Source: a virus. Taken from it: 64,000 nucleotides of DNA. The stretch spans positions 1-64,000 of IMG/VR virus record IMGVR_UViG_3300005529_000026; one strand, 5' to 3'. Both the position numbers and the translations under genes were made by a program. The notes under the pieces are model-generated. The model was not told the origin of the DNA and searched no databases. It saw only the letters and a list, made by a program, of their open reading frames with translations. Shown one piece after another: positions 1 to 64,000 of this stretch (position 1 is its first letter; each line of letters begins with the position of its first letter).

Positions 1-42
1 CGCAGCTGCAGAAAACCGCCTAGGGTACCCCAGACAGACCAA

Positions 43-118
<76 letters not shown>

Positions 119-264
119 ACACCAAGTGAAAGAAAAGGAAGGAGTTATGCTGCACAAACAAGAAAATTGACTGCCAAAAGTCAACTGATTCGAGCTTTCG
201 CTTTCAATTCGCCCGAAATTGTGGTTGCTGTGCGGCATGTTTCTGATTATCTCAGGCAGAGAGG

Positions 265-879
265 CTAGCTGGCAACCGCCTCGATGTACTCGATGGTCTT
301 TTTGACCGCTTTTTTGGTGCGCGATTTATCAACCCAGTCCGGCGAGACTCGCCAACGAGGATTTTCCAACGGCTGATAGACCATGTGGCAGCCGTTGCTG
401 CTGTCGAACTCAAGCCCGACAAACGAATTCTCCGGCTTGAAATTTTCAGGCAGCGGCCCAACAATCGGCCCCTCGAAAAAGATGCCATGCTGAGGCCGGT
501 GCGCTTGGTCAATGGACGCATCAATGAATATCTTTTGCTCTGGTAACGCCGCAATCAGGTGCCCTTCGTAGCCGTCCACTTTGCCGGGAACGGGAACCCC
601 AACCCCGACCGACCACGCTTTATTGCGGTCGCACCACGCATGAAAAAGTGGCCCCTCATCTAGTGGGGGATTGTCGCCGCGCAGCAGGGCGTCAACGAAT
701 CCGGGGTTGTAAATGAGAACTCGAACCGGGAGCGGGTAGGCTGTAATTCCGAAGTGCTTCAAGATGCGGATAACGGCCCGCGTCGTGGCGATGCAGGAGT
801 CAGTGCGGAAATCGCGTAGGATTTCCCGCCGTGTGACGGTTTTGATACCCTCGATAACCTTCTGAACCTGCATCGTCAT
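265..879 (-). CDS. hypothetical protein with transglutaminase/papain-like Cys-His-Asp signature
   Basis: Start reassigned to ATG at 879 (TAATG overlap with upstream stop); DSCIATTR...EGHL...FIDASIDQ. Confidence 0.55.
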   Translation of the reverse strand: MTMQVQKVIEGIKTVTRREILRDFRTDSCIATTRAVIRILKHFGITAYPLPVRVLIYNPGFVDALLRGDNPPLDEGPLFHAWCDRNKAWSVGVGVPVPGKVDGYEGHLIAALPEQKIFIDASIDQAHRPQHGIFFEGPIVGPLPENFKPENSFVGLEFDSSNGCHMVYQPLENPRWRVSPDWVDKSRTKKAVKKTIEYIEAVAS

Positions 880-1277
880 TACGCACGCCGCGCCTCCGCA
901 CGATTGCGCTTTGCCCGCGACTCGGCAAGCACGTAAAGGTCTTCCTTGTCGCTGGCGTTCAGGTGAGGCCAAGCACGTTCGATGCGCTCAATCTCCGGGT
1001 TCTTGCCCGCTAACTCAAGCGGCACAGTACCGAATTTCATTCGGATGCGGTCGGCTTGGCTGAGGCGTTCCATTTCTTTGATGGGAAGCCCCAGAGTTTC
1101 GCTGAGTGTTCGCAGCATGAACCGAGACGGCACGGCCTCACCGCGAACAATCATGCGGATGTGCTCGTATGTTGCGCCTGTTTCCTTGGCAATGTCGCGG
1201 ATGGATTTTCCCTGCTCCTCCATCGCAGCGACAATACGCTCGGAAATCATGGTTGGAACTTTGTTGTTGTCGGCCAT
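879..1277 (-). CDS. XRE-family HTH transcriptional regulator (repressor-like)
   Basis: SIRDIAKETGATYEHIRMIVRGEAVPS HTH; GGAG SD before ATG 1277. Confidence 0.85.
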   Translation of the reverse strand: MADNNKVPTMISERIVAAMEEQGKSIRDIAKETGATYEHIRMIVRGEAVPSRFMLRTLSETLGLPIKEMERLSQADRIRMKFGTVPLELAGKNPEIERIERAWPHLNASDKEDLYVLAESRAKRNRAEARRA

Positions 1278-1320
1278 AGCCGTATCTCCGTTTTCTAGGG
1301 CAATGCCCTTATCGTCCCAG

Positions 1321-1349
1321 ATAATACGTCTACGACTTTTGGATGTCAA
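1321..1349 (-). promoter_or_regulatory. sigma70-type promoter for the XRE gene
   Basis: TTGACA-17 nt-TATTAT on minus strand; spacer contains GTCGTAGAC. Confidence 0.75.
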
Positions 1350-1422
1350 GCCGGATAGTTGCAGGTTTGACAAACAGTGCGATTATCCCGTATACCTAGC
1401 AACCCTAGGAGGTGTTAAGCAA

Positions 1423-1800
1423 ATGAGAAAAGCAGTAATCGTTCTGGTGCTTTGCACAACAGCCTTAGCGTATGAAGCGCCCAAACCCGACAAATGTCCG
1501 GTGTTCATCGCCAGCTATTACGACGCGACCAATCGCTACGCTCCGCTTCGAGTGACGCTTATCAACAACGCCAGCCAAGAAGTGAGAGCCATCAAGTTCG
1601 GCGTTTACCGGCATTTCACAACCGGCGACAACCAGCGCACCGACGAAGTGTTCTCCGACACGTTCAACCTGAAGCCGGGCAAGAAAAAAGTGTTCGGCTA
1701 TCAGCGTGGGCTGTGGACAACACCCGACTCTCGTGCCTGTATCTTAAAAATTTCGTTCAAGGACGGCTCGACATGGGAAACAGATAAGTGCGGGGAATGA
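1423..1800 (+). CDS. secreted/periplasmic hypothetical protein
   Basis: AGGAGG SD, ATG 1423, signal peptide MRKAVIVLVLCTTALA. Confidence 0.75.
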   Translation: MRKAVIVLVLCTTALAYEAPKPDKCPVFIASYYDATNRYAPLRVTLINNASQEVRAIKFGVYRHFTTGDNQRTDEVFSDTFNLKPGKKKVFGYQRGLWTTPDSRACILKISFKDGSTWETDKCGE

Positions 1801-1814
1801 GCATGTCATCAAAC

Positions 1815-1860
1815 AAAAAAAAAGGGGCTAGGCAGCGCAACGCTACCTAGCCCGATTTGT
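1815..1860. terminator. intrinsic terminator between convergent genes
   Basis: A-run + GGGCTAGG/CCTAGCCC stem. Confidence 0.75.
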
Positions 1861-2274
1861 TTACTCGCTTAACTTTTCTAGAACACCCTTAATGTCGGCT
1901 GGCGAGTAGGTAGGTGGCTTCAAAACCTTCCCATCCTCCCTACGATGCACCGTTCCATCGGGCCACAGCTTTGTCATGTTCGAGCGATGAACTTCAGCGA
2001 AAACCGCCTCAGAGTCAATGCCCATAGCGACCGCAGCGCCTAGTACCACATAGAGGAGGTCTCCGATGGCGTCTGCCATTCCAACCAAATCCCTAGCCGC
2101 TGCCGCATCTCTGAATTCCGTTGCTTCCTCGTCAATCAACTTAACGCGAAGCTCTAACAATTTATCGTCCACAAGCGTGGGCTTGGTGTTGAACACCATG
2201 CCAAACTTCTTGTGAAACTCAAGCACTCGGTTTTGCAAATTCTGCTTACTGCATCCTCCTACTTCTTCCAGCAA
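1861..2274 (-). CDS. MazG-like/PRA-PH-family NTP pyrophosphohydrolase
   Basis: LIDEEATEF...DAIGDLLYV...EVHRSNMTK...DGKVLKP motifs; exact start uncertain. Confidence 0.88.
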   Translation of the reverse strand: MLEEVGGCSKQNLQNRVLEFHKKFGMVFNTKPTLVDDKLLELRVKLIDEEATEFRDAAAARDLVGMADAIGDLLYVVLGAAVAMGIDSEAVFAEVHRSNMTKLWPDGTVHRREDGKVLKPPTYSPADIKGVLEKLSE

Positions 2275-4508
2275 TCGGCAATTTTGCCGTCATACGTCAT
2301 CTTGATTTTCTTCACCATCTCACCGCCTGCGCGGGACATGGCATCTCCGGCAGTCTTGAAGCACTGCTCAGCAACCGCATCCGGCGACTCAATCACAAAC
2401 TCGTCGTGGACGAAATTCTCTAGCAGCGCGTTAAACTGCGGCTCAAGTGTGTGCCACATATATGGCTTGCCATCCGGGTCGAAACCGCAACCCATAGCGA
2501 GCTTCGCAATGTAGGCATTAGTTCCCTGAATGCGGCTGTTCTTGCCCTCACGCTCGATGCTGCCATGCATCGCCTTGTAAACCCGGTTGATGTCGTAGTC
2601 GCTGAGGGAAGAAACATCCTTACCATCTTTGACTAAGCGCTGCATGGCGATACGCCGCGCCTCATCCCAACTCGGTTTGTGCCAGCGACGACGACTCCCG
2701 CATATTGTGCGGGCTTCGAGCGTCATCACCGACTCTTTGCCCGCGTTGTCGAGATAGTTGCTGACGGTCGGGAACGCCGTCTTGTACTCGTGGATGAGCT
2801 TCTCAGCATCCTTCAGCGAGATAGACAACTGCTCGGCAAGCCCTTTAGCCGCCAGCCCGTAAGCCAGCCCAAAGTTGATTGCTTTTACGTTGTCGCGGAG
2901 CTTTTTGTGTTCTTTGCAACCACACTTCTCATGCTTCGCGTAATACGCACAGCCTTCTTCAGCCGCATCTTCCCAGCGCTTCTTGTAAAGAATCTCAGCA
3001 CCGACCGAATGAACGTCCCAGCCGTTGTTGAACGCATCAATCCAGACTTTTTCGCCCGACAGTTCTGCGAGGATGCGAAGCTCGCACCCCTCGTAGTCCA
3101 TCGTGAGCATCTTGTAGCCGGGGCGGGCTACAAAGCACGCTCGATACCGCTTGTCTCGCGGTAGATTTTGAACGTTTGGCTTCGAGGAACTGGTGCGCCC
3201 AGTTTCGGCACCCATCTGATGAATCTCAGAGTGGATACGACCAGTTTCCTTGTCTACGTATTTGTTAAGGAACTCCTCGCCGTACGTGGTGATGAGCTTA
3301 TCTGTTTCGCGGTAGAGGCGAATCAGGTCAATGACGCCGCACTCGTCCAGCAGTTCCCAATTCTCACTGCCGAAAACTTTGTCGCCATCCCACAGCGGGT
3401 GCTCGGCTACGAGCTTGAGACTCTTATCATTCGTGTTCGGCAGTTTGCGCTCACCGAAGCCCATCTTCCGAAGCGCGGCTAGAAGCTGAGCATTTGAGCC
3501 GTAGTTGATTGCGGCATTGCCTTGAAACGTGTCGTAATTCTTTCTCGCCTTGTTGACTGCTTTGCGAGCCTGCATGTACGCATCGCGCAGAAACGCACGC
3601 GCAGCCTTATCCGTCTCGGCCTTCCAAGCTGCTTCTAGCGCAACAAGGTCGTGAGCGGGAACGTCTTTTGTCCCGACTACCGGGACGAACACTTTGTCGA
3701 GAGCAGCGATGACTGCCGACTTCTTAAAACGCTGCTCCTCAAGCAGCGTGAGCCATTTGTCTGCGGAGAGCAGCAGCCCATTGATATGCATATCCCCGAA
3801 CGCAGGGATTGCGTCATTCTCGATTTTCGCGGCCCAATCCAGCTTGTCTTTGGAAAGTGTGACCAACTGTCCGGCTCTGACAGCCAGCGGCAGTCGCGTG
3901 TCGAGTCCGGCATAAGTCACTTGCGCCGGGGTGAGGGGTGTTTCTAAATCGAACGACTGCTGATGGGACTTATCAATCCGCAGCTTGGCGTAACGCGCAA
4001 CAAGGTCTTCTAGACCCCAAAAACCTGTTTCAAAGAAGTCCACCAGCCCGGCGTAGATAACCTTCTCCACGATTTGCACATCGTGCAGATGCCACATGCG
4101 AATGCCTAGGCACCACTTCACAACCTCGTAATCAAATTGGAGATTTGCCCCCACCTTGAGCCAGAGCATTGATTCAAGATGCGGGCGCAGCACGTCCACC
4201 ACGGCCTGAAGACCGGGGTTTTGCTGCACACGGACGCCGTTGTGTCCTTGAAAATAAACCAGATTGGCCGTCGAGCCAGCAAAGGCCAGAAGGTCAATCA
4301 CGTACTGCTCGTTCTTATCGCCTACCTGAATCGTGCGAATGCGACGATTGACGAAAGTAGGAGTGATGTTGGTTTCAGTATCTATGCCAAACGCTGAAGC
4401 TCTTGAAAGGAAATCCTTTACCTTTGCAAGTCCCTCGAAATCAGTTACTAGAACCGTGTTCAGGGGTGGATTCAGCTTCTCCGGCATCAAACTCGGAGCT
4501 TCCACCAT
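2259..4508 (-). CDS. polA: DNA polymerase family A with 3'-5' exonuclease
   Basis: DTET ExoI, TGRTSSSKPNVQN, DYEGCELR motif A, KAINFGLAYG motif B, VHDE motif C. Confidence 0.96.
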   Translation of the reverse strand: MVEAPSLMPEKLNPPLNTVLVTDFEGLAKVKDFLSRASAFGIDTETNITPTFVNRRIRTIQVGDKNEQYVIDLLAFAGSTANLVYFQGHNGVRVQQNPGLQAVVDVLRPHLESMLWLKVGANLQFDYEVVKWCLGIRMWHLHDVQIVEKVIYAGLVDFFETGFWGLEDLVARYAKLRIDKSHQQSFDLETPLTPAQVTYAGLDTRLPLAVRAGQLVTLSKDKLDWAAKIENDAIPAFGDMHINGLLLSADKWLTLLEEQRFKKSAVIAALDKVFVPVVGTKDVPAHDLVALEAAWKAETDKAARAFLRDAYMQARKAVNKARKNYDTFQGNAAINYGSNAQLLAALRKMGFGERKLPNTNDKSLKLVAEHPLWDGDKVFGSENWELLDECGVIDLIRLYRETDKLITTYGEEFLNKYVDKETGRIHSEIHQMGAETGRTSSSKPNVQNLPRDKRYRACFVARPGYKMLTMDYEGCELRILAELSGEKVWIDAFNNGWDVHSVGAEILYKKRWEDAAEEGCAYYAKHEKCGCKEHKKLRDNVKAINFGLAYGLAAKGLAEQLSISLKDAEKLIHEYKTAFPTVSNYLDNAGKESVMTLEARTICGSRRRWHKPSWDEARRIAMQRLVKDGKDVSSLSDYDINRVYKAMHGSIEREGKNSRIQGTNAYIAKLAMGCGFDPDGKPYMWHTLEPQFNALLENFVHDEFVIESPDAVAEQCFKTAGDAMSRAGGEMVKKIKMTYDGKIADCWKK

Positions 4509-4515
4509 GAAGGGC

Positions 4516-4544
4516 AGTATGCCACAGTTTTACTTGCATGTCAA
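4516..4544 (-). promoter_or_regulatory. sigma70-type promoter of the polymerase (probably leaderless mRNA)
   Basis: TTGACA-17-CATACT ending 7 nt before the ATG; no SD. Confidence 0.7.
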
Positions 4545-4606
4545 GTGTTTTGCTTGTTTGCTTAGCCTTGTTGGTTGAGGACTAAATGCGTAGACAAAAA
4601 TAATGC

Positions 4607-4635
4607 TTGACAACCCTAGAAATTCGTGCTAAACT
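4607..4635 (+). promoter_or_regulatory. sigma70-type promoter
   Basis: TTGACA-17-TAAACT preceded by GTAGACA at 4590. Confidence 0.7.
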
Positions 4636-4745
4636 AAAAACACTTCGGCAGCTTGGAAACATACACTTTCTTTTGGTAAATTTTTACACATCGCTATTGG
4701 TGGATGTAATATGTTGACAGCTTCTGTAGTTGTATAGGACAATTG

Positions 4746-5030
4746 ATGACTGAAATGAGAGACTTCAACAACATCAAGCAGTGGCTGCAACCCCTGCTGA
4801 CCGAAAGAAATCTGTCGGTCGAAAAGTTTGCAGAGGCTTGTGGGCTAGCACGGCCAACGATTTATCACTTCTTCACCGACCGCAGCCGACCCAGCGAACA
4901 GGTCATGGTGAAGATGTGTCAGGTGCTAGGGGTTCCCCTCGAAGAAGGCATGCGCCAGTACACCCCGCGCAGGCGTGGCCGTCCCAAAGGCAGCGGCGGG
5001 CTGGCAGAGCTACCCGTCCGGCAGCGATAA
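4746..5030 (+). CDS. XRE-family HTH regulator with C-terminal AT-hook
   Basis: LSVEKFAEACGLARPTIYHF...RSRPS; RRRGRPKGS. Confidence 0.85.
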   Translation: MTEMRDFNNIKQWLQPLLTERNLSVEKFAEACGLARPTIYHFFTDRSRPSEQVMVKMCQVLGVPLEEGMRQYTPRRRGRPKGSGGLAELPVRQR

Positions 5031-5180
5031 CCCGCGTAGAGGCACCAAACGGTCTAGCGTCCGCTCCATCCCGCAGGCGCACATAGGCGTGCAGAAGTCG
5101 CACGTCTCAGTCAAGCATCTGCGGCAGAGGGTTAGGTCGTCCTCCGGCAGCCGTCGCCTGCAACTGAAGCATTCGCTCAC
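5010..5180 (-). CDS. small Cys-rich zinc-finger protein (56 aa, not in ORF track)
   Basis: MSECFSCRRRLPEDDLTLCRRCLTETCDFCTPMCACG...; three CxxC plus CxC; AAGGA upstream. Confidence 0.6.
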   Translation of the reverse strand: MSECFSCRRRLPEDDLTLCRRCLTETCDFCTPMCACGMERTLDRLVPLRGLSLPDG

Positions 5181-5357
5181 GTTGGACGCTATCCTTTTGA
5201 AACGTAAGTAGATGCTGAAAGGTATTACGGTCTACCCCAGAGAACAATAGGAGCAAGACCTTAGATTCTTGAGGCTTGGAACAAAATTAGCGGTTATGAA
5301 TCGAGGTTAAGTCCTTGCCTATGTGTCACTTCTGCGAAACTAGTAGACAGTCAACTA

Positions 5358-5385
5358 TTGACAAATGGAAAACAAGTGGTATAAT
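5358..5385 (+). promoter_or_regulatory. consensus sigma70 promoter
   Basis: TTGACA-16-TATAAT with extended -10 TG. Confidence 0.85.
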
Positions 5386-5421
5386 TGATGTGTAAGATAG
5401 AAAAAGACATCCTCCATTGTC

Positions 5422-5453
5422 GGCCCGTCCAACGGCGGGCCTCCGTTTTCTTT
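5422..5453 (+). terminator. terminator/attenuator shortly after the promoter
   Basis: GGCCCGTC/GGCGGGCC stem then TCCGTTTTCTTT. Confidence 0.6.
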
Positions 5454-5629
5454 CCTCCTGCTGCACACCATGCAGTCCGGCGTGTGCAGTTCTAGGCTCC
5501 TTGTCCTCTACCACAGGAGCCGGTGTGTCCCTGAGACATGAGCGCAGGCGGGGTCGGTACTCCTCTCCGACCCCTCTGCGAATTACTAAGTCGTAGACAA
5601 GACATCACGTTGTAGAGGTTCGAGAGAGT

Positions 5630-6388
5630 TTGAAGAAGCTTTTTGCTGTTTTGGTTCTAGCCGCCTGCCTTCTGGGTTGGGGCGGATGCAGTGGGCCTCT
5701 TGAGGTTCATCCGAACGGTTCGCCGCTGACTGCACGTAAGGTCGCTCCTCCGACACTGGGTGTTCAGGTGACGTACAGCGACGATGTGCGCCCTTGCACG
5801 TTCAGCATCACCACGACGCCGCAGGGCTGGTTTTACAAGAAAGACGGAGTGCCGTGCTACTGGGCACCCGGAGAGAACCTAGACCTGATGTTCAGGGTAG
5901 AGTTCGACAGCGCCGACAATATGTATGCCCCCGGTTGGTCGGTCATTGACCGCAGCAGCGGGGCGGTTGTGCAAGTTTTTACCACGTCAACCGTCCATAA
6001 ACCCGGCGACAGCAACATTCCTAATTACACGCTGCTTCCTGCCACGCTGCACGCGGGAGACACCTACATCATTCACAAAGGCGACGAAGACCCCGGACAC
6101 GCATGGGGCTTTGTCGTGACAGAGGAAACGATACACACACCTCTCTACACAGGGCCAGCGATTTGCGCTCAGTGGTGGGAAGGCGTTGACCCTTTTCCGG
6201 GTACATGGCCGCAGTTCCCAGAGATTCCGATTTATCAAGGTGACTCTGAGAAATACTGCTGGCGCGAAAAAGACCCGATTCCACTGCCTATGACGATTGA
6301 AGTGATTCACTTCGCGGCTGGCGGACACGATTACAACGGCGTGTTTGAGCCGAAGATGCTCTACCACGCAACTGCAATCGGTAGATAA
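5630..6388 (+). CDS. putative lipoprotein
   Basis: MKKLFAVLVLAACLLGWGGC signal with lipobox-like Cys. Confidence 0.65.
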   Translation: MKKLFAVLVLAACLLGWGGCSGPLEVHPNGSPLTARKVAPPTLGVQVTYSDDVRPCTFSITTTPQGWFYKKDGVPCYWAPGENLDLMFRVEFDSADNMYAPGWSVIDRSSGAVVQVFTTSTVHKPGDSNIPNYTLLPATLHAGDTYIIHKGDEDPGHAWGFVVTEETIHTPLYTGPAICAQWWEGVDPFPGTWPQFPEIPIYQGDSEKYCWREKDPIPLPMTIEVIHFAAGGHDYNGVFEPKMLYHATAIGR

Positions 6389-6488
6389 AACGTTTTAGCT
6401 CGCCTGCCAAGTGTGCAGAGCTTGAGCACTGCCCGGTGAGAGTCCGGGCGACACATTACAACAAACAGAAAGGGCCAAAGGAGAAAAC

Positions 6489-6962
6489 ATGCCTCTCACA
6501 ATCACTGTCTCCGACGCGCTGCTGAACGGCAACGTCAGCGCCGACACACTCAAAGGTCTAGCTGCTGGCGGCGTAACGATTGACACAGGCAAACCCATTC
6601 CGCCTCAACCGACGGATGCAAGCCTCAGCCCGATTCCTGACGAGACGAAGTATTTCTTCAAAGGCTACCGAGAAGCGGGGTTGGCTGCCATCGGCAACGA
6701 TGCGGCTTTGAATGCTGACCAGCGTGCTTATCTTCTGAGTCTCGCCGCCAACTACCCGTTGAAAGCCGACTTTGAAGCGCAGATTGCGTCCAGCAATCCC
6801 CAGCCCGTCACGTTTCTGCGCGCCAACGGCTTTGCGATTACGCAGGCCAACGTGGATGAGTTCATCTGGCAGCACCGGGAATATCAGAGCGATTTCTGGC
6901 GTGCCCTTCAGAAGCAGAACTTCGAGCGCACCGGCCCCAGCGGTATTTTCGAGCTTGCCTAA
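6489..6962 (+). CDS. hypothetical protein
   Basis: AAGGAG SD, 157-aa ORF. Confidence 0.75.
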   Translation: MPLTITVSDALLNGNVSADTLKGLAAGGVTIDTGKPIPPQPTDASLSPIPDETKYFFKGYREAGLAAIGNDAALNADQRAYLLSLAANYPLKADFEAQIASSNPQPVTFLRANGFAITQANVDEFIWQHREYQSDFWRALQKQNFERTGPSGIFELA

Positions 6963-7033
6963 ACAATTTTGATGTACTGCCCGTTCAGGGCGAAGGAGGT
7001 ACGCCAATGACTAGCCTGTAAGGAGGTTAGCCA

Positions 7034-7213
7034 ATGCGTACAGAGGAACAGAAGCTGGCTACTAAACTGCGCAAAGCGGCAGAGCGTCAGGCTCACCGCG
7101 AGCGGGTGTTCAAAAAGCATCCCCCGGCAGTTCGTTACGCCAAAGCCAAGTTCAAGAAGGGCAAGAAGCGCCAGAAGCGTGTTCGTGTCCTTACACTCGT
7201 CAACAAGAAATAG
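7034..7213 (+). CDS. small highly basic protein (59 aa)
   Basis: AAGGAGGT SD; MRTEEQKLATKLRKAAER...KKGKKRQKR. Confidence 0.7.
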   Translation: MRTEEQKLATKLRKAAERQAHRERVFKKHPPAVRYAKAKFKKGKKRQKRVRVLTLVNKK

Positions 7214-7407
7214 TCCCCGCAAGCGTAACTGCGGACATCAGCAAAATTGGTACATAGAGCGTGGTGGAAATCCGTTCGCGGGTGCGCACCCTAATCTGCC
7301 ATGCTCGTCTAATACGCGGTGTAGGTCGCAAGCCGAAGCCGCCAGTGAACGATAGAACGGACGCAACGCGGAGTGTTTCGTTCACTGCCATACATGAACA
7401 CAATGTG

Positions 7408-7450
7408 AACCCGGCTGAGTCGCATGAAGCGGCTTAGCCGGGTTTTCGTA
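7408..7450 (+). terminator. intrinsic terminator
   Basis: AACCCGGCTGAGTCGC/GCGGCTTAGCCGGGTT stem followed by T-rich tract. Confidence 0.65.
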
Positions 7451-7473
7451 TCTTTCGTATCTTTGGAGACATC

Positions 7474-7743
7474 ATGGCAAACGTTAGCTACAGCGAGCAG
7501 ATTTACTCGGCAGTCAGCGTGGTGGACGGTCTGGTGCGTGCATTCCCGGCGTCGAACGCTGATGGCAGCGCCAATCCCACTGCCCAGCTAAACGCTTTCA
7601 ATGCGTTCATTGATAGCGCAGTAGAGCAGGGCTTTTTTGTTCTTCCTGCTCCGTTCACGGTGACCGCACTCAAAGCGATTGCGCCGTCACTGCTCAAGAT
7701 TATCTCGGATTACAAGGTCGCAACTCAACGCCCTTCTCTGTAA
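7474..7743 (+). CDS. hypothetical protein
   Basis: GGAG SD, 89-aa ORF. Confidence 0.7.
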   Translation: MANVSYSEQIYSAVSVVDGLVRAFPASNADGSANPTAQLNAFNAFIDSAVEQGFFVLPAPFTVTALKAIAPSLLKIISDYKVATQRPSL

Positions 7744-7822
7744 GTCGCTGGGCGAAGTTTGCTCTCGACTTATCTCTGGGAATACCAGCGTCAACATACC
7801 GCGTGCTCAGGACACTTTGACA

Positions 7823-8029
7823 ATGGCTGCACATCGCAAAAATATTCACGAAAAAGTCCAGTTCCATCTCAAGGAAGGCGCTCTGCACAAAGAGATGCAC
7901 GTTGCGGGCGACAAGAAAATCCCCCTAAGTGCCCTTGAGCACGAAAAAGCAGTAGCGAAGCGCACGCATAACAAGAAGCTGATGGAGCGCGTTCAGTTCG
8001 CCATCAATGCGAGGAAGTTCAAGCACTAA
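7823..8029 (+). CDS. small basic phage protein
   Basis: ATG 7823; KEGALHKEMHVAGDKKIP...RVQFAINARK resembles small basic phage proteins seen near terminase genes. Confidence 0.7.
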   Translation: MAAHRKNIHEKVQFHLKEGALHKEMHVAGDKKIPLSALEHEKAVAKRTHNKKLMERVQFAINARKFKH

Positions 8030-8034
8030 GACTC

Positions 8035-8724
8035 ATGGCCGTCGCACACGCACAGAAGTTGCTCATAAAAGCACAGGGCGGCGAGAAGCTGACCAGTGGC
8101 GAGCGTCGGCACGTCGTTGAATGGTTGCAGGCAACACAGCCCGGCCTGACAAACGACACGATGGCTGATTGGTTTCAGGTCAGCGACCGCACCATTCGGC
8201 TGGACAAGAAGGCCATTCGTCTGAAGAAGGCGAAGATTCTCAAAGAAGATGACCCCGGCCTAATCATCGCAGACATTTCAATGGCCTTTGACCAGCAGAT
8301 GCAGGAACTGGAAAAAGGTCTATCAAAGACACGCCTCGGCTCCAAGGAACATCTCGCCTACAGCATCGCCATTATGGACATGCACTTCAAGAAATTGAAG
8401 GCGTTCCAAGACGCGGGCTACACGCCTAAGAATCTAGGCAACATGACGGTTGAGAAGTTCGAGTACACGGCAATCGTACACAAAGATGGCAGCGTGGAAA
8501 CACGCAAGGCCGATATGTTCAAGGAAAAACCTGAACCGGATTTCATCGAGGCCGAAGTAGTACCTGCGCCGCAGCTTCCTGCACCGAGTAAAGAGACAAA
8601 TGAGCAGAACGGCGAAGGTCAACCCGAATTACAAGCAGTCGCCATCACTTGCGAGTCAGGTGAGGGTGAAGCCGGTAGTGCTGACGTTGCCTCCGGCACA
8701 TCCGAAGCAGTACGAACTGATTAA
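8035..8724 (+). CDS. putative terminase small subunit
   Basis: N-terminal HTH (TMADWFQVSDRTIRLD), helical core, directly upstream of TerL. Confidence 0.7.
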   Translation: MAVAHAQKLLIKAQGGEKLTSGERRHVVEWLQATQPGLTNDTMADWFQVSDRTIRLDKKAIRLKKAKILKEDDPGLIIADISMAFDQQMQELEKGLSKTRLGSKEHLAYSIAIMDMHFKKLKAFQDAGYTPKNLGNMTVEKFEYTAIVHKDGSVETRKADMFKEKPEPDFIEAEVVPAPQLPAPSKETNEQNGEGQPELQAVAITCESGEGEAGSADVASGTSEAVRTD

Positions 8725-9988
8725 CGCTTTTGAGCTATACAAAGACCAAGGTGTTCGTTTCGTCGCTGGCGCGTGCGGTACAAAATTCGGCAAGACATAC
8801 GGCTGCACTATCCGCCTCGTGTTCGAGGCGTGGAACAATCGAGACCCGTACAAAAATGTACCGCTGAGCGGGCCGGGGATGTACTGGTGGGTTGCGCCTT
8901 CTTACGCACAGTCGAAGATGGCGTACAACCTCATCAAGCGCCTGTTGCCCCCGGATTCGTTCCAAGAATACAAGGCCGACCTGCAACTGTGCCTGTTGAA
9001 CCCGGACGGTTCAGAGCGCTCGTGGATTCACTTCAAGTCGGGTGACAACCCCGACACGCTCCGTGGTTACGCCGTCAACTTCTTCATCATTGATGAGGCG
9101 GCGCGTATCCCGTACGAGTCTTTCGTCTCGGTAATGACAACCGTGACGCAGACTCGTGGTCGCGGCATCGTTATCAGCACTCCGAAAGGACGTGGCTGGT
9201 TCGCTGACGTTTACCATCGCGGCGAAAAGTCCAACTACGACGGCACCCCGCGCTTCGACGCTGAGCATCCCGACCCTTTCCCTGAGTGGACGGCTATTCG
9301 GATGCCGACGTGGACAAATCCTCACGTCTCCGTAGAGTCCATCGAGGAGATGAAGCGCAACCTGCCCTCGGACGTGTTCCAGCAGGAAGTCGCTGCCGAA
9401 TTCCTAGACGATTCTGCGGGCGTATTCCGTGGCGTCAAGGACTGCATCCGTGGCTCCTTTGAGGAGTACAAGCCCGGACACAACTACGTCATCGGCGTTG
9501 ACCTTGCTAAGCACCGCGACTACACCGTGCTTGTCTGTATGGACATGAACACGAAGCAAGTCGTGGCATTTGACCGCTTCAACAAGATTGACTGGAATTT
9601 GCAACAGGTACGCATAGTAGACATGGCGCGTGCCTACCGCGCAACCGTTTGGGTTGACTCCACAGGCGTTGGAGACGCTATCTACGAGAACTTGTCGTAT
9701 AGCGGCATTCGCGTTGAGCCGTACAAGATTGGCGGCACCACCGCGAAACAGCAGCTAATCGAAAAGCTGCGCATCAACATCGAGAAAGCGCGTATCTCGT
9801 TCCCCGGCATTTATCAGCTTGTGGATGAGCTTCGCAACTATGAGTACAAGATTACTGACACAGGCGTGGTTCGCTACTCTGCACCTAGCGGTCAGCATGA
9901 CGACTGCGTTGTGGCACTGGCTCTCGCTAACTGGGGCGCTGACCGTCAACCCTTCGTCTATCGCTATCGCAATGTGCGCGGCGTTTAA
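8600..9988 (+). CDS. terL: terminase large subunit
   Basis: GTKFGKT Walker A, WWVAPSY, IIDEAA Walker B, ISTPKG, GVDLA and HDDCV nuclease motifs. Confidence 0.95.
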   Translation: MSRTAKVNPNYKQSPSLASQVRVKPVVLTLPPAHPKQYELINAFELYKDQGVRFVAGACGTKFGKTYGCTIRLVFEAWNNRDPYKNVPLSGPGMYWWVAPSYAQSKMAYNLIKRLLPPDSFQEYKADLQLCLLNPDGSERSWIHFKSGDNPDTLRGYAVNFFIIDEAARIPYESFVSVMTTVTQTRGRGIVISTPKGRGWFADVYHRGEKSNYDGTPRFDAEHPDPFPEWTAIRMPTWTNPHVSVESIEEMKRNLPSDVFQQEVAAEFLDDSAGVFRGVKDCIRGSFEEYKPGHNYVIGVDLAKHRDYTVLVCMDMNTKQVVAFDRFNKIDWNLQQVRIVDMARAYRATVWVDSTGVGDAIYENLSYSGIRVEPYKIGGTTAKQQLIEKLRINIEKARISFPGIYQLVDELRNYEYKITDTGVVRYSAPSGQHDDCVVALALANWGADRQPFVYRYRNVRGV

Positions 9989-10008
9989 CAAGTAGACAAG
10001 TCTTCTCA

Positions 10009-10428
10009 TTGGGGCAGGACGTGCTCGTTCTGGTTGACAAGGGACAGCTTTCGTATTTCAGGCGCAAAGCTAGACAAAGCCGCAACGAAATCATGGCTCT
10101 GCTGGTAGGAAAGCAAGAGTCTTCAAATCTCATACTCGTTTATAGATTTGAATACCCAGAACTCGTTGTCTCCACTCCTATCGAAGTCAAGTCGGACACG
10201 CAGTCTACGTCCGACATAGAACAAAGAGCCAAAGACGAAGGGTTATCTGTAGTTGGCTCCATTCACAGTCATCCGAACGCGCCGATTTATATGTCGCAGC
10301 AAGACCTGCGCAGTCATCGCGTCCACCGCGACAAGATTTCTGGCATCTGCGAAGTGACACCTAAGCGCACGTTCATTGCATTTTGGCAGGACAAGAACCC
10401 AGTACCGTGCGACTGGGACTACTTCTAA
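10009..10428 (+). CDS. JAB/MPN+ (JAMM) metallo-isopeptidase
   Basis: N-terminal E (NEIMALLVG) and H-S-H-x7-S-x2-D (HSHPNAPIYMSQQD). Confidence 0.88.
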   Translation: MGQDVLVLVDKGQLSYFRRKARQSRNEIMALLVGKQESSNLILVYRFEYPELVVSTPIEVKSDTQSTSDIEQRAKDEGLSVVGSIHSHPNAPIYMSQQDLRSHRVHRDKISGICEVTPKRTFIAFWQDKNPVPCDWDYF

Positions 10429-10440
10429 AAGGATTCATAC

Positions 10441-11052
10441 ATGACGTTTCAAGAAAAAATGAAGGCGCTTCTAGCCACTCTGCGCGGCGTGTCCCTCGAC
10501 GCTACTGTTACCGCCAAGGCCGCTGCAACTCTAGTCGCTAACAGCGTATCGAACATCGGCAATATTAAGTTCCGCAACGTGTATCGCTTCGAGTGCTTCG
10601 ACGCGAACGGCAACCTGAAGTGGGTTGAGGAAGTGCCCAATCAGGTGATGACGGCTGGCGTCAATGACCTGCTCACTCAGTATTTCAAGGGCAGTGCCTA
10701 CACAGCCACGTTTTACGTCGGTCTGGTGGACAACGCTAGCTTCTCGGCCTATGCCGCTGCCGACACAATGGCGTCCCACGCGGGCTGGCTTGAGAGCACT
10801 GCGTACTCTAACGCCAACCGTCCGACGCTGACGCTGGGCACTCCGGCTAGCGGCTCGGTTGATAACTCTGCGTCCAAAGCGGTCTTCAACATTAACGCCA
10901 CGGCGACCATTCTTGGCGCGTTCGTGGTGACGAACAACACCAAGGGCGGCACCAGCGGCACTCTGTTTGGCGCTGCGTCATTCTCTGGCGGCTCTCGTGC
11001 TGTGCAGAACGGCGACACCCTGAACGTGACCATCACTCTAAGCGCGTCGTAA
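10441..11052 (+). CDS. virion structural protein (fibre/decoration-type, beta-rich)
   Basis: S/T/A/G-rich, ends SRAVQNGDTLNVTITL; in late operon. Confidence 0.7.
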   Translation: MTFQEKMKALLATLRGVSLDATVTAKAAATLVANSVSNIGNIKFRNVYRFECFDANGNLKWVEEVPNQVMTAGVNDLLTQYFKGSAYTATFYVGLVDNASFSAYAAADTMASHAGWLESTAYSNANRPTLTLGTPASGSVDNSASKAVFNINATATILGAFVVTNNTKGGTSGTLFGAASFSGGSRAVQNGDTLNVTITLSAS

Positions 11053-11055
11053 TCC

Positions 11056-11265
11056 ATGACCGAACATTGGTCACATCTAGATTTGGTATGTTGGGCGGTA
11101 ATTCTTATTGCCGCCCTCATCCTAGAAATCGTAGGTCTAGCTAGACCAAGCGAGGCGACGTTCACAGAACTTGTTCGTCGCTGGGTGCCGATGTTCCTGC
11201 GTGCCATGATTTTAGGCTGGCTGAACTGGCATTTCTTAATTGACCCCGTTAATTGGATGAAGTGA
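11056..11265 (+). CDS. small membrane protein
   Basis: two hydrophobic segments, 69 aa. Confidence 0.65.
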   Translation: MTEHWSHLDLVCWAVILIAALILEIVGLARPSEATFTELVRRWVPMFLRAMILGWLNWHFLIDPVNWMK

Positions 11266-11272
11266 GGCATCA

Positions 11273-11947
11273 ATGGCGAAGAAAATTATTCTGCTGTCTA
11301 AGGAACTAGGGGCCAATGGCGACGACCTAAACATTCGTTACGCTTTCTGGCTTACTCCTACCGTAGCCGGTTCAGTTCGCATGCCGGGCGCGACAAGCGC
11401 TTTCGCCGGGGCCACTGCGGGAGAGGTTCAAGCAATTCAGAGCGGACAGGTTATAGAGCAGGTTGCGGCTACTCAGTACCCTTCCAGCTACGCTCTGTCT
11501 GACATTCAATCCGACCTTGAAGCCCGCTACCACGAAGCGCAGCAGGCGCTGGCCTCTGCTGTGAAGCAGAATGAATGGTATGGAACTAATTTTGACGGCA
11601 CAGCATGGAACCAGCAAGCGCTTGCTCCGTCAGTGCCGGTAAGAAAAACAGTCAAACCTGTGAATGTCGCTCTCGCGGTTGGCGATAACACCATTTTGCC
11701 CGCAGTTCCGGGCATGGCGTGGTTCATTGACCGCGCCCACTTGTCGTTCGACAACGCGGCACTTGCTACCGTTGTTTTCAAAGACGGCACTACCGAGGTT
11801 GGACGCGCCTTCGTGAGCGCGTCGAAAGATTTGATTTTTACAGAAGAAGGCGAGCCGTGGATTCAAACGAGTCCCGGTAATGCGCTCATCGTTAACGCAA
11901 GCGCACCGCTCAATGCAGCCGGTCGCATGTGGTTCAGGCAGGTGTAA
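11273..11947 (+). CDS. putative virion protein
   Basis: GAGG SD, 224 aa, beta-rich C-terminus. Confidence 0.65.
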   Translation: MAKKIILLSKELGANGDDLNIRYAFWLTPTVAGSVRMPGATSAFAGATAGEVQAIQSGQVIEQVAATQYPSSYALSDIQSDLEARYHEAQQALASAVKQNEWYGTNFDGTAWNQQALAPSVPVRKTVKPVNVALAVGDNTILPAVPGMAWFIDRAHLSFDNAALATVVFKDGTTEVGRAFVSASKDLIFTEEGEPWIQTSPGNALIVNASAPLNAAGRMWFRQV

Positions 11948-11950
11948 TCA

Positions 11951-12427
11951 ATGGCGACAATCAAAGAGCTTTTTGGAACAAGCAACCAAGCCATCACCTG
12001 CACAATCACGTCGCTTGCTAACAACGGACAGCGGCAGTCCACTGCCGTTGACAACAGCACAAACCTGTACCTAGACGCACTTGTCGTGGTGAAGGTGAAG
12101 ACCAATGCTGCCGGAACATCTGCAAGCGGCGTCGTCAACGTGTACGCATACGGCACCGCCGATGGAGGAACGAACTACGGAGACGGCGTTACTGGTACTG
12201 ACGGCAGCGTTACGCTGACCAACCCTCCGAACCTGAGACTAATCGGTTCGATAAACGCCGTGGCAAACGCCACCACGTATGTGAGCGTCCCCATGTCGGT
12301 GGCCGCAGTATTTGGCGGAACGCTGCCAGAGAAGTGGGGCATCGTCGTGGAAAACAAAACAGGTGGTGCGCTGGATGCTTCCGTCGGCAACTCGTTCTAT
12401 CAGGGAGTGCTCGCACAGTCGGTGTAA
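11951..12427 (+). CDS. putative virion beta-sandwich protein
   Basis: T/N/G/V-rich 158 aa. Confidence 0.65.
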   Translation: MATIKELFGTSNQAITCTITSLANNGQRQSTAVDNSTNLYLDALVVVKVKTNAAGTSASGVVNVYAYGTADGGTNYGDGVTGTDGSVTLTNPPNLRLIGSINAVANATTYVSVPMSVAAVFGGTLPEKWGIVVENKTGGALDASVGNSFYQGVLAQSV

Positions 12428-12449
12428 TTAACATGAGGGTCAAGCAATC

Positions 12450-14267
12450 ATGCCAGTAGCATTTGATGCCGTTGGGCCAAATTCGAGCGGGCAGTCAAAC
12501 GTCGGTGCTACTGGTCTTTCGTGGTTTCACACTTGCTCTGGCCTCAATCGGTTAGTGATTGTTGCTCTAGCTGTAGGAAAGAGTCCTGATACATCTGTCG
12601 TTCCTAGCGCCAACTACGACGGCGTAGCGATGACAAGGCTGGCCACGGTTCACGCCAACAATGGCACGAGCGGGCTTATTTCAGTTTTTTACATGGTCAA
12701 CCCTCCTATCGGCTCGAAGCAAGTTACGGTAGGATGCGGTGTTACCGCTGATGTGATTGGTGGGTCTGCTAGCTATACCGGAGTAAACCAATCAACACCG
12801 ATTCGCAACCTCGCAACTGGTTTTGGCGTTGTGAACAACGCTCCATTCTCAGTCAAACTGCCTGTGTCAATAGGCAACATGGCGGGCTTCGCGGCTTGTG
12901 GTGGAAATTCTCTGTCACTTGTCACAAGGCAGCAGCGTTGGATAAACAACCTAAATTCCAATACCGGCGCGGCTAATGCTGCCTACTCGGATACAGCAGG
13001 CTCGCCTTTTGTCTCTGGCGGCTGGTCTATTTCAGCCAGTGACAGCTACGGCATCATTGGATTCGAGATTGTATCCGACGACAACATACCACTGAGGGCT
13101 GGACGTAAGACGCCTGTGTGGGAGCGCATCGTTGGCACCCCTCCGGGCGCTGGGGGGTCTACGTACAATAGCTCTCTAGCCTTGGCAATTGCCACGTCTA
13201 TCAGTGATGCGGCTAATCTGTCGGCAGTAGGTGCTTCGTCATTTTCAGTGGCGTTGTCGCTGAGCGATTCAGCAAGCATGATTGCGAACGCAACATCCGC
13301 AATCTCTGCTGTGTGCGCGCTGACAAGCCAAGGCACACTGAACATCAATTCCTCTGCTGCGCTGGCGGCTACAACGTCTCTAGGCACAGTCAGTGGGACG
13401 AATATTAGTGCTGCGGCAAGCATCGTCACCGCTTTAGCCATGACGAGCGCCGCGTCTGTGGGCGTGTCTGTGTCTGCCGCTATTTCGGCGGCGCTGTCAA
13501 TGACCGACGCAGGCGGTTTGTCTCTTAACTCGGCAGCGACGATTAGCACGGTTCTTTCTGAGGTAGCGTCGGCAGCGTTAAGTATTCCTGTGAGCGCCGC
13601 TATTGCGGCCAATCTAGGGTTCCAAGCTGTCAAGACTCTGGGCATCAACGCGGCTGCATCATTGGGTGTAACCGCCAACATTTCTGCCGCCAACAACCTA
13701 ATTGCGCAAGCAGCGGCTTCTCTTGGGCTAAGCACCAGTCTAGCGGCTGGGTTTGGCAATACCGTCGCGGCCAGCATTTCGCTTGCCATCTCAAACGGTT
13801 TCACATCCAGCGCCTCGCTTAACGCGGCTGCTCTCGTAGCATTTGGCGTGCTGGCCGGGTATTCCCTGTCGGCGCAGCAGTCGGCCCTAGCAACGGCTAG
13901 CATCTCGGCTAATACGTCGGTTTCGTCTAGCGCGCAGGCCAACATGATTGCTCAAGGAGCACTCTCTGTTGCCTTGCAAGAGACGGCTGTTTCAACAGCA
14001 GTGATGGACTCTTTAGCGTCCATCGGAATCACATCGGCGCTTGCATCAAGTGCAACCGCCATCTTCACCAAAGCACTCTCGCTGGGAGCAACACTCTCCA
14101 TACATAGCGACAGTTCTTTGGGTCAGATTGGCGCGTTGATACTCGCTGCGGCGTCAGTGATTCAGGCGTTGCAGTTGAATTCTGCCGCTACGATTGAGTC
14201 GTTGCAATTGGATTCTGCTTCTACGGACGAAAGCCTGCGGCTCGACGGCGCGCAGACTATTCAGTAA
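12450..14267 (+). CDS. putative fibre protein with long Ser/Ala-rich repetitive stalk
   Basis: globular N-terminal ~210 aa then ~350 aa of quasi-periodic S/A/L/T/I segments. Confidence 0.7.
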   Translation: MPVAFDAVGPNSSGQSNVGATGLSWFHTCSGLNRLVIVALAVGKSPDTSVVPSANYDGVAMTRLATVHANNGTSGLISVFYMVNPPIGSKQVTVGCGVTADVIGGSASYTGVNQSTPIRNLATGFGVVNNAPFSVKLPVSIGNMAGFAACGGNSLSLVTRQQRWINNLNSNTGAANAAYSDTAGSPFVSGGWSISASDSYGIIGFEIVSDDNIPLRAGRKTPVWERIVGTPPGAGGSTYNSSLALAIATSISDAANLSAVGASSFSVALSLSDSASMIANATSAISAVCALTSQGTLNINSSAALAATTSLGTVSGTNISAAASIVTALAMTSAASVGVSVSAAISAALSMTDAGGLSLNSAATISTVLSEVASAALSIPVSAAIAANLGFQAVKTLGINAAASLGVTANISAANNLIAQAAASLGLSTSLAAGFGNTVAASISLAISNGFTSSASLNAAALVAFGVLAGYSLSAQQSALATASISANTSVSSSAQANMIAQGALSVALQETAVSTAVMDSLASIGITSALASSATAIFTKALSLGATLSIHSDSSLGQIGALILAAASVIQALQLNSAATIESLQLDSASTDESLRLDGAQTIQ

Positions 14268-14276
14268 ACAATTCTA

Positions 14277-14321
14277 AAGGCCGGGAACACCCTGCACTTC
14301 GGTGCATGTGCCCGGCCTTTT
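14277..14321 (+). terminator. intrinsic terminator
   Basis: AAGGCCGGG...CCCGGCCTT-TT. Confidence 0.65.
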
Positions 14322-14337
14322 GCATTTGAGGTCAAGC

Positions 14338-14661
14338 GTGGCGATACCCAGCAAACTGATTCTCACACAAAAGAACGACCAAATAATTGAGATTGACGGT
14401 CTTCAGGACGCCTTGACGCTGGCCTACGTTAACAACGCGGTCGCAACGGCCACGCTGAAGGACAGCACAGGAGCCTCTGTTACGGGACTCACTGGTGTCA
14501 CCTTGTCCTATGTTTCTGGCTCCAACGGCAAATATCGCGGACAGGTTGAGGAAACATTCAGCCCCGCTCTAGGCAACTACGTTCTTCACGTTGATGCTAA
14601 TTCTGGTGGGGTCGTTCTGCATATTGAAATCAAAACCTCGGTTAAGGTGCGAAAGTCGTAA
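14338..14661 (+). CDS. putative virion Ig-like adaptor protein
   Basis: GAGG SD, GTG 14338; beta-strand pattern with NGKYRG. Confidence 0.55.
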   Translation: MAIPSKLILTQKNDQIIEIDGLQDALTLAYVNNAVATATLKDSTGASVTGLTGVTLSYVSGSNGKYRGQVEETFSPALGNYVLHVDANSGGVVLHIEIKTSVKVRKS

Positions 14662-15591
14662 GTGACGGATTTCACGATTGTCATTGCTCATCGCGGCAAT
14701 CCGATGGGCCTCTGGGCCACGATTCAAAGCTGCGAAATAGACCTAGAACGAACAGACTACAAATACAACTACTGCATAGCGTGCAATGGCGATAGGACGT
14801 TTGATGTCGAAATCAGCCGCACGCTCCACTACCTAGACAAGCTAGGAAAATTGAAGCAGTCGTTGTGGCACCCGGAGCCTTGGGCACCGCCAACAGCCCG
14901 CCAGTTTGCGACGACGTTCGCTGACGGCAAGTACCTGTTCTTCTTCGACAATCACTGCCTCGTGTCTCCGCAATATTTCACGCGGGCGCTTCTAGATTTT
15001 AAGACGTACCCAGTGGATGTGTTGCACAGCAGCTTCCGGTATTACTCCGGTGAGGGCACCCACTACCACTACAAGCTGAGCCTAGAAAAAGACTTCTGGG
15101 CGAAAGCGGTTTTGCACCCCACGGACGCGGCTAAGCCCTACCCCATAGCGGTAAGCGGTCACGGCGGTTTCGTCGTTAAACGCGACGTGTGGGATGAGAT
15201 TGGCGGCTACTGGACTGGCTTTCAGGGATACGGCGGTGAGGAGACGTATTTCGACCTCAAGGCGTGGATGATGGGTAAGCAGGTGTGGGTTGACCCGCGC
15301 CTTGTTCATTACCACTACGCCGGTCGCAGAACGTATTCACGCCACTATACCGACGATTACTACCGCAACATGATGATGGCAGCAAACATCATCGGCGGGG
15401 AGCGTTGGGCCTACAAGGTTTACGGCAACTTCGAGAAAAGCGTGAAGTTGCAAAGCCAGCAATCCATGTACGACTTGCTCCAAGAGGCGCTTTCTCGTAG
15501 CGCTGAGCACGCAGTAGAACTCGCGTCCAAGCGCACGAAATCGCTAGACGAGCTACTGCCTTGGTTTGAACACAACAACATTAGTTTTTAG
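14662..15591 (+). CDS. glycosyltransferase family 2 (GT-A)
   Basis: FTIVIAHR, YLFFFDNH (DxD-like), WDEIGGY...YGGEE..FDLKAW. Confidence 0.88.
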   Translation: MTDFTIVIAHRGNPMGLWATIQSCEIDLERTDYKYNYCIACNGDRTFDVEISRTLHYLDKLGKLKQSLWHPEPWAPPTARQFATTFADGKYLFFFDNHCLVSPQYFTRALLDFKTYPVDVLHSSFRYYSGEGTHYHYKLSLEKDFWAKAVLHPTDAAKPYPIAVSGHGGFVVKRDVWDEIGGYWTGFQGYGGEETYFDLKAWMMGKQVWVDPRLVHYHYAGRRTYSRHYTDDYYRNMMMAANIIGGERWAYKVYGNFEKSVKLQSQQSMYDLLQEALSRSAEHAVELASKRTKSLDELLPWFEHNNISF

Positions 15592-15600
15592 AGGAACTCA

Positions 15601-17208
15601 ATGGGCCTTGCTGAGTCGGCTTCCAATAATCAAGCTCTGACCGCAGAAATGAAGTCAGAGATAGACCGCCTGAGAAAGACGCATGAACTGTGGCGCGTCT
15701 ATGCCCCTGAGTGGGATTTGTACCTCGCGGCATACGAGGGCGGGCCTGAGTTCGCCACACAGGGCAACCTGTTCAAGCACGCACGCGAGAATCAGGAAGA
15801 TTTTGCAGACCGTGTTGCTCGCGTCCACTACATCAATTACTGCGAGCAGATTGTAGACTTTTTCACCAACTTCATCTTTGCGGAAACGATTCAGCGCGAC
15901 GGTGGAGACCTGCAAGATTGGTATGTCAACTTCTTGAAGGACGTAAACAAGAAGGGTGACGACATCGAGACATACATGCGAGCGGTTAGCGACGACATGC
16001 AGATTTTCGGCATGTCCTACACGCTCGTGGACACCCCCTACGTACAACTTCCTGAAGGCGAAACGCTTACAAAGGCGGACGAAGAAGCTCAAGGAATTAG
16101 GCCGTATTGGTGCCTGCTTCGCCCGGACGAAATCACCGACTGGGTTGTAGACGACTTTGACACCTTCACTTACATCAAGCGCAAGCAGATGGTGAATGAG
16201 GTTGTCGGCACAGAGATTAAAGTTGTAGAGAAATACACCGAATGGTTCCAGTCACAAATCATCATTTCTAGGATTGATGTCACTGACTCAGCGAAGCCCA
16301 TTATGATGGGCAAGCAGATAGTGACAAATACCCTAGGAGAGATTCCGATTGTGGTTGTGCGCTACAAGCGCTCGAAGCGAAATCCCTTCATGGGGAACAG
16401 CTTCCTACGCGATTTTGCGAAGAACAACCGCGAAATAATGAATCTCACAAGCCTGCTGCAAGAATTCCTGTACCGGCAGTGCTTTAACCTTCTGGCAAAA
16501 GAGGTTGAGGGAACGATTCCTCTGAAAGACCAAGAGGACGGCGTTCAGGGAACGGCCAATGTGTTGGAGGTTCCCAAAGGTGCTCAGATGCCTGAGTACA
16601 TCTCTCCTCCCTCAGACCCGGCTCGATTCATTCAGGAAGAACGCGACCGCATCAAGCAGGAGATGTTCCGGCGTGCAGCGCAGGACACTTTGAACGAACT
16701 GTTCAATGGTGAGAAATCTAGCGGATTTAGCCAAGCGCAGTCGTTCTCTAAGACTGTGCCCTTCATCGCGTCTCGTGCGGATTCACTTGAACGTGCAGAG
16801 CAGAAATTGATGGCGCTCACTGCTCGCCTTGCGGGTAAAGATTGGCAAGGCAAAATCAAGTACAAAGACCGTTATGAACTGACTAATCTTACCGACGCGA
16901 TGACGCAGTTGCAGATTCTAGGTCGTGACCTAGGCATTGATTCTGAGACGTTCTTTAAAAATGAGTTCAAACGCCTAGTGCATGAGTATGACGGAAAACT
17001 TCCTGCCGACCTTCTAGCGAAGGTTGAAAGGGAAATCGAAGGAATGAATTGGGACAAATGGCGTGAGCTTCAAAAGGAAGCCCTCGTCGGAGCACCCAAA
17101 TCACCCGGTGACCAACAGAAGCCGAAATCGAGCGGAACGATGGCAGAGGCAGCCGCCGAAGCCAAGACACCCGGAGCGAAAGCGGCTAAGAAGGTGAAGG
17201 GGCAGTAA
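15601..17208 (+). CDS. portal protein
   Basis: 535 aa, NYCEQIVD, LGEIPIV; position upstream of scaffold and capsid. Confidence 0.88.
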   Translation: MGLAESASNNQALTAEMKSEIDRLRKTHELWRVYAPEWDLYLAAYEGGPEFATQGNLFKHARENQEDFADRVARVHYINYCEQIVDFFTNFIFAETIQRDGGDLQDWYVNFLKDVNKKGDDIETYMRAVSDDMQIFGMSYTLVDTPYVQLPEGETLTKADEEAQGIRPYWCLLRPDEITDWVVDDFDTFTYIKRKQMVNEVVGTEIKVVEKYTEWFQSQIIISRIDVTDSAKPIMMGKQIVTNTLGEIPIVVVRYKRSKRNPFMGNSFLRDFAKNNREIMNLTSLLQEFLYRQCFNLLAKEVEGTIPLKDQEDGVQGTANVLEVPKGAQMPEYISPPSDPARFIQEERDRIKQEMFRRAAQDTLNELFNGEKSSGFSQAQSFSKTVPFIASRADSLERAEQKLMALTARLAGKDWQGKIKYKDRYELTNLTDAMTQLQILGRDLGIDSETFFKNEFKRLVHEYDGKLPADLLAKVEREIEGMNWDKWRELQKEALVGAPKSPGDQQKPKSSGTMAEAAAEAKTPGAKAAKKVKGQ

Positions 17209-17353
17209 CGTCACGACTGCGACATTCGCCGCCCATTTTCTATCCGGCACGAGACTCCGTATCGCGCTGGCATTTTCTAGGGGCAGGCGCGGGGGAATCT
17301 AGGGACACCCTCTGACGAGGCCAAGTGACCCGTCCCCCGAAAGGAACGCTGTA

Positions 17354-17566
17354 ATGGCTGACAACGTAGAGCAGCGCATCATTCCTGCAAGAACCGGACT
17401 GATGCATCGCAAAGTTACGTTTCCGTTCAAAGCACCGCCGTTTCATAACGACATGCTGCGGCAGGTCTCGCGGCGAGGCAAGCCAGAACCAAGCCCGGTC
17501 GCAGTGCGTGTACGAAAGAAGCGCACTGTTCCGATAGGCGTATACAACACTTTTGCACGAGGTTAA
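17354..17566 (+). CDS. small basic protein
   Basis: AAGGA SD; R/K-rich 70 aa. Confidence 0.6.
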   Translation: MADNVEQRIIPARTGLMHRKVTFPFKAPPFHNDMLRQVSRRGKPEPSPVAVRVRKKRTVPIGVYNTFARG

Positions 17567-17569
17567 TAA

Positions 17570-17737
17570 ATGGCAACTGACACTGGAAAGCTAGTCCGAG
17601 TCAAGGCCAACAGCAAGGGCACCGGCAATCGCCGCACGCCTACCGCTATGGCTCTGAAAGCTAAGGGCAAGGCAATGCCTGCTGCTGGTAACCCGGACGG
17701 CAATCGCAATCGCCCCGGCCAGAACAAGGCGCGATAA
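17570..17737 (+). CDS. small basic protein (55 aa, not in ORF track)
   Basis: GAGG SD; MATDTGKLVRVKANSKGTGNRR... Confidence 0.6.
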   Translation: MATDTGKLVRVKANSKGTGNRRTPTAMALKAKGKAMPAAGNPDGNRNRPGQNKAR

Positions 17738-17823
17738 GCAGTTCAACAGATTTAGATTTAAACCGCGCTAGCTGCCACTCACGGCTAGAGCGTTAATTTT
17801 TTGAGGCAAAGGAAATAACGAAA

Positions 17824-18645
17824 ATGGCTACTGACGCCAACAACGGTCAGGCGAACAACCCCGGCGATGGTTCGGGGGCGGAACAGAAACCGAAAGTCGA
17901 GTTCACGGACGAACAGCAGAAGGCAATTGACAGCTTCATCAACAAGGCAGTTGGTCGCGCTACGGCCCCTCTAAAAGAGGAGCTTAACGCAAAGGCGGCA
18001 ACACTGAGCCAGCTACAGGCTGACCTTCAGTCTGCCAAGGATGCCCTAGCTGCGGCTAAGAGCCGTGGTGAATCGGGTAAAGAAGAAAAGGCCGATGTAG
18101 AGGAACTGAAGCGCCAGCTTGACGAATTCAAGCGTATTGGTGAGTCCTCGAAGACTGCGATTGAGCAGGCAAAGCAGGAAGCTGCACAACATCGGAAAGA
18201 AGCTGAGCAAGCCAAGCTGGAACTTCTGAATACTCGGAAGCAGGTCACCATCACATCGGAAGCGGTGAAGCATAACTTCATCAACACCGAGCAGGTTCTG
18301 AAGCTAACCTCAGACAACATCAAGTGGGACGATGCACAGCAGCGTTTCATTGTGTACGGCGAAGATGGGCGCGAGCGCTACAACTCGCAGTACGAACCAA
18401 TGACTGTCGGAGAATTCCTCGCGGAATTCGCTCAGAACAATAAACATCTCGTGCGTGGCGATGTTCGCCCCGGAGCAGGCTCTAGCGAGTCTGCACGCAG
18501 CGGACTGAACGGACAGCGCTACGAGCTAAAGCAGATTTTCGGTAAGGAATCAAATTCCGCACTGGCCTCCAAGCTGATGAAAGAAGACCCGAAGATGTAT
18601 CGGGCTATGAAAGAGCAGGCGCGGGCGCAGGGATTGATTGCCTAA
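17824..18645 (+). CDS. capsid scaffolding protein
   Basis: KVEFTDEQQ..ID, long coiled coil, directly upstream of MCP. Confidence 0.85.
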   Translation: MATDANNGQANNPGDGSGAEQKPKVEFTDEQQKAIDSFINKAVGRATAPLKEELNAKAATLSQLQADLQSAKDALAAAKSRGESGKEEKADVEELKRQLDEFKRIGESSKTAIEQAKQEAAQHRKEAEQAKLELLNTRKQVTITSEAVKHNFINTEQVLKLTSDNIKWDDAQQRFIVYGEDGRERYNSQYEPMTVGEFLAEFAQNNKHLVRGDVRPGAGSSESARSGLNGQRYELKQIFGKESNSALASKLMKEDPKMYRAMKEQARAQGLIA

Positions 18646-18691
18646 AACGTAGACAAGCAACATTTACTGCACTCATAGGGAGTCATTCTAA

Positions 18692-19600
18692 ATGGCATTC
18701 ACTGCTATCACTGACATTGTTAACCCGGAGGTTCTGGCCGACCAGATTTCGGCCAAGTTCCCCGACATGCTAGTGCTTGGCAACAGCGGACTTGTGGAAG
18801 TTGATTCCACATTCCCGCTTGGTTCGCCGGGCACAAAATTCAAAATCCCCTTCTGGAAGCGCATTGGCACCTTCGCTGACCTAGCTGAAGGTACGCCGAT
18901 GACGCCGGGCAAAATCACGACTGGCGCTGAGTTCGCTACGGTTCTCCGTGGCGGTATGGCGCTGGAAGTGCTCGACACTGCTGAACTGGTGTCGAAGGCC
19001 GACCCGGTTGGCGAGATTGCAGACCAGCTTGCACGGCGTGCGGCTGAGTACATTGACGCGAAGCTGGTTACGGAGGTTGAGCACACGCCCAACACCTATA
19101 ATCAGGCGACGACCAACCTAGGCAGTAACGGCGGGTTGCTCGACCAGAACGTTGTCATCACCGCTTTGGTGAACACGTTGGGCGACAACTACGCTAAGGT
19201 TGTCAAGGGTGGCGTCATCGTCATGCACTCCAAGGTGTATGGCGACCTAGTGAAGACCGGCGCTATCCAGAACCAGTATCAGTCTGGTATGGACGTGATT
19301 CGCACCGGCGTGGTTCCCACCATCATGGGCCTGCCCATTCTGGTGAGCGACCTCGTGACTGTGGCTTCGGTCTCTAGCGTCAACCAGTACAACACTTACA
19401 TCATCGGCCCCGGCGCTCTGGCTCTGTTCTACCAGCGTCAGGTCATGGTGGAGTTCGACCGCGACATCCTGCTGCTGGCGGACATCATCTCCTCGAACGT
19501 GCATTTTGCTCCGCACCTGTTCGGTTGGGATTCCAACACCAGCGCTGTTGTGGCTGAGCAGAACAAGTCTATTCACGCTGTGGTTATCACCAGCAAGTAA
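18692..19600 (+). CDS. major capsid protein (HK97 fold)
   Basis: TDIVNPEVLAD, GTKFKIPFW, VIVMHSK, MGLPILVSD, VEFDRDI; followed by terminator. Confidence 0.92.
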   Translation: MAFTAITDIVNPEVLADQISAKFPDMLVLGNSGLVEVDSTFPLGSPGTKFKIPFWKRIGTFADLAEGTPMTPGKITTGAEFATVLRGGMALEVLDTAELVSKADPVGEIADQLARRAAEYIDAKLVTEVEHTPNTYNQATTNLGSNGGLLDQNVVITALVNTLGDNYAKVVKGGVIVMHSKVYGDLVKTGAIQNQYQSGMDVIRTGVVPTIMGLPILVSDLVTVASVSSVNQYNTYIIGPGALALFYQRQVMVEFDRDILLLADIISSNVHFAPHLFGWDSNTSAVVAEQNKSIHAVVITSK

Positions 19601-19619
19601 TAGGCTCAAGCTAGGAATT

Positions 19620-19643
19620 GGGGAGGCTTCGGCCTCCCCTTTT
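19620..19643 (+). terminator. intrinsic terminator after MCP
   Basis: GGGGAGGC-TTCG-GCCTCCCC-TTTT. Confidence 0.9.
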
Positions 19644-19661
19644 CATTTACCGGAGAGTCAC

Positions 19662-19817
19662 ATGGGAATTGGCACACTGCGGCGTTACCACGACCGCCAC
19701 AACACAGAAACACATGATGTAACCCCTGCCCCGGCTGCACCGGAAACACCTGCTCCAACGCAGATGGAACCCGCTGCCCCAACCCCGGTTGAACGAGCAG
19801 ACGAAGACAACGACTAA
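19662..19817 (+). CDS. small Pro/Ala-rich protein
   Basis: GGAG SD; MGIGTLRRYH... Confidence 0.6.
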   Translation: MGIGTLRRYHDRHNTETHDVTPAPAAPETPAPTQMEPAAPTPVERADEDND

Positions 19818-19837
19818 GGACTTAAACGAGGAACCGC

Positions 19838-20419
19838 ATGGCCGTTACATTGGATAGCAGCATCGGCAAAAGCACGTCCAACTCCTACGTTGATACGGAC
19901 TATGCGAGTGATTACTGGGAGAACCACTTTAGTGCCGCGAAAGCTGCACAGTGGGCAGCGCTAGGGGATGACCAGCAGGCTCAACTTCTGGTGCAGGCGT
20001 GCCGTGTCATTGAAACAGCACGTTACACACATTTCGTTTCAGTTTCTGAGTATACATTGCATTACGACAGCGCGTCTGGGCAGGTTATTGACCTAGCGCT
20101 CACGGCTGAGCCGGTCAAGTATTACTACAATCAGAAGCTGCAATTCCCTAGAAATCTAGACGTAGACGACGCTGGAAAGCTCTACATCCCTGAGCCGGTC
20201 AAGATGGCACAATGCGAGCAGGCGATTTACTTGCTTAATTTTGACGAGACCGCTATGGCTAATCGCCTTCAGGGAGTAGTTAGCGATTCTGTCTCTGTTG
20301 GACGAGGGCAAATCCACCTGAACCAACAGTATGTATCGGAAGGCAGTTCCTTTGCGCCTATGGCTTTGGAGTTTGTGCGCCCGTTCTTTGTCAAGGGTGC
20401 CCGAATGCGGAGGGCTTAA
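19838..20419 (+). CDS. head-tail adaptor
   Basis: NSYVD..A..Y, LQFPR, IPEPVKMAQCEQA typical of this connector family. Confidence 0.8.
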   Translation: MAVTLDSSIGKSTSNSYVDTDYASDYWENHFSAAKAAQWAALGDDQQAQLLVQACRVIETARYTHFVSVSEYTLHYDSASGQVIDLALTAEPVKYYYNQKLQFPRNLDVDDAGKLYIPEPVKMAQCEQAIYLLNFDETAMANRLQGVVSDSVSVGRGQIHLNQQYVSEGSSFAPMALEFVRPFFVKGARMRRA

Positions 20420-20868
20420 TGAGCCGAGCACAGGGCATCTTGAACCGAGTTAACGGAGCGCTAAGGCGGACTTTTCCGCAAGACAGAACCGTTTATAAGC
20501 GCGTTGTTACGCGCAGCGGCGGTGATGACCTTATCGGTCGCGGCGTTGCGGTAAGCACAGTGGACACTTTGCTTGACCCTCAGCCTACATACCAGCGCTT
20601 AGGGCGAAACATAGTGGGTGACCACGTTGACGCCGAATCAGTGCTAGGTGCCGCCGGTTCCAAGGTTGAAGTAGCAGACGATTATTCCTGTTTGTTCTCC
20701 TCCACAGCGTTGCCGCTAGCAGACCTGAACAACAAGAACGTCACAATTGTTTTTAAGGACAGCGCCGGAAACGAAGAAATTTTTCGCATAACAGATTACA
20801 CGCCGGTCAGTTTCCAAGGAACGGCCTTGATTTACATGGCGTTCCTGCGCAGCACGAAGCGGCCCTAG
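20419..20868 (+). CDS. head closure/stopper protein
   Basis: synteny and size. Confidence 0.6.
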   Translation: MSRAQGILNRVNGALRRTFPQDRTVYKRVVTRSGGDDLIGRGVAVSTVDTLLDPQPTYQRLGRNIVGDHVDAESVLGAAGSKVEVADDYSCLFSSTALPLADLNNKNVTIVFKDSAGNEEIFRITDYTPVSFQGTALIYMAFLRSTKRP

Positions 20869-20880
20869 AGGAGGATTTGA

Positions 20881-21294
20881 ATGCGTAATACACGAGATTC
20901 ATTCCTTCATTTTCTAGCCGACAATTTAGATGGTATCCCTGTCCATAACATTCGGCGTGACCCGAATAAACCCGACGCGGACAAGATACAAGTAAACGCC
21001 GTCAATGTTCACTTCTTGGACGTTGCCCCAGATACGCAAGTGGGCAACACCACAGTTGTTATTGATGTTATCAACGATGACGAATTGACTGCGCTTAGCT
21101 GGGTAAATCAGGTGTGGACGCTTCTCAGTTCAGCGTTTTTCACGCCTAAATTGGATTACTCCAACCCGGAATCGCCAGTTTCTACCGGAACGAACATCAT
21201 GTGGGATAGGCATAAGGTCAGATTTAGAGTCATTGTGTCCGACTTTTACTACCATCATTCCTGCGTGCTGACGCTCCAACACACAGTTTCATAA
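20881..21294 (+). CDS. tail terminator protein
   Basis: synteny (before tail tube) and size. Confidence 0.6.
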   Translation: MRNTRDSFLHFLADNLDGIPVHNIRRDPNKPDADKIQVNAVNVHFLDVAPDTQVGNTTVVIDVINDDELTALSWVNQVWTLLSSAFFTPKLDYSNPESPVSTGTNIMWDRHKVRFRVIVSDFYYHHSCVLTLQHTVS

Positions 21295-21323
21295 TTTCTC
21301 CGCACTCATAGGAGTTCTTCTTC

Positions 21324-21947
21324 ATGCCTCTAGTAACAAACGACGCAACAACACAGAAACCGATGTCGGCTGCGGGCGTTACAGGCGCACAGTCTATCAA
21401 ACTGATTCAGGCTCCCCGTATTTTTATGAAGTCAACGCCTGACAGCACGACTGGTGCTACTGTCCCGAATACTAAGTATGCGGGCAACGCCGCCAACCTT
21501 GTTGGTTGGACTGACCTCGGTAGCGTGGCCGGTAACGCGAAAATCGGTTACGAAAAGAAAATTAAGGAAGTCAAAACTGGTATTGACAACTATCTTCGCG
21601 CTGCATACAGCAACGAAAAGACCGGAAACATTGAGTTTAGCCTTAATCAGCTAGACGATGTTGTGATGAGCAAGATTCCGGGCCTGTCCGCTTCTGTGCA
21701 GACTGCTGGCTCGATTTACACGTTCCATCTTGGGCAGGAAGACCTTGTTCAGATGGCGCTGCTTGTCGTGGCCGTCAACAAGCTGGATGGTAAGGAACAT
21801 CAGTTCTACAGCCCCAGTGTCTACATGAACTTCACGTTTGCTGAAGATGCCGATGCGATGGTGCTCAAGTGCTCCGCGATTCTGCCCTTCTTCACCGTGA
21901 CGGGTCAAACCAGCGAAGACATTCTCGCGCATACGATTTTCAAATAA
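21324..21947 (+). CDS. major tail tube protein
   Basis: GWTDLGSV motif, 207 aa, upstream of chaperones and tape measure. Confidence 0.8.
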   Translation: MPLVTNDATTQKPMSAAGVTGAQSIKLIQAPRIFMKSTPDSTTGATVPNTKYAGNAANLVGWTDLGSVAGNAKIGYEKKIKEVKTGIDNYLRAAYSNEKTGNIEFSLNQLDDVVMSKIPGLSASVQTAGSIYTFHLGQEDLVQMALLVVAVNKLDGKEHQFYSPSVYMNFTFAEDADAMVLKCSAILPFFTVTGQTSEDILAHTIFK

Positions 21948-22043
21948 TCGTATACAGACAACTCATTTTGGTGTGGGGCTGGCTTTTTGGCTAGCCCCTC
22001 ATCACACAACAGCGCCCCTCTAGGCGTTTCTAGAAGAAGGATT

Positions 22044-22580
22044 ATGGCCGACGAACAGATTGTTCCCACCCCTGAATCTACTCCTGAAGTAGCCCCCGCT
22101 CCTGAGCAGTCTTCTGCTCCCTCAACCCTGACCGAACACCAGATTATCCAAGCCGCTACCAACGACCCGCAGCTAGCAGAGGACGAGTTCCGTCTAGGTG
22201 ACCGCATCTTCAAAATCATTGACCTTGAATACGACGCTTATCTGAAGTTCGTACTTCTACTGAAGCCGTTCATCACCGCTGTTTTCGGTTTGATTTCCCA
22301 GAAAAGCAAAGTCGGAATTCCCGGCATCGAGCTATCCAACACATCATTCTCGGAAGATGCTTTGCTTGAGTATTGCGGAGTTAACCTGCCCGAAATGGCA
22401 CGTATAGTGTGCGCTTCCACTGACCCGGACATCACTGTTGATGACGTGAAGAAGCTGGGTAAAACACCTTTCAATCTCGCTAAGGTCGTGATGGCGCAAG
22501 TGCAGAGAAACAACATCATCAAGGACTTCACGGATTTTTTCGTACAGGCTCTCCCGATGCTAGGGATGACGGGCAAGTAG
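22044..22580 (+). CDS. tail assembly chaperone (gpG-like)
   Basis: AAGG SD, ATG 22044; between tail tube and tape measure. Confidence 0.8.
   Translation: MADEQIVPTPESTPEVAPAPEQSSAPSTLTEHQIIQAATNDPQLAEDEFRLGDRIFKIIDLEYDAYLKFVLLLKPFITAVFGLISQKSKVGIPGIELSNTSFSEDALLEYCGVNLPEMARIVCASTDPDITVDDVKKLGKTPFNLAKVVMAQVQRNNIIKDFTDFFVQALPMLGMTGK
22535..22541 (+). other. programmed -1 frameshift site T TTT TTC giving gpGT-like fusion
   Basis: X XXY YYZ heptamer in correct phase; -1 frame is open and continuous with ORF ending 22882. Confidence 0.8.
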
Positions 22581-22882
22581 AAGACGACCGCGTAGAAGAT
22601 AGGGGGAATCCCTTCTTGATGGTTGATTCCCTCTGCCAAACCTATCACTGGCCTCTCCACGAAGTGATGTCTCTCACCGTTCCGCAAATCATAATGCTGA
22701 ATCATGCGGCTTGGGTGAACCAAGAAAGAGTGAAGAAGCGTGTAGCCAACGAGCCGACTGCTGCCGATATGCGTAAACAGCAGGAAGACGAACTGATGAA
22801 TGGTGACCCGATTGTTTGGAACGGCAAACGACTATCAGAACTGAATTCGGACGAAATGGCTATCTACATGAATAGTTGGTAG
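22541..22882 (+). CDS. tail assembly chaperone frameshift extension (gpT-like)
   Basis: YHWPLHEVMSLTVPQI motif reached by the -1 shift. Confidence 0.75.
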   Translation, partial: RTGSPDARDDGQVEDDRVEDRGNPFLMVDSLCQTYHWPLHEVMSLTVPQIIMLNHAAWVNQERVKKRVANEPTAADMRKQQEDELMNGDPIVWNGKRLSELNSDEMAIYMNSW

Positions 22883-22890
22883 GAGGCAAC

Positions 22891-23451
22891 GTGGATTTCA
22901 AAGCCAAATTCAACCGCAATCGCGGCACCTTCGCCAAAGAAATGAGAAAACGGGCGCAGGACTTCCACGGAAAGAAACTCTCTGCACGCATATCCATGCC
23001 GGAGGGAGAGCAGTTCCGTTGGTGGTATTGGAATGAGTTTGGCACCGCGTTGCGCGGAGACGCCGGACGAGCAAGCGGTAAGGCATATTCCATTGACCCA
23101 CAATACGTAGCAATGCTGCGTTGGCCTACTGCTCTAGGTGAATACCACTACGCTTTACACGTCAATCATCCCGGCATTCATCCCCGCCGAATGATAACGA
23201 AGGCTCTAGACGAGGTTAGGAAAGTAGCCTCTTTCGCCGCCTACAAAATCATTATTCAAGACGACTTCCGGTTTGAGACATTCCGCCAAGTGCTGCTCGA
23301 CAACATCATGCCAGATGTAAAGAACGTGATTGTTCAGAGCATAAGCAATGAACTGACTCAGACAAGAACAGACCCGCACTCAAAGCTGCATGGAGAAGAA
23401 CCGGGCGCTGCATTTGCCCGCGATTCATTTATCCGTAATACAGGCAGCTAG
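22891..23451 (+). CDS. tail completion/neck protein (HK97 gp10-like)
   Basis: AGGAGG SD; NEFGT, VNHPGIHPRR. Confidence 0.7.
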   Translation: MDFKAKFNRNRGTFAKEMRKRAQDFHGKKLSARISMPEGEQFRWWYWNEFGTALRGDAGRASGKAYSIDPQYVAMLRWPTALGEYHYALHVNHPGIHPRRMITKALDEVRKVASFAAYKIIIQDDFRFETFRQVLLDNIMPDVKNVIVQSISNELTQTRTDPHSKLHGEEPGAAFARDSFIRNTGS

Positions 23452-23468
23452 ACTCCCAAGGACTACCG

Positions 23469-26400
23469 ATGGCCCAGACTGATGCAGTCTTTACAGAAGT
23501 ATTAGAGATACAGGTAGACGTTCCCAAGTTTGAACGCAGCTTGGAAGAACTTGTCGCCGCCTACAATCGGTTTCAGGACAAGGTTGAAAACACCGGCCTC
23601 GGTAACGCTATCAACGTCGGGGTTTTTGCCCGCGTTAATGAGCAGCTAACAGAGCTTCAGCAGCATTTTCAGCAGTTTGACCGCGACATGACTACGCAGT
23701 GGGACGAGGCAATGTCCCAAATGACTGCGGGTATGCAGCGAATGGCGCAGACCAGCGAAGTCCTCCTTCGCCGCGACGCGCAGGCAGCCAAGGAAGCGGC
23801 CCAGGCCCGCGTTGACGGGTACGAGCGCTCCGACCGGGCCGCAACCGGATTCTTCGGCAAGCTGACATCCAATCTCGGCAGCACTGCCGGGAACATGCTG
23901 AAGCACCTGATTATCTGGGAAACGTATATCGGTCTTCTCAGACTCGCAGGGGAATTAGCACATCTTCCGTTCAAAGCAATTGAGGAAGGCATTCACTATC
24001 TGCGAGAGACGCAGGCTCACCAAGACGAATTAACGGGTGTGCTTTCTGCTAACGTCCAGTTTTCTAAAGACTTCGCAGAAAATCTGAAGCTGTCAGCAGT
24101 CGCGTCCGGCGAGGTTGTGCGGGCATTGCAGGATGTTGCTGCAAAGACCGGACTCAAGTTTTCTAACCTCTTTGAATCATTTAAAACGCTCACTGAATCT
24201 GGCGGCGTCAGCGCCGTTACAAGTGTTCAGGAGCTAGTGCGCCTCACCGAGTTGTTCAACTTGGCGATGCGTGCTTCGGGCGTGTCGGCCCAAACCACAC
24301 GCCGCCTCGTGTCCGAAATTCCTAGGGCAATGGACGGGACTCTAACCCCGACCAGCAAATTCCTAGAAGTTCTGCACATGACGCGAGATGAGTGGAACAA
24401 GATACGCGATTTGGGCATGGAGCACCATGACCTGTTGCAGCGTCTTGAACCTCGCCTCAAGCCGTATCTAGACGCAGTTTCACAGGCCCAGCTACACCAA
24501 GCGGTGCTAGTCGAGCAAGTCGAACTGCTGCGCAAGCGCTTTGAAGCGCTTGTAGCTGAGCCGGTCTTCAACACGATTACTGAAACTGCTCTGAAGATTG
24601 TTAATTACTTCAAAGAGCATCAGAAGGATGTCGAAGATTTTGGCAGAACGCTAGCTGATGTTGTTCAACACCTAATCAACATTGGCAAGGAAATGCTTGA
24701 ACTTGGCGGCGGGCCTATCCGCATGGTCGCCAATGTGACTAAAGGTTTTCTTGCGCTAGAATCTGTTGTAGACAACATCGTGACTGGGTTGCGCCAGATT
24801 GTTGCGGTTGCGCAGCACATGGAGTTCAACAAGGGTAGTTTGCTGACTCTTACGCCCCTGTCTGATGGTAAGACGCTACAGGAGTTAAACGCTATTCAGT
24901 TAGCGTTTGACCGCCGTGAGCAGGCTAGAACCGCGCTGGGGTTTGAGCTTAATGACGCAATTGCCGGGCGGCGTGTGCATCGTGAAACGCCGACTGGGTT
25001 AGCAGGCTTCGATTCTCTCCCTGAAGGCGTCAAGGCGTTCTTCGACCAAAATGGAGGAATTCTAAATGCCCCCATTTCTCCCCAGCCTGATAGCGGTCAC
25101 AAGAAAGAGTTCGATGAGAAGGCGGCGCGTAATTCCCTAGCCGAAATTTCTAGGGAGGCTCAGCTTGAGTTAGCTCAGGTAAACAAGTACAGCGATGCTG
25201 TCGTAAACCTGTTCAAGGAAAACGTCGCCAACCAGTTTGCTACGGTCATCGAGAGCGAAAAGAACATCGTTGACCATCTGACTGGAATCAAGGCGGTTAT
25301 TGACGCTGTTTTTGCCGAAGCCGAAGACAAGGCGCAAGCAATTGGCGGCAAGAATGTTGACAAAACGGTTGAGACGCTGGAGGGTCAGCGGCTCAATGCA
25401 GTTCGCCGCGTTGAAAACGAGATTGCGTCTCACCAGCGCACCATTGCACAACAGACTGTCCGAGAGAAGCAGGCCGAAATCACCCAGAAGGTTCAGCTAG
25501 AAACTGAGTTGAGCCGCAAGCAGATTGAGCTTGCTAAAGAGACTGGGGCCACGCAGGAAGCCATTGCGCGGCAGACGGCTGACATCGAGGAAAAGCTGTT
25601 ACGAGCCAAGATTGACTCGCTACGTGAGGAGCAGACGTTATTCGTTGAAGGCTCCCAGCAACGCAAGGCAGTAGATGCCCAGCTAGCAAATGCTATTGAA
25701 ATCGAGGGGCTTCAGAAGGTCATTGATGCCCGTAGAATTGCCAATGCTCAGGTTGAGGATTCTATCCGTGCCACGCGGATGCAAACTCAGGCCGCTCTCG
25801 AACAGTTAAGAGCGAATGAGCAACTTGTTCAGATAAACGAGCGAGCGGGCGTATCGGCAACGATTCTCGTCAAGGCAAACAAAGAACTTCATCAGCAGTA
25901 TCTAGCAATCATAGACGCTGCTATTCGCAATATACAGAACCAGCTACGAGAAGCGGAGGCGACCGGCAAGCATGCTGATGCCGTACTTCGTCTGCGTCGT
26001 GAGTTGGGGCAGCTTCGTAACGAACGCAATTCGGCGGAATTGCAGAACATCGCCAACCGCCCAGTGGCCGGGCCAATCAGTGACCGGAATAGGCAGGGCG
26101 ACCTTCTCAAGAAGGAACAGGAGCAGGCACAGCAGCGCTTACAAGACGCCGTTCGTAACTTGGCGCAGGCCATTATCAACGGCAATCCTCATCTGAAGGA
26201 ATACTTCGAGGAGGTTAACCAAGCGCAAGCTAGCCTTGCCATCGCCAACCAAAACCTAGACCAGTTCAACAACAAACTTGCGTTTATTGGTGGACAAGCT
26301 CTTGATGCGGTTTTTGGGCCGGGCTTTAAGGCAGCGTGGGATGCAGCTAACACGAATGTAGAAAAGTTCGGTGTTATTGCAGACCGTGCAGGACAAGCGT

Positions 26401-27545
26401 TAGGTAACATCCAGCAAATCGTTGGCGGATTCCAGTCTGCGTTCAAGCAAGGCGGAACGATTGGAGCTATCGGGCACGGCATGCAGTTTGCCGCACAGTT
26501 TGACCCGGAGCCAATCAGTCGAGGAATTCTGCAAATCGGCGGCGCTATTTTTGGTGCCATCGGCAGTTTCTTCACCGCCCAAGCACGGCATATAGCTGAG
26601 GAAATAAAGAAGCAATTCAATCAGACGATGCGTGATTATCAGAACGGCAATGCCGACCTGATAGACACGATAAATCACGTCGAGCAGGAACGAGCAGACG
26701 CCATTCGCCGGTTGTCCGGTAAGAAGGGTGGCAAAGACCTGCTCAACGAATTGCTACCGCAGTTTGATGACGCGCTAGCGCAGCTAAGGAAAGCTCAGAA
26801 ATCCATCCTAGATAATATGGATAAGCAGTTGCAGGTTCTGCGACTGCAATCCAGCGAGCTAGGCGGGTTCGTTCAGAAATGGACAGACCTGAACAAAACG
26901 GTTGAGGAGTATATCAAAGCTGGCGGTGACGCGGCGAAGGCGCAGGAGTTCCTAAGTCGAAGCCTTGAACAGATTCGTGAAGATGCTGAGGAAGGTTTCC
27001 TTGAGGGCGAGCGTCAGGCAATTCAGGATGCCATCGCTCTCAACGATTTGATTCAGCAACGCATTGACCTGAAGAAAGAGGAAGCGGAGGCAGAATTTGC
27101 AATTCTGTCGCGTGACGCCATCGAGCGCCGCGCTTCAGGAGCGCTGATTGCAGCCAATGACCTACGCAAGTTGCGTGAGCAGTACCAGAAGAACCTAGAC
27201 AATCTTAATTCACAGATTGACTTGGAGACCCAAAAGGTCAACAAGGAGCAGCAGTTATTCGGGTTCGCTCAGGACATTCTGAGTCTGCACAAGCTAGATG
27301 CAGAGCTTCAGCTAGCCGCGATTGACAAGCAAATCAAGAAATGGACAGACCTGAAAGCAATCATGGACGGAATCGTTCAGGATTCTTCAGGAGTGTTCGG
27401 CTTGACTGGCGGCTTCTCTCAGCAGATTGGTGCAGTCAGCATCACCGTGCCGATAACAATTATCGGAGCCGGAGATGTTGACCCGCAGAAGCTGGGTGGC
27501 GATATAGCGACCATTATTGACCGCGAACTTAGGTTCGGGAAATAA
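23469..27545 (+). CDS. tail tape measure protein
   Basis: 1358 aa, helical A/E/Q-rich with G/A-rich hydrophobic patch. Confidence 0.9.
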   Translation: MAQTDAVFTEVLEIQVDVPKFERSLEELVAAYNRFQDKVENTGLGNAINVGVFARVNEQLTELQQHFQQFDRDMTTQWDEAMSQMTAGMQRMAQTSEVLLRRDAQAAKEAAQARVDGYERSDRAATGFFGKLTSNLGSTAGNMLKHLIIWETYIGLLRLAGELAHLPFKAIEEGIHYLRETQAHQDELTGVLSANVQFSKDFAENLKLSAVASGEVVRALQDVAAKTGLKFSNLFESFKTLTESGGVSAVTSVQELVRLTELFNLAMRASGVSAQTTRRLVSEIPRAMDGTLTPTSKFLEVLHMTRDEWNKIRDLGMEHHDLLQRLEPRLKPYLDAVSQAQLHQAVLVEQVELLRKRFEALVAEPVFNTITETALKIVNYFKEHQKDVEDFGRTLADVVQHLINIGKEMLELGGGPIRMVANVTKGFLALESVVDNIVTGLRQIVAVAQHMEFNKGSLLTLTPLSDGKTLQELNAIQLAFDRREQARTALGFELNDAIAGRRVHRETPTGLAGFDSLPEGVKAFFDQNGGILNAPISPQPDSGHKKEFDEKAARNSLAEISREAQLELAQVNKYSDAVVNLFKENVANQFATVIESEKNIVDHLTGIKAVIDAVFAEAEDKAQAIGGKNVDKTVETLEGQRLNAVRRVENEIASHQRTIAQQTVREKQAEITQKVQLETELSRKQIELAKETGATQEAIARQTADIEEKLLRAKIDSLREEQTLFVEGSQQRKAVDAQLANAIEIEGLQKVIDARRIANAQVEDSIRATRMQTQAALEQLRANEQLVQINERAGVSATILVKANKELHQQYLAIIDAAIRNIQNQLREAEATGKHADAVLRLRRELGQLRNERNSAELQNIANRPVAGPISDRNRQGDLLKKEQEQAQQRLQDAVRNLAQAIINGNPHLKEYFEEVNQAQASLAIANQNLDQFNNKLAFIGGQALDAVFGPGFKAAWDAANTNVEKFGVIADRAGQALGNIQQIVGGFQSAFKQGGTIGAIGHGMQFAAQFDPEPISRGILQIGGAIFGAIGSFFTAQARHIAEEIKKQFNQTMRDYQNGNADLIDTINHVEQERADAIRRLSGKKGGKDLLNELLPQFDDALAQLRKAQKSILDNMDKQLQVLRLQSSELGGFVQKWTDLNKTVEEYIKAGGDAAKAQEFLSRSLEQIREDAEEGFLEGERQAIQDAIALNDLIQQRIDLKKEEAEAEFAILSRDAIERRASGALIAANDLRKLREQYQKNLDNLNSQIDLETQKVNKEQQLFGFAQDILSLHKLDAELQLAAIDKQIKKWTDLKAIMDGIVQDSSGVFGLTGGFSQQIGAVSITVPITIIGAGDVDPQKLGGDIATIIDRELRFGK

Positions 27546-27604
27546 GCAGGAAAGAAGACAACGGGGCGGCTACGTTTTTGCGTAGCCGTCTCGTCACATT
27601 TTGT

Positions 27605-28009
27605 ATGCCTTACGATGACAATGGAAATCTGACCCTGCGCAAGTGGAACGCCACACACATTGATGAGCACATTCCACTGCTTACGGGCTACCACGAGAAC
27701 GAGCTTTTTTATAACTGCACAATTGACAGCATGCGTGGGGGAGTATTTGTGCATTGCTGTTTTACTGAGTGCAAGTTCAATTTTCAATCTATCGAGGACA
27801 TGCAGGATGTAGTGGGCGGGTTCGACTGCGCCATGTTCTCGAACGTCGAATTATCCGACAAGGCTTTCGACTATTTTGCGCTATTGCTCCTTCGCACAAA
27901 AGGAAATACAAAGAAGCGCATCAAGATTATAGAAGCGCTAGGCGGAAAAGAGCAGGTAGACAAGCTCTTAAATGCTGCATACCCCGGCAATAATTGGTGG
28001 GAGAGATAA
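27605..28009 (+). CDS. hypothetical protein with pentapeptide-repeat-like segment
   Basis: FYNCTIDSM...FVHCCFTECKF...FSNVEL; start uncertain. Confidence 0.55.
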   Translation: MPYDDNGNLTLRKWNATHIDEHIPLLTGYHENELFYNCTIDSMRGGVFVHCCFTECKFNFQSIEDMQDVVGGFDCAMFSNVELSDKAFDYFALLLLRTKGNTKKRIKIIEALGGKEQVDKLLNAAYPGNNWWER

Positions 28010-28239
28010 TGCACAGTGTGCAACACAAAGTCCTAGACATTTTAGGTCACTACACCGGCTCTGGGGAGGCGCTCACCCCACACACTCGCCTTCGTTCTGT
28101 TGGGGTTGATTCCCTCAGCCTCATTCAAGTAGGACTTGAATTAGAGGAGGAGTTCGGTTCCAAAGCCTACATGGGTTCTAGCGACCTAGGGCGCATTCAC
28201 ACAATTCAAGACTTGATTGATTTCATCCAAAGACCGTAA
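28009..28239 (+). CDS. acyl carrier protein-like
   Basis: 76 aa; LRSVGVDSLSLIQVGLELEEEFG...IHTIQDLIDFI with phosphopantetheine Ser in GxDSL. Confidence 0.88.
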   Translation: MHSVQHKVLDILGHYTGSGEALTPHTRLRSVGVDSLSLIQVGLELEEEFGSKAYMGSSDLGRIHTIQDLIDFIQRP

Positions 28240-28251
28240 ACCGGAGCACCA

Positions 28252-31200
28252 ATGCTGACGTTCAATATCACACAGGGCGGCGTAACTCGTGATTACCGCA
28301 AGTACATCTACGGGCAGCCCGTCAAGATGGACTCTAAGAATGACCCCAAGCTGCTTGACTTTCAGCTTGTACCGCTCGATGGCAGCTTCGTAAAACCCAC
28401 TCGCGGTGCTTACGTGTCCATCACCACGGACACCTACGGTCTCTGGTACACCGGCTACATCACGAACGACCCAGAGCTTATCTATCTGGGCAGCAAGAAC
28501 AACGCGCCTGTTTGGGGTTACGTCCTGAAGGCGACCAGCGATGAATACGCTCTCAACCAGCAGCCGTTAGGCATAATGCCGCCGTTCATCAACACAACAC
28601 AAGGAGAAATTCTTCGCAAGTTGGTGCAGCGTCTAGACCCGAATGGCCTGTTCAATCCGGCTAGCATTTGGGATGGTCAGAAGGTTGCTCGTTACAAGGT
28701 TGACCCCGCGAAGAAGTTTTCTGATGTAGTGAAGGAGTTTTCTGACTCCTCGAATTACACATTCTGGGCTAAGAACCACGTTCTTTTCTTTCAGCAGATT
28801 GACGCCTTGTCGTCGCCTCTTACCCTCAATGGGAACAGCAAACACTTCACTCCGTCTAATCTGCGTATCGCTCCATCTGATGACCGCATCATCAACGATG
28901 CCATCGTTTTAGGAGACATAGAACCGCAGAGCCTTGTACGCGAGTACCATGTAAGCGACGGGTTCACTGGGCGTTTTCCTTTATCGTTCGCACCGTACGG
29001 CGTGGACAGCACGCTGTTACTGGATGATGATTTCAGCAACTCAGCGATTGACACACAGAAGTGGACGGTCAACGACCTTCCGAATAACTATCTACAGGTC
29101 TCTAATGGATACCTGAACGCACTCGGTGGGCCTAATGACGGCACTTATTCCGTTCATCTTGATTCGGCCAGCCTGATTCCTCTAGAGGGATATCTGCGCT
29201 TAACGCATGGCGAGTACGACTTCGTGTCGGCCTCGGATGGCGTCATCGCAAGTATTTGGAGTCAGAGCGTAAATCCGGCGCTCACCGGGTGCGTGTACGG
29301 TATTAAGGTCAACAAGAGCGGCGCTAATACCGTGCTGAACCCCATTGCTGGTGGGTCGGTTGACGGCGGCAGCAGCCTCACTGTTAACTACGCACATCGC
29401 TACATCTTTCGCACGATTATCACGTCTGTGAAGGAGCAGCGACTTCTGAACGATTATGCCTACCGCAATGCGGACGGTACGATTGGGCGTTTCTCTGACG
29501 GCGGTTCTTCGGCGGCGGTTGATGTTCAAACCATCATTACCGAGATTGACCCGTCAACAGCAGATATTATCGGGACGACGACTTGGAATCACACGGTATC
29601 TTTGTCGTCCGCTCAGATGTATGCATACTACGTTCCGGTTGTCACTAACGACCTGCATCTTTCGCTGACCGGCATTACCGTCAGCACACCGACGCAGGCG
29701 CAGCTTTCGCTCCTAGCTAAAGCAGCTAATTCGCCGTTCTACACAGGGGCGTATCAGGCTAAGGTTGTCGGCCCGAACGAGATTGATTCCTTCGACGGAC
29801 AAGCTCCCGTTGCGACCATCACAGACTCAAATAACGGAGCCGTGACGCGCAGCAGCCAGCTAGGTACGCCGCAGTGGAATCCCGGCGCAGCCGCGTTGAC
29901 GTTCTTCAAGAATAGCATCAATCAAACGACGGATATTCCTCCTACCGGCACCATTATTAGACTGGTGTATCGTCGCGCTGGCGCGTCTGTGGCGCGTGTT
30001 CAGGCCGCAGCAAGCATCAACGCTGAAGCAGCGGCATGGGGGGATTCCGGCATTCGCTCGGTCACGCGCAATGATTTGACACCCCGGCCTCGCAATTCAC
30101 GCGAGTGTGAAATGGCAGCGGGCGCTATCGTCAATGACCGCAGCTACCAGCATTACACCGGCACTTACACGCAGCACTCTGGCTACGAATTCAGCACTGA
30201 GCCGACATCCGGCACACTGCTGAAGTTCCTCAATATGCCAGCCAGTTTCCCTAGCGTGCAGGCAGAGGAAATCTCATCGGTGCGTTCTACTCTCTTGCTG
30301 GCAAAGAAAGAGCTTATCCAGCATGAGCTAACGTTCAACGCCCCTGACCGTGTGCGTCAGTTGCTGACGGAGTTTGCCAAGCCTACGGATGTTTTCACGC
30401 CGCAGGATACCGCTGAGGTTCCGCAGTACATTGAGCCGACTGGCGTTCTGGGCGCTGCCCCGGATGATGTTCAGGCTCTAGAACTGGCTAGCTGGACTTC
30501 CACGCAACTTTCTTTCAACACCAACGTGGCTGCTCCATCTGGCGGCGGCTTCGAGGTTCGTTGGACGGACGAATCGTGGGGCGCAGACGATGCTAAGAAT
30601 CTGATTACGCGCACGTCTTCACAGACGTTCAACGTTCCGCGTGTCAGCCGTAATTCCATTATCTTCGTCAAGGCTTATGACGTTCGCAATAATCTGCTGT
30701 GGTCAGAAGACCTGACACAGGCAGCGTGGACAAAGACCCAATGCAACGTCACGAAGACAACTGAAACAAACCCGGATGGCGATAAAGGCATAATCAGCAC
30801 AGTTAACTTCAACGGCGGTAACGTTGTTGCGGTTGTGCAGCAGGCTACATCGGTTGCGGCGAGCGGCAAGCAGTTTGCCTTCTCCGTAAGCATGAAAGGC
30901 GCTGCGGGCACATCTGTGACTGTCCGCGTTAGCAATGGAACGACGAACGTTGTGAACACCAGCGTCCCGATGACGGGTAACTGGATGCGCAAAACGTTTA
31001 GCGGCACATTCGGCGCGGTGTCGGGCAACATCACGGTACATCTTCAGTACCAAGGAAGCCCGGCCTACAGCCTAAAAGTGACTAGGGCTTCCCTAGAGCT
31101 ACGGCTAACCGAAACGGTTTACTGCAAAACCAATTCTGCGGTTTACGGCGCTAACTCTCGTTTCGCAGCCGTCAGTCGCGTGCAGTTTCCGTTGCTTGCT

Positions 31201-33720
31201 CCCGTCGTCACTAGCGCGAGTGGCAAGATTCAGTCGCCCACGCAGGCGCTGTTTTCGTTCACAATTCCCAGCACGGATTACCAAGACATTTATCGTCTCG
31301 TAATTCGTCGCCTAGACAACACCGGCACGAACGCGGTTGAAACCGTGTACGACCAGTTGTGGGATGGCTTTACGTTCAAGCAGGTGAATCTGGTTGGCGT
31401 TCCGGGCGACCCGAACGGTAACCCGTTCACACAAAATGAGTGGTTTGACATCTCTACGGTGAACTTGCTGGGAGAGTTTGACACTCCGGTAAAGTTGCAC
31501 TTGACTGTTGCAGCGCCGGTCGTAACGGCGATTGCGATTGACCAAGACAACAACCTGATTGAATGGGATTGGACGGGACAAGCTGACTCGTTTGATTTAC
31601 AGATTGACTCAACCGGCACTGGCACTTTTACGACAAATGAGATTGACCTGACTGGGGCTAAAGGTCTGCTTGACCATACGCTCACGCTAGGTTCTAGACT
31701 TATTCGAGATGCGTTCGACATCCGCATTCGCGGAGTAAACGGCTTCGGAGTCGGTAACTGGCTCTCGCTTCACAGCGATGGCGTAGTGCCACAAAATGTT
31801 CTGAGCGCTCAGGTATCACAAGAAGGTCTAAACGTAGACGGTCACTGGTACAGTGTTCTGAATTTTGTCTGGACTGTTCCAACGTCGGACACACAGTTTG
31901 CAGGTATCAACATCTACGTCCGGCAGACTGCGCCCGGCCCGAACGGTGCTGGACAGTTCACAAGTCAATGGAAGTCGTTCTTGACCAAGCGTAAGGACGT
32001 TACGCAGTGGCGTGAGCGCCTAGAAAAAACCGGAGAGACGGTTCAGTTCGCTTTCGTCAGCTATGACAATGAAGGCTTTGAAAAGCGTATTGCGGTATCG
32101 CCGCAAGTTGGTGGAATCGTTCTAGATGCTCTAGATACGCCCCCCGCTATTCCTGTGGCCCTGAACGGTCGCGGCGAGGCCAAGCGGCACTTCATTCAGT
32201 GGAACGAGAATACCGAGACTGACATCGCCGGTTATGAGTTGTGGTCAGCGCCTGAAACTGAGGCGGCATTACCGCCCGGAGGCTCATGGACGCTCATCTA
32301 CACAACGCAAGCTGCGCCTAAGACGACTTCAGGGTTGCAAACGTACATCAACTCTGCAAAGCCTGACGAAGGGAAAAAGTACGCTGTTCGTGCGTTCGAT
32401 AAAGGGCAGAACTACTCCGGCTTTACGTCACCACTACTGATTCGAGCGCTGCTCGACATCTCTGATGGCGACAACCTGCTAGCAAACGGTAATTTTCAGC
32501 AATGGGATAGAACAGATGGTTCTGTTTCCGTGGCGACGTTTTATACGTTTACCGGAACCGGCACTGCTTCATTCCAAAGCAATGCTCACACTGGCGGCAA
32601 GTACGCACAGCAAATCGTCGCTGCGCCGGGGCAGACAGCGCGTATCACTTCATCTCTAGGAAAGATTAGCGCCGGGCAGATTTATATTGCTGGGCAGCTA
32701 ATCTGGGACAGCATCGTTGACGTTACAGCCGTTTCAGAGTTTGGGTGGAACTTCTATGATTACGCGGGAAACCTCGTAGCTACGTGTTCCACTGGCTTGA
32801 AGGGCACAGGATTCAACGGGCAAGCGCTCGGAGAGTATTACGTCTGGTTCATTGCGCCGCAAGCGAGTGATTCGGTTCTCAGCACGGCTACCGGTCAGTT
32901 CTCGATAAGCTGGTTGAGCGCCGTAACTCCTGTGTTCTGTTCGCTATATTCCGGCCTGAATAACGGCTCTGGAAGCACGTACACGCGGCAATATGGCAGG
33001 CTAGCTTTAGGGCAGGCTAAGAACGCAGCAACAAATGCTCCGTTCGGCACTCCTATCTCATCCACGGTTATTTTCACTCCCAGCACAACCTCGGTTAGTT
33101 GGAGCAGTGGAACTGTGGTAATGGGAGGCTCTCAATCGAGCTTGCAGACATACAGCGTCAACTCTGGCTCGTTTAGCCCGCTGACACAAGCGACAACGTA
33201 CATCGCGTATCTAGACTTCAAGACGTTACCAACGCCTACTGTGAAGTTCACCAGCAGCCTCAGCGGGCTGCAAGGCGATGCGAACGTTTTCCTAGGCGCG
33301 TTTACAACTGCTTTGACAACTCCTTCGGCCCCGACGTTGAACACGACGGCGCAAACCAGCGCTCCGAGTGCAACGTATTCGGTGAAGGTGCAGACGTGCT
33401 ATGCATTGACCCGCGATGCGGGTAGCGCATTGTCGGCTGCTGCCAGCGTTAACTGCTCTGCCGGGCAGACATTCATTGTGTCTCCTCCTTCCACAGGTGA
33501 TGCTCTTTACACGCACTACGACGTGTATGTGGGTGGATTGCTGGTAACGCCTTCTCCGATTCCGAAATCAATGGCGTACACGCACAACGCTTTGCTCAGT
33601 TCGTCCAATGACGGGACAGTGGTAGCCCCGGTTGGCTCGGTTGGCGGCGGCGGCAGTACAGGGCTAGGAGACGGTACGACAAAGCAGACGGTGTTTAGAG
33701 CGCCGTCCGGTGGCATGTAA
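28252..33720 (+). CDS. tail tip/central fibre protein with Fn3-like and carbohydrate-binding-like domains
   Basis: 1822 aa after tape measure; NNLLWSEDL and NLLANGNF CBM-like starts; WNENTETDIAGYEL...YAVRAFDKGQNYS Fn3-like. Confidence 0.85.
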   Translation: MLTFNITQGGVTRDYRKYIYGQPVKMDSKNDPKLLDFQLVPLDGSFVKPTRGAYVSITTDTYGLWYTGYITNDPELIYLGSKNNAPVWGYVLKATSDEYALNQQPLGIMPPFINTTQGEILRKLVQRLDPNGLFNPASIWDGQKVARYKVDPAKKFSDVVKEFSDSSNYTFWAKNHVLFFQQIDALSSPLTLNGNSKHFTPSNLRIAPSDDRIINDAIVLGDIEPQSLVREYHVSDGFTGRFPLSFAPYGVDSTLLLDDDFSNSAIDTQKWTVNDLPNNYLQVSNGYLNALGGPNDGTYSVHLDSASLIPLEGYLRLTHGEYDFVSASDGVIASIWSQSVNPALTGCVYGIKVNKSGANTVLNPIAGGSVDGGSSLTVNYAHRYIFRTIITSVKEQRLLNDYAYRNADGTIGRFSDGGSSAAVDVQTIITEIDPSTADIIGTTTWNHTVSLSSAQMYAYYVPVVTNDLHLSLTGITVSTPTQAQLSLLAKAANSPFYTGAYQAKVVGPNEIDSFDGQAPVATITDSNNGAVTRSSQLGTPQWNPGAAALTFFKNSINQTTDIPPTGTIIRLVYRRAGASVARVQAAASINAEAAAWGDSGIRSVTRNDLTPRPRNSRECEMAAGAIVNDRSYQHYTGTYTQHSGYEFSTEPTSGTLLKFLNMPASFPSVQAEEISSVRSTLLLAKKELIQHELTFNAPDRVRQLLTEFAKPTDVFTPQDTAEVPQYIEPTGVLGAAPDDVQALELASWTSTQLSFNTNVAAPSGGGFEVRWTDESWGADDAKNLITRTSSQTFNVPRVSRNSIIFVKAYDVRNNLLWSEDLTQAAWTKTQCNVTKTTETNPDGDKGIISTVNFNGGNVVAVVQQATSVAASGKQFAFSVSMKGAAGTSVTVRVSNGTTNVVNTSVPMTGNWMRKTFSGTFGAVSGNITVHLQYQGSPAYSLKVTRASLELRLTETVYCKTNSAVYGANSRFAAVSRVQFPLLAPVVTSASGKIQSPTQALFSFTIPSTDYQDIYRLVIRRLDNTGTNAVETVYDQLWDGFTFKQVNLVGVPGDPNGNPFTQNEWFDISTVNLLGEFDTPVKLHLTVAAPVVTAIAIDQDNNLIEWDWTGQADSFDLQIDSTGTGTFTTNEIDLTGAKGLLDHTLTLGSRLIRDAFDIRIRGVNGFGVGNWLSLHSDGVVPQNVLSAQVSQEGLNVDGHWYSVLNFVWTVPTSDTQFAGINIYVRQTAPGPNGAGQFTSQWKSFLTKRKDVTQWRERLEKTGETVQFAFVSYDNEGFEKRIAVSPQVGGIVLDALDTPPAIPVALNGRGEAKRHFIQWNENTETDIAGYELWSAPETEAALPPGGSWTLIYTTQAAPKTTSGLQTYINSAKPDEGKKYAVRAFDKGQNYSGFTSPLLIRALLDISDGDNLLANGNFQQWDRTDGSVSVATFYTFTGTGTASFQSNAHTGGKYAQQIVAAPGQTARITSSLGKISAGQIYIAGQLIWDSIVDVTAVSEFGWNFYDYAGNLVATCSTGLKGTGFNGQALGEYYVWFIAPQASDSVLSTATGQFSISWLSAVTPVFCSLYSGLNNGSGSTYTRQYGRLALGQAKNAATNAPFGTPISSTVIFTPSTTSVSWSSGTVVMGGSQSSLQTYSVNSGSFSPLTQATTYIAYLDFKTLPTPTVKFTSSLSGLQGDANVFLGAFTTALTTPSAPTLNTTAQTSAPSATYSVKVQTCYALTRDAGSALSAAASVNCSAGQTFIVSPPSTGDALYTHYDVYVGGLLVTPSPIPKSMAYTHNALLSSSNDGTVVAPVGSVGGGGSTGLGDGTTKQTVFRAPSGGM

Positions 33721-33741
33721 GAGATTCTTAGAAAGGGAGAG

Positions 33742-33774
33742 AGGGCGCTTAACAATAGCGCCCTTTTTCTTTTT
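33742..33774 (+). terminator. intrinsic terminator
   Basis: AGGGCGCT/AGCGCCCT + T-rich tract. Confidence 0.85.
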
Positions 33775-33779
33775 GGCCT

Positions 33780-34070
33780 ATGGCATACGAACTCGAACTG
33801 ATTCAGCACACAATAGACGAAAAGACACATCATCATCACTTAATTGTGCAGCTTGTCGAGCTTGATGTGAACGGGAACGAAATAGGCCGTGGTGAGGTTT
33901 ACCAGCGCAGTTTCAATCTCCCTAACGCCGAAGACGGCTTTGATTTTGACGGCGAATTCACGGCTCTCAAGGCGCTCCTAGCTGAGCGCTACGGACGTGT
34001 CAAAAAGCATACCGACACCCTGCACAAGGCTTTCAAGAAACATTTCCGAAATAAGAAGGACAAGAATTAA
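33780..34070 (+). CDS. hypothetical protein (possible fibre chaperone)
   Basis: 96-aa ORF after the tail-tip gene. Confidence 0.6.
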   Translation: MAYELELIQHTIDEKTHHHHLIVQLVELDVNGNEIGRGEVYQRSFNLPNAEDGFDFDGEFTALKALLAERYGRVKKHTDTLHKAFKKHFRNKKDKN

Positions 34071-34071
34071 C

Positions 34072-34533
34072 ATGGCAAGGCTACCTTTCGTTGTAACTAC
34101 CACTTCAGAAATCGCTACCGGCTCCGGCGCGGATAAGACTGTTCTACAGATTAACGCCCCGACAAATCAGCGTGTGGCGGTGAAGTCGGTTGAGATTACG
34201 TTCAAGGGCACCGACCCTAGCGCTACTCCCATTCTCGTCAAGCTCTGCCAACAGACCGCCGCGACCGGCTCAGGTTCGTCTGCGTCGAATACCCCGGCCA
34301 AAGAAGACCCCGGCATTAGCACGAGCATCCAGACGACCGGAAAGCAGGGCTACACTTCAGAACCTACCGGCACGGTCATCGTGCGCCAATGGGAAGTTCA
34401 CCCGCAGGCGGGTCTACTGTACTCGTTTCCTTTGGGAGATGAAGTTGTGGTTCCCGGCGGCGGTGCTCTGGGTATTGTTGTAAACGCTGCTGCATCAGTC
34501 AGTTGCGCTCCCTTATTCCGCTGCGAGGAGTAA
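34072..34533 (+). CDS. putative virion protein
   Basis: ATG 34072; T/S/G-rich beta protein. Confidence 0.65.
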   Translation: MARLPFVVTTTSEIATGSGADKTVLQINAPTNQRVAVKSVEITFKGTDPSATPILVKLCQQTAATGSGSSASNTPAKEDPGISTSIQTTGKQGYTSEPTGTVIVRQWEVHPQAGLLYSFPLGDEVVVPGGGALGIVVNAAASVSCAPLFRCEE

Positions 34534-34540
34534 TTTCTAG

Positions 34541-35455
34541 ATGGCTAGCAGTACAAAGACGGCCTCAACAGTATCGCAAACAAATCCGTCACCGTCATTT
34601 TCATTTGTGTCGTGGACTAACCTCACGAATGGGCGCGTCATCGGGGACAGTCAATACGCCACAGCCGCTTTGAATTCTGCTGGTGGATTAGGGCCGAATC
34701 AATCCTATTATTACAACTGGGAGTCATTCGGTTTTTCTATTCCTTCCAACGCCACTATCCAAGGTATAGAAGCCACAATAGTAGCCAAGAGAACCGCTGG
34801 ATGTACTGGTTTTTACGGCAACGTGTGGCTAGAGACCTCTCCGTTGACGGGTACACCTAAAGGCATTTTGCTTAGTGGCGGGAACATCACGACAACTGAT
34901 ACGACTTCGGTATTTGGTGGTTCGGCATATCTGTGGAGCACAACATGGACGCCGGGTGAAATCGGGGTGATTGCACTTCGATGCTCGGTCAATTGCGACA
35001 CCGGCTCCGGCACGTTCTCCCTAGATGGTGCTAGCCTCACAGTTTATTACACACTGCCTCGCCCCGGACAACCGCCAAAGATTTTCAAGCAGACGCGGTA
35101 CGCGGGAGACATGCGCAGTGGCGCTAGGGTAATTCGCGCCCAGTATTTAACTACAACCGGCATTGACCAGAACAGAACTCGCACGGCGACTCGCGGGCCG
35201 CAATTCCCGCGTCTTGTGAAAGCGATTGGTGGAACGGTACAGAACTTCTTCAAGCTGAATGCGGTATTTACAGCGCCTACGAAGCAAATCTATTTGAAGT
35301 CCGTGGGCATTCTTACCGGCGGTACAACGCAGGTTTATTTCAAGAAGTTTGTAGCGGGCATGACGCAAATCTTTTACCGTACGTTAGGCGCTTCGACGGC
35401 TTACACTAGCCAGAGTTTCAGGCAAGTAAGGAAGCGCGTGTACGGCGGGCGCTAA
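34541..35455 (+). CDS. putative fibre/receptor-binding protein
   Basis: FGFSIPSNATIQGIE...FGGSAYLW beta domain plus basic C-terminal part. Confidence 0.65.
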   Translation: MASSTKTASTVSQTNPSPSFSFVSWTNLTNGRVIGDSQYATAALNSAGGLGPNQSYYYNWESFGFSIPSNATIQGIEATIVAKRTAGCTGFYGNVWLETSPLTGTPKGILLSGGNITTTDTTSVFGGSAYLWSTTWTPGEIGVIALRCSVNCDTGSGTFSLDGASLTVYYTLPRPGQPPKIFKQTRYAGDMRSGARVIRAQYLTTTGIDQNRTRTATRGPQFPRLVKAIGGTVQNFFKLNAVFTAPTKQIYLKSVGILTGGTTQVYFKKFVAGMTQIFYRTLGASTAYTSQSFRQVRKRVYGGR

Positions 35456-35468
35456 CAAGGATTAACAC

Positions 35469-35930
35469 ATGGCACAATTTGGCTTTTATCAGGACACATC
35501 GAGTGCGCCTGATTTCACAAAACCGATTAACGTTGGCACGCCGCTCACGCAGTCTATTGACATTGACGCTGGCGGCGTGGTCACCCAGCGCATCTGGTTC
35601 GGCAGCGACCAGTCGAGCCAGCAGGTGCAAGACAATGCTAGCCCCGGTGTGGCACAAATCACGGTTTCTATCGTGGACGCCACAGCCGGAAACACCAACC
35701 CTACAACGCGCTTCAAGCTGTTTAAGGGCAACAGCCCGCCCGCTGATTGGAATACGGTCACGGCAGGCGCGTCAATCAATCTCGGCACATCGGTAGTAGG
35801 TGGTGCCGGGAACGCTGTATCCATTTGGGTGCAGTACACTGGGCCTGCCAATGAAAATAGCGGCAGTCCCATTACCTACACCGACTTGTCGTTCCAAACC
35901 AATACTCTGCGGCAGGTAGCTTTCCCGTAA
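35469..35930 (+). CDS. putative virion protein
   Basis: AAGG SD, beta-rich 153 aa. Confidence 0.65.
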   Translation: MAQFGFYQDTSSAPDFTKPINVGTPLTQSIDIDAGGVVTQRIWFGSDQSSQQVQDNASPGVAQITVSIVDATAGNTNPTTRFKLFKGNSPPADWNTVTAGASINLGTSVVGGAGNAVSIWVQYTGPANENSGSPITYTDLSFQTNTLRQVAFP

Positions 35931-35949
35931 TATTTTGAAGTGAGGCAGC

Positions 35950-36279
35950 TTGCAAGTGGCTGACGCAACACCTTTTCTAGATAAAGTGACGAAGATAGGG
36001 TCGTTCGGTTCGTTCGTTCTGGCAGCCGCCCTCATGGTCAGTAGCTTCGTGGGCAAGAATGCCGTGAACGCGCAGACTGTGCAGACGAACACCCAAACGA
36101 TTCAGGAATTAAGGCACCAACTTGACGTGCTGCAACAGCAAGTTTCTCAGCAGCAAGTCATTGCAAACGAGGTTAGAAACGTGAAAGAGCAGGTCGTGCA
36201 GACCAACAGCGGCTTGAACCGATTGTCTGACGAACTGCATGCGTGGCAGCGCGAGGAGCGCCGCCTGCATTCGCACTAA
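35950..36279 (+). CDS. membrane protein with coiled coil (lysis-associated candidate)
   Basis: one TM segment + Q-rich coiled coil at end of tail module. Confidence 0.55.
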   Translation: MQVADATPFLDKVTKIGSFGSFVLAAALMVSSFVGKNAVNAQTVQTNTQTIQELRHQLDVLQQQVSQQQVIANEVRNVKEQVVQTNSGLNRLSDELHAWQREERRLHSH

Positions 36280-36314
36280 TATCCTAGACATTCCTAGGAT
36301 GCCAAGAATTGTGC

Positions 36315-36343
36315 TTGACATACAAGTAAGTTCGCGGTATACT
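36315..36343 (+). promoter_or_regulatory. sigma70-type promoter
   Basis: TTGACA-17-TATACT. Confidence 0.85.
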
Positions 36344-36374
36344 AATCTCATAATCGAATAACGATTTGCCCTTC

Positions 36375-36417
36375 AGGGGCGTAGCCGACGTGTATATCGC
36401 TGCGCCCCTATTGTTTT
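36375..36417 (+). terminator. terminator/attenuator hairpin downstream of promoter
   Basis: AGGGGCGTAGC/GCTGCGCCCCT + ATTGTTTT. Confidence 0.6.
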
Positions 36418-36428
36418 CGGGAGACCCT

Positions 36429-37580
36429 TTGACCAAGCGCCTTTCGCAAGAAGAAAAGACCAACCGGCTTATTGAACGCCTGAAGCTGGATAATGAACAG
36501 CTTCGTGCTCTCAATAAGAAGCTCAGTCGCAACCGTGGGATGGCATTTGAACAGGTCGTTGACCAGTTTAAGGAAGTCCTTTCGGGAGACGGGTTTAAGA
36601 ACTTCACGGTTAGGCCAGTTTACCTCCCCAAGCACAAGCCTCTTTCCAAGTCGGTGTTTGACGCCGACCACTCGGAAATTGCAACGCTCCTTTTGAGCGA
36701 CCTGCATTTCGGTGAGGACATCCGGCCTGAAGAATCAAACGGCATCAACAAATACAACTCTATCATCGGGGCAAACCGCCTCTGGCACGTTATAAGCAAA
36801 TTCAAGCGTATCGTTCGTGGGCACCAGTCAATGTACCGCGTCGAGAAGATTTGGGTTCCTATCCTAGGTGACCTAATTAGCGGTTCACATATTCCTGAAC
36901 TAGCGCTTACGAATGACTTGCTTGACGCTCCCAGCGCAGTGCTGGCTGCTCGTCTCCTCATCATCGCCATCATTGAGCTAAAGACATTAGGACTGCCCAT
37001 CGAGATTGACTGCATTGTGGGCAACCACGGTCGCATGCTTCTGAAGATGCCTGCCAAGCGGCAGGCAGAGCAGAGCTTCGATTGGATGGTGTACTGCATG
37101 CTTGAGCAAGAGTTTGCGAACGATTCACAAGTGAAAGTCCGAATCCACACCGGCCAGTTTGGAGTCGTGGAGCAATTCGGTCATCGCATTGTCATCGAGC
37201 ACGGCATCGCAGTAGCAAGCGGAAAAGAGCGCGAGCTTGAAAGCGCCATTCGAGACATCTTCGATAGCCCGATATATCGCAAGGCAACGAAGATGGAAGG
37301 AACATCCGTTGATTACGTCATCATTGGCAACATGCACCAAGCCAAGGATGGCGAGCGGTATATGGTCAATGGTTGTCTGCCCGGCTCGAACGAGTACGGC
37401 CTGTCCCTTCGACTAGACCCTATCGGCGCAATCCAGCAGATGTTCGGCATTAGCCGTAAGCGAATTCCTAGCTGGCATTACCCGCTCGATGTTTCGGATG
37501 TTCTTGACGGGGACGATGAAAACTCGATGGTGGAATTTGCAAAGCAGTTTATGGCGGTTCACGGTAGAGGCCGCCTCTAA
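36429..37580 (+). CDS. calcineurin-like metallophosphoesterase
   Basis: SDLHFG, LGDLISG, VGNHGR, EHG, GNMH motifs; GGGAG SD before TTG 36429. Confidence 0.88.
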   Translation: MTKRLSQEEKTNRLIERLKLDNEQLRALNKKLSRNRGMAFEQVVDQFKEVLSGDGFKNFTVRPVYLPKHKPLSKSVFDADHSEIATLLLSDLHFGEDIRPEESNGINKYNSIIGANRLWHVISKFKRIVRGHQSMYRVEKIWVPILGDLISGSHIPELALTNDLLDAPSAVLAARLLIIAIIELKTLGLPIEIDCIVGNHGRMLLKMPAKRQAEQSFDWMVYCMLEQEFANDSQVKVRIHTGQFGVVEQFGHRIVIEHGIAVASGKERELESAIRDIFDSPIYRKATKMEGTSVDYVIIGNMHQAKDGERYMVNGCLPGSNEYGLSLRLDPIGAIQQMFGISRKRIPSWHYPLDVSDVLDGDDENSMVEFAKQFMAVHGRGRL

Positions 37581-37604
37581 GTCGTAGACAAGCAATGGAG
37601 TGGC

Positions 37605-38279
37605 ATGAGTAATTTAGACCAGACAATCATCGTTGGCTTTGGCTACAAGGCACGGCGTGGCAAGGACACAGCTACGCAGGCGATTGTGGAGCGATTCAAA
37701 GGTGAATACGACGTTCGCCGGTACGCCTTCGCAGATGAGCTAAAGCGAGAAGTCAACCAAGCGGCGGAAGCAGCCGGGGGTATGTGGCAACTGTACTGGA
37801 AGATGCGCGAAAGCGGTCAGCTTCCTAGCAGCGTTGCGTTTGATACCAATCCCGACATGACCGACCCGCTCTGCCCGTTGGGAAAGCAGAGACAGCTTTT
37901 GCAGTGGTGGGGAACGGAGTATCGCCGCGCCCAGTACAAGGACTACTGGGTATACCGCCTAGAACAGCGCCTAGAACTGGAACAGCCCAAGTTTGCCCTA
38001 ATTTCGGACTTGCGCTTTCCTAACGAGTGGGCGTGGATAAAGAAAAACCTAGGTAAAACCGTTCGCCTCGACCGCGTTGGTTTCGATGACGCCGCGCACG
38101 GAACGAATGCAGGCCACATCTCTGAACACGCACTGGATGGCTTTGAGTTTGACTACGCCCTCGCTGTGCCGGATGGAGATGTTGAAGAACTGAAGCGCCG
38201 TGCAATTACCACGTTTGAGGAAATTGTGGCGTGTTACCAGATGCCAACTTTCGAGTTGGAATTTGAAGTACAGGGCTAA
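37605..38279 (+). CDS. deoxynucleoside monophosphate kinase
   Basis: GYKARRGKDT P-loop, FADELK, RQLLQWWGTE, ISDLRFPNE, HISE. Confidence 0.9.
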   Translation: MSNLDQTIIVGFGYKARRGKDTATQAIVERFKGEYDVRRYAFADELKREVNQAAEAAGGMWQLYWKMRESGQLPSSVAFDTNPDMTDPLCPLGKQRQLLQWWGTEYRRAQYKDYWVYRLEQRLELEQPKFALISDLRFPNEWAWIKKNLGKTVRLDRVGFDDAAHGTNAGHISEHALDGFEFDYALAVPDGDVEELKRRAITTFEEIVACYQMPTFELEFEVQG

Positions 38280-38285
38280 AGCAAC

Positions 38286-38468
38286 ATGGCAAAGCAGAAA
38301 CCTCTTGCGGTTTATCACAGCGGCTCTTTTAAGCAGGACATGCGGGCATACGGATGCGACCGCATGAGCCGCGACCCAATTTATCGGGATGCAGTTCACC
38401 AAGCAATCAACGAGCGCCGGGCGGCTGAGCGAGCGGCAAGGGAGGCTGCGAAAGTTGCAGACCAGTAA
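38286..38468 (+). CDS. hypothetical protein
   Basis: 60-aa ORF in operon. Confidence 0.5.
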   Translation: MAKQKPLAVYHSGSFKQDMRAYGCDRMSRDPIYRDAVHQAINERRAAERAAREAAKVADQ

Positions 38469-39095
38469 ATGCTACGCAGTCTGGGCCTCTTAGTAAGTCT
38501 TGCATTTTTAGCATCGGTGTTGCTGGTAGCGGCCACTAAGCCGTTACCAGCATTCATCAAGGCAACACACAAATTAACTTTTCAAGATGGAGGAGTCTGC
38601 TCTGGCACGGCTGTAGGGCCACACGCAATTCTTACAGCCACTCACTGCGAGGTTAGTACAGGACAATCGCTGCTAATCGGCTCGACACGAGTGCAGATTG
38701 TTGGCGTCATGCGCGACGGTAGCGACCATACGCTCCTTCTTATCAAAGGAGCTAGCCTAACGGACGTAGTGACCGTTGAGCAAAGAACTCTGGCTGTTGG
38801 AGAGTCTATTCGCATGGTGGGAAACCCCGGAGGATTGGAACAGATGTTCCGCAGAGGGTACATCATGGGCGGGACAACCGACAGCGAGGGCGAGCGCTTG
38901 ATAGTGCTAGACATTAACGGTTTCCCCGGCGACTCAGGCGCGGGCCTTATTGACGCGGCTGGGCATGTGGTGGGAGTCATAAGTCTAATTCACACTGAAT
39001 GGCGAGATGACCCCTGCTCCTGCATGATGAAGACAATGGCAGCGTTCCCGCTAGCATTCAGCCAGCAGCAGATTCAGAAGGCGAGAGTATTTTGA
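38469..39095 (+). CDS. secreted trypsin-like serine protease
   Basis: signal peptide; LTATHC, D, PGDSGA. Confidence 0.9.
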   Translation: MLRSLGLLVSLAFLASVLLVAATKPLPAFIKATHKLTFQDGGVCSGTAVGPHAILTATHCEVSTGQSLLIGSTRVQIVGVMRDGSDHTLLLIKGASLTDVVTVEQRTLAVGESIRMVGNPGGLEQMFRRGYIMGGTTDSEGERLIVLDINGFPGDSGAGLIDAAGHVVGVISLIHTEWRDDPCSCMMKTMAAFPLAFSQQQIQKARVF

Positions 39096-39490
39096 GCAGC
39101 GTACCAAAAGTGGTATGTGTAGATTTTGACGGCACTCTTTGCGAGTTTGCTTACCCCGGTATCGGAGACCCGAAGCCCGGAGCTAAAGAAGCTCTACAGG
39201 CGTTCAGGGATATGGGATATCACGTCATCATCTACTCGTGCCGCACATGCAAGTGGTATCCAGAATTGTTTGCCGCCCCCGGCGAAGTGCTGGATATGAA
39301 CCGGAAATGCATAACGGACATGATTGCGTGGCTGAAGAAGCACGATATTCCTTATGACGAGATTGATGATGGCAGCAAAGGAAAGCCTATGGGAGACTAT
39401 TACATAGACGACAAAGGCGTTCGCTTTGACAACAATTGGCCGGACATCCAGCGGTTTGTAGAAGAACGGAATAGACTTTATGGACGCTAG
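39092..39490 (+). CDS. HAD-superfamily phosphatase
   Basis: VDFDGTL, YSCR, KPMGDYYIDDK. Confidence 0.9.
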   Translation: MSSVPKVVCVDFDGTLCEFAYPGIGDPKPGAKEALQAFRDMGYHVIIYSCRTCKWYPELFAAPGEVLDMNRKCITDMIAWLKKHDIPYDEIDDGSKGKPMGDYYIDDKGVRFDNNWPDIQRFVEERNRLYGR

Positions 39491-40196
39491 CGACATCAAG
39501 AAAGACATCTCTGACGCGCTATCTGAAGGGCTTAGCAAGGCCCGCACGCAGACAGTGACGGTCAATTACCTGACCATTTTCGTGCTGTTCATTGCTATGG
39601 CGGCATCAATGGCCCTTACGCTGCACACTATGCACCGTATGGATGCCGCTGTAGCAAGGCAGCAGGCGCAGTTCGAGAAGTACAGCAGCGACCTGAAACA
39701 GATGCAAGAGCAGTGGCTTGCCCATGAGAAAGAGCGTGACGCCCTCTCTGCACAGCAAGCAGCCAAGGTTGAAATCATACACGTACGTGACAAGCAAACA
39801 GACAGCAAGATTGCTCAGGTCACCAGCCCTGACCGGCCCAGCCAGCAGGTCGTAGCTGATTTGAAAGAAGCGTACGGTTTTGACCCGCAAACGGTGGATG
39901 CTGCGGGGGCCACTTTTGCGTTCCCTCAGTTGCAAACATTCACTGCAACGAAGATTGACCGCGACAGGTTGTGGGCTGATTTAAGAAACACACAAGATGT
40001 ACTAACACTTGAGACTCAGAAGGAGACTTCTTGCGAACAAGACCTAGCCGATTCTAAGAAGAAGCTAGAAGAAGGAAAAAAGGTCATGTCTGACCAGCAG
40101 AAGCTCTTGAAGAAATCTCGTTGGAAGAAGTTTGGGGAAGGCGCTTTAAAGGTGGGAATCTTTGTCGGCGGGGTTTTAGTCGGTAGAGGACTATGA
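39480..40196 (+). CDS. membrane-anchored coiled-coil protein (spanin-like candidate)
   Basis: N-terminal TM, long coiled coil, C-terminal hydrophobic segment. Confidence 0.55.
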   Translation: MDASDIKKDISDALSEGLSKARTQTVTVNYLTIFVLFIAMAASMALTLHTMHRMDAAVARQQAQFEKYSSDLKQMQEQWLAHEKERDALSAQQAAKVEIIHVRDKQTDSKIAQVTSPDRPSQQVVADLKEAYGFDPQTVDAAGATFAFPQLQTFTATKIDRDRLWADLRNTQDVLTLETQKETSCEQDLADSKKKLEEGKKVMSDQQKLLKKSRWKKFGEGALKVGIFVGGVLVGRGL

Positions 40197-40355
40197 TGGG
40201 GCGTCTGTACTCCCGGCTGCGAAATGCTCGTAGTTCTGCACGTTTAGCGAGAGAGTTGGGTAGAGGACGGCTATTCTCGCTCTACGTTTTCGGCAGGTTT
40301 GCTTTTAGTGGGCGCTCCGGGCGTTTCAGGATTTTCAACTACCTTGGGAGGACGA

Positions 40356-40682
40356 GTGAAGCAACATGTAAAACGGTTCCTTCGCTACCTGCTAGAAACG
40401 CCTGACGTAAATTCCCGGTTCGTGTTCCTGATGCACAGCGCGGCGTTGTGCCTTTGCACAATCGCGCTGTGCATTGCTTTTATTGCGGCTAAGAACAAAG
40501 AACCGTATCCTACAATGGTGCTCGCGCTTAGCGGCGGCGGCACAGCGGCGGCTGCTCTGGGGCGCGGTATTACCAAAGCAGGCAACTGGATGAGCACGAA
40601 TTCACAACCAGAGCCGCCCGTTGTAGATGCTCCCCCTGTTGATGGCGGTGTCACTAGCGAAGCGAAAGACAAGAAGATATAA
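40356..40682 (+). CDS. small 2-TM membrane protein (holin candidate)
   Basis: GGAGG SD, GTG 40356; two hydrophobic helices. Confidence 0.55.
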   Translation: MKQHVKRFLRYLLETPDVNSRFVFLMHSAALCLCTIALCIAFIAAKNKEPYPTMVLALSGGGTAAAALGRGITKAGNWMSTNSQPEPPVVDAPPVDGGVTSEAKDKKI

Positions 40683-40693
40683 TCACGCGCTTG

Positions 40694-40738
40694 AAAAAAC
40701 GAGGCCGGGCATTGAGAACAGCACCGGCCTCAGCTTTT
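40694..40738. terminator. bidirectional terminator
   Basis: A-run, GAGGCCGG/CCGGCCTC stem, T-run. Confidence 0.65.
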
Positions 40739-40757
40739 GCTCGGAGCAGAGCAAAAA

Positions 40758-41171
40758 TCAATTAGAGACGTAAATGTTCAGTAAGCGACCGGCAAGGCGC
40801 ACGGCCTGCGGCTGAACATCAATTGCTTTGCTGACTTTACGTGCGTCCGGCCCGTATTCCTGAATGGCAGCCCGGAGGTAAGCGAGTCGGCATTTTTCAA
40901 GAAAGTTGCCCGCGCTTATGCTCATACGGGCGTGCGAACGGGCGCTAGCTTCGAGCCAATCTGTCGGTGCCGTCGTTGGAGCCATGATGTTTTCGATGTC
41001 CTCGATATTGACGAAGTTGCCGATACTTTCGGCACAAACAGAATACGCCTTCTCTGGATTTGCGAGTCGTAAAGGGAACACCTGATTTTCACCGAGATTT
41101 TTACTTAGTACGAAATTTGATAGAGAACGACGCTGGTATATTGACGACCCTTTATGTCTCTTTCCTCGCAA
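40758..41171 (-). CDS. hypothetical protein with Fis-like C-terminal HTH
   Basis: YLRAAIQEYGPDARKVSKAIDV; true start probably downstream of 41171. Confidence 0.45.
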   Translation of the reverse strand: MRGKRHKGSSIYQRRSLSNFVLSKNLGENQVFPLRLANPEKAYSVCAESIGNFVNIEDIENIMAPTTAPTDWLEASARSHARMSISAGNFLEKCRLAYLRAAIQEYGPDARKVSKAIDVQPQAVRLAGRLLNIYVSN

Positions 41172-41696
41172 GCTGCGCAGAGATACTTGGCTGTTTGGGG
41201 TGAAATGTTCACCCGCCTAGCGTTCAGCAAGAACGCTGGTAAAATTTACGCCCTGCTTTATTTGCATGGCAAACCGATGTCAGCCGACGATATCGTTAAA
41301 AATCTTCAAATAGCTCGCTCAACTTTTTCCATAGCCATTAAAGAGTTGGACGGGGCTGGCTTCCTGAAAAAGACAAGCGAGTTAGGCGTACGGCATGACC
41401 TGTTTCATGTTCCTAACGACCCTTGGGAGTTTATTCGCAGCGTTCTGATTCTGAGGAAACGACGGGATATTGACCCCTTTATCCTAGAGGCTAGGGAAAT
41501 CCTAGACGATTGCGGTGACAAAGCGTTGCTTGAGAAAATAACAGGGATGTTGGAGGTTCAGGAGAGCATCAGCGATTTTTATGCGGAGATTCTCAAGCTC
41601 AGCAAAGACCGGGGTAAACACCTTTCCAAGCTGTCCGTCGAGGAACTTGAGCACTCGATAGACCGGCACCTTAAGCGAAATTCTAAAACCAAATAA
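41154..41696 (+). CDS. GbsR/MarR-type winged-helix regulator
   Basis: WGEM...GKIYALLYL.GKPMSADDIVKNLQIARSTFSIAIKEL. Confidence 0.85.
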   Translation: MSLSSQAAQRYLAVWGEMFTRLAFSKNAGKIYALLYLHGKPMSADDIVKNLQIARSTFSIAIKELDGAGFLKKTSELGVRHDLFHVPNDPWEFIRSVLILRKRRDIDPFILEAREILDDCGDKALLEKITGMLEVQESISDFYAEILKLSKDRGKHLSKLSVEELEHSIDRHLKRNSKTK

Positions 41697-41745
41697 AAAA
41701 GCCGGAGCCAGCTTTCGCTGACCCCGGCTCCTGTTTCCCTGTCCC

Positions 41746-42000
41746 TTAAGCTGCCGTTTGACGGTCGGACGACCCGCCAGCAGACTTCCGGCGCTTCCAC
41801 GCCTCTTTCATTGCCTGAGAACGGCGCTTACGCTCCGCTGCGCTGAGCGGTTTGCGTTTTCCTGCCGGTCTCCCTACTCTACGCGGCCCAGAAGGAGGAG
41901 TATTGAGTGGCAAGCCTTCCACAGCGTCCATCGCGTTAAGAATGCGATTGATGCGGTCACGCTCGGCAATCAACTCCGATTTCATGCGTGCAATGTCCAT
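41746..42000 (-). CDS. small nucleoid-associated-like DNA-binding protein
   Basis: N-terminal coiled coil (ELIAERDRINRIL), RVGRP hook, LSAAERKRRSQAMKEAWKRRK. Confidence 0.7.
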   Translation of the reverse strand: MDIARMKSELIAERDRINRILNAMDAVEGLPLNTPPSGPRRVGRPAGKRKPLSAAERKRRSQAMKEAWKRRKSAGGSSDRQTAA

Positions 42001-42072
42001 CGCTACAAACTCCTTTCCGATAACGCTACGACGAACACCTTAACAGAGTGTTCGCATAGTGTGCAAGGATTT

Positions 42073-42590
42073 TTAGTAACGACCTACAAAATTCCTTCCC
42101 TTTAGAGGCTCGATGTTCTCGCTAGGAGCGTCGTAGCACCAGCAAATCCCGTTCACATAATGCTTCCACCAGCACCATCCGCCCTCGGTATGAAACCCCC
42201 AGCTACGCTTTTTGCGGCTAGTAAACACTAGCGTCCAAGCCGTTTTTCCTACAGGAAGACGAAGTTTATGGGCCACTCGTGCGTCTCTATTACGGATGAT
42301 AGTGCCCGGCCCATGCCACGTTTCAAACTGAGAATTGATGCTCTGCCCCTAGTCTCGAAGTACCCGCCCTTCAATATGATAGACGAGTAGTCCCAAGGAT
42401 GGTCGTGCAAATGCCTGTCCTTGTCTGAGCGCAGAATGTGATGCAGGTAGATGCGCGGTTTGTATTCTCCCGGCGTCAGTTTTCCATTCCAAAGAAAGAA
42501 CCGGCGAAGATAGACCTCTCCGGTCTCGTCATCCGTAATCTCTTGATACGGAATGACTTTCATTAAGAATCTTTCAAACAAGCCAATCAA
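42073..42590 (-). pseudogene. cupin-like phage protein split by a frameshift
   Basis: LHDHPWDYSSIILKGGY in one frame; WHGPG...HKL...AWTLVFT...WGF in the -1 frame; switch at GGGG run near 42346-42349. Confidence 0.7.
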
Positions 42591-42958
42591 AACCTCATCC
42601 TCCCACGCTTAGCAGCGACTAGAGCCTGAGCGCAGCGCTCGATAAACAACTCCAACGCTATGTGCTCCGGCGAGTCTTCTTTCTGCTTGAAGCCACTGTC
42701 AAAGCCGCTGGCTGGCAGATGAAGAAGCTCGTGAACGAGAGTCACTTCTAAGTCGGTCACTCCCAGCCAGTTAGAGGGAATGTCATCTGAATTGCGCAGC
42801 AAAATGCGGGCTACTCGATTACTGCTGCTAGCTGAAATGTCTGCAAAGCCCTCAACCTTATCGGTCATTCGTGCAAAACGAGCGGACACGTCCCAATCCT
42901 CTAGACGAAGACGCTGCTGCCATTCCCGGCACAAATCCTGAAGCTCTTGGTCGTTCAT
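42587..42958 (-). CDS. zincin-like metallopeptidase
   Basis: WQQRLRLEDWD, TLVHELLH. Confidence 0.75.
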   Translation of the reverse strand: MNDQELQDLCREWQQRLRLEDWDVSARFARMTDKVEGFADISASSSNRVARILLRNSDDIPSNWLGVTDLEVTLVHELLHLPASGFDSGFKQKEDSPEHIALELFIERCAQALVAAKRGRMRF

Positions 42959-43830
42959 CGCCCTAGTTTCTCCATCAGCTTGTCAAAATTGGGCCGTTCA
43001 GCGTCATTCACGTCAATGTCACAGGTTTTGAGAAAATTTAGCAGCCACATGGCTTCGCTGTTGCTCAGCTTTTTGGCCTTCAGAATGTGCTCCTCGAATG
43101 CGCCCCAGACCTTCGGGTAGCATCGCTGCACAATTTCCCCGATGATGTTTGCGTACTCACGAATCTCCCACTGAGCGTTAGGAGCCATACGTAGACGCAT
43201 GAAGTGCATGAGGTTGTGCAAGTCCATTTGCCACACCATCTTTGAGTAGGTGCTTAGCGGCAGGTCAATCCGTGCGACTTCTTTTGCGATACCGTTGTCA
43301 AGAGAGCGCTGGTATTCCTCAAACACGCCGTTGACGTTGCACTCGTGCATGTGAAGAAAAATGTCCTTGTGAAGCTCAGCCACTTCCCCAGAACTGCCCT
43401 GCTTGTTAACCTTATCCTGCCCCTTAATGCGCTCTCGTGTGGGCGTGTAGACCTCATTCGGAAGCTGTGTGTAGCGTCCTGACATCTCGTTCAGCTTGGC
43501 TGTACGGTGCCGGTGCCACTCACGGAACACGAAGATGGGAGCCTTGACCTCAAACACCAGCGCAATCTGCTCGAAAGGTGATGTGTGCCCGTTTTCCATT
43601 AAGAAATTGATGAGCCGCTCATTACGCTCTGGCTCATCGAACGCAAAGCCCTTGTCGAAACTAGTCCGGGCCGCAGCTACAACCGTTTCATCAACGCCCA
43701 TGTAATCCACGAGCGCTACGAAACCCTTATCTAGAACGGGCTGCTCTACTCCTAGGAGGCGTTCTGCTCCTTTGTTCACGATTCTGTTGGTGAATCGGAA
43801 TCTGTTGGTGCTGCGAGTTTTCAATACCAT
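42955..43830 (-). CDS. thyX: FAD-dependent thymidylate synthase
   Basis: GHTSPFEQ, RHRTAKLNEMSGRY, FMRLR...AQWEIR. Confidence 0.96.
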   Translation of the reverse strand: MVLKTRSTNRFRFTNRIVNKGAERLLGVEQPVLDKGFVALVDYMGVDETVVAAARTSFDKGFAFDEPERNERLINFLMENGHTSPFEQIALVFEVKAPIFVFREWHRHRTAKLNEMSGRYTQLPNEVYTPTRERIKGQDKVNKQGSSGEVAELHKDIFLHMHECNVNGVFEEYQRSLDNGIAKEVARIDLPLSTYSKMVWQMDLHNLMHFMRLRMAPNAQWEIREYANIIGEIVQRCYPKVWGAFEEHILKAKKLSNSEAMWLLNFLKTCDIDVNDAERPNFDKLMEKLGR

Positions 43831-43834
43831 TTCT

Positions 43835-44218
43835 TTACATAATCCTCGGCGGGGTCTGTTCCTCTGCGCTCACTGTCATCAGCAGTGTTCCATCCATCTC
43901 TTGACGTATATTGAACTGCCGACGAACGGAGTACGCCTCCGCAAGTGCGTTCGGGTAAATCGCAAGCTGCCCTCCGCAATGGATGGTCACGGCAATCAAC
44001 GCGACCAGCAGCCTGTCCAGCAAAGATTCGGGTGTGTCCAGTTTTGGTGTGGGGTTAGTTGGTGATTTTTCCGGTGCCGCCGCACTTCCAGCAGTCGGTG
44101 TAGACGGGGAAGCATCCGGGGTTTTTCTTTGTGCCGTTGAGTTGTGTGCGGCCTGAGCCTTCGCACACCCAGCAGGAGCGTTCTTCTTGCGTCGTGACTT
44201 CTTTGGTTTCTGTGTCAT
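43835..44218 (-). CDS. hypothetical protein
   Basis: 127-aa ORF, start overlaps upstream stop. Confidence 0.6.
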   Translation of the reverse strand: MTQKPKKSRRKKNAPAGCAKAQAAHNSTAQRKTPDASPSTPTAGSAAAPEKSPTNPTPKLDTPESLLDRLLVALIAVTIHCGGQLAIYPNALAEAYSVRRQFNIRQEMDGTLLMTVSAEEQTPPRIM

Positions 44219-44565
44219 TCATTTTTTGGTGTTACTTCTACCCATCCCCAACCCAAGCGTTTCGTTATGCCAATGGCCCTTGCAGCGCCTTCGCTAAGGT
44301 CTAGCTGAAACTTGTCGTTCCACGGCCCACGGTCGTTGATGAGCACGATTACCGACTTCCCGGTACGGAGACACTTCACCAGCAGCCGCGTGCCTAGGGG
44401 ATACTTGCGGCTTGCTGCCGTCATTTTTTCGGGGTCGAAAATCGAGCCGTCAGCCGTTCGTCGGCCTGCGAATTTGCTGCCGTAGAAACTTGCCCGAACT
44501 CGCTCTGCTGCTGCATGTAGAGGGGCTGCAACGAGCAGAGCGAGAAGGAGCAGGATTCTAGCCAA
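44215..44565 (-). CDS. secreted RlpA-like (DPBB) lytic transglycosylase
   Basis: signal peptide; ASFYG...GRRTADG...TAAS..YPLGT...INDRGP...DLS..AA. Confidence 0.9.
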   Translation of the reverse strand: MARILLLLALLVAAPLHAAAERVRASFYGSKFAGRRTADGSIFDPEKMTAASRKYPLGTRLLVKCLRTGKSVIVLINDRGPWNDKFQLDLSEGAARAIGITKRLGWGWVEVTPKNE

Positions 44566-44818
44566 CCGCACTCGAATTGCCTTCGAGTTGAGAGACGAGC
44601 TTGGTGCTATAACGCTTGGTTGGGCTGGGTTTGTAATAGCCTTCGGGATTGCCGTACAGATGAGCCGGGCACGGAGTTGAGAACTCCTGATACGCGGCCT
44701 GTTCCCCGCACTGCTCACACGTCACAGGCTGCTCTCGTTCTTCCTCAGCCTGCCGGAACGTTGGGAAAAATCGCTCCGTGATGTGCCCCTTGAGGCATTT
44801 GTATTCGTGGATTGGCAC
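44558..44818 (-). CDS. FmdB-family zinc-ribbon protein
   Basis: MPIHEYKC..GH...CEQCG. Confidence 0.8.
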   Translation of the reverse strand: MPIHEYKCLKGHITERFFPTFRQAEEEREQPVTCEQCGEQAAYQEFSTPCPAHLYGNPEGYYKPSPTKRYSTKLVSQLEGNSSAVG

Positions 44819-44821
44819 GGT

Positions 44822-45130
44822 TTAAGCTCCGTCGTGCTCGTGGTCGTTGTTGTCTTGCGGCCCCGGCTCTGGGGGAGCAGGCGGTACAGCAGCCTGCTGG
44901 TTGCCGCTGGGAGGATGGGGTGCGGGAACAAATGCGCCGCCATCCGGGGTGAAAACGAAATCTCGGTCGGTAGGCAGCCCAACGTCCCTCTTAACGTACT
45001 GAAGAAAATCGTGGAATGCAGCGTTGGCTCGCTGAAACTCAGCAAAGGCAGCGTTGTTAGCGTCTGCTAGCTCTTTTAGTTTCTCCCGCGCTGCGGGCCT
45101 TATTTCGTATCGTTCTGTGGTGTTATCCAT
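44822..45130 (-). CDS. hypothetical protein
   Basis: start MDNTTERY at 45130. Confidence 0.55.
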   Translation of the reverse strand: MDNTTERYEIRPAAREKLKELADANNAAFAEFQRANAAFHDFLQYVKRDVGLPTDRDFVFTPDGGAFVPAPHPPSGNQQAAVPPAPPEPGPQDNNDHEHDGA

Positions 45131-45840
45131 ATCTGGTCGCTTCTCTCGTTGCTGATTTTTAATGACTGCTGTCGTCGCCTTTCTTCCTCGGCAATCCAAG
45201 ATGAACTTGTGTTTGTACCGTGGATGACGTAGCAACAGGTGGGCTTGCAGCCATAGCGCTTCACCCGGAACTTACGCATCGTTTCGGCCATCACTTCGTC
45301 ATCAGGCCAACCCGTTGCAGCAGCCTTCATGTCCTTGATGTACTGTTCGGCAAACACGCGGTTGAACAGGATGGCGTCGGACATCGCTAGCGTCGGGTTC
45401 TGATTCATCTCCGTCATTCGAGCTTGATATTGAGCATCTTGCGGGATAATCAGAGCCTCGAAATATTTCTGCGCTACAACGTCAACATCGTCCGTCATCT
45501 CCTTCTCCAAGGACTCGATGTGTTCCTCGTAGAAGAAATCGTCGTGGTCGAACTTGGTGAACAGTTCACACCCCTGCTCGAACAGGATTTCTAGCGGGGG
45601 CAGGTGGAAGTCTGGGTGTTGAATCGGGCCGGGCGACAGTTTGCCAATCACGACCGTGCCCCGCTCGCGCAACTTAGGGATGATGTCTCTCACAGCCCAT
45701 GTGCTGCTGTTCGGCTGGTTGTTCATGTGAATTGCTAAAACATCCGGTTTCCGGGTCTGGTTCGCTATCTGAAGCAAACACATGCGCAAAAACATTGGAT
45801 TGTTGTGATTAGCAACGTACACGCCTAGCTTCTTCATCAT
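45100..45840 (-). CDS. glycosyltransferase family 2-like
   Basis: LRMCL..IANQTRKPD, FDHDDFF, YVIHGTNTS. Confidence 0.85.
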   Translation of the reverse strand: MMKKLGVYVANHNNPMFLRMCLLQIANQTRKPDVLAIHMNNQPNSSTWAVRDIIPKLRERGTVVIGKLSPGPIQHPDFHLPPLEILFEQGCELFTKFDHDDFFYEEHIESLEKEMTDDVDVVAQKYFEALIIPQDAQYQARMTEMNQNPTLAMSDAILFNRVFAEQYIKDMKAAATGWPDDEVMAETMRKFRVKRYGCKPTCCYVIHGTNTSSSWIAEEERRRQQSLKISNERSDQIWITPQNDTK

Positions 45841-46553
45841 CTTCCTGCTTCACGGCTGCGCAACACGCGCAGCGCCTTGGCTGTGAACTCGTCTCTCATA
45901 CCTAAGTAATTCGGGATGGAGCCGAACATTGAAACGCCGTTCTCCTTCAAATCAATCGGCAGTTCTTCCCCGCGTAATGGATAAATGATGGGGTGGTTGC
46001 ACAGCCCAATCAGGATGTCCTCGCCGTCGTAGATATACTTCTTGTCGTCTAGACGAACTGCCGGTTCGACCGCCAGCATGTTGACGATGCTTTGGAATGA
46101 CAGAAACTGCATGCGCCCTATGAACGCATCAACAGGGGTAGGGCGTTCGACAACGTGCGGCCACACATCCGTGCCGCGAGAGAATGAATCTTCCCGCAGG
46201 TTAACCCCACGAAAAGCGGTACACATGCTAGGTGTGGCGTATCGTTCTAAGGCTTCCAATGTTTTCGGCCCCACGGTGATATCGTCATCGCAGAGCAGGT
46301 AATAATCAGCAGGCTCTAGCATGGCCGCGCCATATTTTGCACGCGACGTGAAATTGGTGTTGCTGTCCACCACGGACACATCTGGGTAATCTCTTAACAT
46401 CCCGACCGTGAGAACGGCAGGGTTGTTGTTGAAGACGATAATCTTGTCCGGCTTGCGGCTCCCTGCCAGCAGGTCACTGACGATGCGACGAACGTTACCA
46501 GAACGCTCCGGGTAGTAGTGGATAACGACCGCAACAATCTTATTTCCCTGCAT
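45837..46553 (-). CDS. glycosyltransferase (GT-A fold)
   Basis: KPDKIIVFNNN, YLLCDDD, GEDI. Confidence 0.85.
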   Translation of the reverse strand: MQGNKIVAVVIHYYPERSGNVRRIVSDLLAGSRKPDKIIVFNNNPAVLTVGMLRDYPDVSVVDSNTNFTSRAKYGAAMLEPADYYLLCDDDITVGPKTLEALERYATPSMCTAFRGVNLREDSFSRGTDVWPHVVERPTPVDAFIGRMQFLSFQSIVNMLAVEPAVRLDDKKYIYDGEDILIGLCNHPIIYPLRGEELPIDLKENGVSMFGSIPNYLGMRDEFTAKALRVLRSREAGR

Positions 46554-47382
46554 AGTATGCAATCGTCTCCGCGATGCCTTTTTCCAGCGGAATAAACTTG
46601 AACTCGCCCAGCGGTGCCAGTGTTCTAGGGTCACCTAGGACTGTGGATTTAGGAGGCTCTCCTTGGCGCATCGGAACGTGCTTGATGCGGCCTTTGCCAA
46701 CCTGACGGATAACTTCTTCGGCAATCTGCTGCACGGTAGTGACGCGCCCGGTGCCAGCCTCGAACACGCGGTGATAAATGCCGTGCTCTGTTAGCAGCGC
46801 ACGAGTCAAAACCTCAGCAACATCACGGACGTGAATCATGTCCATAACCTGTGAACCATCTCCGTAGATGGTGATTTCTTCGTTGCGCAGAGCCGGAAGA
46901 ATGAGATTCGGCATAATCTTGCGAACCGGCTCTGACTTCTGCCCCGGCCCGTAGGCGTTCAGCGCACGCACGACAGCAATTTTGGTGCCGCGCTCGCGGT
47001 TGAACATGAACGCGAACCGCTCAGCCGTGGTCTTGGTAATGCTGTAGGTATTGTTCATCCAATGGTTGCCCACTGCGATGTATACGGCTTTCTTGCCGTA
47101 ATGCTCAACCGCCTTGAAAACATTCAGCCCACCAAGAATGTTTGTCTCGACAGCAGGCTGCGGCTCCTTGATGGTCTCGGAGGTTCCTAGAACCCCGGCT
47201 AGATGAATCACGCCTTCCGTGATGGCGACCGCTTCAGAAACTGCCGTGTAGTCCCGCGTGTCGCCTAGAAAGTCTGTGGGCATCCGATGGTCGAACGAAA
47301 TCGGAATGTGGCCCTGTTGCCGGAGGTTTGCCATGACGTGCTGACCAATAAAGCCAGCGCCGCCCGTTACTAAAATTCTCAT
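46540..47382 (-). CDS. NAD-dependent epimerase/dehydratase
   Basis: ILVTGGAGFIG, HLAG, YSITK, NAYGPGQ. Confidence 0.93.
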   Translation of the reverse strand: MRILVTGGAGFIGQHVMANLRQQGHIPISFDHRMPTDFLGDTRDYTAVSEAVAITEGVIHLAGVLGTSETIKEPQPAVETNILGGLNVFKAVEHYGKKAVYIAVGNHWMNNTYSITKTTAERFAFMFNRERGTKIAVVRALNAYGPGQKSEPVRKIMPNLILPALRNEEITIYGDGSQVMDMIHVRDVAEVLTRALLTEHGIYHRVFEAGTGRVTTVQQIAEEVIRQVGKGRIKHVPMRQGEPPKSTVLGDPRTLAPLGEFKFIPLEKGIAETIAYYAGK

Positions 47383-47666
47383 TCAGTAGTTTCCTGTTGC
47401 TCGGCTAACTCTTGCTCGTAGAAATCGAGATTGACTAGCTCTCTTGCGCTGTAAGACGTTTTCAAGGCTTCGAGAGCACTCTTTAACAAACCTGCCGCAT
47501 ACCAGTTACGGGTTTTTGTGGCTAGCGTTAAAGAGCGCTCCCAACCGTTCATTAGTTCCATGAAGAACTCAGCGCGAGTAAGTCTTTCTTGCGGGTCGTG
47601 CAGTTGAAACAGCGGCTCACGGTTAGCCTCTCGCTCGGCTTTCGCAATGCGTTCTTCGTTGGTCAT
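47379..47666 (-). CDS. hypothetical protein
   Basis: coupled start/stop overlaps. Confidence 0.6.
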   Translation of the reverse strand: MTNEERIAKAEREANREPLFQLHDPQERLTRAEFFMELMNGWERSLTLATKTRNWYAAGLLKSALEALKTSYSARELVNLDFYEQELAEQQETTE

Positions 47667-47866
47667 TGCACCTTCATAACGGCGTTGACCTTTGCGACTG
47701 CCACGGCCTTGGGGTTGTCTTTCAGGTGCATGCGAACAAAGCGCGTGCCGACCGCCATTACGATGTAAAGCAGGCCATCATCTAGACACTTAACTGTGTC
47801 TCCCGGCGCTGGCTTCAGTGCATGACGGTCTGCGTTTTGCTCAATAACTCTGACTCGAAAAGACAT
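47663..47866 (-). CDS. hypothetical protein
   Basis: start MSFRVRV at 47866. Confidence 0.5.
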   Translation of the reverse strand: MSFRVRVIEQNADRHALKPAPGDTVKCLDDGLLYIVMAVGTRFVRMHLKDNPKAVAVAKVNAVMKVQ

Positions 47867-48308
47867 TGCCGTGTGCCCTGTAAATTTGCAGTACCTTCTC
47901 GGCTCGCTGCGGGTCTGTTGACCAATGCTTCGAGACTTCACGCACGAATTCCTCGCCCGATGTGGCGACGAGGGCTTCACCGTAGATGCTCGGAAGACGA
48001 TTGAGCGTGTTCATGCGCTCACGAAAAGCTGTAAGCCAGTCGGGGTACTTCGGCCACAGCGCGTTCTGCGTCACCCACTGACCATGCAGATATTCCTTGG
48101 TTGGCATGTTGATGAGCGGATACGGATTAGGCCCGCGTGTTGCCGCTTTCAACCCGAACAGGTTGTTGCAAAGAACGGCTAGCTTGGACGTTCCCCACGC
48201 CGATTCGAGGGCGGCTTCGCACGCCGCGTGAGCAGGGAAGATGTGCCCCGATGCTTGCGCTGCGGAAAAGGCTTTATTCAGAAAAGCATCTAGCTCTTGT
48301 CTGCTCAT
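47841..48308 (-). CDS. GH73 glucosaminidase/muramidase (endolysin candidate)
   Basis: AALESAWG, NNLFGLKA, TKEY, WSTDP. Confidence 0.9.
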   Translation of the reverse strand: MSRQELDAFLNKAFSAAQASGHIFPAHAACEAALESAWGTSKLAVLCNNLFGLKAATRGPNPYPLINMPTKEYLHGQWVTQNALWPKYPDWLTAFRERMNTLNRLPSIYGEALVATSGEEFVREVSKHWSTDPQRAEKVLQIYRAHGNVFSSQSY

Positions 48309-48574
48309 TAGAAGTTGTAGGCTTCCCCGTTTTTGCCCTTCCACTCAAGGTGGTTCCAGCCAGCCGGAATGTAGTGACTGACGCCGTTCGCATCAATGAT
48401 GCGGTGCGAATCTCCGTTAAGTTTGCGTTTTACGTTCAGCTTTAAGGGGTCGTAAATCGTGACCGCGCTACCGTCGGGGAAGTGATAAGTGCGGTAAGAT
48501 TCGTTGGAGATGTCGGCAAACTCCAACGCGATTGGATTGCCTTTATTGGTGGAAACTTCTTTAGTTACGTCCAT
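48308..48574 (-). CDS. conserved phage hypothetical protein
   Basis: DISNESYRTYHF...SHRIID..G.SHYIP.GW. Confidence 0.7.
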   Translation of the reverse strand: MDVTKEVSTNKGNPIALEFADISNESYRTYHFPDGSAVTIYDPLKLNVKRKLNGDSHRIIDANGVSHYIPAGWNHLEWKGKNGEAYNF

Positions 48575-48583
48575 GTTCCTTCC

Positions 48584-48952
48584 TTACTTTTTCTGATTTT
48601 CTCTGTCCCTGCACACTGTGCAGAGATAACGCCGGTACAGAGGGTCAGGTTCAAACGTCTCAATGTGTTCAGCAGCACGAGTGCATTTCCAATCGCACCC
48701 GGACTGGCACAGCAGTGATTCCCCAGCGCTGCTTAGCTTCGTTTTGTCCTCACCAGACAAAGGCTCAATCACGAACTCTGCTTTTCGTGCCTTGATGCTC
48801 AGGAGCCGAACTTGAAACGCCAGCAGGCGTTCGTGCAGCGTGAGTCGGCGCTTCCTTAGCTCTGGCGTCTTCGTCTCGGCCACAGGCTGCGCAGCGGCTA
48901 GGTCTGTGGGCATAGAGTTGAGTGTTTCGTTGACGGCTGAAGTGATGTCCAT
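48584..48952 (-). CDS. hypothetical protein with Zn-binding C-terminus
   Basis: CQSGC...C and CTVC. Confidence 0.6.
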   Translation of the reverse strand: MDITSAVNETLNSMPTDLAAAQPVAETKTPELRKRRLTLHERLLAFQVRLLSIKARKAEFVIEPLSGEDKTKLSSAGESLLCQSGCDWKCTRAAEHIETFEPDPLYRRYLCTVCRDRENQKK

Positions 48953-49197
48953 TAAATCCTCATGCCCTGCCCCGGCATCGGGGGTGGCATTTCTCTGAGG
49001 TTGATTTTCGGCAGGTCTACAGGCCGATATCGCATGGTCTGAAGTTGTTCAGATGTTGCCCCGCCTAGAAGCTCGTCATCGCCGTAGGGAGATGGGGCAC
49101 TCAGCGAGTACCCCATTTCCTCAAACGTAGGACGCTGCCCTAGATACCGCGCAGCGAAAGCGATGACAGCGGCGAGTAGCAGTACCGCTATCAGCAT
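48952..49197 (-). CDS. small membrane-anchored protein
   Basis: AAGGAG SD; N-terminal TM. Confidence 0.6.
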   Translation of the reverse strand: MLIAVLLLAAVIAFAARYLGQRPTFEEMGYSLSAPSPYGDDELLGGATSEQLQTMRYRPVDLPKINLREMPPPMPGQGMRI

Positions 49198-49206
49198 TTG
49201 TTCTCC

Positions 49207-49362
49207 TTAGCGGCCAGCCAGCGCGAGGAACACGAGCATCAGCACTGCTCCGATGGCGAGGCCGATGTACGTCCACTTGCTGCTTTTCTTGCCGCTGAAA
49301 CGAACCGTGGGTTCGCTCTTTTCCTGTTCGCCCGTTACGGGCGGATTAGTATTCACTTCCAT
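49207..49362 (-). CDS. small membrane protein
   Basis: AGGAG SD; C-terminal TM. Confidence 0.6.
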   Translation of the reverse strand: MEVNTNPPVTGEQEKSEPTVRFSGKKSSKWTYIGLAIGAVLMLVFLALAGR

Positions 49363-49385
49363 ACAATTTGTTCTCCTGTCTACAG

Positions 49386-51251
49386 CTATCGAATCGGGCA
49401 GACGCCGCCAGCGCACTCAGTGTCTTCTAGCATTTCGCCGTCACCGATTTCGTCCATGTTGATGGGTTTGACCTTGGCCGACAATTTTTCGTATTGCTCG
49501 GCTGTGATGGCTTCTTTCGGAGCCTGCTTGAAACCGTGCTCGCTATGACACAAGAAGCTAATCGTCTTGATGTGCTGAAGATTATCCTCAAGCCACTCTT
49601 TCAGCTTGGCGATGTCTTCTTTCTTGTAGTACACCGTGACGCTCACGGACTGGTCTGCCCAATATCGCTGCGCCATTTTCAAAACGTCTAGCTGCTTCCA
49701 AGTGTCCCAATCTTCATCCGCGACCGGATAACCTTCAGGAGCCTTCACGTAGAAATCAACGACAAGCGTTTGCGGGTCAATTGAGCCGTCGAATTTCAGA
49801 ACCGGCTCGATGTGATGTCCGGCAGCCTTCAACAAAGGAATGAGCGGGTCGTTTGATGCGAACCGCACACGCTGGATGAAGTGGCGGCTGTACGCGGCAT
49901 GAATGCCCTCGTACCCGTCGCAGTCCAGCACCTTCGACATCGTGCCTGAAGGCTTCACGACCGTAGTGCGAACGCTCCTAGGAACGCCTAGCTCTTTCGA
50001 GTACCTCTCATCCTCGTCCTGAATTGCTGCATACGCCTTGTCGAGCGACACAGGATTGAAAAGGGGAGACGCTAGACAGCCTGTGATTCCCACACCAACA
50101 CGCCGGTTGCGCTTAATGACCTCATCACTGACCTCGTGGTGATATTTCTCCATCGTCACACGCTTGCCATAACGAAACCATAGACGCGAGGATTCAATGA
50201 ATTCAGCCTCGCTCTCCATGTTGCACAGAGCTTGTTCGAGAAGGTTGCACGGCTCGCCGTTTTCTAGTGTTGCCTCGGCACAAGGGTTCACACCGATGGC
50301 CGTATCCTTCTTGATTTCTCCCATGCGCCCGAACTTCTGGATGTTTGTGAGATTGACGATGCCGAACGGCTCGCCCTGCTCGTACGTTTTCCAGAACAGC
50401 GGATGCAGGTCTTCCACGTCATCGCAGACGACGCTGTAATTAGCGCAGCTACGATGTGTCGGGATTGTGTCCAAATCCCAGCGCTTAGCTTTCAGGTATT
50501 CCTTGTCCCAGCAGTCACCAATGATGATGATGGCGCTGCGGCGGACGTTTCCAGCCACAACCATTTCTCCTGTGGCTGTCAGAATGTCGGCTGCGTCAAT
50601 CGGGCGTAATTGCTTTCCCGCTCGTGCTCCTAGAATTTTGCTAAGGTTCTCGATGAACCGGATGAGCGGCAGCGGCCCTGAAGCCACACCGCCGAATCCC
50701 TTGATTGGCTCGCCGTAACCGCGCAAGCAAATCGTTGAGTAGCTGAAAGATTTGCCAGTGACAAAATAAGATTCCAACACTCGGCGGGTAAGTTCGCACC
50801 AACCCTCACGACTGTCAGGAACGATGAAGTCGGCATCCTTGGTCGCTTTGTGAACGACCGTAACACCCTTCTTTACTCGCGGCAGTTGTCTGACGAACTC
50901 ATGCTGCACACTCAAGCCAACGCCGCCGCCCAGCATCAGCAAATCCTGTGCAATTACGAAGTGCTCCCACTCGGCAGCAGTCAAAAACCAACAGTTGCAC
51001 AGAGCAGCGCCTCCGATTCGCTCATGCGCTGGTGCCCCGCTGAACCAGAAACCACGCCCAGCCGGGCCGGATTTGCGCTCTTTGGCGAACTTTAGAAGCG
51101 CCTTGACTTCTGCTTCGGGTACACTGTGGCCGCGCACGTTACCCCTCACGGCCCGTTCGACGGTAGCGTTCCAGTCTTCTAGAGCGCCTGTGTCTTTCCT
51201 TGCGTATGTTCGTCTGTGAATAATTGCAGCCAGATTAGACCAAGGTTTCAC
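49386..51251 (-). CDS. nrdJ: class II (B12-dependent) ribonucleotide reductase
   Basis: RRTYAR, NCWF, GNVRRSA, NPCAE, CNL, VKPSGT, terminal ECAGGVCPIR. Confidence 0.95.
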   Translation of the reverse strand: MKPWSNLAAIIHRRTYARKDTGALEDWNATVERAVRGNVRGHSVPEAEVKALLKFAKERKSGPAGRGFWFSGAPAHERIGGAALCNCWFLTAAEWEHFVIAQDLLMLGGGVGLSVQHEFVRQLPRVKKGVTVVHKATKDADFIVPDSREGWCELTRRVLESYFVTGKSFSYSTICLRGYGEPIKGFGGVASGPLPLIRFIENLSKILGARAGKQLRPIDAADILTATGEMVVAGNVRRSAIIIIGDCWDKEYLKAKRWDLDTIPTHRSCANYSVVCDDVEDLHPLFWKTYEQGEPFGIVNLTNIQKFGRMGEIKKDTAIGVNPCAEATLENGEPCNLLEQALCNMESEAEFIESSRLWFRYGKRVTMEKYHHEVSDEVIKRNRRVGVGITGCLASPLFNPVSLDKAYAAIQDEDERYSKELGVPRSVRTTVVKPSGTMSKVLDCDGYEGIHAAYSRHFIQRVRFASNDPLIPLLKAAGHHIEPVLKFDGSIDPQTLVVDFYVKAPEGYPVADEDWDTWKQLDVLKMAQRYWADQSVSVTVYYKKEDIAKLKEWLEDNLQHIKTISFLCHSEHGFKQAPKEAITAEQYEKLSAKVKPINMDEIGDGEMLEDTECAGGVCPIR

Positions 51252-51445
51252 TAGAATCTAACCGGCTCCGGCTTATGGACTTTCTTGATGTTCTTCATTT
51301 CTGTGACTAGGCCGCAACCGGGGTCGGGAAGGATAAGTGTCATGTCCTTCGTTTTCCTGCTCACGATGCCATAGCCTGTGTTGCCTTTTTGGTCGGTGAA
51401 CGAAACGCGGTCACCTTCCTTCAAAACTTCTAGCTGCTCAGCCAC
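51251..51445 (-). CDS. small SH3-like hypothetical protein
   Basis: LKEGDRVSF...G.GIV. Confidence 0.55.
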
Positions 51446-52448
51446 GCTTTGCCAGTACCTCTTTCAGAATTTTCTGATAGAGAGCGGCATCCTCCAATGC
51501 TGCTGCTGCGTTAAGCCTGCCCTGCCCTAGGCGTTCGCCTTTGTAGCTGAACCAAGCGCCCGACTTCTCGACAATCTCATACTTCACTGCGTTGTCAATC
51601 AAGTCAGCCTTCGGCTCGAAGCCAAGACCAAACATCAGGTCAATCTCTGCTTCTTGAAACGGTGGGGAGACTTTGTTCTTCGCGCCCTTAACCTTCACGC
51701 GATTGCCCACAATCAGGTCGCCTTCCTTGACCTGCGCGATGCGGCGCACATCTAGACGTACGCTGGAATAGAACCGCAGCGCTCGTCCCCCTGTGGTGGT
51801 TTCAGGGCTGCCAAACATTACGCCGATTTTTTCTCGAATCTGGTTGATGAAGATGAGACAGGTGTTGCTTTTCGCCACTACACCAGTCAGCTTGCGCATG
51901 GCCTGCGACATCAAGCGGGCTTGCAAGCCCACGTTGCTGTCGCCCATCTCACCCTCTAGCTCTGCTCTAGGCACCAGTGCGGCCACGGAGTCCACTACCA
52001 GCAACCCCACTGAACCGGAGCGCACGAGGATTTCAGCAATTTCAAGCGCCTGCTCGCCGCAGTCGGGCTGCGACACGAGGAGCTTGTTCATGTCTACGCC
52101 CAGTTTTGTGGCGTAGTTCGGGTCTAGCGCATGCTCCGCGTCAATGAACGCGGCCTGCTCGCCCGCAGACTGTGCAGAGGCGATGGTTTGTAGCGCCATC
52201 GTCGTCTTGCCGCCTGCCTCCGGCCCGTAGATTTCGTTGATGCGCCCCTTCGGAAAGCCGCCGATGCCCAGCACGTCATAATCAACGCTAAACACGCCGG
52301 TAGGGATGTGTGGCATCTGCACGCCGACACGCTTTCCCATGTTGAAGATGGCACCCTTGCCAAAGTCCTTGTCAATCTGCGCTAGGGCCATATCTAGCGC
52401 TTTTTCCTTGTCCTTCGGAAACGAAGGCGCTTCCTGCTCAATTGCCAT
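51438..52448 (-). CDS. recA: RecA recombinase
   Basis: [44 protein letters not shown]. Confidence 0.97.
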
Positions 52449-52707
52449 TTACTTGTTCGTAGGTCTGCTCGAAAATGTCGGGCTTGCAGGGATAGAAATG
52501 CTTTCCGTCCGGCTCACCGATTACCCAATCTCCATCTGCTAGATAAGACCTCTGCTCGTGGATTGTGGTGACATACGGCCTCTCCGCCTCATCAAAGCGA
52601 ATAGCGTACAGAAGCCACGGCGAACAGAAGCCATTCACGCGATATTGCTCAGCCGTTACGACAACCGGCTTCTTGCGGAACTGCCTAGCCATTCTGAGCC
52701 TGCTCAA
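52438..52707 (-). CDS. conserved phage protein
   Basis: [13 protein letters not shown]...GDWVI...[14 protein letters not shown]. Confidence 0.8.
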
Positions 52708-52960
52708 CGGGCGTCAGGTCAATGTAGAAGAACTGGCCCTTCTTCAGCGTCTCAATGACGGCGGGGTTATCCACGAACATCTTGAACTCGCCGCTCGGAG
52801 TGAACTGCGCGAAGCGCTGGTCTTCTGGAATGTTGGTGTCGTACATCGGACGGAGCACGATGGTGCGCCCGGTCGGGTGCCAGCTATGCTCGGTGATTTC
52901 CTGAACCTGAAACTTTGCTCGTACCGTGTTAACCACGAAGTGCTCCCTCGTTGTCTGCAA
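52685..52960 (-). CDS. conserved phage hypothetical protein
   Basis: VRAKF...EDQRFAQFTPSG...NP...FYIDLTP. Confidence 0.75.
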   Translation of the reverse strand: MQTTREHFVVNTVRAKFQVQEITEHSWHPTGRTIVLRPMYDTNIPEDQRFAQFTPSGEFKMFVDNPAVIETLKKGQFFYIDLTPVEQAQNG

Positions 52961-53360
52961 TCATCATTGCGTAGTTGCCTGCGTCTGCGCACAGGTCGCG
53001 GATTAGCTCGGCTGACATACCGGCCTCTAGCGCGTTGACAATCATTGCTGCCTTCTGCGTCAGCTTGCCAGCCAGAAAGAACTTGCCATCATGCTTCCAG
53101 CCATTCTTTCCGGGCTGTCCGTCTACCTCATCGAGCCTCGATTGCATTTCTAGCGCAAAAGCGAACACCGACTCATCAACTTCTTCGCTTTTATCTGCCT
53201 GTTCGTCGTTAACATTCACGTTGATATCCACCTGAACGCGCTGAGGCTGCGGCGGAAATATTGTGAAGCTATTAGCGAATCCACCCACCACATTCGTATT
53301 GGGGTCTGAGATTGGCGGCAAAGGAGGAATCAAGCCACTTTGGGTGTTGCTGTCTGACAT
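52929..53360 (-). CDS. hypothetical protein (MazG-like helical C-terminus)
   Basis: FALEM..RL...GW...CADAGNYAMMIADN. Confidence 0.6.
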   Translation of the reverse strand: MSDSNTQSGLIPPLPPISDPNTNVVGGFANSFTIFPPQPQRVQVDINVNVNDEQADKSEEVDESVFAFALEMQSRLDEVDGQPGKNGWKHDGKFFLAGKLTQKAAMIVNALEAGMSAELIRDLCADAGNYAMMIADNEGALRG

Positions 53361-53572
53361 TCCTGCTCCTTGATGTAAAGTTCTAGAAACTTGAGGTATT
53401 TACTGCCTTGAACTTTGCTCACGACTTCTCTCCCCATCGTTTCTAGGGCCGCTCTCGCGGTCGTGTAGCGTGCAACTTGCACCGTGAAGAACTTGAACCA
53501 GCACGCTTTGCAATTGCACTTCGGAACTCTCAACGCCTGATAACGGCTATACGAACCGCACTGTTCTTGCAT
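53330..53572 (-). CDS. hypothetical protein with Cys cluster
   Basis: PKCNCKACW. Confidence 0.55.
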   Translation of the reverse strand: MQEQCGSYSRYQALRVPKCNCKACWFKFFTVQVARYTTARAALETMGREVVSKVQGSKYLKFLELYIKEQECQTATPKVA

Positions 53573-53760
53573 TACCGATAAACTCCGGTTAACGCGAACT
53601 CCATGTCGGCTACTTCACCGACAGGTGTTACGAAATCATCAGCCGCCATGCCCTTGGCTTTCTCGTAGGCATCTTCGATGGACTTTGCCATCATCTCGAC
53701 GTAAATCGTTGCCTTTACTTCTGCTTGGATAAAGAACCTTTTCTGCTCTTGCTTTGCCAT
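53572..53760 (-). CDS. hypothetical protein
   Basis: AKSIEDAYEKA; coupled in operon. Confidence 0.6.
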   Translation of the reverse strand: MAKQEQKRFFIQAEVKATIYVEMMAKSIEDAYEKAKGMAADDFVTPVGEVADMEFALTGVYR

Positions 53761-54156
53761 TTATCGCGTGTCCTTCGCTTTCATGTACCGTGCAAACGGG
53801 TAAACGTGACGCTGAATGAGCAGACGGCCCATCTTCTCTCGCACCCGGTTATACAAGTCCACGAACTTGTCGTCTTTCAGTTCCTCTTGCGTGGGGTTGC
53901 GCCCGGTTGCAATGTCTGCAAAAAACGCGAACTCCGTTCCATTCAGCGCGACTTTCGCGCACACTTCCACATCCGCAAGGAAATCAACTAAAGTGGGTTT
54001 CACCACGCCAATTGCGTGACTTCCCCCTGTTCCTTCTAGCGCCCTCTCGTAGTTGATGGCTTGGTGACTTCCCGCTGTCCAGCGAGCTTCAACATACGTT
54101 GCCATCACTTCATCGAAAACTGAGCGCCAATAGAAGCGCTTACTGCCCTTAAGCAT
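53761..54156 (-). CDS. hypothetical protein
   Basis: 131-aa ORF in operon. Confidence 0.6.
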   Translation of the reverse strand: MLKGSKRFYWRSVFDEVMATYVEARWTAGSHQAINYERALEGTGGSHAIGVVKPTLVDFLADVEVCAKVALNGTEFAFFADIATGRNPTQEELKDDKFVDLYNRVREKMGRLLIQRHVYPFARYMKAKDTR

Positions 54157-54571
54157 TACGTGTTACTTTCGTTTCCCGTTTTTGAGGCTGCTTGGTGCCG
54201 TGTGGCCCATATCGCCTGTTTTTTGCTTTCCGTGTTACTCGTCCAACAACCCCGTAAACGTTCTCTCCCAAAGCCGCTGTCACCGTAGGATTTTCTAGGT
54301 AATCAGCCGCCCGTCGTAGCAACGCGGGGTTGTCTTTGAACGCTTCGAGCGCTCGGTTAATCTTCCAGTCAATGAAGCCGCGCACTAGCCCGGTCGCATG
54401 GTCATGGTCAACGACCAATCGCTTTGAGGGCTTTCCAGTTATGGCGCACACGCCTTTTTGGAACTTTAGAACTGCGTCATATTCCTCTGCTGTGATGTTG
54501 AACAGGAGCTTTAGACGCTGTGACCGCTTTCGCTCCGCTGCACTCTGCGAAGCCTTAGCCACTTTTGTCAA
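54149..54571 (-). CDS. endonuclease VII-like nuclease
   Basis: Q.GVCAI...LVVDHDHATGLVRG...N. Confidence 0.85.
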   Translation of the reverse strand: MTKVAKASQSAAERKRSQRLKLLFNITAEEYDAVLKFQKGVCAITGKPSKRLVVDHDHATGLVRGFIDWKINRALEAFKDNPALLRRAADYLENPTVTAALGENVYGVVGRVTRKAKNRRYGPHGTKQPQKRETKVTRNA

Positions 54572-54810
54572 CGATGAATGTCCACTACACGCCCTTGGTC
54601 GTCCAAGCGTAGGCCGTGCTTCGCTGCAAATTCTTCATCTGGTGCCCATCGCGCCACACTGCCGTCCGCATAAATAGTGACTAGAATGGTTTTCTTACCA
54701 GCCGTGTCCTTAGCAACGACATGAACGCCTTCTGGTGTGTGGGTGTTCCTTTCCAGATAAAGAAGAACTTCGTCAGTGTCCGGCAATACATCAACAAATC
54801 TCATGCTCAT
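54568..54810 (-). CDS. hypothetical protein
   Basis: 80-aa coupled ORF. Confidence 0.55.
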   Translation of the reverse strand: MSMRFVDVLPDTDEVLLYLERNTHTPEGVHVVAKDTAGKKTILVTIYADGSVARWAPDEEFAAKHGLRLDDQGRVVDIHR

Positions 54811-55097
54811 TCCGGTTCAACCTCTTTCAGAAAACCATCCACAACGAACACGGCGTACTTGATTACACCGCCGTGCCATACTCCGAAAAGAACCGCAGGT
54901 ACGCGCTTAGAGCGATAGTTCTTCTGCATGAACTCACGTAGCTCCTCAATGCCTTGCCGATGTTGTTCCCACACCGTTGCGCGGTTCTTCTCGCAAATTT
55001 CTACTCCGTCAATCACTTCTCCGAAGACACCTGTACGGATGCCTTGTTGGTCGGCCCATGATTTGCGCACACTTGTCCCTTGAAGGCCCGTCAGCAA
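54807..55097 (-). CDS. hypothetical protein
   Basis: 96-aa ORF, start uncertain. Confidence 0.45.
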   Translation of the reverse strand: MLTGLQGTSVRKSWADQQGIRTGVFGEVIDGVEICEKNRATVWEQHRQGIEELREFMQKNYRSKRVPAVLFGVWHGGVIKYAVFVVDGFLKEVEPE

Positions 55098-55110
55098 TGA
55101 GGGCGATTTG

Positions 55111-55143
55111 AAAGAAGGGGCGCTTCCGCCAAGAAAGCGCCCC
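55111..55143 (-). terminator. intrinsic terminator
   Basis: GGGGCGCTTTC/GGAAGCGCCCC + TTCTTT. Confidence 0.8.
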
Positions 55144-55193
55144 GTTTTGGCAGGGGACTACTGATGTCCCGCACTCATAGTCAGTTCAATCGT
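55111..55193 (-). ncRNA. candidate trans-acting small RNA (~80 nt)
   Basis: Bounded by promoter (55200-55228) and terminator (55111-55143); contains CUAUGAGUGCGG complementary to MCP and tail-tube leaders. Confidence 0.6.
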
Positions 55194-55199
55194 ATCTTT

Positions 55200-55228
55200 A
55201 TAATACCAAAGAACTAACTGCTTGTCAA
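55200..55228 (-). promoter_or_regulatory. sigma70-type promoter
   Basis: TTGACA-17-TATTAT with extended -10 TG; GTAGACA 10 nt upstream of -35. Confidence 0.85.
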
Positions 55229-55249
55229 GCACCGAGTCTGTCTACGCTT

Positions 55250-57163
55250 TTATACTTCTACAGTTTCGTTGCTTATGGCTGTGGTCGGCGGAATGGCTTT
55301 CTTGAGGGAAGCCAAGTCCTCCGGTGTGATTTCTCGTACTGTGCTGATGTTACCTTCCATCAACAACGTGCAGACGCCCCCCGGCGCGTATCTAGAAAGG
55401 TCTACGCGAACGAGCATCTGAGGTTCAAACGAGATTTCCTCGTCCATGAAGCCGTCGAAGTCGTTTTCTCGAATGTGTGCTTTGCGTTTTCTGTGCAAGC
55501 ACACCATCGCATCGCAGTCTTTCTCAATCTGGCTGGCACCATCTGCATTGTGTGCATCAACAATCTCGCCGTCACGAACCCGATTGGGCTGGACGATGCG
55601 GATGATGACGATTCCTAGCTCTACAGCTAGGGCTTTGAGCTTTTTGGAAATCTGCGACAAGTGAACCGTGCGGTTGTGCTGGCTTCGCAGGGTCATGTCG
55701 GCCAAAAGCTGTAAGTTGTCGAACACTACGAACTTTACGCCGTACCGACGGACGGCCTGCCGGATGGTGTCGTAAACATCATCCGGGGTTTGAACACGAG
55801 TGAAGGCGAACAGCAGGTCAGCAGGTCGTGTGCGGGCAATTTCCTTGGCCTTGGCTACGGCTGCCTTCATCTCGGCCAGCTTGCGAACCGCTTCTTCCGG
55901 GTCTTTGGCTGGCGAGTCGTCCGTCTTGGTCACGTAACTGGCCCATTTGCGGGCTAGACGTGCCGCCGTCATTTCTAGGCAGAACACCAGTGCAGGGTCT
56001 TGGTACTTGTCTACGATGTAGTCGGCCCAATTCAGCGCTAGCGTGGTTTTGCCGATTTTGGCCTGAGCGATGATGTCAATGACATCGCCCGGCTCGGCCC
56101 CACCCAGCTTGCGGTTGAGAGCCGCCCACGGCGTGTCGTACTTTGGCTTCAACGACTCCATGCCGTTCAACTCACGCTCAACCTCATCGAGCGCAGCAGG
56201 GGCGTTCATCACACCCTTAACGTCAAACGGCTTGGCCTGAGCCTTTAGGGTCTCGAATTCTTCCCTCGTGTGACCGGCCTTGAACCACTCGTTGATGTCC
56301 TTGCCCGGCTTGCCGTCAGCCGTTGTGAATTCCGGTAACAGGATGTTGCGGGCTTTCTCGATGCCGATGCGGGAGGCCATCTCACGCGCCGCTTCCTGCC
56401 CAACCTTGTCACGGTCGTAGAGCAGGAAGATTTCTTTGGGCTGAGCGTTATCGAGCTTGTCAATCCACTCGGCTTTCTTATTGTTAGCGCCGGGGATGCC
56501 GCAGACGTTCTCGTAGCCGTAGCTAGCCAGTGTGAGGGCATCAATCTCACCCTCGGTGAAGATGATTTCATCCATGCCGGACGTGATGACCGCATCGTTG
56601 AATAGCGGCTGCTCACGCCCTGAGACGTTGCGAAATTCCTTCTTCGCTGGCGGGATGGTACGGAACTTGGCGTAGATGAGGTTCCCGGCCCGGTTGTAGT
56701 AGGGGATGACAACCCACTTCTTGCCGCCGAATTCCTCTGAACCTAGCTTGAACTTTTCAATGACAGCCATTGACAGGCCGCGCTCGGCTACTAAGTAGTC
56801 TAGCGCTTCGCCATCGTCCATCAGCCTGCGATGGCATGCGTTCACGTCAGGTAGTGGCCCCGGTTGCTGGCCGTTTCCGGCCCAGCCCTGAACCGACATC
56901 ACCGCTTCGGGCTTGTTATCGCCCAGCGCTTCCTTCAACTGCCACAGATTGCCGCTACGTCCCTGCCCCTGATTGCAGATGAAGCAATGCCACAGCCCGT
57001 CTTCTTCGCCAGCGCCAACGTTGATGTAGAACTTGCCGCGCTCATCGCCGCATAGCGGGCACTTCTTCAGTACCGCCTTGTCTTTTCCACTCGGCTGAAA
57101 TTCCCATGTCTTGAGCATGACATATTCCAGCGCTCTAGATGGCGACTGTTCTGTTTCTATCAA
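55250..57163 (-). CDS. T7/Twinkle-type primase-helicase
   Basis: CPLC..CFIC zinc finger, TEGEIDA and YDRD TOPRIM, AKIGKTT, VFDNL, GASQIEKDCD. Confidence 0.95.
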   Translation of the reverse strand: MIETEQSPSRALEYVMLKTWEFQPSGKDKAVLKKCPLCGDERGKFYINVGAGEEDGLWHCFICNQGQGRSGNLWQLKEALGDNKPEAVMSVQGWAGNGQQPGPLPDVNACHRRLMDDGEALDYLVAERGLSMAVIEKFKLGSEEFGGKKWVVIPYYNRAGNLIYAKFRTIPPAKKEFRNVSGREQPLFNDAVITSGMDEIIFTEGEIDALTLASYGYENVCGIPGANNKKAEWIDKLDNAQPKEIFLLYDRDKVGQEAAREMASRIGIEKARNILLPEFTTADGKPGKDINEWFKAGHTREEFETLKAQAKPFDVKGVMNAPAALDEVERELNGMESLKPKYDTPWAALNRKLGGAEPGDVIDIIAQAKIGKTTLALNWADYIVDKYQDPALVFCLEMTAARLARKWASYVTKTDDSPAKDPEEAVRKLAEMKAAVAKAKEIARTRPADLLFAFTRVQTPDDVYDTIRQAVRRYGVKFVVFDNLQLLADMTLRSQHNRTVHLSQISKKLKALAVELGIVIIRIVQPNRVRDGEIVDAHNADGASQIEKDCDAMVCLHRKRKAHIRENDFDGFMDEEISFEPQMLVRVDLSRYAPGGVCTLLMEGNISTVREITPEDLASLKKAIPPTTAISNETVEV

Positions 57164-57182
57164 TCAAACCACTCCCTTGCCT

Positions 57183-57362
57183 TCATCGCCCCGATACGGA
57201 ACGGACGCGAAATGTTAGTGTAGGATTAGCTCGACGCAAATTGTCGGCGTCTCTGTGTGCCTGAGCCTTGGTCATCAACTGTATCGGCTTCAGTACGACC
57301 CACTTGTTCTCGCCCTTGCGCGAGGCATAGACCGTGTAACTACGCTTGCTCACGCTTTTCAC
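57183..57362 (-). CDS. small hypothetical protein
   Basis: basic ORF; start reassigned tentatively. Confidence 0.4.
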   Translation of the reverse strand: MKSVSKRSYTVYASRKGENKWVVLKPIQLMTKAQAHRDADNLRRANPTLTFRVRSVSGR

Positions 57363-57457
57363 CCTTCTCTTTTGGGCTTGCGGCGGTCGGGTGGGCCGGT
57401 GTTTAGGTCGCGTTCGCATTCTCTGCACTCAATGCTCATATGGCCTCCTCCAAATTT

Positions 57458-57610
57458 TCAGCCGATGAACAAGCAGCGTTGGCACTGCTCGGTGTGGCTC
57501 CAAAACAGAGCCACGGTTTCCATTCTGTGCCCAACAAACGGGCAGACGAGTGTGCCACAAACTACTGCTGCTAGTCGCTTCCACAAAGAGACATCCACAG
57601 GTAAACTCAC
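57458..57610 (-). CDS. small Zn-binding protein (50 aa, not in ORF track)
   Basis: CPFVGH...CQRC; GAGG SD and GTGA overlap. Confidence 0.6.
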   Translation of the reverse strand: MSLPVDVSLWKRLAAVVCGTLVCPFVGHRMETVALFWSHTEQCQRCLFIG

Positions 57611-58005
57611 GCGACCTCTGTAAGCTCAAACTGCCCGAATGGAATGGCGACGGCTCCATACAAAGCGTCCTTCATCGCTGCCGCACCATCTGCATTCCAC
57701 GAATGAATAACAACGTTTTCTCCGAGATAACGGCGTCCCGCCAAATACTTAGCCACTTGAAAACCAGTTCCTTGAGGGCACGTCCCATCAGCATGAAGAA
57801 CTCCTAGGTCGTGGTCTAGGAATACGATGTCAAACGGTTGAGGGGAACGTGCAATGACCTCAATCGCTTCGTCGGCTGTTTGAACGAGTGTGAGATTGCT
57901 GACACGCTGCTTAAACCACGCAATGCGGTTGTCGCTGTCTTCCAGCAGGAGCACACGAGCGCCGCGTGGAATTTTTATCTGCACGTTCAATTTCTTTCTC
58001 GACAT
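57607..58005 (-). CDS. cyclic-phosphate-processing receiver-like domain protein
   Basis: LLLED..R, VFLDHDLG, TGFQVA, VIHSWN..GA..M. Confidence 0.85.
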   Translation of the reverse strand: MSRKKLNVQIKIPRGARVLLLEDSDNRIAWFKQRVSNLTLVQTADEAIEVIARSPQPFDIVFLDHDLGVLHADGTCPQGTGFQVAKYLAGRRYLGENVVIHSWNADGAAAMKDALYGAVAIPFGQFELTEVA

Positions 58006-58364
58006 TACTCCTCCATTAGTGGCTTATGATTTGCGGTCGCGTCGTCCTTCTCTTTACCGCACACTGTGCAGCGAACAAATGTTCGGTCATCAACGTTCTC
58101 TGCCCATTGCGGTTCGTGACACTCTTTGAAGTAGAGGAGGCCGCGAATGCGTAGCGCCGCTGCTTCTAGGCGTTCGGCGTCAGACAAAGTGAAGCGCTGC
58201 AAGTCATCTTCTGAAGGCTTGTACTCCTTCGCAATAACCGCTCGAACCATTCCTTCACTACCGGCCCGCACAAGCTCCGGCTGATAGAACGTTGTCATCT
58301 TCTCGATGGCTTGCAGCGCGTCGTACCAATGAATCTTTGCGTCTACGTTTGCACTGCGCGACAC
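58005..58364 (-). CDS. hypothetical protein with C-terminal zinc ribbon
   Basis: RCTVCGKEK. Confidence 0.6.
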   Translation of the reverse strand: MSRSANVDAKIHWYDALQAIEKMTTFYQPELVRAGSEGMVRAVIAKEYKPSEDDLQRFTLSDAERLEAAALRIRGLLYFKECHEPQWAENVDDRTFVRCTVCGKEKDDATANHKPLMEE

Positions 58365-60059
58365 TTACGCTCTCCTTCGGTTTGGTTGCTGCGCGAAGAA
58401 GCGATTCAACCGCGCAGTTACGTCGCCCTTCGACGCTCCGGGCGGGACGTTAATCTTCAGCCGCTTGCACAGGTTTAGCTGCGCTCTGCTAGGCACATCG
58501 TCTCGCCACGCCGCATCTCGGTTCGTCAGGTTGGCGTAGAACTTTCCGCCTAGCTGTCTCACCATTGCATCAGCGTTCGCAAACGCACTCTCTAGGTCAT
58601 CTGCAATCAGATGAACCTGCGCACCACGCACCGTGCCGATGATGTGATACTTGTTCAGCAGGTCTTTGGTGATGACGAGTGTTTCGCCGCCGTGCATGTA
58701 GAGCACGTACCCCTCGTTATCTAGGGTAGGCACCCAACCGTTACTCGAATGCTTGACGACCTCTGGCGAGTAGGTAACCCGGAATAGGTCAATTTCCTGC
58801 GCAAAAGTCTTGAGCTTCGTGATGTCGGTGAGTTGGTTGAAATCCGCATTCGGGTGCTGTTGCTGAGCCGCTTTTATTTCTTCTAAAGCAGCAACCGCAG
58901 ACTTGCCCTTCAAGTCGAGCTTGGGGTTCATCCCCAGCAAGCCCGGCAGGGACACGAGGCTGTGCTTCATCGTGACATCCGCCACGTCGAGCACAATGCA
59001 ATCCGTCTTAGCTAGAGGAACGCCTTTCTTTCTAGCTTCAACCAGATTGTCAATGCCTTCTGGAATGCGAGTGCCGCGCCCAATCTGCTGCGCGAACATC
59101 AACGGGCTTTTCGTCGGGCGAGCGGTGACAATGCAGGCAAGCTGCCAGTCATCGTAGCCTTCAGTGAGCACGTTGCAATTGCAGAGCACACGCAGCGTCT
59201 TCGCCTTGTGTGCCTTCAGCTTTTCCTCGCGGCTTGGGTCATCGCCCCAAACCGCCTGCGACGGAATACCGGCCCGCATAAACTCATCTGCTAAGTCCTT
59301 GGCGTGCTGAACATCCACGCAGAACACGACCGTTTGCCGGTCTTGCGCGTACTTCTGCCAGCCCTCAACAATCAGCCGATTGCGAGCAGGAGTATTGACC
59401 GTGCGGCCAAGGTCACCCGTCTCGAAGTCGCCAGCGCGGGTCTTAACACTGTCTAGGCTGGTATCCGTCGTGATGCGAATACCGCGTAGGTCAGAGAGCC
59501 AGCCCTGCTTAATCGCATCTAGAATGGACATCTGGTAAACGATTTCGTCGTAAACCAGATTAAGCCCAACTCCGTCACCACGATTCGGCGTTGCCGTGAC
59601 ACCAACAAGCAACTTCTTGTTGTTGTCGGCCAGCAGACCGAAGTGGTTGAAGATGCGGATGTAGCTGTCAGCCGTAGAATGGTGCGCTTCGTCGCAGATG
59701 ATTGCGTCGAATTCTTCAGGCTTAAAGCGCTTGAGGCGCTCACTGCCCTCGCGTCCTAGAGTCGCAACGGACGCAACGATGACATTCGCGTTGGTGCTGG
59801 TCCACTGCTCGGCCTTCTCGATGTCAACATTGTAGCTTGGATTCCACTTGCGAATTTTGTCTACCGCTTGATTGACAAGCTCCTCGGTGTGAACCAGCAC
59901 CATGATGCGCCCACGGAGACCGTGGTGATTCGGTAGGTTTGCGAACACGACCGTCTTTCCAGTGCCGGTCGGGAGAACGATAAGCTGCCTAGTGACACCT
60001 AGGGCATACTTGTTGTAGCTCTCCTTCAGCGCGGCGTTCTGATACGGTCGGTTAAGCAT
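58365..60059 (-). CDS. superfamily 2 DEAH-type helicase
   Basis: RPYQ, PTGTGKT, DEAHH, TATP, TEGYD, QQIGRGTR. Confidence 0.95.
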   Translation of the reverse strand: MLNRPYQNAALKESYNKYALGVTRQLIVLPTGTGKTVVFANLPNHHGLRGRIMVLVHTEELVNQAVDKIRKWNPSYNVDIEKAEQWTSTNANVIVASVATLGREGSERLKRFKPEEFDAIICDEAHHSTADSYIRIFNHFGLLADNNKKLLVGVTATPNRGDGVGLNLVYDEIVYQMSILDAIKQGWLSDLRGIRITTDTSLDSVKTRAGDFETGDLGRTVNTPARNRLIVEGWQKYAQDRQTVVFCVDVQHAKDLADEFMRAGIPSQAVWGDDPSREEKLKAHKAKTLRVLCNCNVLTEGYDDWQLACIVTARPTKSPLMFAQQIGRGTRIPEGIDNLVEARKKGVPLAKTDCIVLDVADVTMKHSLVSLPGLLGMNPKLDLKGKSAVAALEEIKAAQQQHPNADFNQLTDITKLKTFAQEIDLFRVTYSPEVVKHSSNGWVPTLDNEGYVLYMHGGETLVITKDLLNKYHIIGTVRGAQVHLIADDLESAFANADAMVRQLGGKFYANLTNRDAAWRDDVPSRAQLNLCKRLKINVPPGASKGDVTARLNRFFAQQPNRRRA

Positions 60060-60063
60060 TTAG

Positions 60064-60381
60064 CTATCCTTGGAAGATGTTCGAGCGCCACACGCGGATA
60101 GGGCTTCGCGTGCGTGAGCCTTGGCCCAGACCGTCGCCGGTCGTGAACGACTCGGTAGCAGTAATCAAGCCTTCGCGGGCAATGCTATTAAGCACTGGGC
60201 CTACGGCGTGGTTATTCCTTGCTGTTGGGTGTGACCCGGAATCGAATTCTTGCCACACATCAATCGCGCTGAACATATTCTTCCGACGCGCAACTCGAAG
60301 CACGGCGTCACGGAATGCCGCCTTCCATTCAGGGTCAGCCGCCGCTTCTACGGCGTTCAAAATTGCTGCGGTAGTGCTCAT
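60064..60381 (-). CDS. winged-helix-like hypothetical protein
   Basis: FSAIDVW...AVGPV...AREGLI...VWRS. Confidence 0.65.
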   Translation of the reverse strand: MSTTAAILNAVEAAADPEWKAAFRDAVLRVARRKNMFSAIDVWQEFDSGSHPTARNNHAVGPVLNSIAREGLITATESFTTGDGLGQGSRTRSPIRVWRSNIFQG

Positions 60382-60629
60382 ACTGTCTTCCCCACGGCCC
60401 AGTAGACCGAATCCCCAGACGGCATTGAGCGGTTGAGAATGCGAACCGGGCTAGATGGGTCTAGATTGATTTCGCTCACTCGTGTTCTAAAGGCACTTCC
60501 GAATGTCGCGTGCAGATTGTTGCTTGAGAATTCCTGCCCGATGTGCTCCTTGAACAATTCAAGGATTCGAGCTTTCTTCGTGAGCCTTACTGCCGTCTGT
60601 TGGGAAACCAGCCGTTGACAAATTCCCAT
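60378..60629 (-). CDS. small HTH protein
   Basis: KARILELF...FRTRVSEI; start uncertain. Confidence 0.5.
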   Translation of the reverse strand: MGICQRLVSQQTAVRLTKKARILELFKEHIGQEFSSNNLHATFGSAFRTRVSEINLDPSSPVRILNRSMPSGDSVYWAVGKTV

Positions 60630-60910
60630 TTCACTCCCTCGTCGGCGTTGATTTCTTGCCCGTCTCGTAACGGGCGAATGATGATGTAGCGGTCGTGCAG
60701 CGCTTGATGGCAGCGCTTGCACATCGTTATCATGTTGTAGCTGGCGTCATCCCCGCCTTGTGAGCGGAAGGTGATGTGATGAGCATTAAGCTGTTCGCGG
60801 GCTTTGCACCACGGCACTTTGCAGCGCCACCCATCCCGTTGATGAACCCTGTCACACAGCTTCTTGTATTCTTTTTTCGGCAGCACTAAGCGGCTGCGCT
60901 TGGCCCTCAC
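60587..60910 (-). CDS. HNH endonuclease
   Basis: RDGWRC...HHI.FRSQGG...N..T.CKRCH...H. Confidence 0.92.
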   Translation of the reverse strand: MRAKRSRLVLPKKEYKKLCDRVHQRDGWRCKVPWCKAREQLNAHHITFRSQGGDDASYNMITMCKRCHQALHDRYIIIRPLRDGQEINADEGVKWEFVNGWFPNRRQ

Positions 60911-60912
60911 TG

Positions 60913-61578
60913 CTACTCCTTACCCTGATTCTCCGGGTAGTTGTTCGGGTCTTGCAGGTAAGCCACGCAGATTAGCTCGATGCACTTCGCATCGTTGATA
61001 TCCATTAACTCTCCGGTCTCAGCATCGCGGGTGTTGCCGTACATGCGCCGGACTAGCTCAAACGCCGGGTCAACGGTTTCATCCTTTACTGAGCGCGGAA
61101 TGCGCAAGTTCAGATACGTGAACGGCTCCATGCCGTCCTGCGCTCTAACTTCCTGCACCTTGTTTTTAATGGTTTCTAGAGAATCACCTTGAATGGCCCC
61201 GGCGACTAACTGCTTCATCTGTTCGCCATGCTGTTCAGGGTTGAGCGTGAAGATTTCCTTCAGTTTGGAAATCTTTGTACCTTTCAAGTCGCCGCGTGAC
61301 AGACCGAGCGTCCTAGCCTTCTTAGCAATGTTCGCTAGGTAGTAAGCCTGTCGAGCGCTCATGTCCAAGCCGCTCTGTTCTTCAACCCACGCGCCAAAGT
61401 CATAGCCCCAATTGCGGGCGTAGTCTTTCTCCTGCACTTCAAGAAGCAGGTCGCACAAGTCGAAGAAGTTGTCTTCTAGCTGGCCCTTGATTTGGGTGAT
61501 GCGTTCTTTTACGAACTGCGCTCGCGCCGCGACTTCAGGCGTGAACGATGTGACTTTCACTTCGATTTCAGTTGTCAT
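60913..61578 (-). CDS. hypothetical helical DNA-binding-like protein
   Basis: 221-aa ORF; LDMSARQAYYL. Confidence 0.7.
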   Translation of the reverse strand: MTTEIEVKVTSFTPEVAARAQFVKERITQIKGQLEDNFFDLCDLLLEVQEKDYARNWGYDFGAWVEEQSGLDMSARQAYYLANIAKKARTLGLSRGDLKGTKISKLKEIFTLNPEQHGEQMKQLVAGAIQGDSLETIKNKVQEVRAQDGMEPFTYLNLRIPRSVKDETVDPAFELVRRMYGNTRDAETGELMDINDAKCIELICVAYLQDPNNYPENQGKE

Positions 61579-61590
61579 CTAGGATTTTCT

Positions 61591-61657
61591 TGGGGTGACG
61601 GATGGGACTCGAACCCACTACTGGCTGAAGCCAAGTGTCTTCCATACTTCCGTCACC
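61591..61657 (-). ncRNA. tRNA-like RNA with His-type acceptor end and no canonical anticodon loop
   Basis: GGTGACGG/CCGTCACC-CCA, T-arm GTGGG-TTCGAGT-CCCAT, short TGGC-TTCA-GCCA hairpin; 67 nt. Confidence 0.7.
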
Positions 61658-61662
61658 GTACT

Positions 61663-61752
61663 TGGTGGGGGCGGGAGGAATCGAACCTCCATTCCCCGTA
61701 GGGGAGGCGGTTTTACAGACCGCTGGACTTAGCCAGTTCGTCCATCACCCCC
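61663..61752 (-). tRNA. tRNA-Tyr(GTA)
   Basis: GGGGGTG/CGCCCCC-ACCA, GCGGT-CTGTAAA-ACCGC, long variable arm, GGAGG-TTCGATT-CCTCC. Confidence 0.93.
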
Positions 61753-61761
61753 GGAAGGCAA

Positions 61762-62055
61762 TTACTCCGCGACCGGAGCTTCTTCTTGGTTGGCAGTTGC
61801 CTCTTTGAAGGCGTCGTAAAGCGTCTTCAAGAAGTTGTCGGCAGCCGCGAGCATGGGCTTGAATTGCTCAGCCGACATCGTGCTCACCGCGATGGCGACA
61901 AAGTTGATAGCGATGAGTTCGCGCATCTCACCAGACGAATACTGGTCAAGCACTTTCGTCAGTGCTTCGCTGTTCTGATTGCGCACATCTTCCGGCTGAA
62001 TACCCAAGCCGGTAATTTCTTTTTCCAAGCCTTTTAAAGCGGTTTCAAATGACAC
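61762..62055 (-). CDS. hypothetical protein
   Basis: GAGG SD, GTG 62055. Confidence 0.65.
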   Translation of the reverse strand: MSFETALKGLEKEITGLGIQPEDVRNQNSEALTKVLDQYSSGEMRELIAINFVAIAVSTMSAEQFKPMLAAADNFLKTLYDAFKEATANQEEAPVAE

Positions 62056-62057
62056 AA

Positions 62058-62257
62058 TTATTTTCCTCTCTGAGAATTGTCCGTGACTTTCTTGCGAATG
62101 ACCTTTACCGCTCGCTTGCACACTGTGCAGCGCCAGCCTCCTAGACCGCCAAATTCGGTGACCTGTGCTGTCTTCCAATCTTTACGCGCTTCTAGCGGTT
62201 TCTTTTTGCAGGCCCGCCGCAATCGGCGCAGTGATACGTAAACTTCGGTGACGCCAT
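62058..62257 (-). pseudogene. small zinc-finger protein split by a frameshift
   Basis: MASPKFTYHCADC then, in the -1 frame, ...LGGWRCTVCKRAVKV; switch at A5 run 62203-62207. Confidence 0.55.
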
Positions 62258-62265
62258 TTCTTGCT

Positions 62266-62655
62266 TCACTCCAAGTAGCACGCGGACATGCCGTGCTCGT
62301 TTAGAAGAACTCCTCGTGCGCCCTTGACCGGCTCGCCGTCTAGAGTCCTAAATGTGCTCCCCTCGTAAGGGTTGTATTTGAGCTTCACTGGGAAGCCCTT
62401 CTTGTCGTTGTGGTCGGTGCCGAACGCACCTTTGCTTCCGGCTAGAAAACCTACGGCGAAAGCGTGTACGTTCTTACGCCGCTCGCGTAGAACTCGTTGC
62501 CGACCGGCCTCTCTAACGATGAACTGCACACCTGTCAGCAAGACGCGATGACGCCGGGCCATGACCCGTCCGTTGCGCATGATTGAGTACAGCGGGCGGG
62601 CTTTCTTGCCATGCTTGAGATTGCGGTAGACCCACACTCGCTTCGGTCTTGACAT
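62266..62655 (-). CDS. conserved phage hypothetical protein
   Basis: VYRNL...EAGRQRVLRERRKNVHAF...YNPY. Confidence 0.75.
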   Translation of the reverse strand: MSRPKRVWVYRNLKHGKKARPLYSIMRNGRVMARRHRVLLTGVQFIVREAGRQRVLRERRKNVHAFAVGFLAGSKGAFGTDHNDKKGFPVKLKYNPYEGSTFRTLDGEPVKGARGVLLNEHGMSACYLE

Positions 62656-62662
62656 CGCCGCT

Positions 62663-62800
62663 CTACCAAAACTTGCGAATGAAATGCACAGCCGTGTAAA
62701 TCACCCCGGCCCAGAATGTCAGCCAGAGAAGAACCGGCGTCAGCATCACGCCTAGTGCGAACAAGCCGCCTATAATGCTTCCTCGATTGTTGTTGCGCAT
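62663..62800 (-). CDS. small membrane protein (45 aa, not in ORF track)
   Basis: GGAGGAG SD; hydrophobic core. Confidence 0.6.
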   Translation of the reverse strand: MRNNNRGSIIGGLFALGVMLTPVLLWLTFWAGVIYTAVHFIRKFW

Positions 62801-63249
62801 AACTCCTCCATTGATTTGATGTACTGATACTTGCGCTTGTTAAACTGCTTTTGTGTTCGTCGTTCGTGACAGTTTGCGCAGCGTACTTCACATTTTGCTA
62901 TCTCTGCTGTTATTGCCTCTAAGCCGCAAGCAGTCATGCCTGTAACATCGCGCTTCTTCTCGCCAGTAACGTGGTCGAACTCAAGCACCAACGGGTCAGC
63001 TTCGTCACAATCCACACATGGGTGTGTGGTCAGGTATTCCATCATGTAGGCGAATGCGCGGGAGCGGCGTTCTACGCTTTTAGCGCTGCGGTATTTCTTG
63101 CGGTCAATTTCCGGGTCTGCCTTTTTCCTAGAGGCGTGAATACCTTTGAAGCACTGCCTGCACTTTGACTGACGCCGCCCTTTCTCCCTGTTCTGGAAGG
63201 CAAAGTCATCATCAGGCTTGTTATGATTACAGCCGTTGCAGATTTTCAA
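62770..63249 (-). CDS. HNH endonuclease with N-terminal Zn finger
   Basis: CNGC..CRQC, CVDC...LEFDH...CANCH; TTG 63249 start likely. Confidence 0.88.
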   Translation of the reverse strand: MKICNGCNHNKPDDDFAFQNREKGRRQSKCRQCFKGIHASRKKADPEIDRKKYRSAKSVERRSRAFAYMMEYLTTHPCVDCDEADPLVLEFDHVTGEKKRDVTGMTACGLEAITAEIAKCEVRCANCHERRTQKQFNKRKYQYIKSMEELCATTIEEAL

Positions 63250-63260
63250 AGAAATAGTTT

Positions 63261-63610
63261 GGCGGGCATTGCACCCCGCCAAGGGCGTTGAGGAACTGAG
63301 TCGCCGTCACTCAGTGCGTTAGCTGCTGATTAAGCAGCCGCCGCAGCCATAGCCAAAGGCTTGGCAGTTGTTTTTGTCCGCTGATTACGTCAGTCGGCTC
63401 ACGGATTCGTCCATAGCACCTTCAACCAACCCGTCGAAACTTGGCACGCCCATCAAAGCCGCTCAGCCCATCTATCGCATGATGGCAGTCCCTAGAAGCA
63501 CAGGTGCGCTTAACTGTCCGGGTCTGTTGTTCTGAGCGGCTATGGTGGACGTGGCGGGCATCGCAGCCCGCGTCCGAATCGGTAAAGCACTACTTCATAC
63601 GAATCAATCT
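63261..63610 (-). ncRNA. ssrA: circularly permuted (two-piece) tmRNA
   Basis: Acceptor piece ending CACGTCC-ACCA (63543) lies upstream of 5' piece GGGCGTG..TTTCGACGG (63451); G3.U70; tag AKPLAMAAAAA* at 63365-63330. Confidence 0.9.
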
Positions 63611-63618
63611 TGGTTGGT

Positions 63619-63810
63619 CTAGGTGTTGGCGTACATGATACCGCCGACGACCAACGTGATGACCGTGAACACGACAAGCCCAAAAACTCCGTCTGCATGC
63701 GGTCTCCAAGTACGTTTGAACGTCGCTAGGAGAGTAGCAATGAGAATGTTCACGACACCTACGACACCGAAAAACAGAAATGAATCCGCTAACATTCGCG
63801 GAATTGACAT
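63619..63810 (-). CDS. small 2-TM membrane protein
   Basis: GGAGG SD; two hydrophobic helices. Confidence 0.7.
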   Translation of the reverse strand: MSIPRMLADSFLFFGVVGVVNILIATLLATFKRTWRPHADGVFGLVVFTVITLVVGGIMYANT

Positions 63811-63950
63811 AAGACTTCCTCCGACTAAAAAGGCGCGGCTTGGCTCAACCGAGACTTGCTATCGCTCTTTCGAGAACCAAGCCGTACTGCGCCTAGATTG
63901 GCTCTCGGCCCTGCACCTTCCGCGCTGTGATTTGCAGTGAACCCTCTAAG

Positions 63951-64000
63951 CGGTCACTCAGGGAATCGAACCCTGTTCCACGTTTTCCGTGAAGTGTGTC
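63951..64000 (-). ncRNA. 3' part of a second tRNA-like RNA (truncated by window edge)
   Basis: T-arm CAGGG-TTCGATT-CCCTG, TTCACG-GAAAA-CGTGGA hairpin in place of an anticodon arm. Confidence 0.55.

Follow-up and report, generated by a model that had tools for sequence, protein, structure and literature searches.

A candidate small RNA of an uncultured soil phage, predicted to pair with a tag common to the capsid and tail-tube leaders

Introduction

Phages are mostly understood to control their late genes at the level of transcription, by means of sigma factors, activators and antitermination. The locus described here, located behind the primase/helicase gene of a soil phage, raises questions about a further level of control: is the short unit found there, in which a promoter is closely followed by a terminator, the gene of a small regulatory RNA (sRNA)? 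Could such an RNA act in trans on the mRNAs of the major capsid and tail-tube proteins, whose leaders have in common a sequence to which it would be complementary? Or is the unit only the leader of the operon that follows it, and the complementarity a coincidence? The case is a prediction from sequence only, for an uncultured phage without close relatives. If true, it would imply a post-transcriptional layer balancing or timing the virion components, based on a simple seed-and-tag pair that is amenable to testing, in which the leader tag would be the common "address" of a phage post-transcriptional regulon.

The phage and its genome

The stretch of DNA analysed (hereafter, the window) is the first 64 kb (64,000 nucleotides) of the IMG/VR record of an uncultured soil phage, which comprises 94,356 bp in full and is 100% complete according to CheckV. 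A plus-strand gene block at ~5.6-42.1 kb includes the genes of the portal, the major capsid protein (MCP), the tail tube and the tape measure, and the remaining genes are on the minus strand, where DNA polymerase I, helicases, the primase/helicase, RNR, a UvsX-like recombinase and endonuclease VII are encoded. The best homologue of the primase among 5.8 billion proteins is 60% identical, no relatives of the MCP were found in GTDB genomes, and the sRNA locus gave no match in the phage database. Near-identical pieces of the phage are present in three mine-metagenome runs (2024) and in one soil run (2017), probably its source, which means that the same phage was present in two studies; the pieces from the three mine-metagenome runs leave out 54.7-55.3 kb, so that the sRNA locus is outside their coverage and they reveal no variation in it.

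With respect to the host, the Rfam matches in the window are a permuted (two-piece) tmRNA of 83 bits (63330-63605, minus strand) and two tRNAs (46-118 and 61667-61751, both on the minus strand), and a two-piece tmRNA points to an alpha- or betaproteobacterial or to a cyanobacterial host. Beyond the primase/helicase gene, the product of 57607-58005 (minus strand) contains a cyclic-phosphate processing receiver domain (PF20274, E 2.5e-13), which fits the RNA-repair gene set that the sequence-only reading had noted further along the arm.

A promoter-terminator unit behind the primase/helicase gene

The sequence-only reading of this DNA had placed a minus-strand promoter at this locus (TTGACA, a 17-nt spacer and TATTAT), followed by a terminator, and both are borne out (Table 1). 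The promoter scores 11/12 and is the best promoter match in 50-64 kb, and the hairpin at 55143-55117, followed by UUCUUUC, is the strongest match of its kind in 50-64 kb. This terminator doubles as the end of the primase/helicase operon; its U-tail is interrupted, which counts against the sRNA interpretation. When promoters of at least 10/12 with a terminator within the next 80 nt were searched for, only two such units appeared in the 94-kb genome, the candidate being one of them.

The unit thus described has what characterises the sRNA class in silico, that is, a promoter of its own and an intrinsic terminator around a short non-coding transcript, and the candidate RNA folds better than shuffles (z -2.8). 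It belongs to no Rfam family, and its longest open reading frame, of six codons and lacking a Shine-Dalgarno (SD) sequence, is probably incidental, with no coding potential detected in the unit beyond it. Apart from the hairpins listed in Table 1, an alternative hairpin CCCU..GGGG (55155-55140, 5 pairs) overlaps both of the others. What would be transcribed from the opposite strand? Read on the plus strand, the hairpin is a terminator just upstream of the copy of the tag that lies here (site 3), and there is no promoter between the two, so a plus-strand (sense) RNA is unlikely.

Table 1. Coordinates of the candidate unit, its predicted targets and associated features (positions in the window, except for the last row, which refers to the whole genome).
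Feature	Position	Strand	Remarks
Primase/helicase gene	55250..57163	-	its 3' untranslated region houses the candidate sRNA unit
-35 hexamer TTGACA	55223..55228	-	TAGACA box 10 nt upstream (55244-55239)
Extended -10 (TGg TATTAT)	55200..55208	-	start predicted near 55193 from spacing alone
Seed 5'-CUAUGAGUGCGGG-3'	55168..55180	-	+14 to +26 of the predicted RNA; single-stranded in the centroid fold
Small hairpin GGGAC / 7-nt loop / GUCCC	55154..55170	-	5' arm overlaps the final 3 seed bases
Intrinsic terminator	55110..55143	-	11-bp stem, 8 G-C pairs, 5-nt loop, UUCUUUC tail
Six-codon mini-ORF (AUG..UAG)	55158..55178	-	within seed and hairpin, no SD
Candidate target 1, capsid leader tag	18667..18678	+	-25 to -14 from ATG 18692; SD GGGAGU 18678-18683
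Candidate target 2, tail-tube leader tag	21299..21311	+	-25 to -13 from ATG 21324; anti-SD CUCC 21298-21301; SD GGAG 21311-21314
Major capsid protein (MCP)	18692-19600	+	PHROG 544/247, major head protein
Tail tube	21324-21947	+	Phage_TTP_17-like; feature score 0.96, TM 0.68
(G)TAGACA boxes, window	4591, 5344, 5594, 9993, 18650, 27957, 36285, 37585	+	plus 55244 (-)
(G)TAGACA boxes, genome	65839, 66830, 82801, 87545, 90290, 90532	-	

Copies of the tag and their placement

The core of the tag is the 10-mer GCACTCATAG, which had been reported to occur three times. Counting in the window and in the whole 94,356-bp record confirms exactly 3 copies, at 18669, 21302 and 55171, all of them on the plus strand. 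Is this number surprising in itself? The expectation of 0.08 for the 10-mer holds only for a 10-mer picked beforehand, and as many as 557 10-mers reach at least three same-strand copies genome-wide, against 139 in shuffles. Within the intergenic DNA (~18 kb) there are 17 triple 10-mers against 3.1 in shuffles, most of the 17 corresponding to tRNA arms, the GTAGACA box or promoter pieces. The one-mismatch copies of the tag 10-mer show no excess either (7 found, 3.6 expected), and those placed are coding sequence. A triple 10-mer is therefore unremarkable as a count, and its significance depends on the placement of the copies; the post hoc selection, with ~3 intergenic triple 10-mers expected by chance, is an argument against the sRNA interpretation.

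Regarding this placement, the pair of leader copies is real: the two most abundant virion genes each have one immediately before their SD, and relatives keep the element. As for site 3, its plus strand reads CCCGCACTCATAG and agrees with the relatives' family consensus at 13/13 positions. By our own arithmetic, the chance of a 13-nt consensus match in ~18 kb of intergenic DNA, considering both strands, is ~2 in 1000, and the antisense placement inside one of two ~85-nt units contributes a further chance factor well below 0.05; this third copy is probably non-random. A near copy at 7664-7675 (11/12) is inside a small ORF starting at 7474 and was treated as chance.

Complementarity to the capsid and tail-tube leaders

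The pairing that had been claimed for the two leaders withstands a base-by-base check: 55180-55169 pairs with 21300-21311 at 12/12 positions, to which a G.U with 21299 can be added, and the seed pairs with 18667-18678 through 11 Watson-Crick pairs and 1 G.U. In the whole genome, apart from the tail-tube site itself, nothing offers the tail-tube leader a longer contiguous complement than the seed (13 bp), and for the capsid leader the seed is the second-longest, after the antisense strand of the tail-tube site itself, and the best outside the late arm. When 151 start regions were ranked by duplex energy, the tail tube came 1st and the capsid 3rd (rank 2 is a doubtful ORF), and 0/3000 dinucleotide shuffles of the 5' 32 nt matched the observed energy on either leader. 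An accessible seed, complementary to initiation regions beyond chance, is another property of the sRNA class that the candidate has in silico.

The leader hairpins and the accessibility of the SD

Both target leaders had been described as having sequestered ribosome-binding sites (RBS). The hairpins exist as claimed, but "sequestered" overstates structures of only -4 to -7 kcal/mol. The hairpin of the tail-tube leader (CUCC/GGAG, with a 9-nt loop) has -4.4 kcal/mol and is no better than shuffles, and that of the capsid leader (ACUC/GAGU plus CAUUUA/UAAAUG) has -7.3 kcal/mol and a z of -2.2. These weak hairpins, with the tail-tube one at shuffle level, speak against the sRNA interpretation. Across the family, GG in the SD is a possible partner of the YCC upstream, and ACUC/AUUC within the tag can pair with GAGU, so that the conserved tag unit has the look of a small anti-SD hairpin whose loop is conserved. 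With the tag kept single-stranded, the modelled SD accessibility goes up 7- to 900-fold, depending on the leader and the modelling window, and the modelled probability of a free SD passes from ~0.001-0.003 to ~0.02-0.6 with the tag open, again by leader and modelling window.

Conservation of the tag in related phages

Related phages, with capsid proteins 58-72% identical, retain the tag element in capsid and tail-tube leaders, with the consensus CCCGCAYTCATAR followed by GGAGT. Two of them (G001 and L009) have CCCGCATTCATAAGGAGT ahead of both the capsid and the tail-tube genes, and another one (G002) has GGCACTCATAAGGAGT ahead of the capsid gene only. Weaker versions of the tag were found in G003, G004, L012 and L014, and the tag is absent from G010, L222 and L235. 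Judging from these comparisons, the target tag is under selection. The C-to-T difference that distinguishes the leaders of G001 and L009 would still pair with the seed of this phage as a G.U.

G001 contains the exact 12-mer CCGCACTCATAG a third time, at 22170-22181, on the late-gene strand and in the sense orientation, ~80 nt into a transcript predicted from an 11/12 plus-strand promoter. This copy is unpaired, lies immediately 5' of a strong hairpin and is upstream of a small membrane-protein ORF, after which comes an exonuclease/phosphoesterase gene, the homologue of the gene at 36366-37580 of the window. The seed of this phage pairs over 12-13 nt with 3/3 of the G001 sites. Moreover, the sense copies are all in mRNA sense, and the sole antisense copy is in a unit that is read in the opposite direction. 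The third G001 copy fits a conserved seed with several sense targets, and it equally fits a protein that reads the tag.

The 8-mer CGTATCTT is common to the sequence 10 nt downstream of site 3, to the sequence after the hairpin by the third G001 copy and to 7447/7456, which is marginal (~0.04 by estimate). A plus-strand region of the window (7214-7465) has ~230 nt of apparently non-coding sequence, which ends in a 17-bp hairpin (7407-7445); after this hairpin there is a tandem TCGTATCTT repeat, and then the SD of the small ORF that starts at 7474. No Rfam match was obtained at 7214-7465.

The search for the RNA gene in relatives

Do the relatives that keep the tag also keep the RNA gene? Except for G002, which is a complete genome, the tag-bearing relatives are partial contigs without the replication arm, and G001 in particular is a 35-kb partial contig that ends ~3 kb before the expected primase region. 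The complete genome of G002 has no convincing antisense copy of the tag: the look-alikes at 31480, 45635 and 76891 are coding sequence or a gene start, that at 90056 is unplaced, and their total is near the chance expectation. Since G002 keeps the capsid tag without an antisense copy, the tag can persist without such an RNA.

After the primase gene, no homologue of the sRNA gene was found in at least 60 relatives (12 loci from IMG/VR and 56 from metagenomes), and the seed is never there. A search of IMG/VR for the pattern TTGACA-N34-60-seed returned 90 matches, of which the best-ranked by promoter score all look random, and the 17-mer target pattern returned only the known relatives and chance matches (e.g., L118/L119/L126, which combine a gene end and an SD). 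The slot 3' of the primase gene varies among relatives, and the seed is absent from the versions of L055, L056, L093 and G002. In L056, a TAGACA-N10-TTGACA-N17 promoter is directly before the next gene, without terminator or seed; in L055 and L093, the primase/helicase gene is followed by a promoter, a ~100-nt structured RNA and a terminator; and in G002, by a promoter and ~350 nt of non-coding DNA (L039, which corresponds to G002 44720-45100). The post-primase slot may be where phages commonly keep regulatory RNAs, the sequences found there in these relatives being unrelated to that of the candidate.

The second unit, the control region and the TAGACA boxes

The other promoter-terminator unit of the genome (5358-5455, plus strand) starts with a perfect 12/12 promoter (5358-5385), followed by a ~60-nt RNA in which the loop of the first hairpin exposes CCUCC, an anti-SD-like sequence, and the terminator is at 5422-5441 (fold z -3.95). 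More hairpins come after it, up to the first structural-arm gene at 5630. This second unit may serve as a late leader under antitermination control or encode an anti-SD sRNA. Close to it, in the divergent control region between the polymerase and the structural arms, the ORF 4746-5030 (plus strand) would encode a small HTH regulator (XRE/Cro-like by eye), around which 8 sigma-70-like promoters were found against 2.0 expected (4.4-8.7 kb).

The (G)TAGACA boxes listed in Table 1 are found 2-6 nt past stop codons, each of them oriented like the transcription around it. Those at 4591, 55244 and 66830 are 10 nt ahead of a TTGACA -35 hexamer, and the complete TAGACA-N10-TTGACA-N17 layout is present at 4591 (+) and 66830 (-), as well as after the primase gene in the relatives L055 and L056. 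Overall, the number of TAGACA occurrences (48, with 40 expected) shows no enrichment.

Alternative explanations

The genes downstream of the candidate unit have no promoter of their own, so that the terminator must leak or be overridden, and the unit may be mainly an attenuated leader. Taken to its full extent, this explanation would make the unit an operon leader or 3' UTR only: transcription from the 55228 promoter would reach the genes from orf96 up to endonuclease VII past a terminator that leaks or is antiterminated, as in lambda PR'-tR', the short RNA would be a by-product, and the tag would be a cis anti-SD mini-hairpin, perhaps bound by a protein, whose mirror at site 3 is coincidental. 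Several of the observations above agree with it in addition to the missing promoters, namely, that the second unit heads the structural arm, such units looking like a general control device, that the L056 promoter directly precedes the next gene with neither terminator nor seed, that G002 retains the tag without its antisense copy, and that the CCCU..GGGG hairpin overlaps both other hairpins. However, it requires the match at site 3 to be a coincidence (~2 in 1000, times the factor well below 0.05) in the face of a pairing that was equalled in 0/3000 shuffles, and being a by-product does not keep an RNA from acting in trans, StxS being an example (PMC7547250). We regard this explanation as a real, if rather unlikely, possibility.

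The tag could also work as DNA, being a direction-independent site (operator or roadblock) for a phage protein, which would bind it in both late leaders and also behind the early promoter, at +14. In line with this, every copy, in either phage, is found on one and the same DNA strand, and the phage encodes the HTH regulator at 4746-5030, according to a by-eye reading of its translation. Nevertheless, the site has neither dyad nor direct-repeat symmetry, the late-leader copies are 13-25 nt before the ATG, where there is no promoter to control, the conservation continues unbroken into the SD, a feature of the RNA level, and the neighbours of site 3 lack matches to DNA-binding domains; such a role is improbable. 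A reversal of the logic is conceivable too, whereby the abundant late leaders would pair with the nascent 55180-55168, melt GGGAC/GUCCC and favour CCCU..GGGG over the terminator, turning on the endonuclease VII operon late. The three hairpins do overlap as in an attenuator, and endonuclease VII has a packaging-time function, a role taken from T4 gp49, but the alternative hairpin has 5 pairs against an 11-bp terminator and we know of no precedent, which leaves this arrangement as highly improbable. Two promoter readings of the tag were rejected. A T7-type promoter, suggested by the resemblance of the tag to CACTATAGGGAGA, finds no PF00940 polymerase in the genome, though control genomes gave none either, and it was dropped, since transcription starting within the tag would cost the mRNA its conserved SD as well; the sigma-70 or late -10 reading is at odds with the distance to the upstream AT-rich or TAGACA boxes, which varies across sites and relatives.

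Proposed mechanism

The interpretation that we prefer, and to which we give an even chance, is that the unit encodes a trans-acting phage sRNA that tunes the capsid and tail-tube proteins together. Such a co-regulator had been proposed in the sequence-only reading, and part of the proposal stands (the sRNA anatomy, the complementarity and the conserved target tag), whereas no homologue of the RNA gene was found in the relatives and the hairpins are weak. The analysis shows the sequence, the geometry, the complementarity with its statistical excess and the conservation of the target tag; the production of the RNA, its pairing in vivo and the sign of its effect are inferred from these.

According to this model, the host sigma-70 RNA polymerase would start at ~55193 on the minus strand and stop at the terminator (55143-55110), giving rise to an ~83-nt RNA within the 3' UTR of the primase/helicase operon, from a promoter of its own and with a terminator common to the operon. 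Its first ~25 nt, predicted to be unstructured, would bear the seed CUAUGAGUGCGGG, whose pairing partner in trans would be the conserved tag CYGCACUCAUAG. This tag, in turn, would form the loop and the 5' arm of a small SD-sequestering hairpin just upstream of GGAG in the capsid and tail-tube mRNAs, and in this way one early-arm RNA would co-tune the translation of the two most abundant virion proteins.

Would the RNA activate or repress? We lean slightly towards activation through the opening of the anti-SD hairpin, because the complementarity stops exactly at the SD, and repression by a steric block would be nearly as likely. Activation would also be in agreement with a target made of the loop and the anti-SD arm, with the rise in modelled SD accessibility and with the third site of G001, which is too distant from the start codon for a ribosome block; repression would agree with the weakness of the hairpins and with a duplex that ends at -13 from the AUG, within the usual 30S footprint. 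A more specific version, which we put forward tentatively and hold to be rather unlikely, is that a replication-arm sRNA of a lytic phage licenses virion production: the seed would invade the loop and anti-SD arms, switching on the translation of the capsid and the tail tube together, and a third late-arm 5' UTR would also be targeted in relatives.

Comparison with known systems

To what extent does the candidate resemble RNAs that are already known? The RNA c4 of P1/P7 (RF01695) is a short phage RNA that acts in trans, via short seeds, on the phage's own mRNA beside the RBS. The candidate is likewise a short phage RNA with a short seed, directed to mRNAs of its own phage next to the RBS. Unlike c4, which is processed from the operon it controls and has a single target (icd-ant), in immunity, where it occludes the RBS, the candidate has its own promoter, would have two separate late virion mRNAs as targets and would pair up to a point before the SD. 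A search of 53671-56680 with the Rfam models, c4 included, returned no match at E<=1, and in the window c4 did not reach the gathering score either.

Host-encoded systems provide other parallels. In the anti-antisense activators (DsrA/RprA on rpoS, RNAIII on hla and GlmZ on glmS), the SD is freed once the seed occupies the anti-SD arm, and DapZ and MicL are 3'-embedded sRNAs, with their own promoter in the 3' end of an upstream operon and the terminator in common with it. The layout of the candidate is that of DapZ and MicL, and its mechanism, if it is an activator, would be of the DsrA/RNAIII/GlmZ type, with the difference that the inhibitory structures opened by the host anti-antisense sRNAs are far more stable than leader hairpins of only -4 to -7 kcal/mol.

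Further phage RNAs with a trans-acting role in the regulation of their own phage have been reviewed (PMC12197685). [quoted passage not shown] As in such lambdoid leaders, the promoter of the candidate is closely before a terminator, the RNA is short and an operon follows. StxS is lambdoid, subject to Q antitermination, Hfq-binding, experimentally characterised and directed to stx1B and host rpoS (PMC7547250), unlike the candidate, which is predicted, would target virion genes and has no sequence relation to it. An adjacent Q-type antiterminator and a late-operon position were looked for and not found, the unit being in the replication arm with neighbours that lack Pfam matches. The control of virion protein mRNAs by RNA has precedents as well: STnc6030, from the prophage BTP1, is a base-pairing RNA that acts on the tailspike mRNA as a cis-antisense with long complementarity (PMC12197685), and CisR is a host-encoded sRNA that acts on the mRNA of the CTXphi major coat protein, cep (PMC13250501). 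Both are like the candidate in this respect, and neither of them co-targets two structural genes via one common leader tag. Trans-acting phage RNAs and virion-mRNA control are, therefore, already known; what would be new is one seed for a tag common to the capsid and tail-tube leaders.
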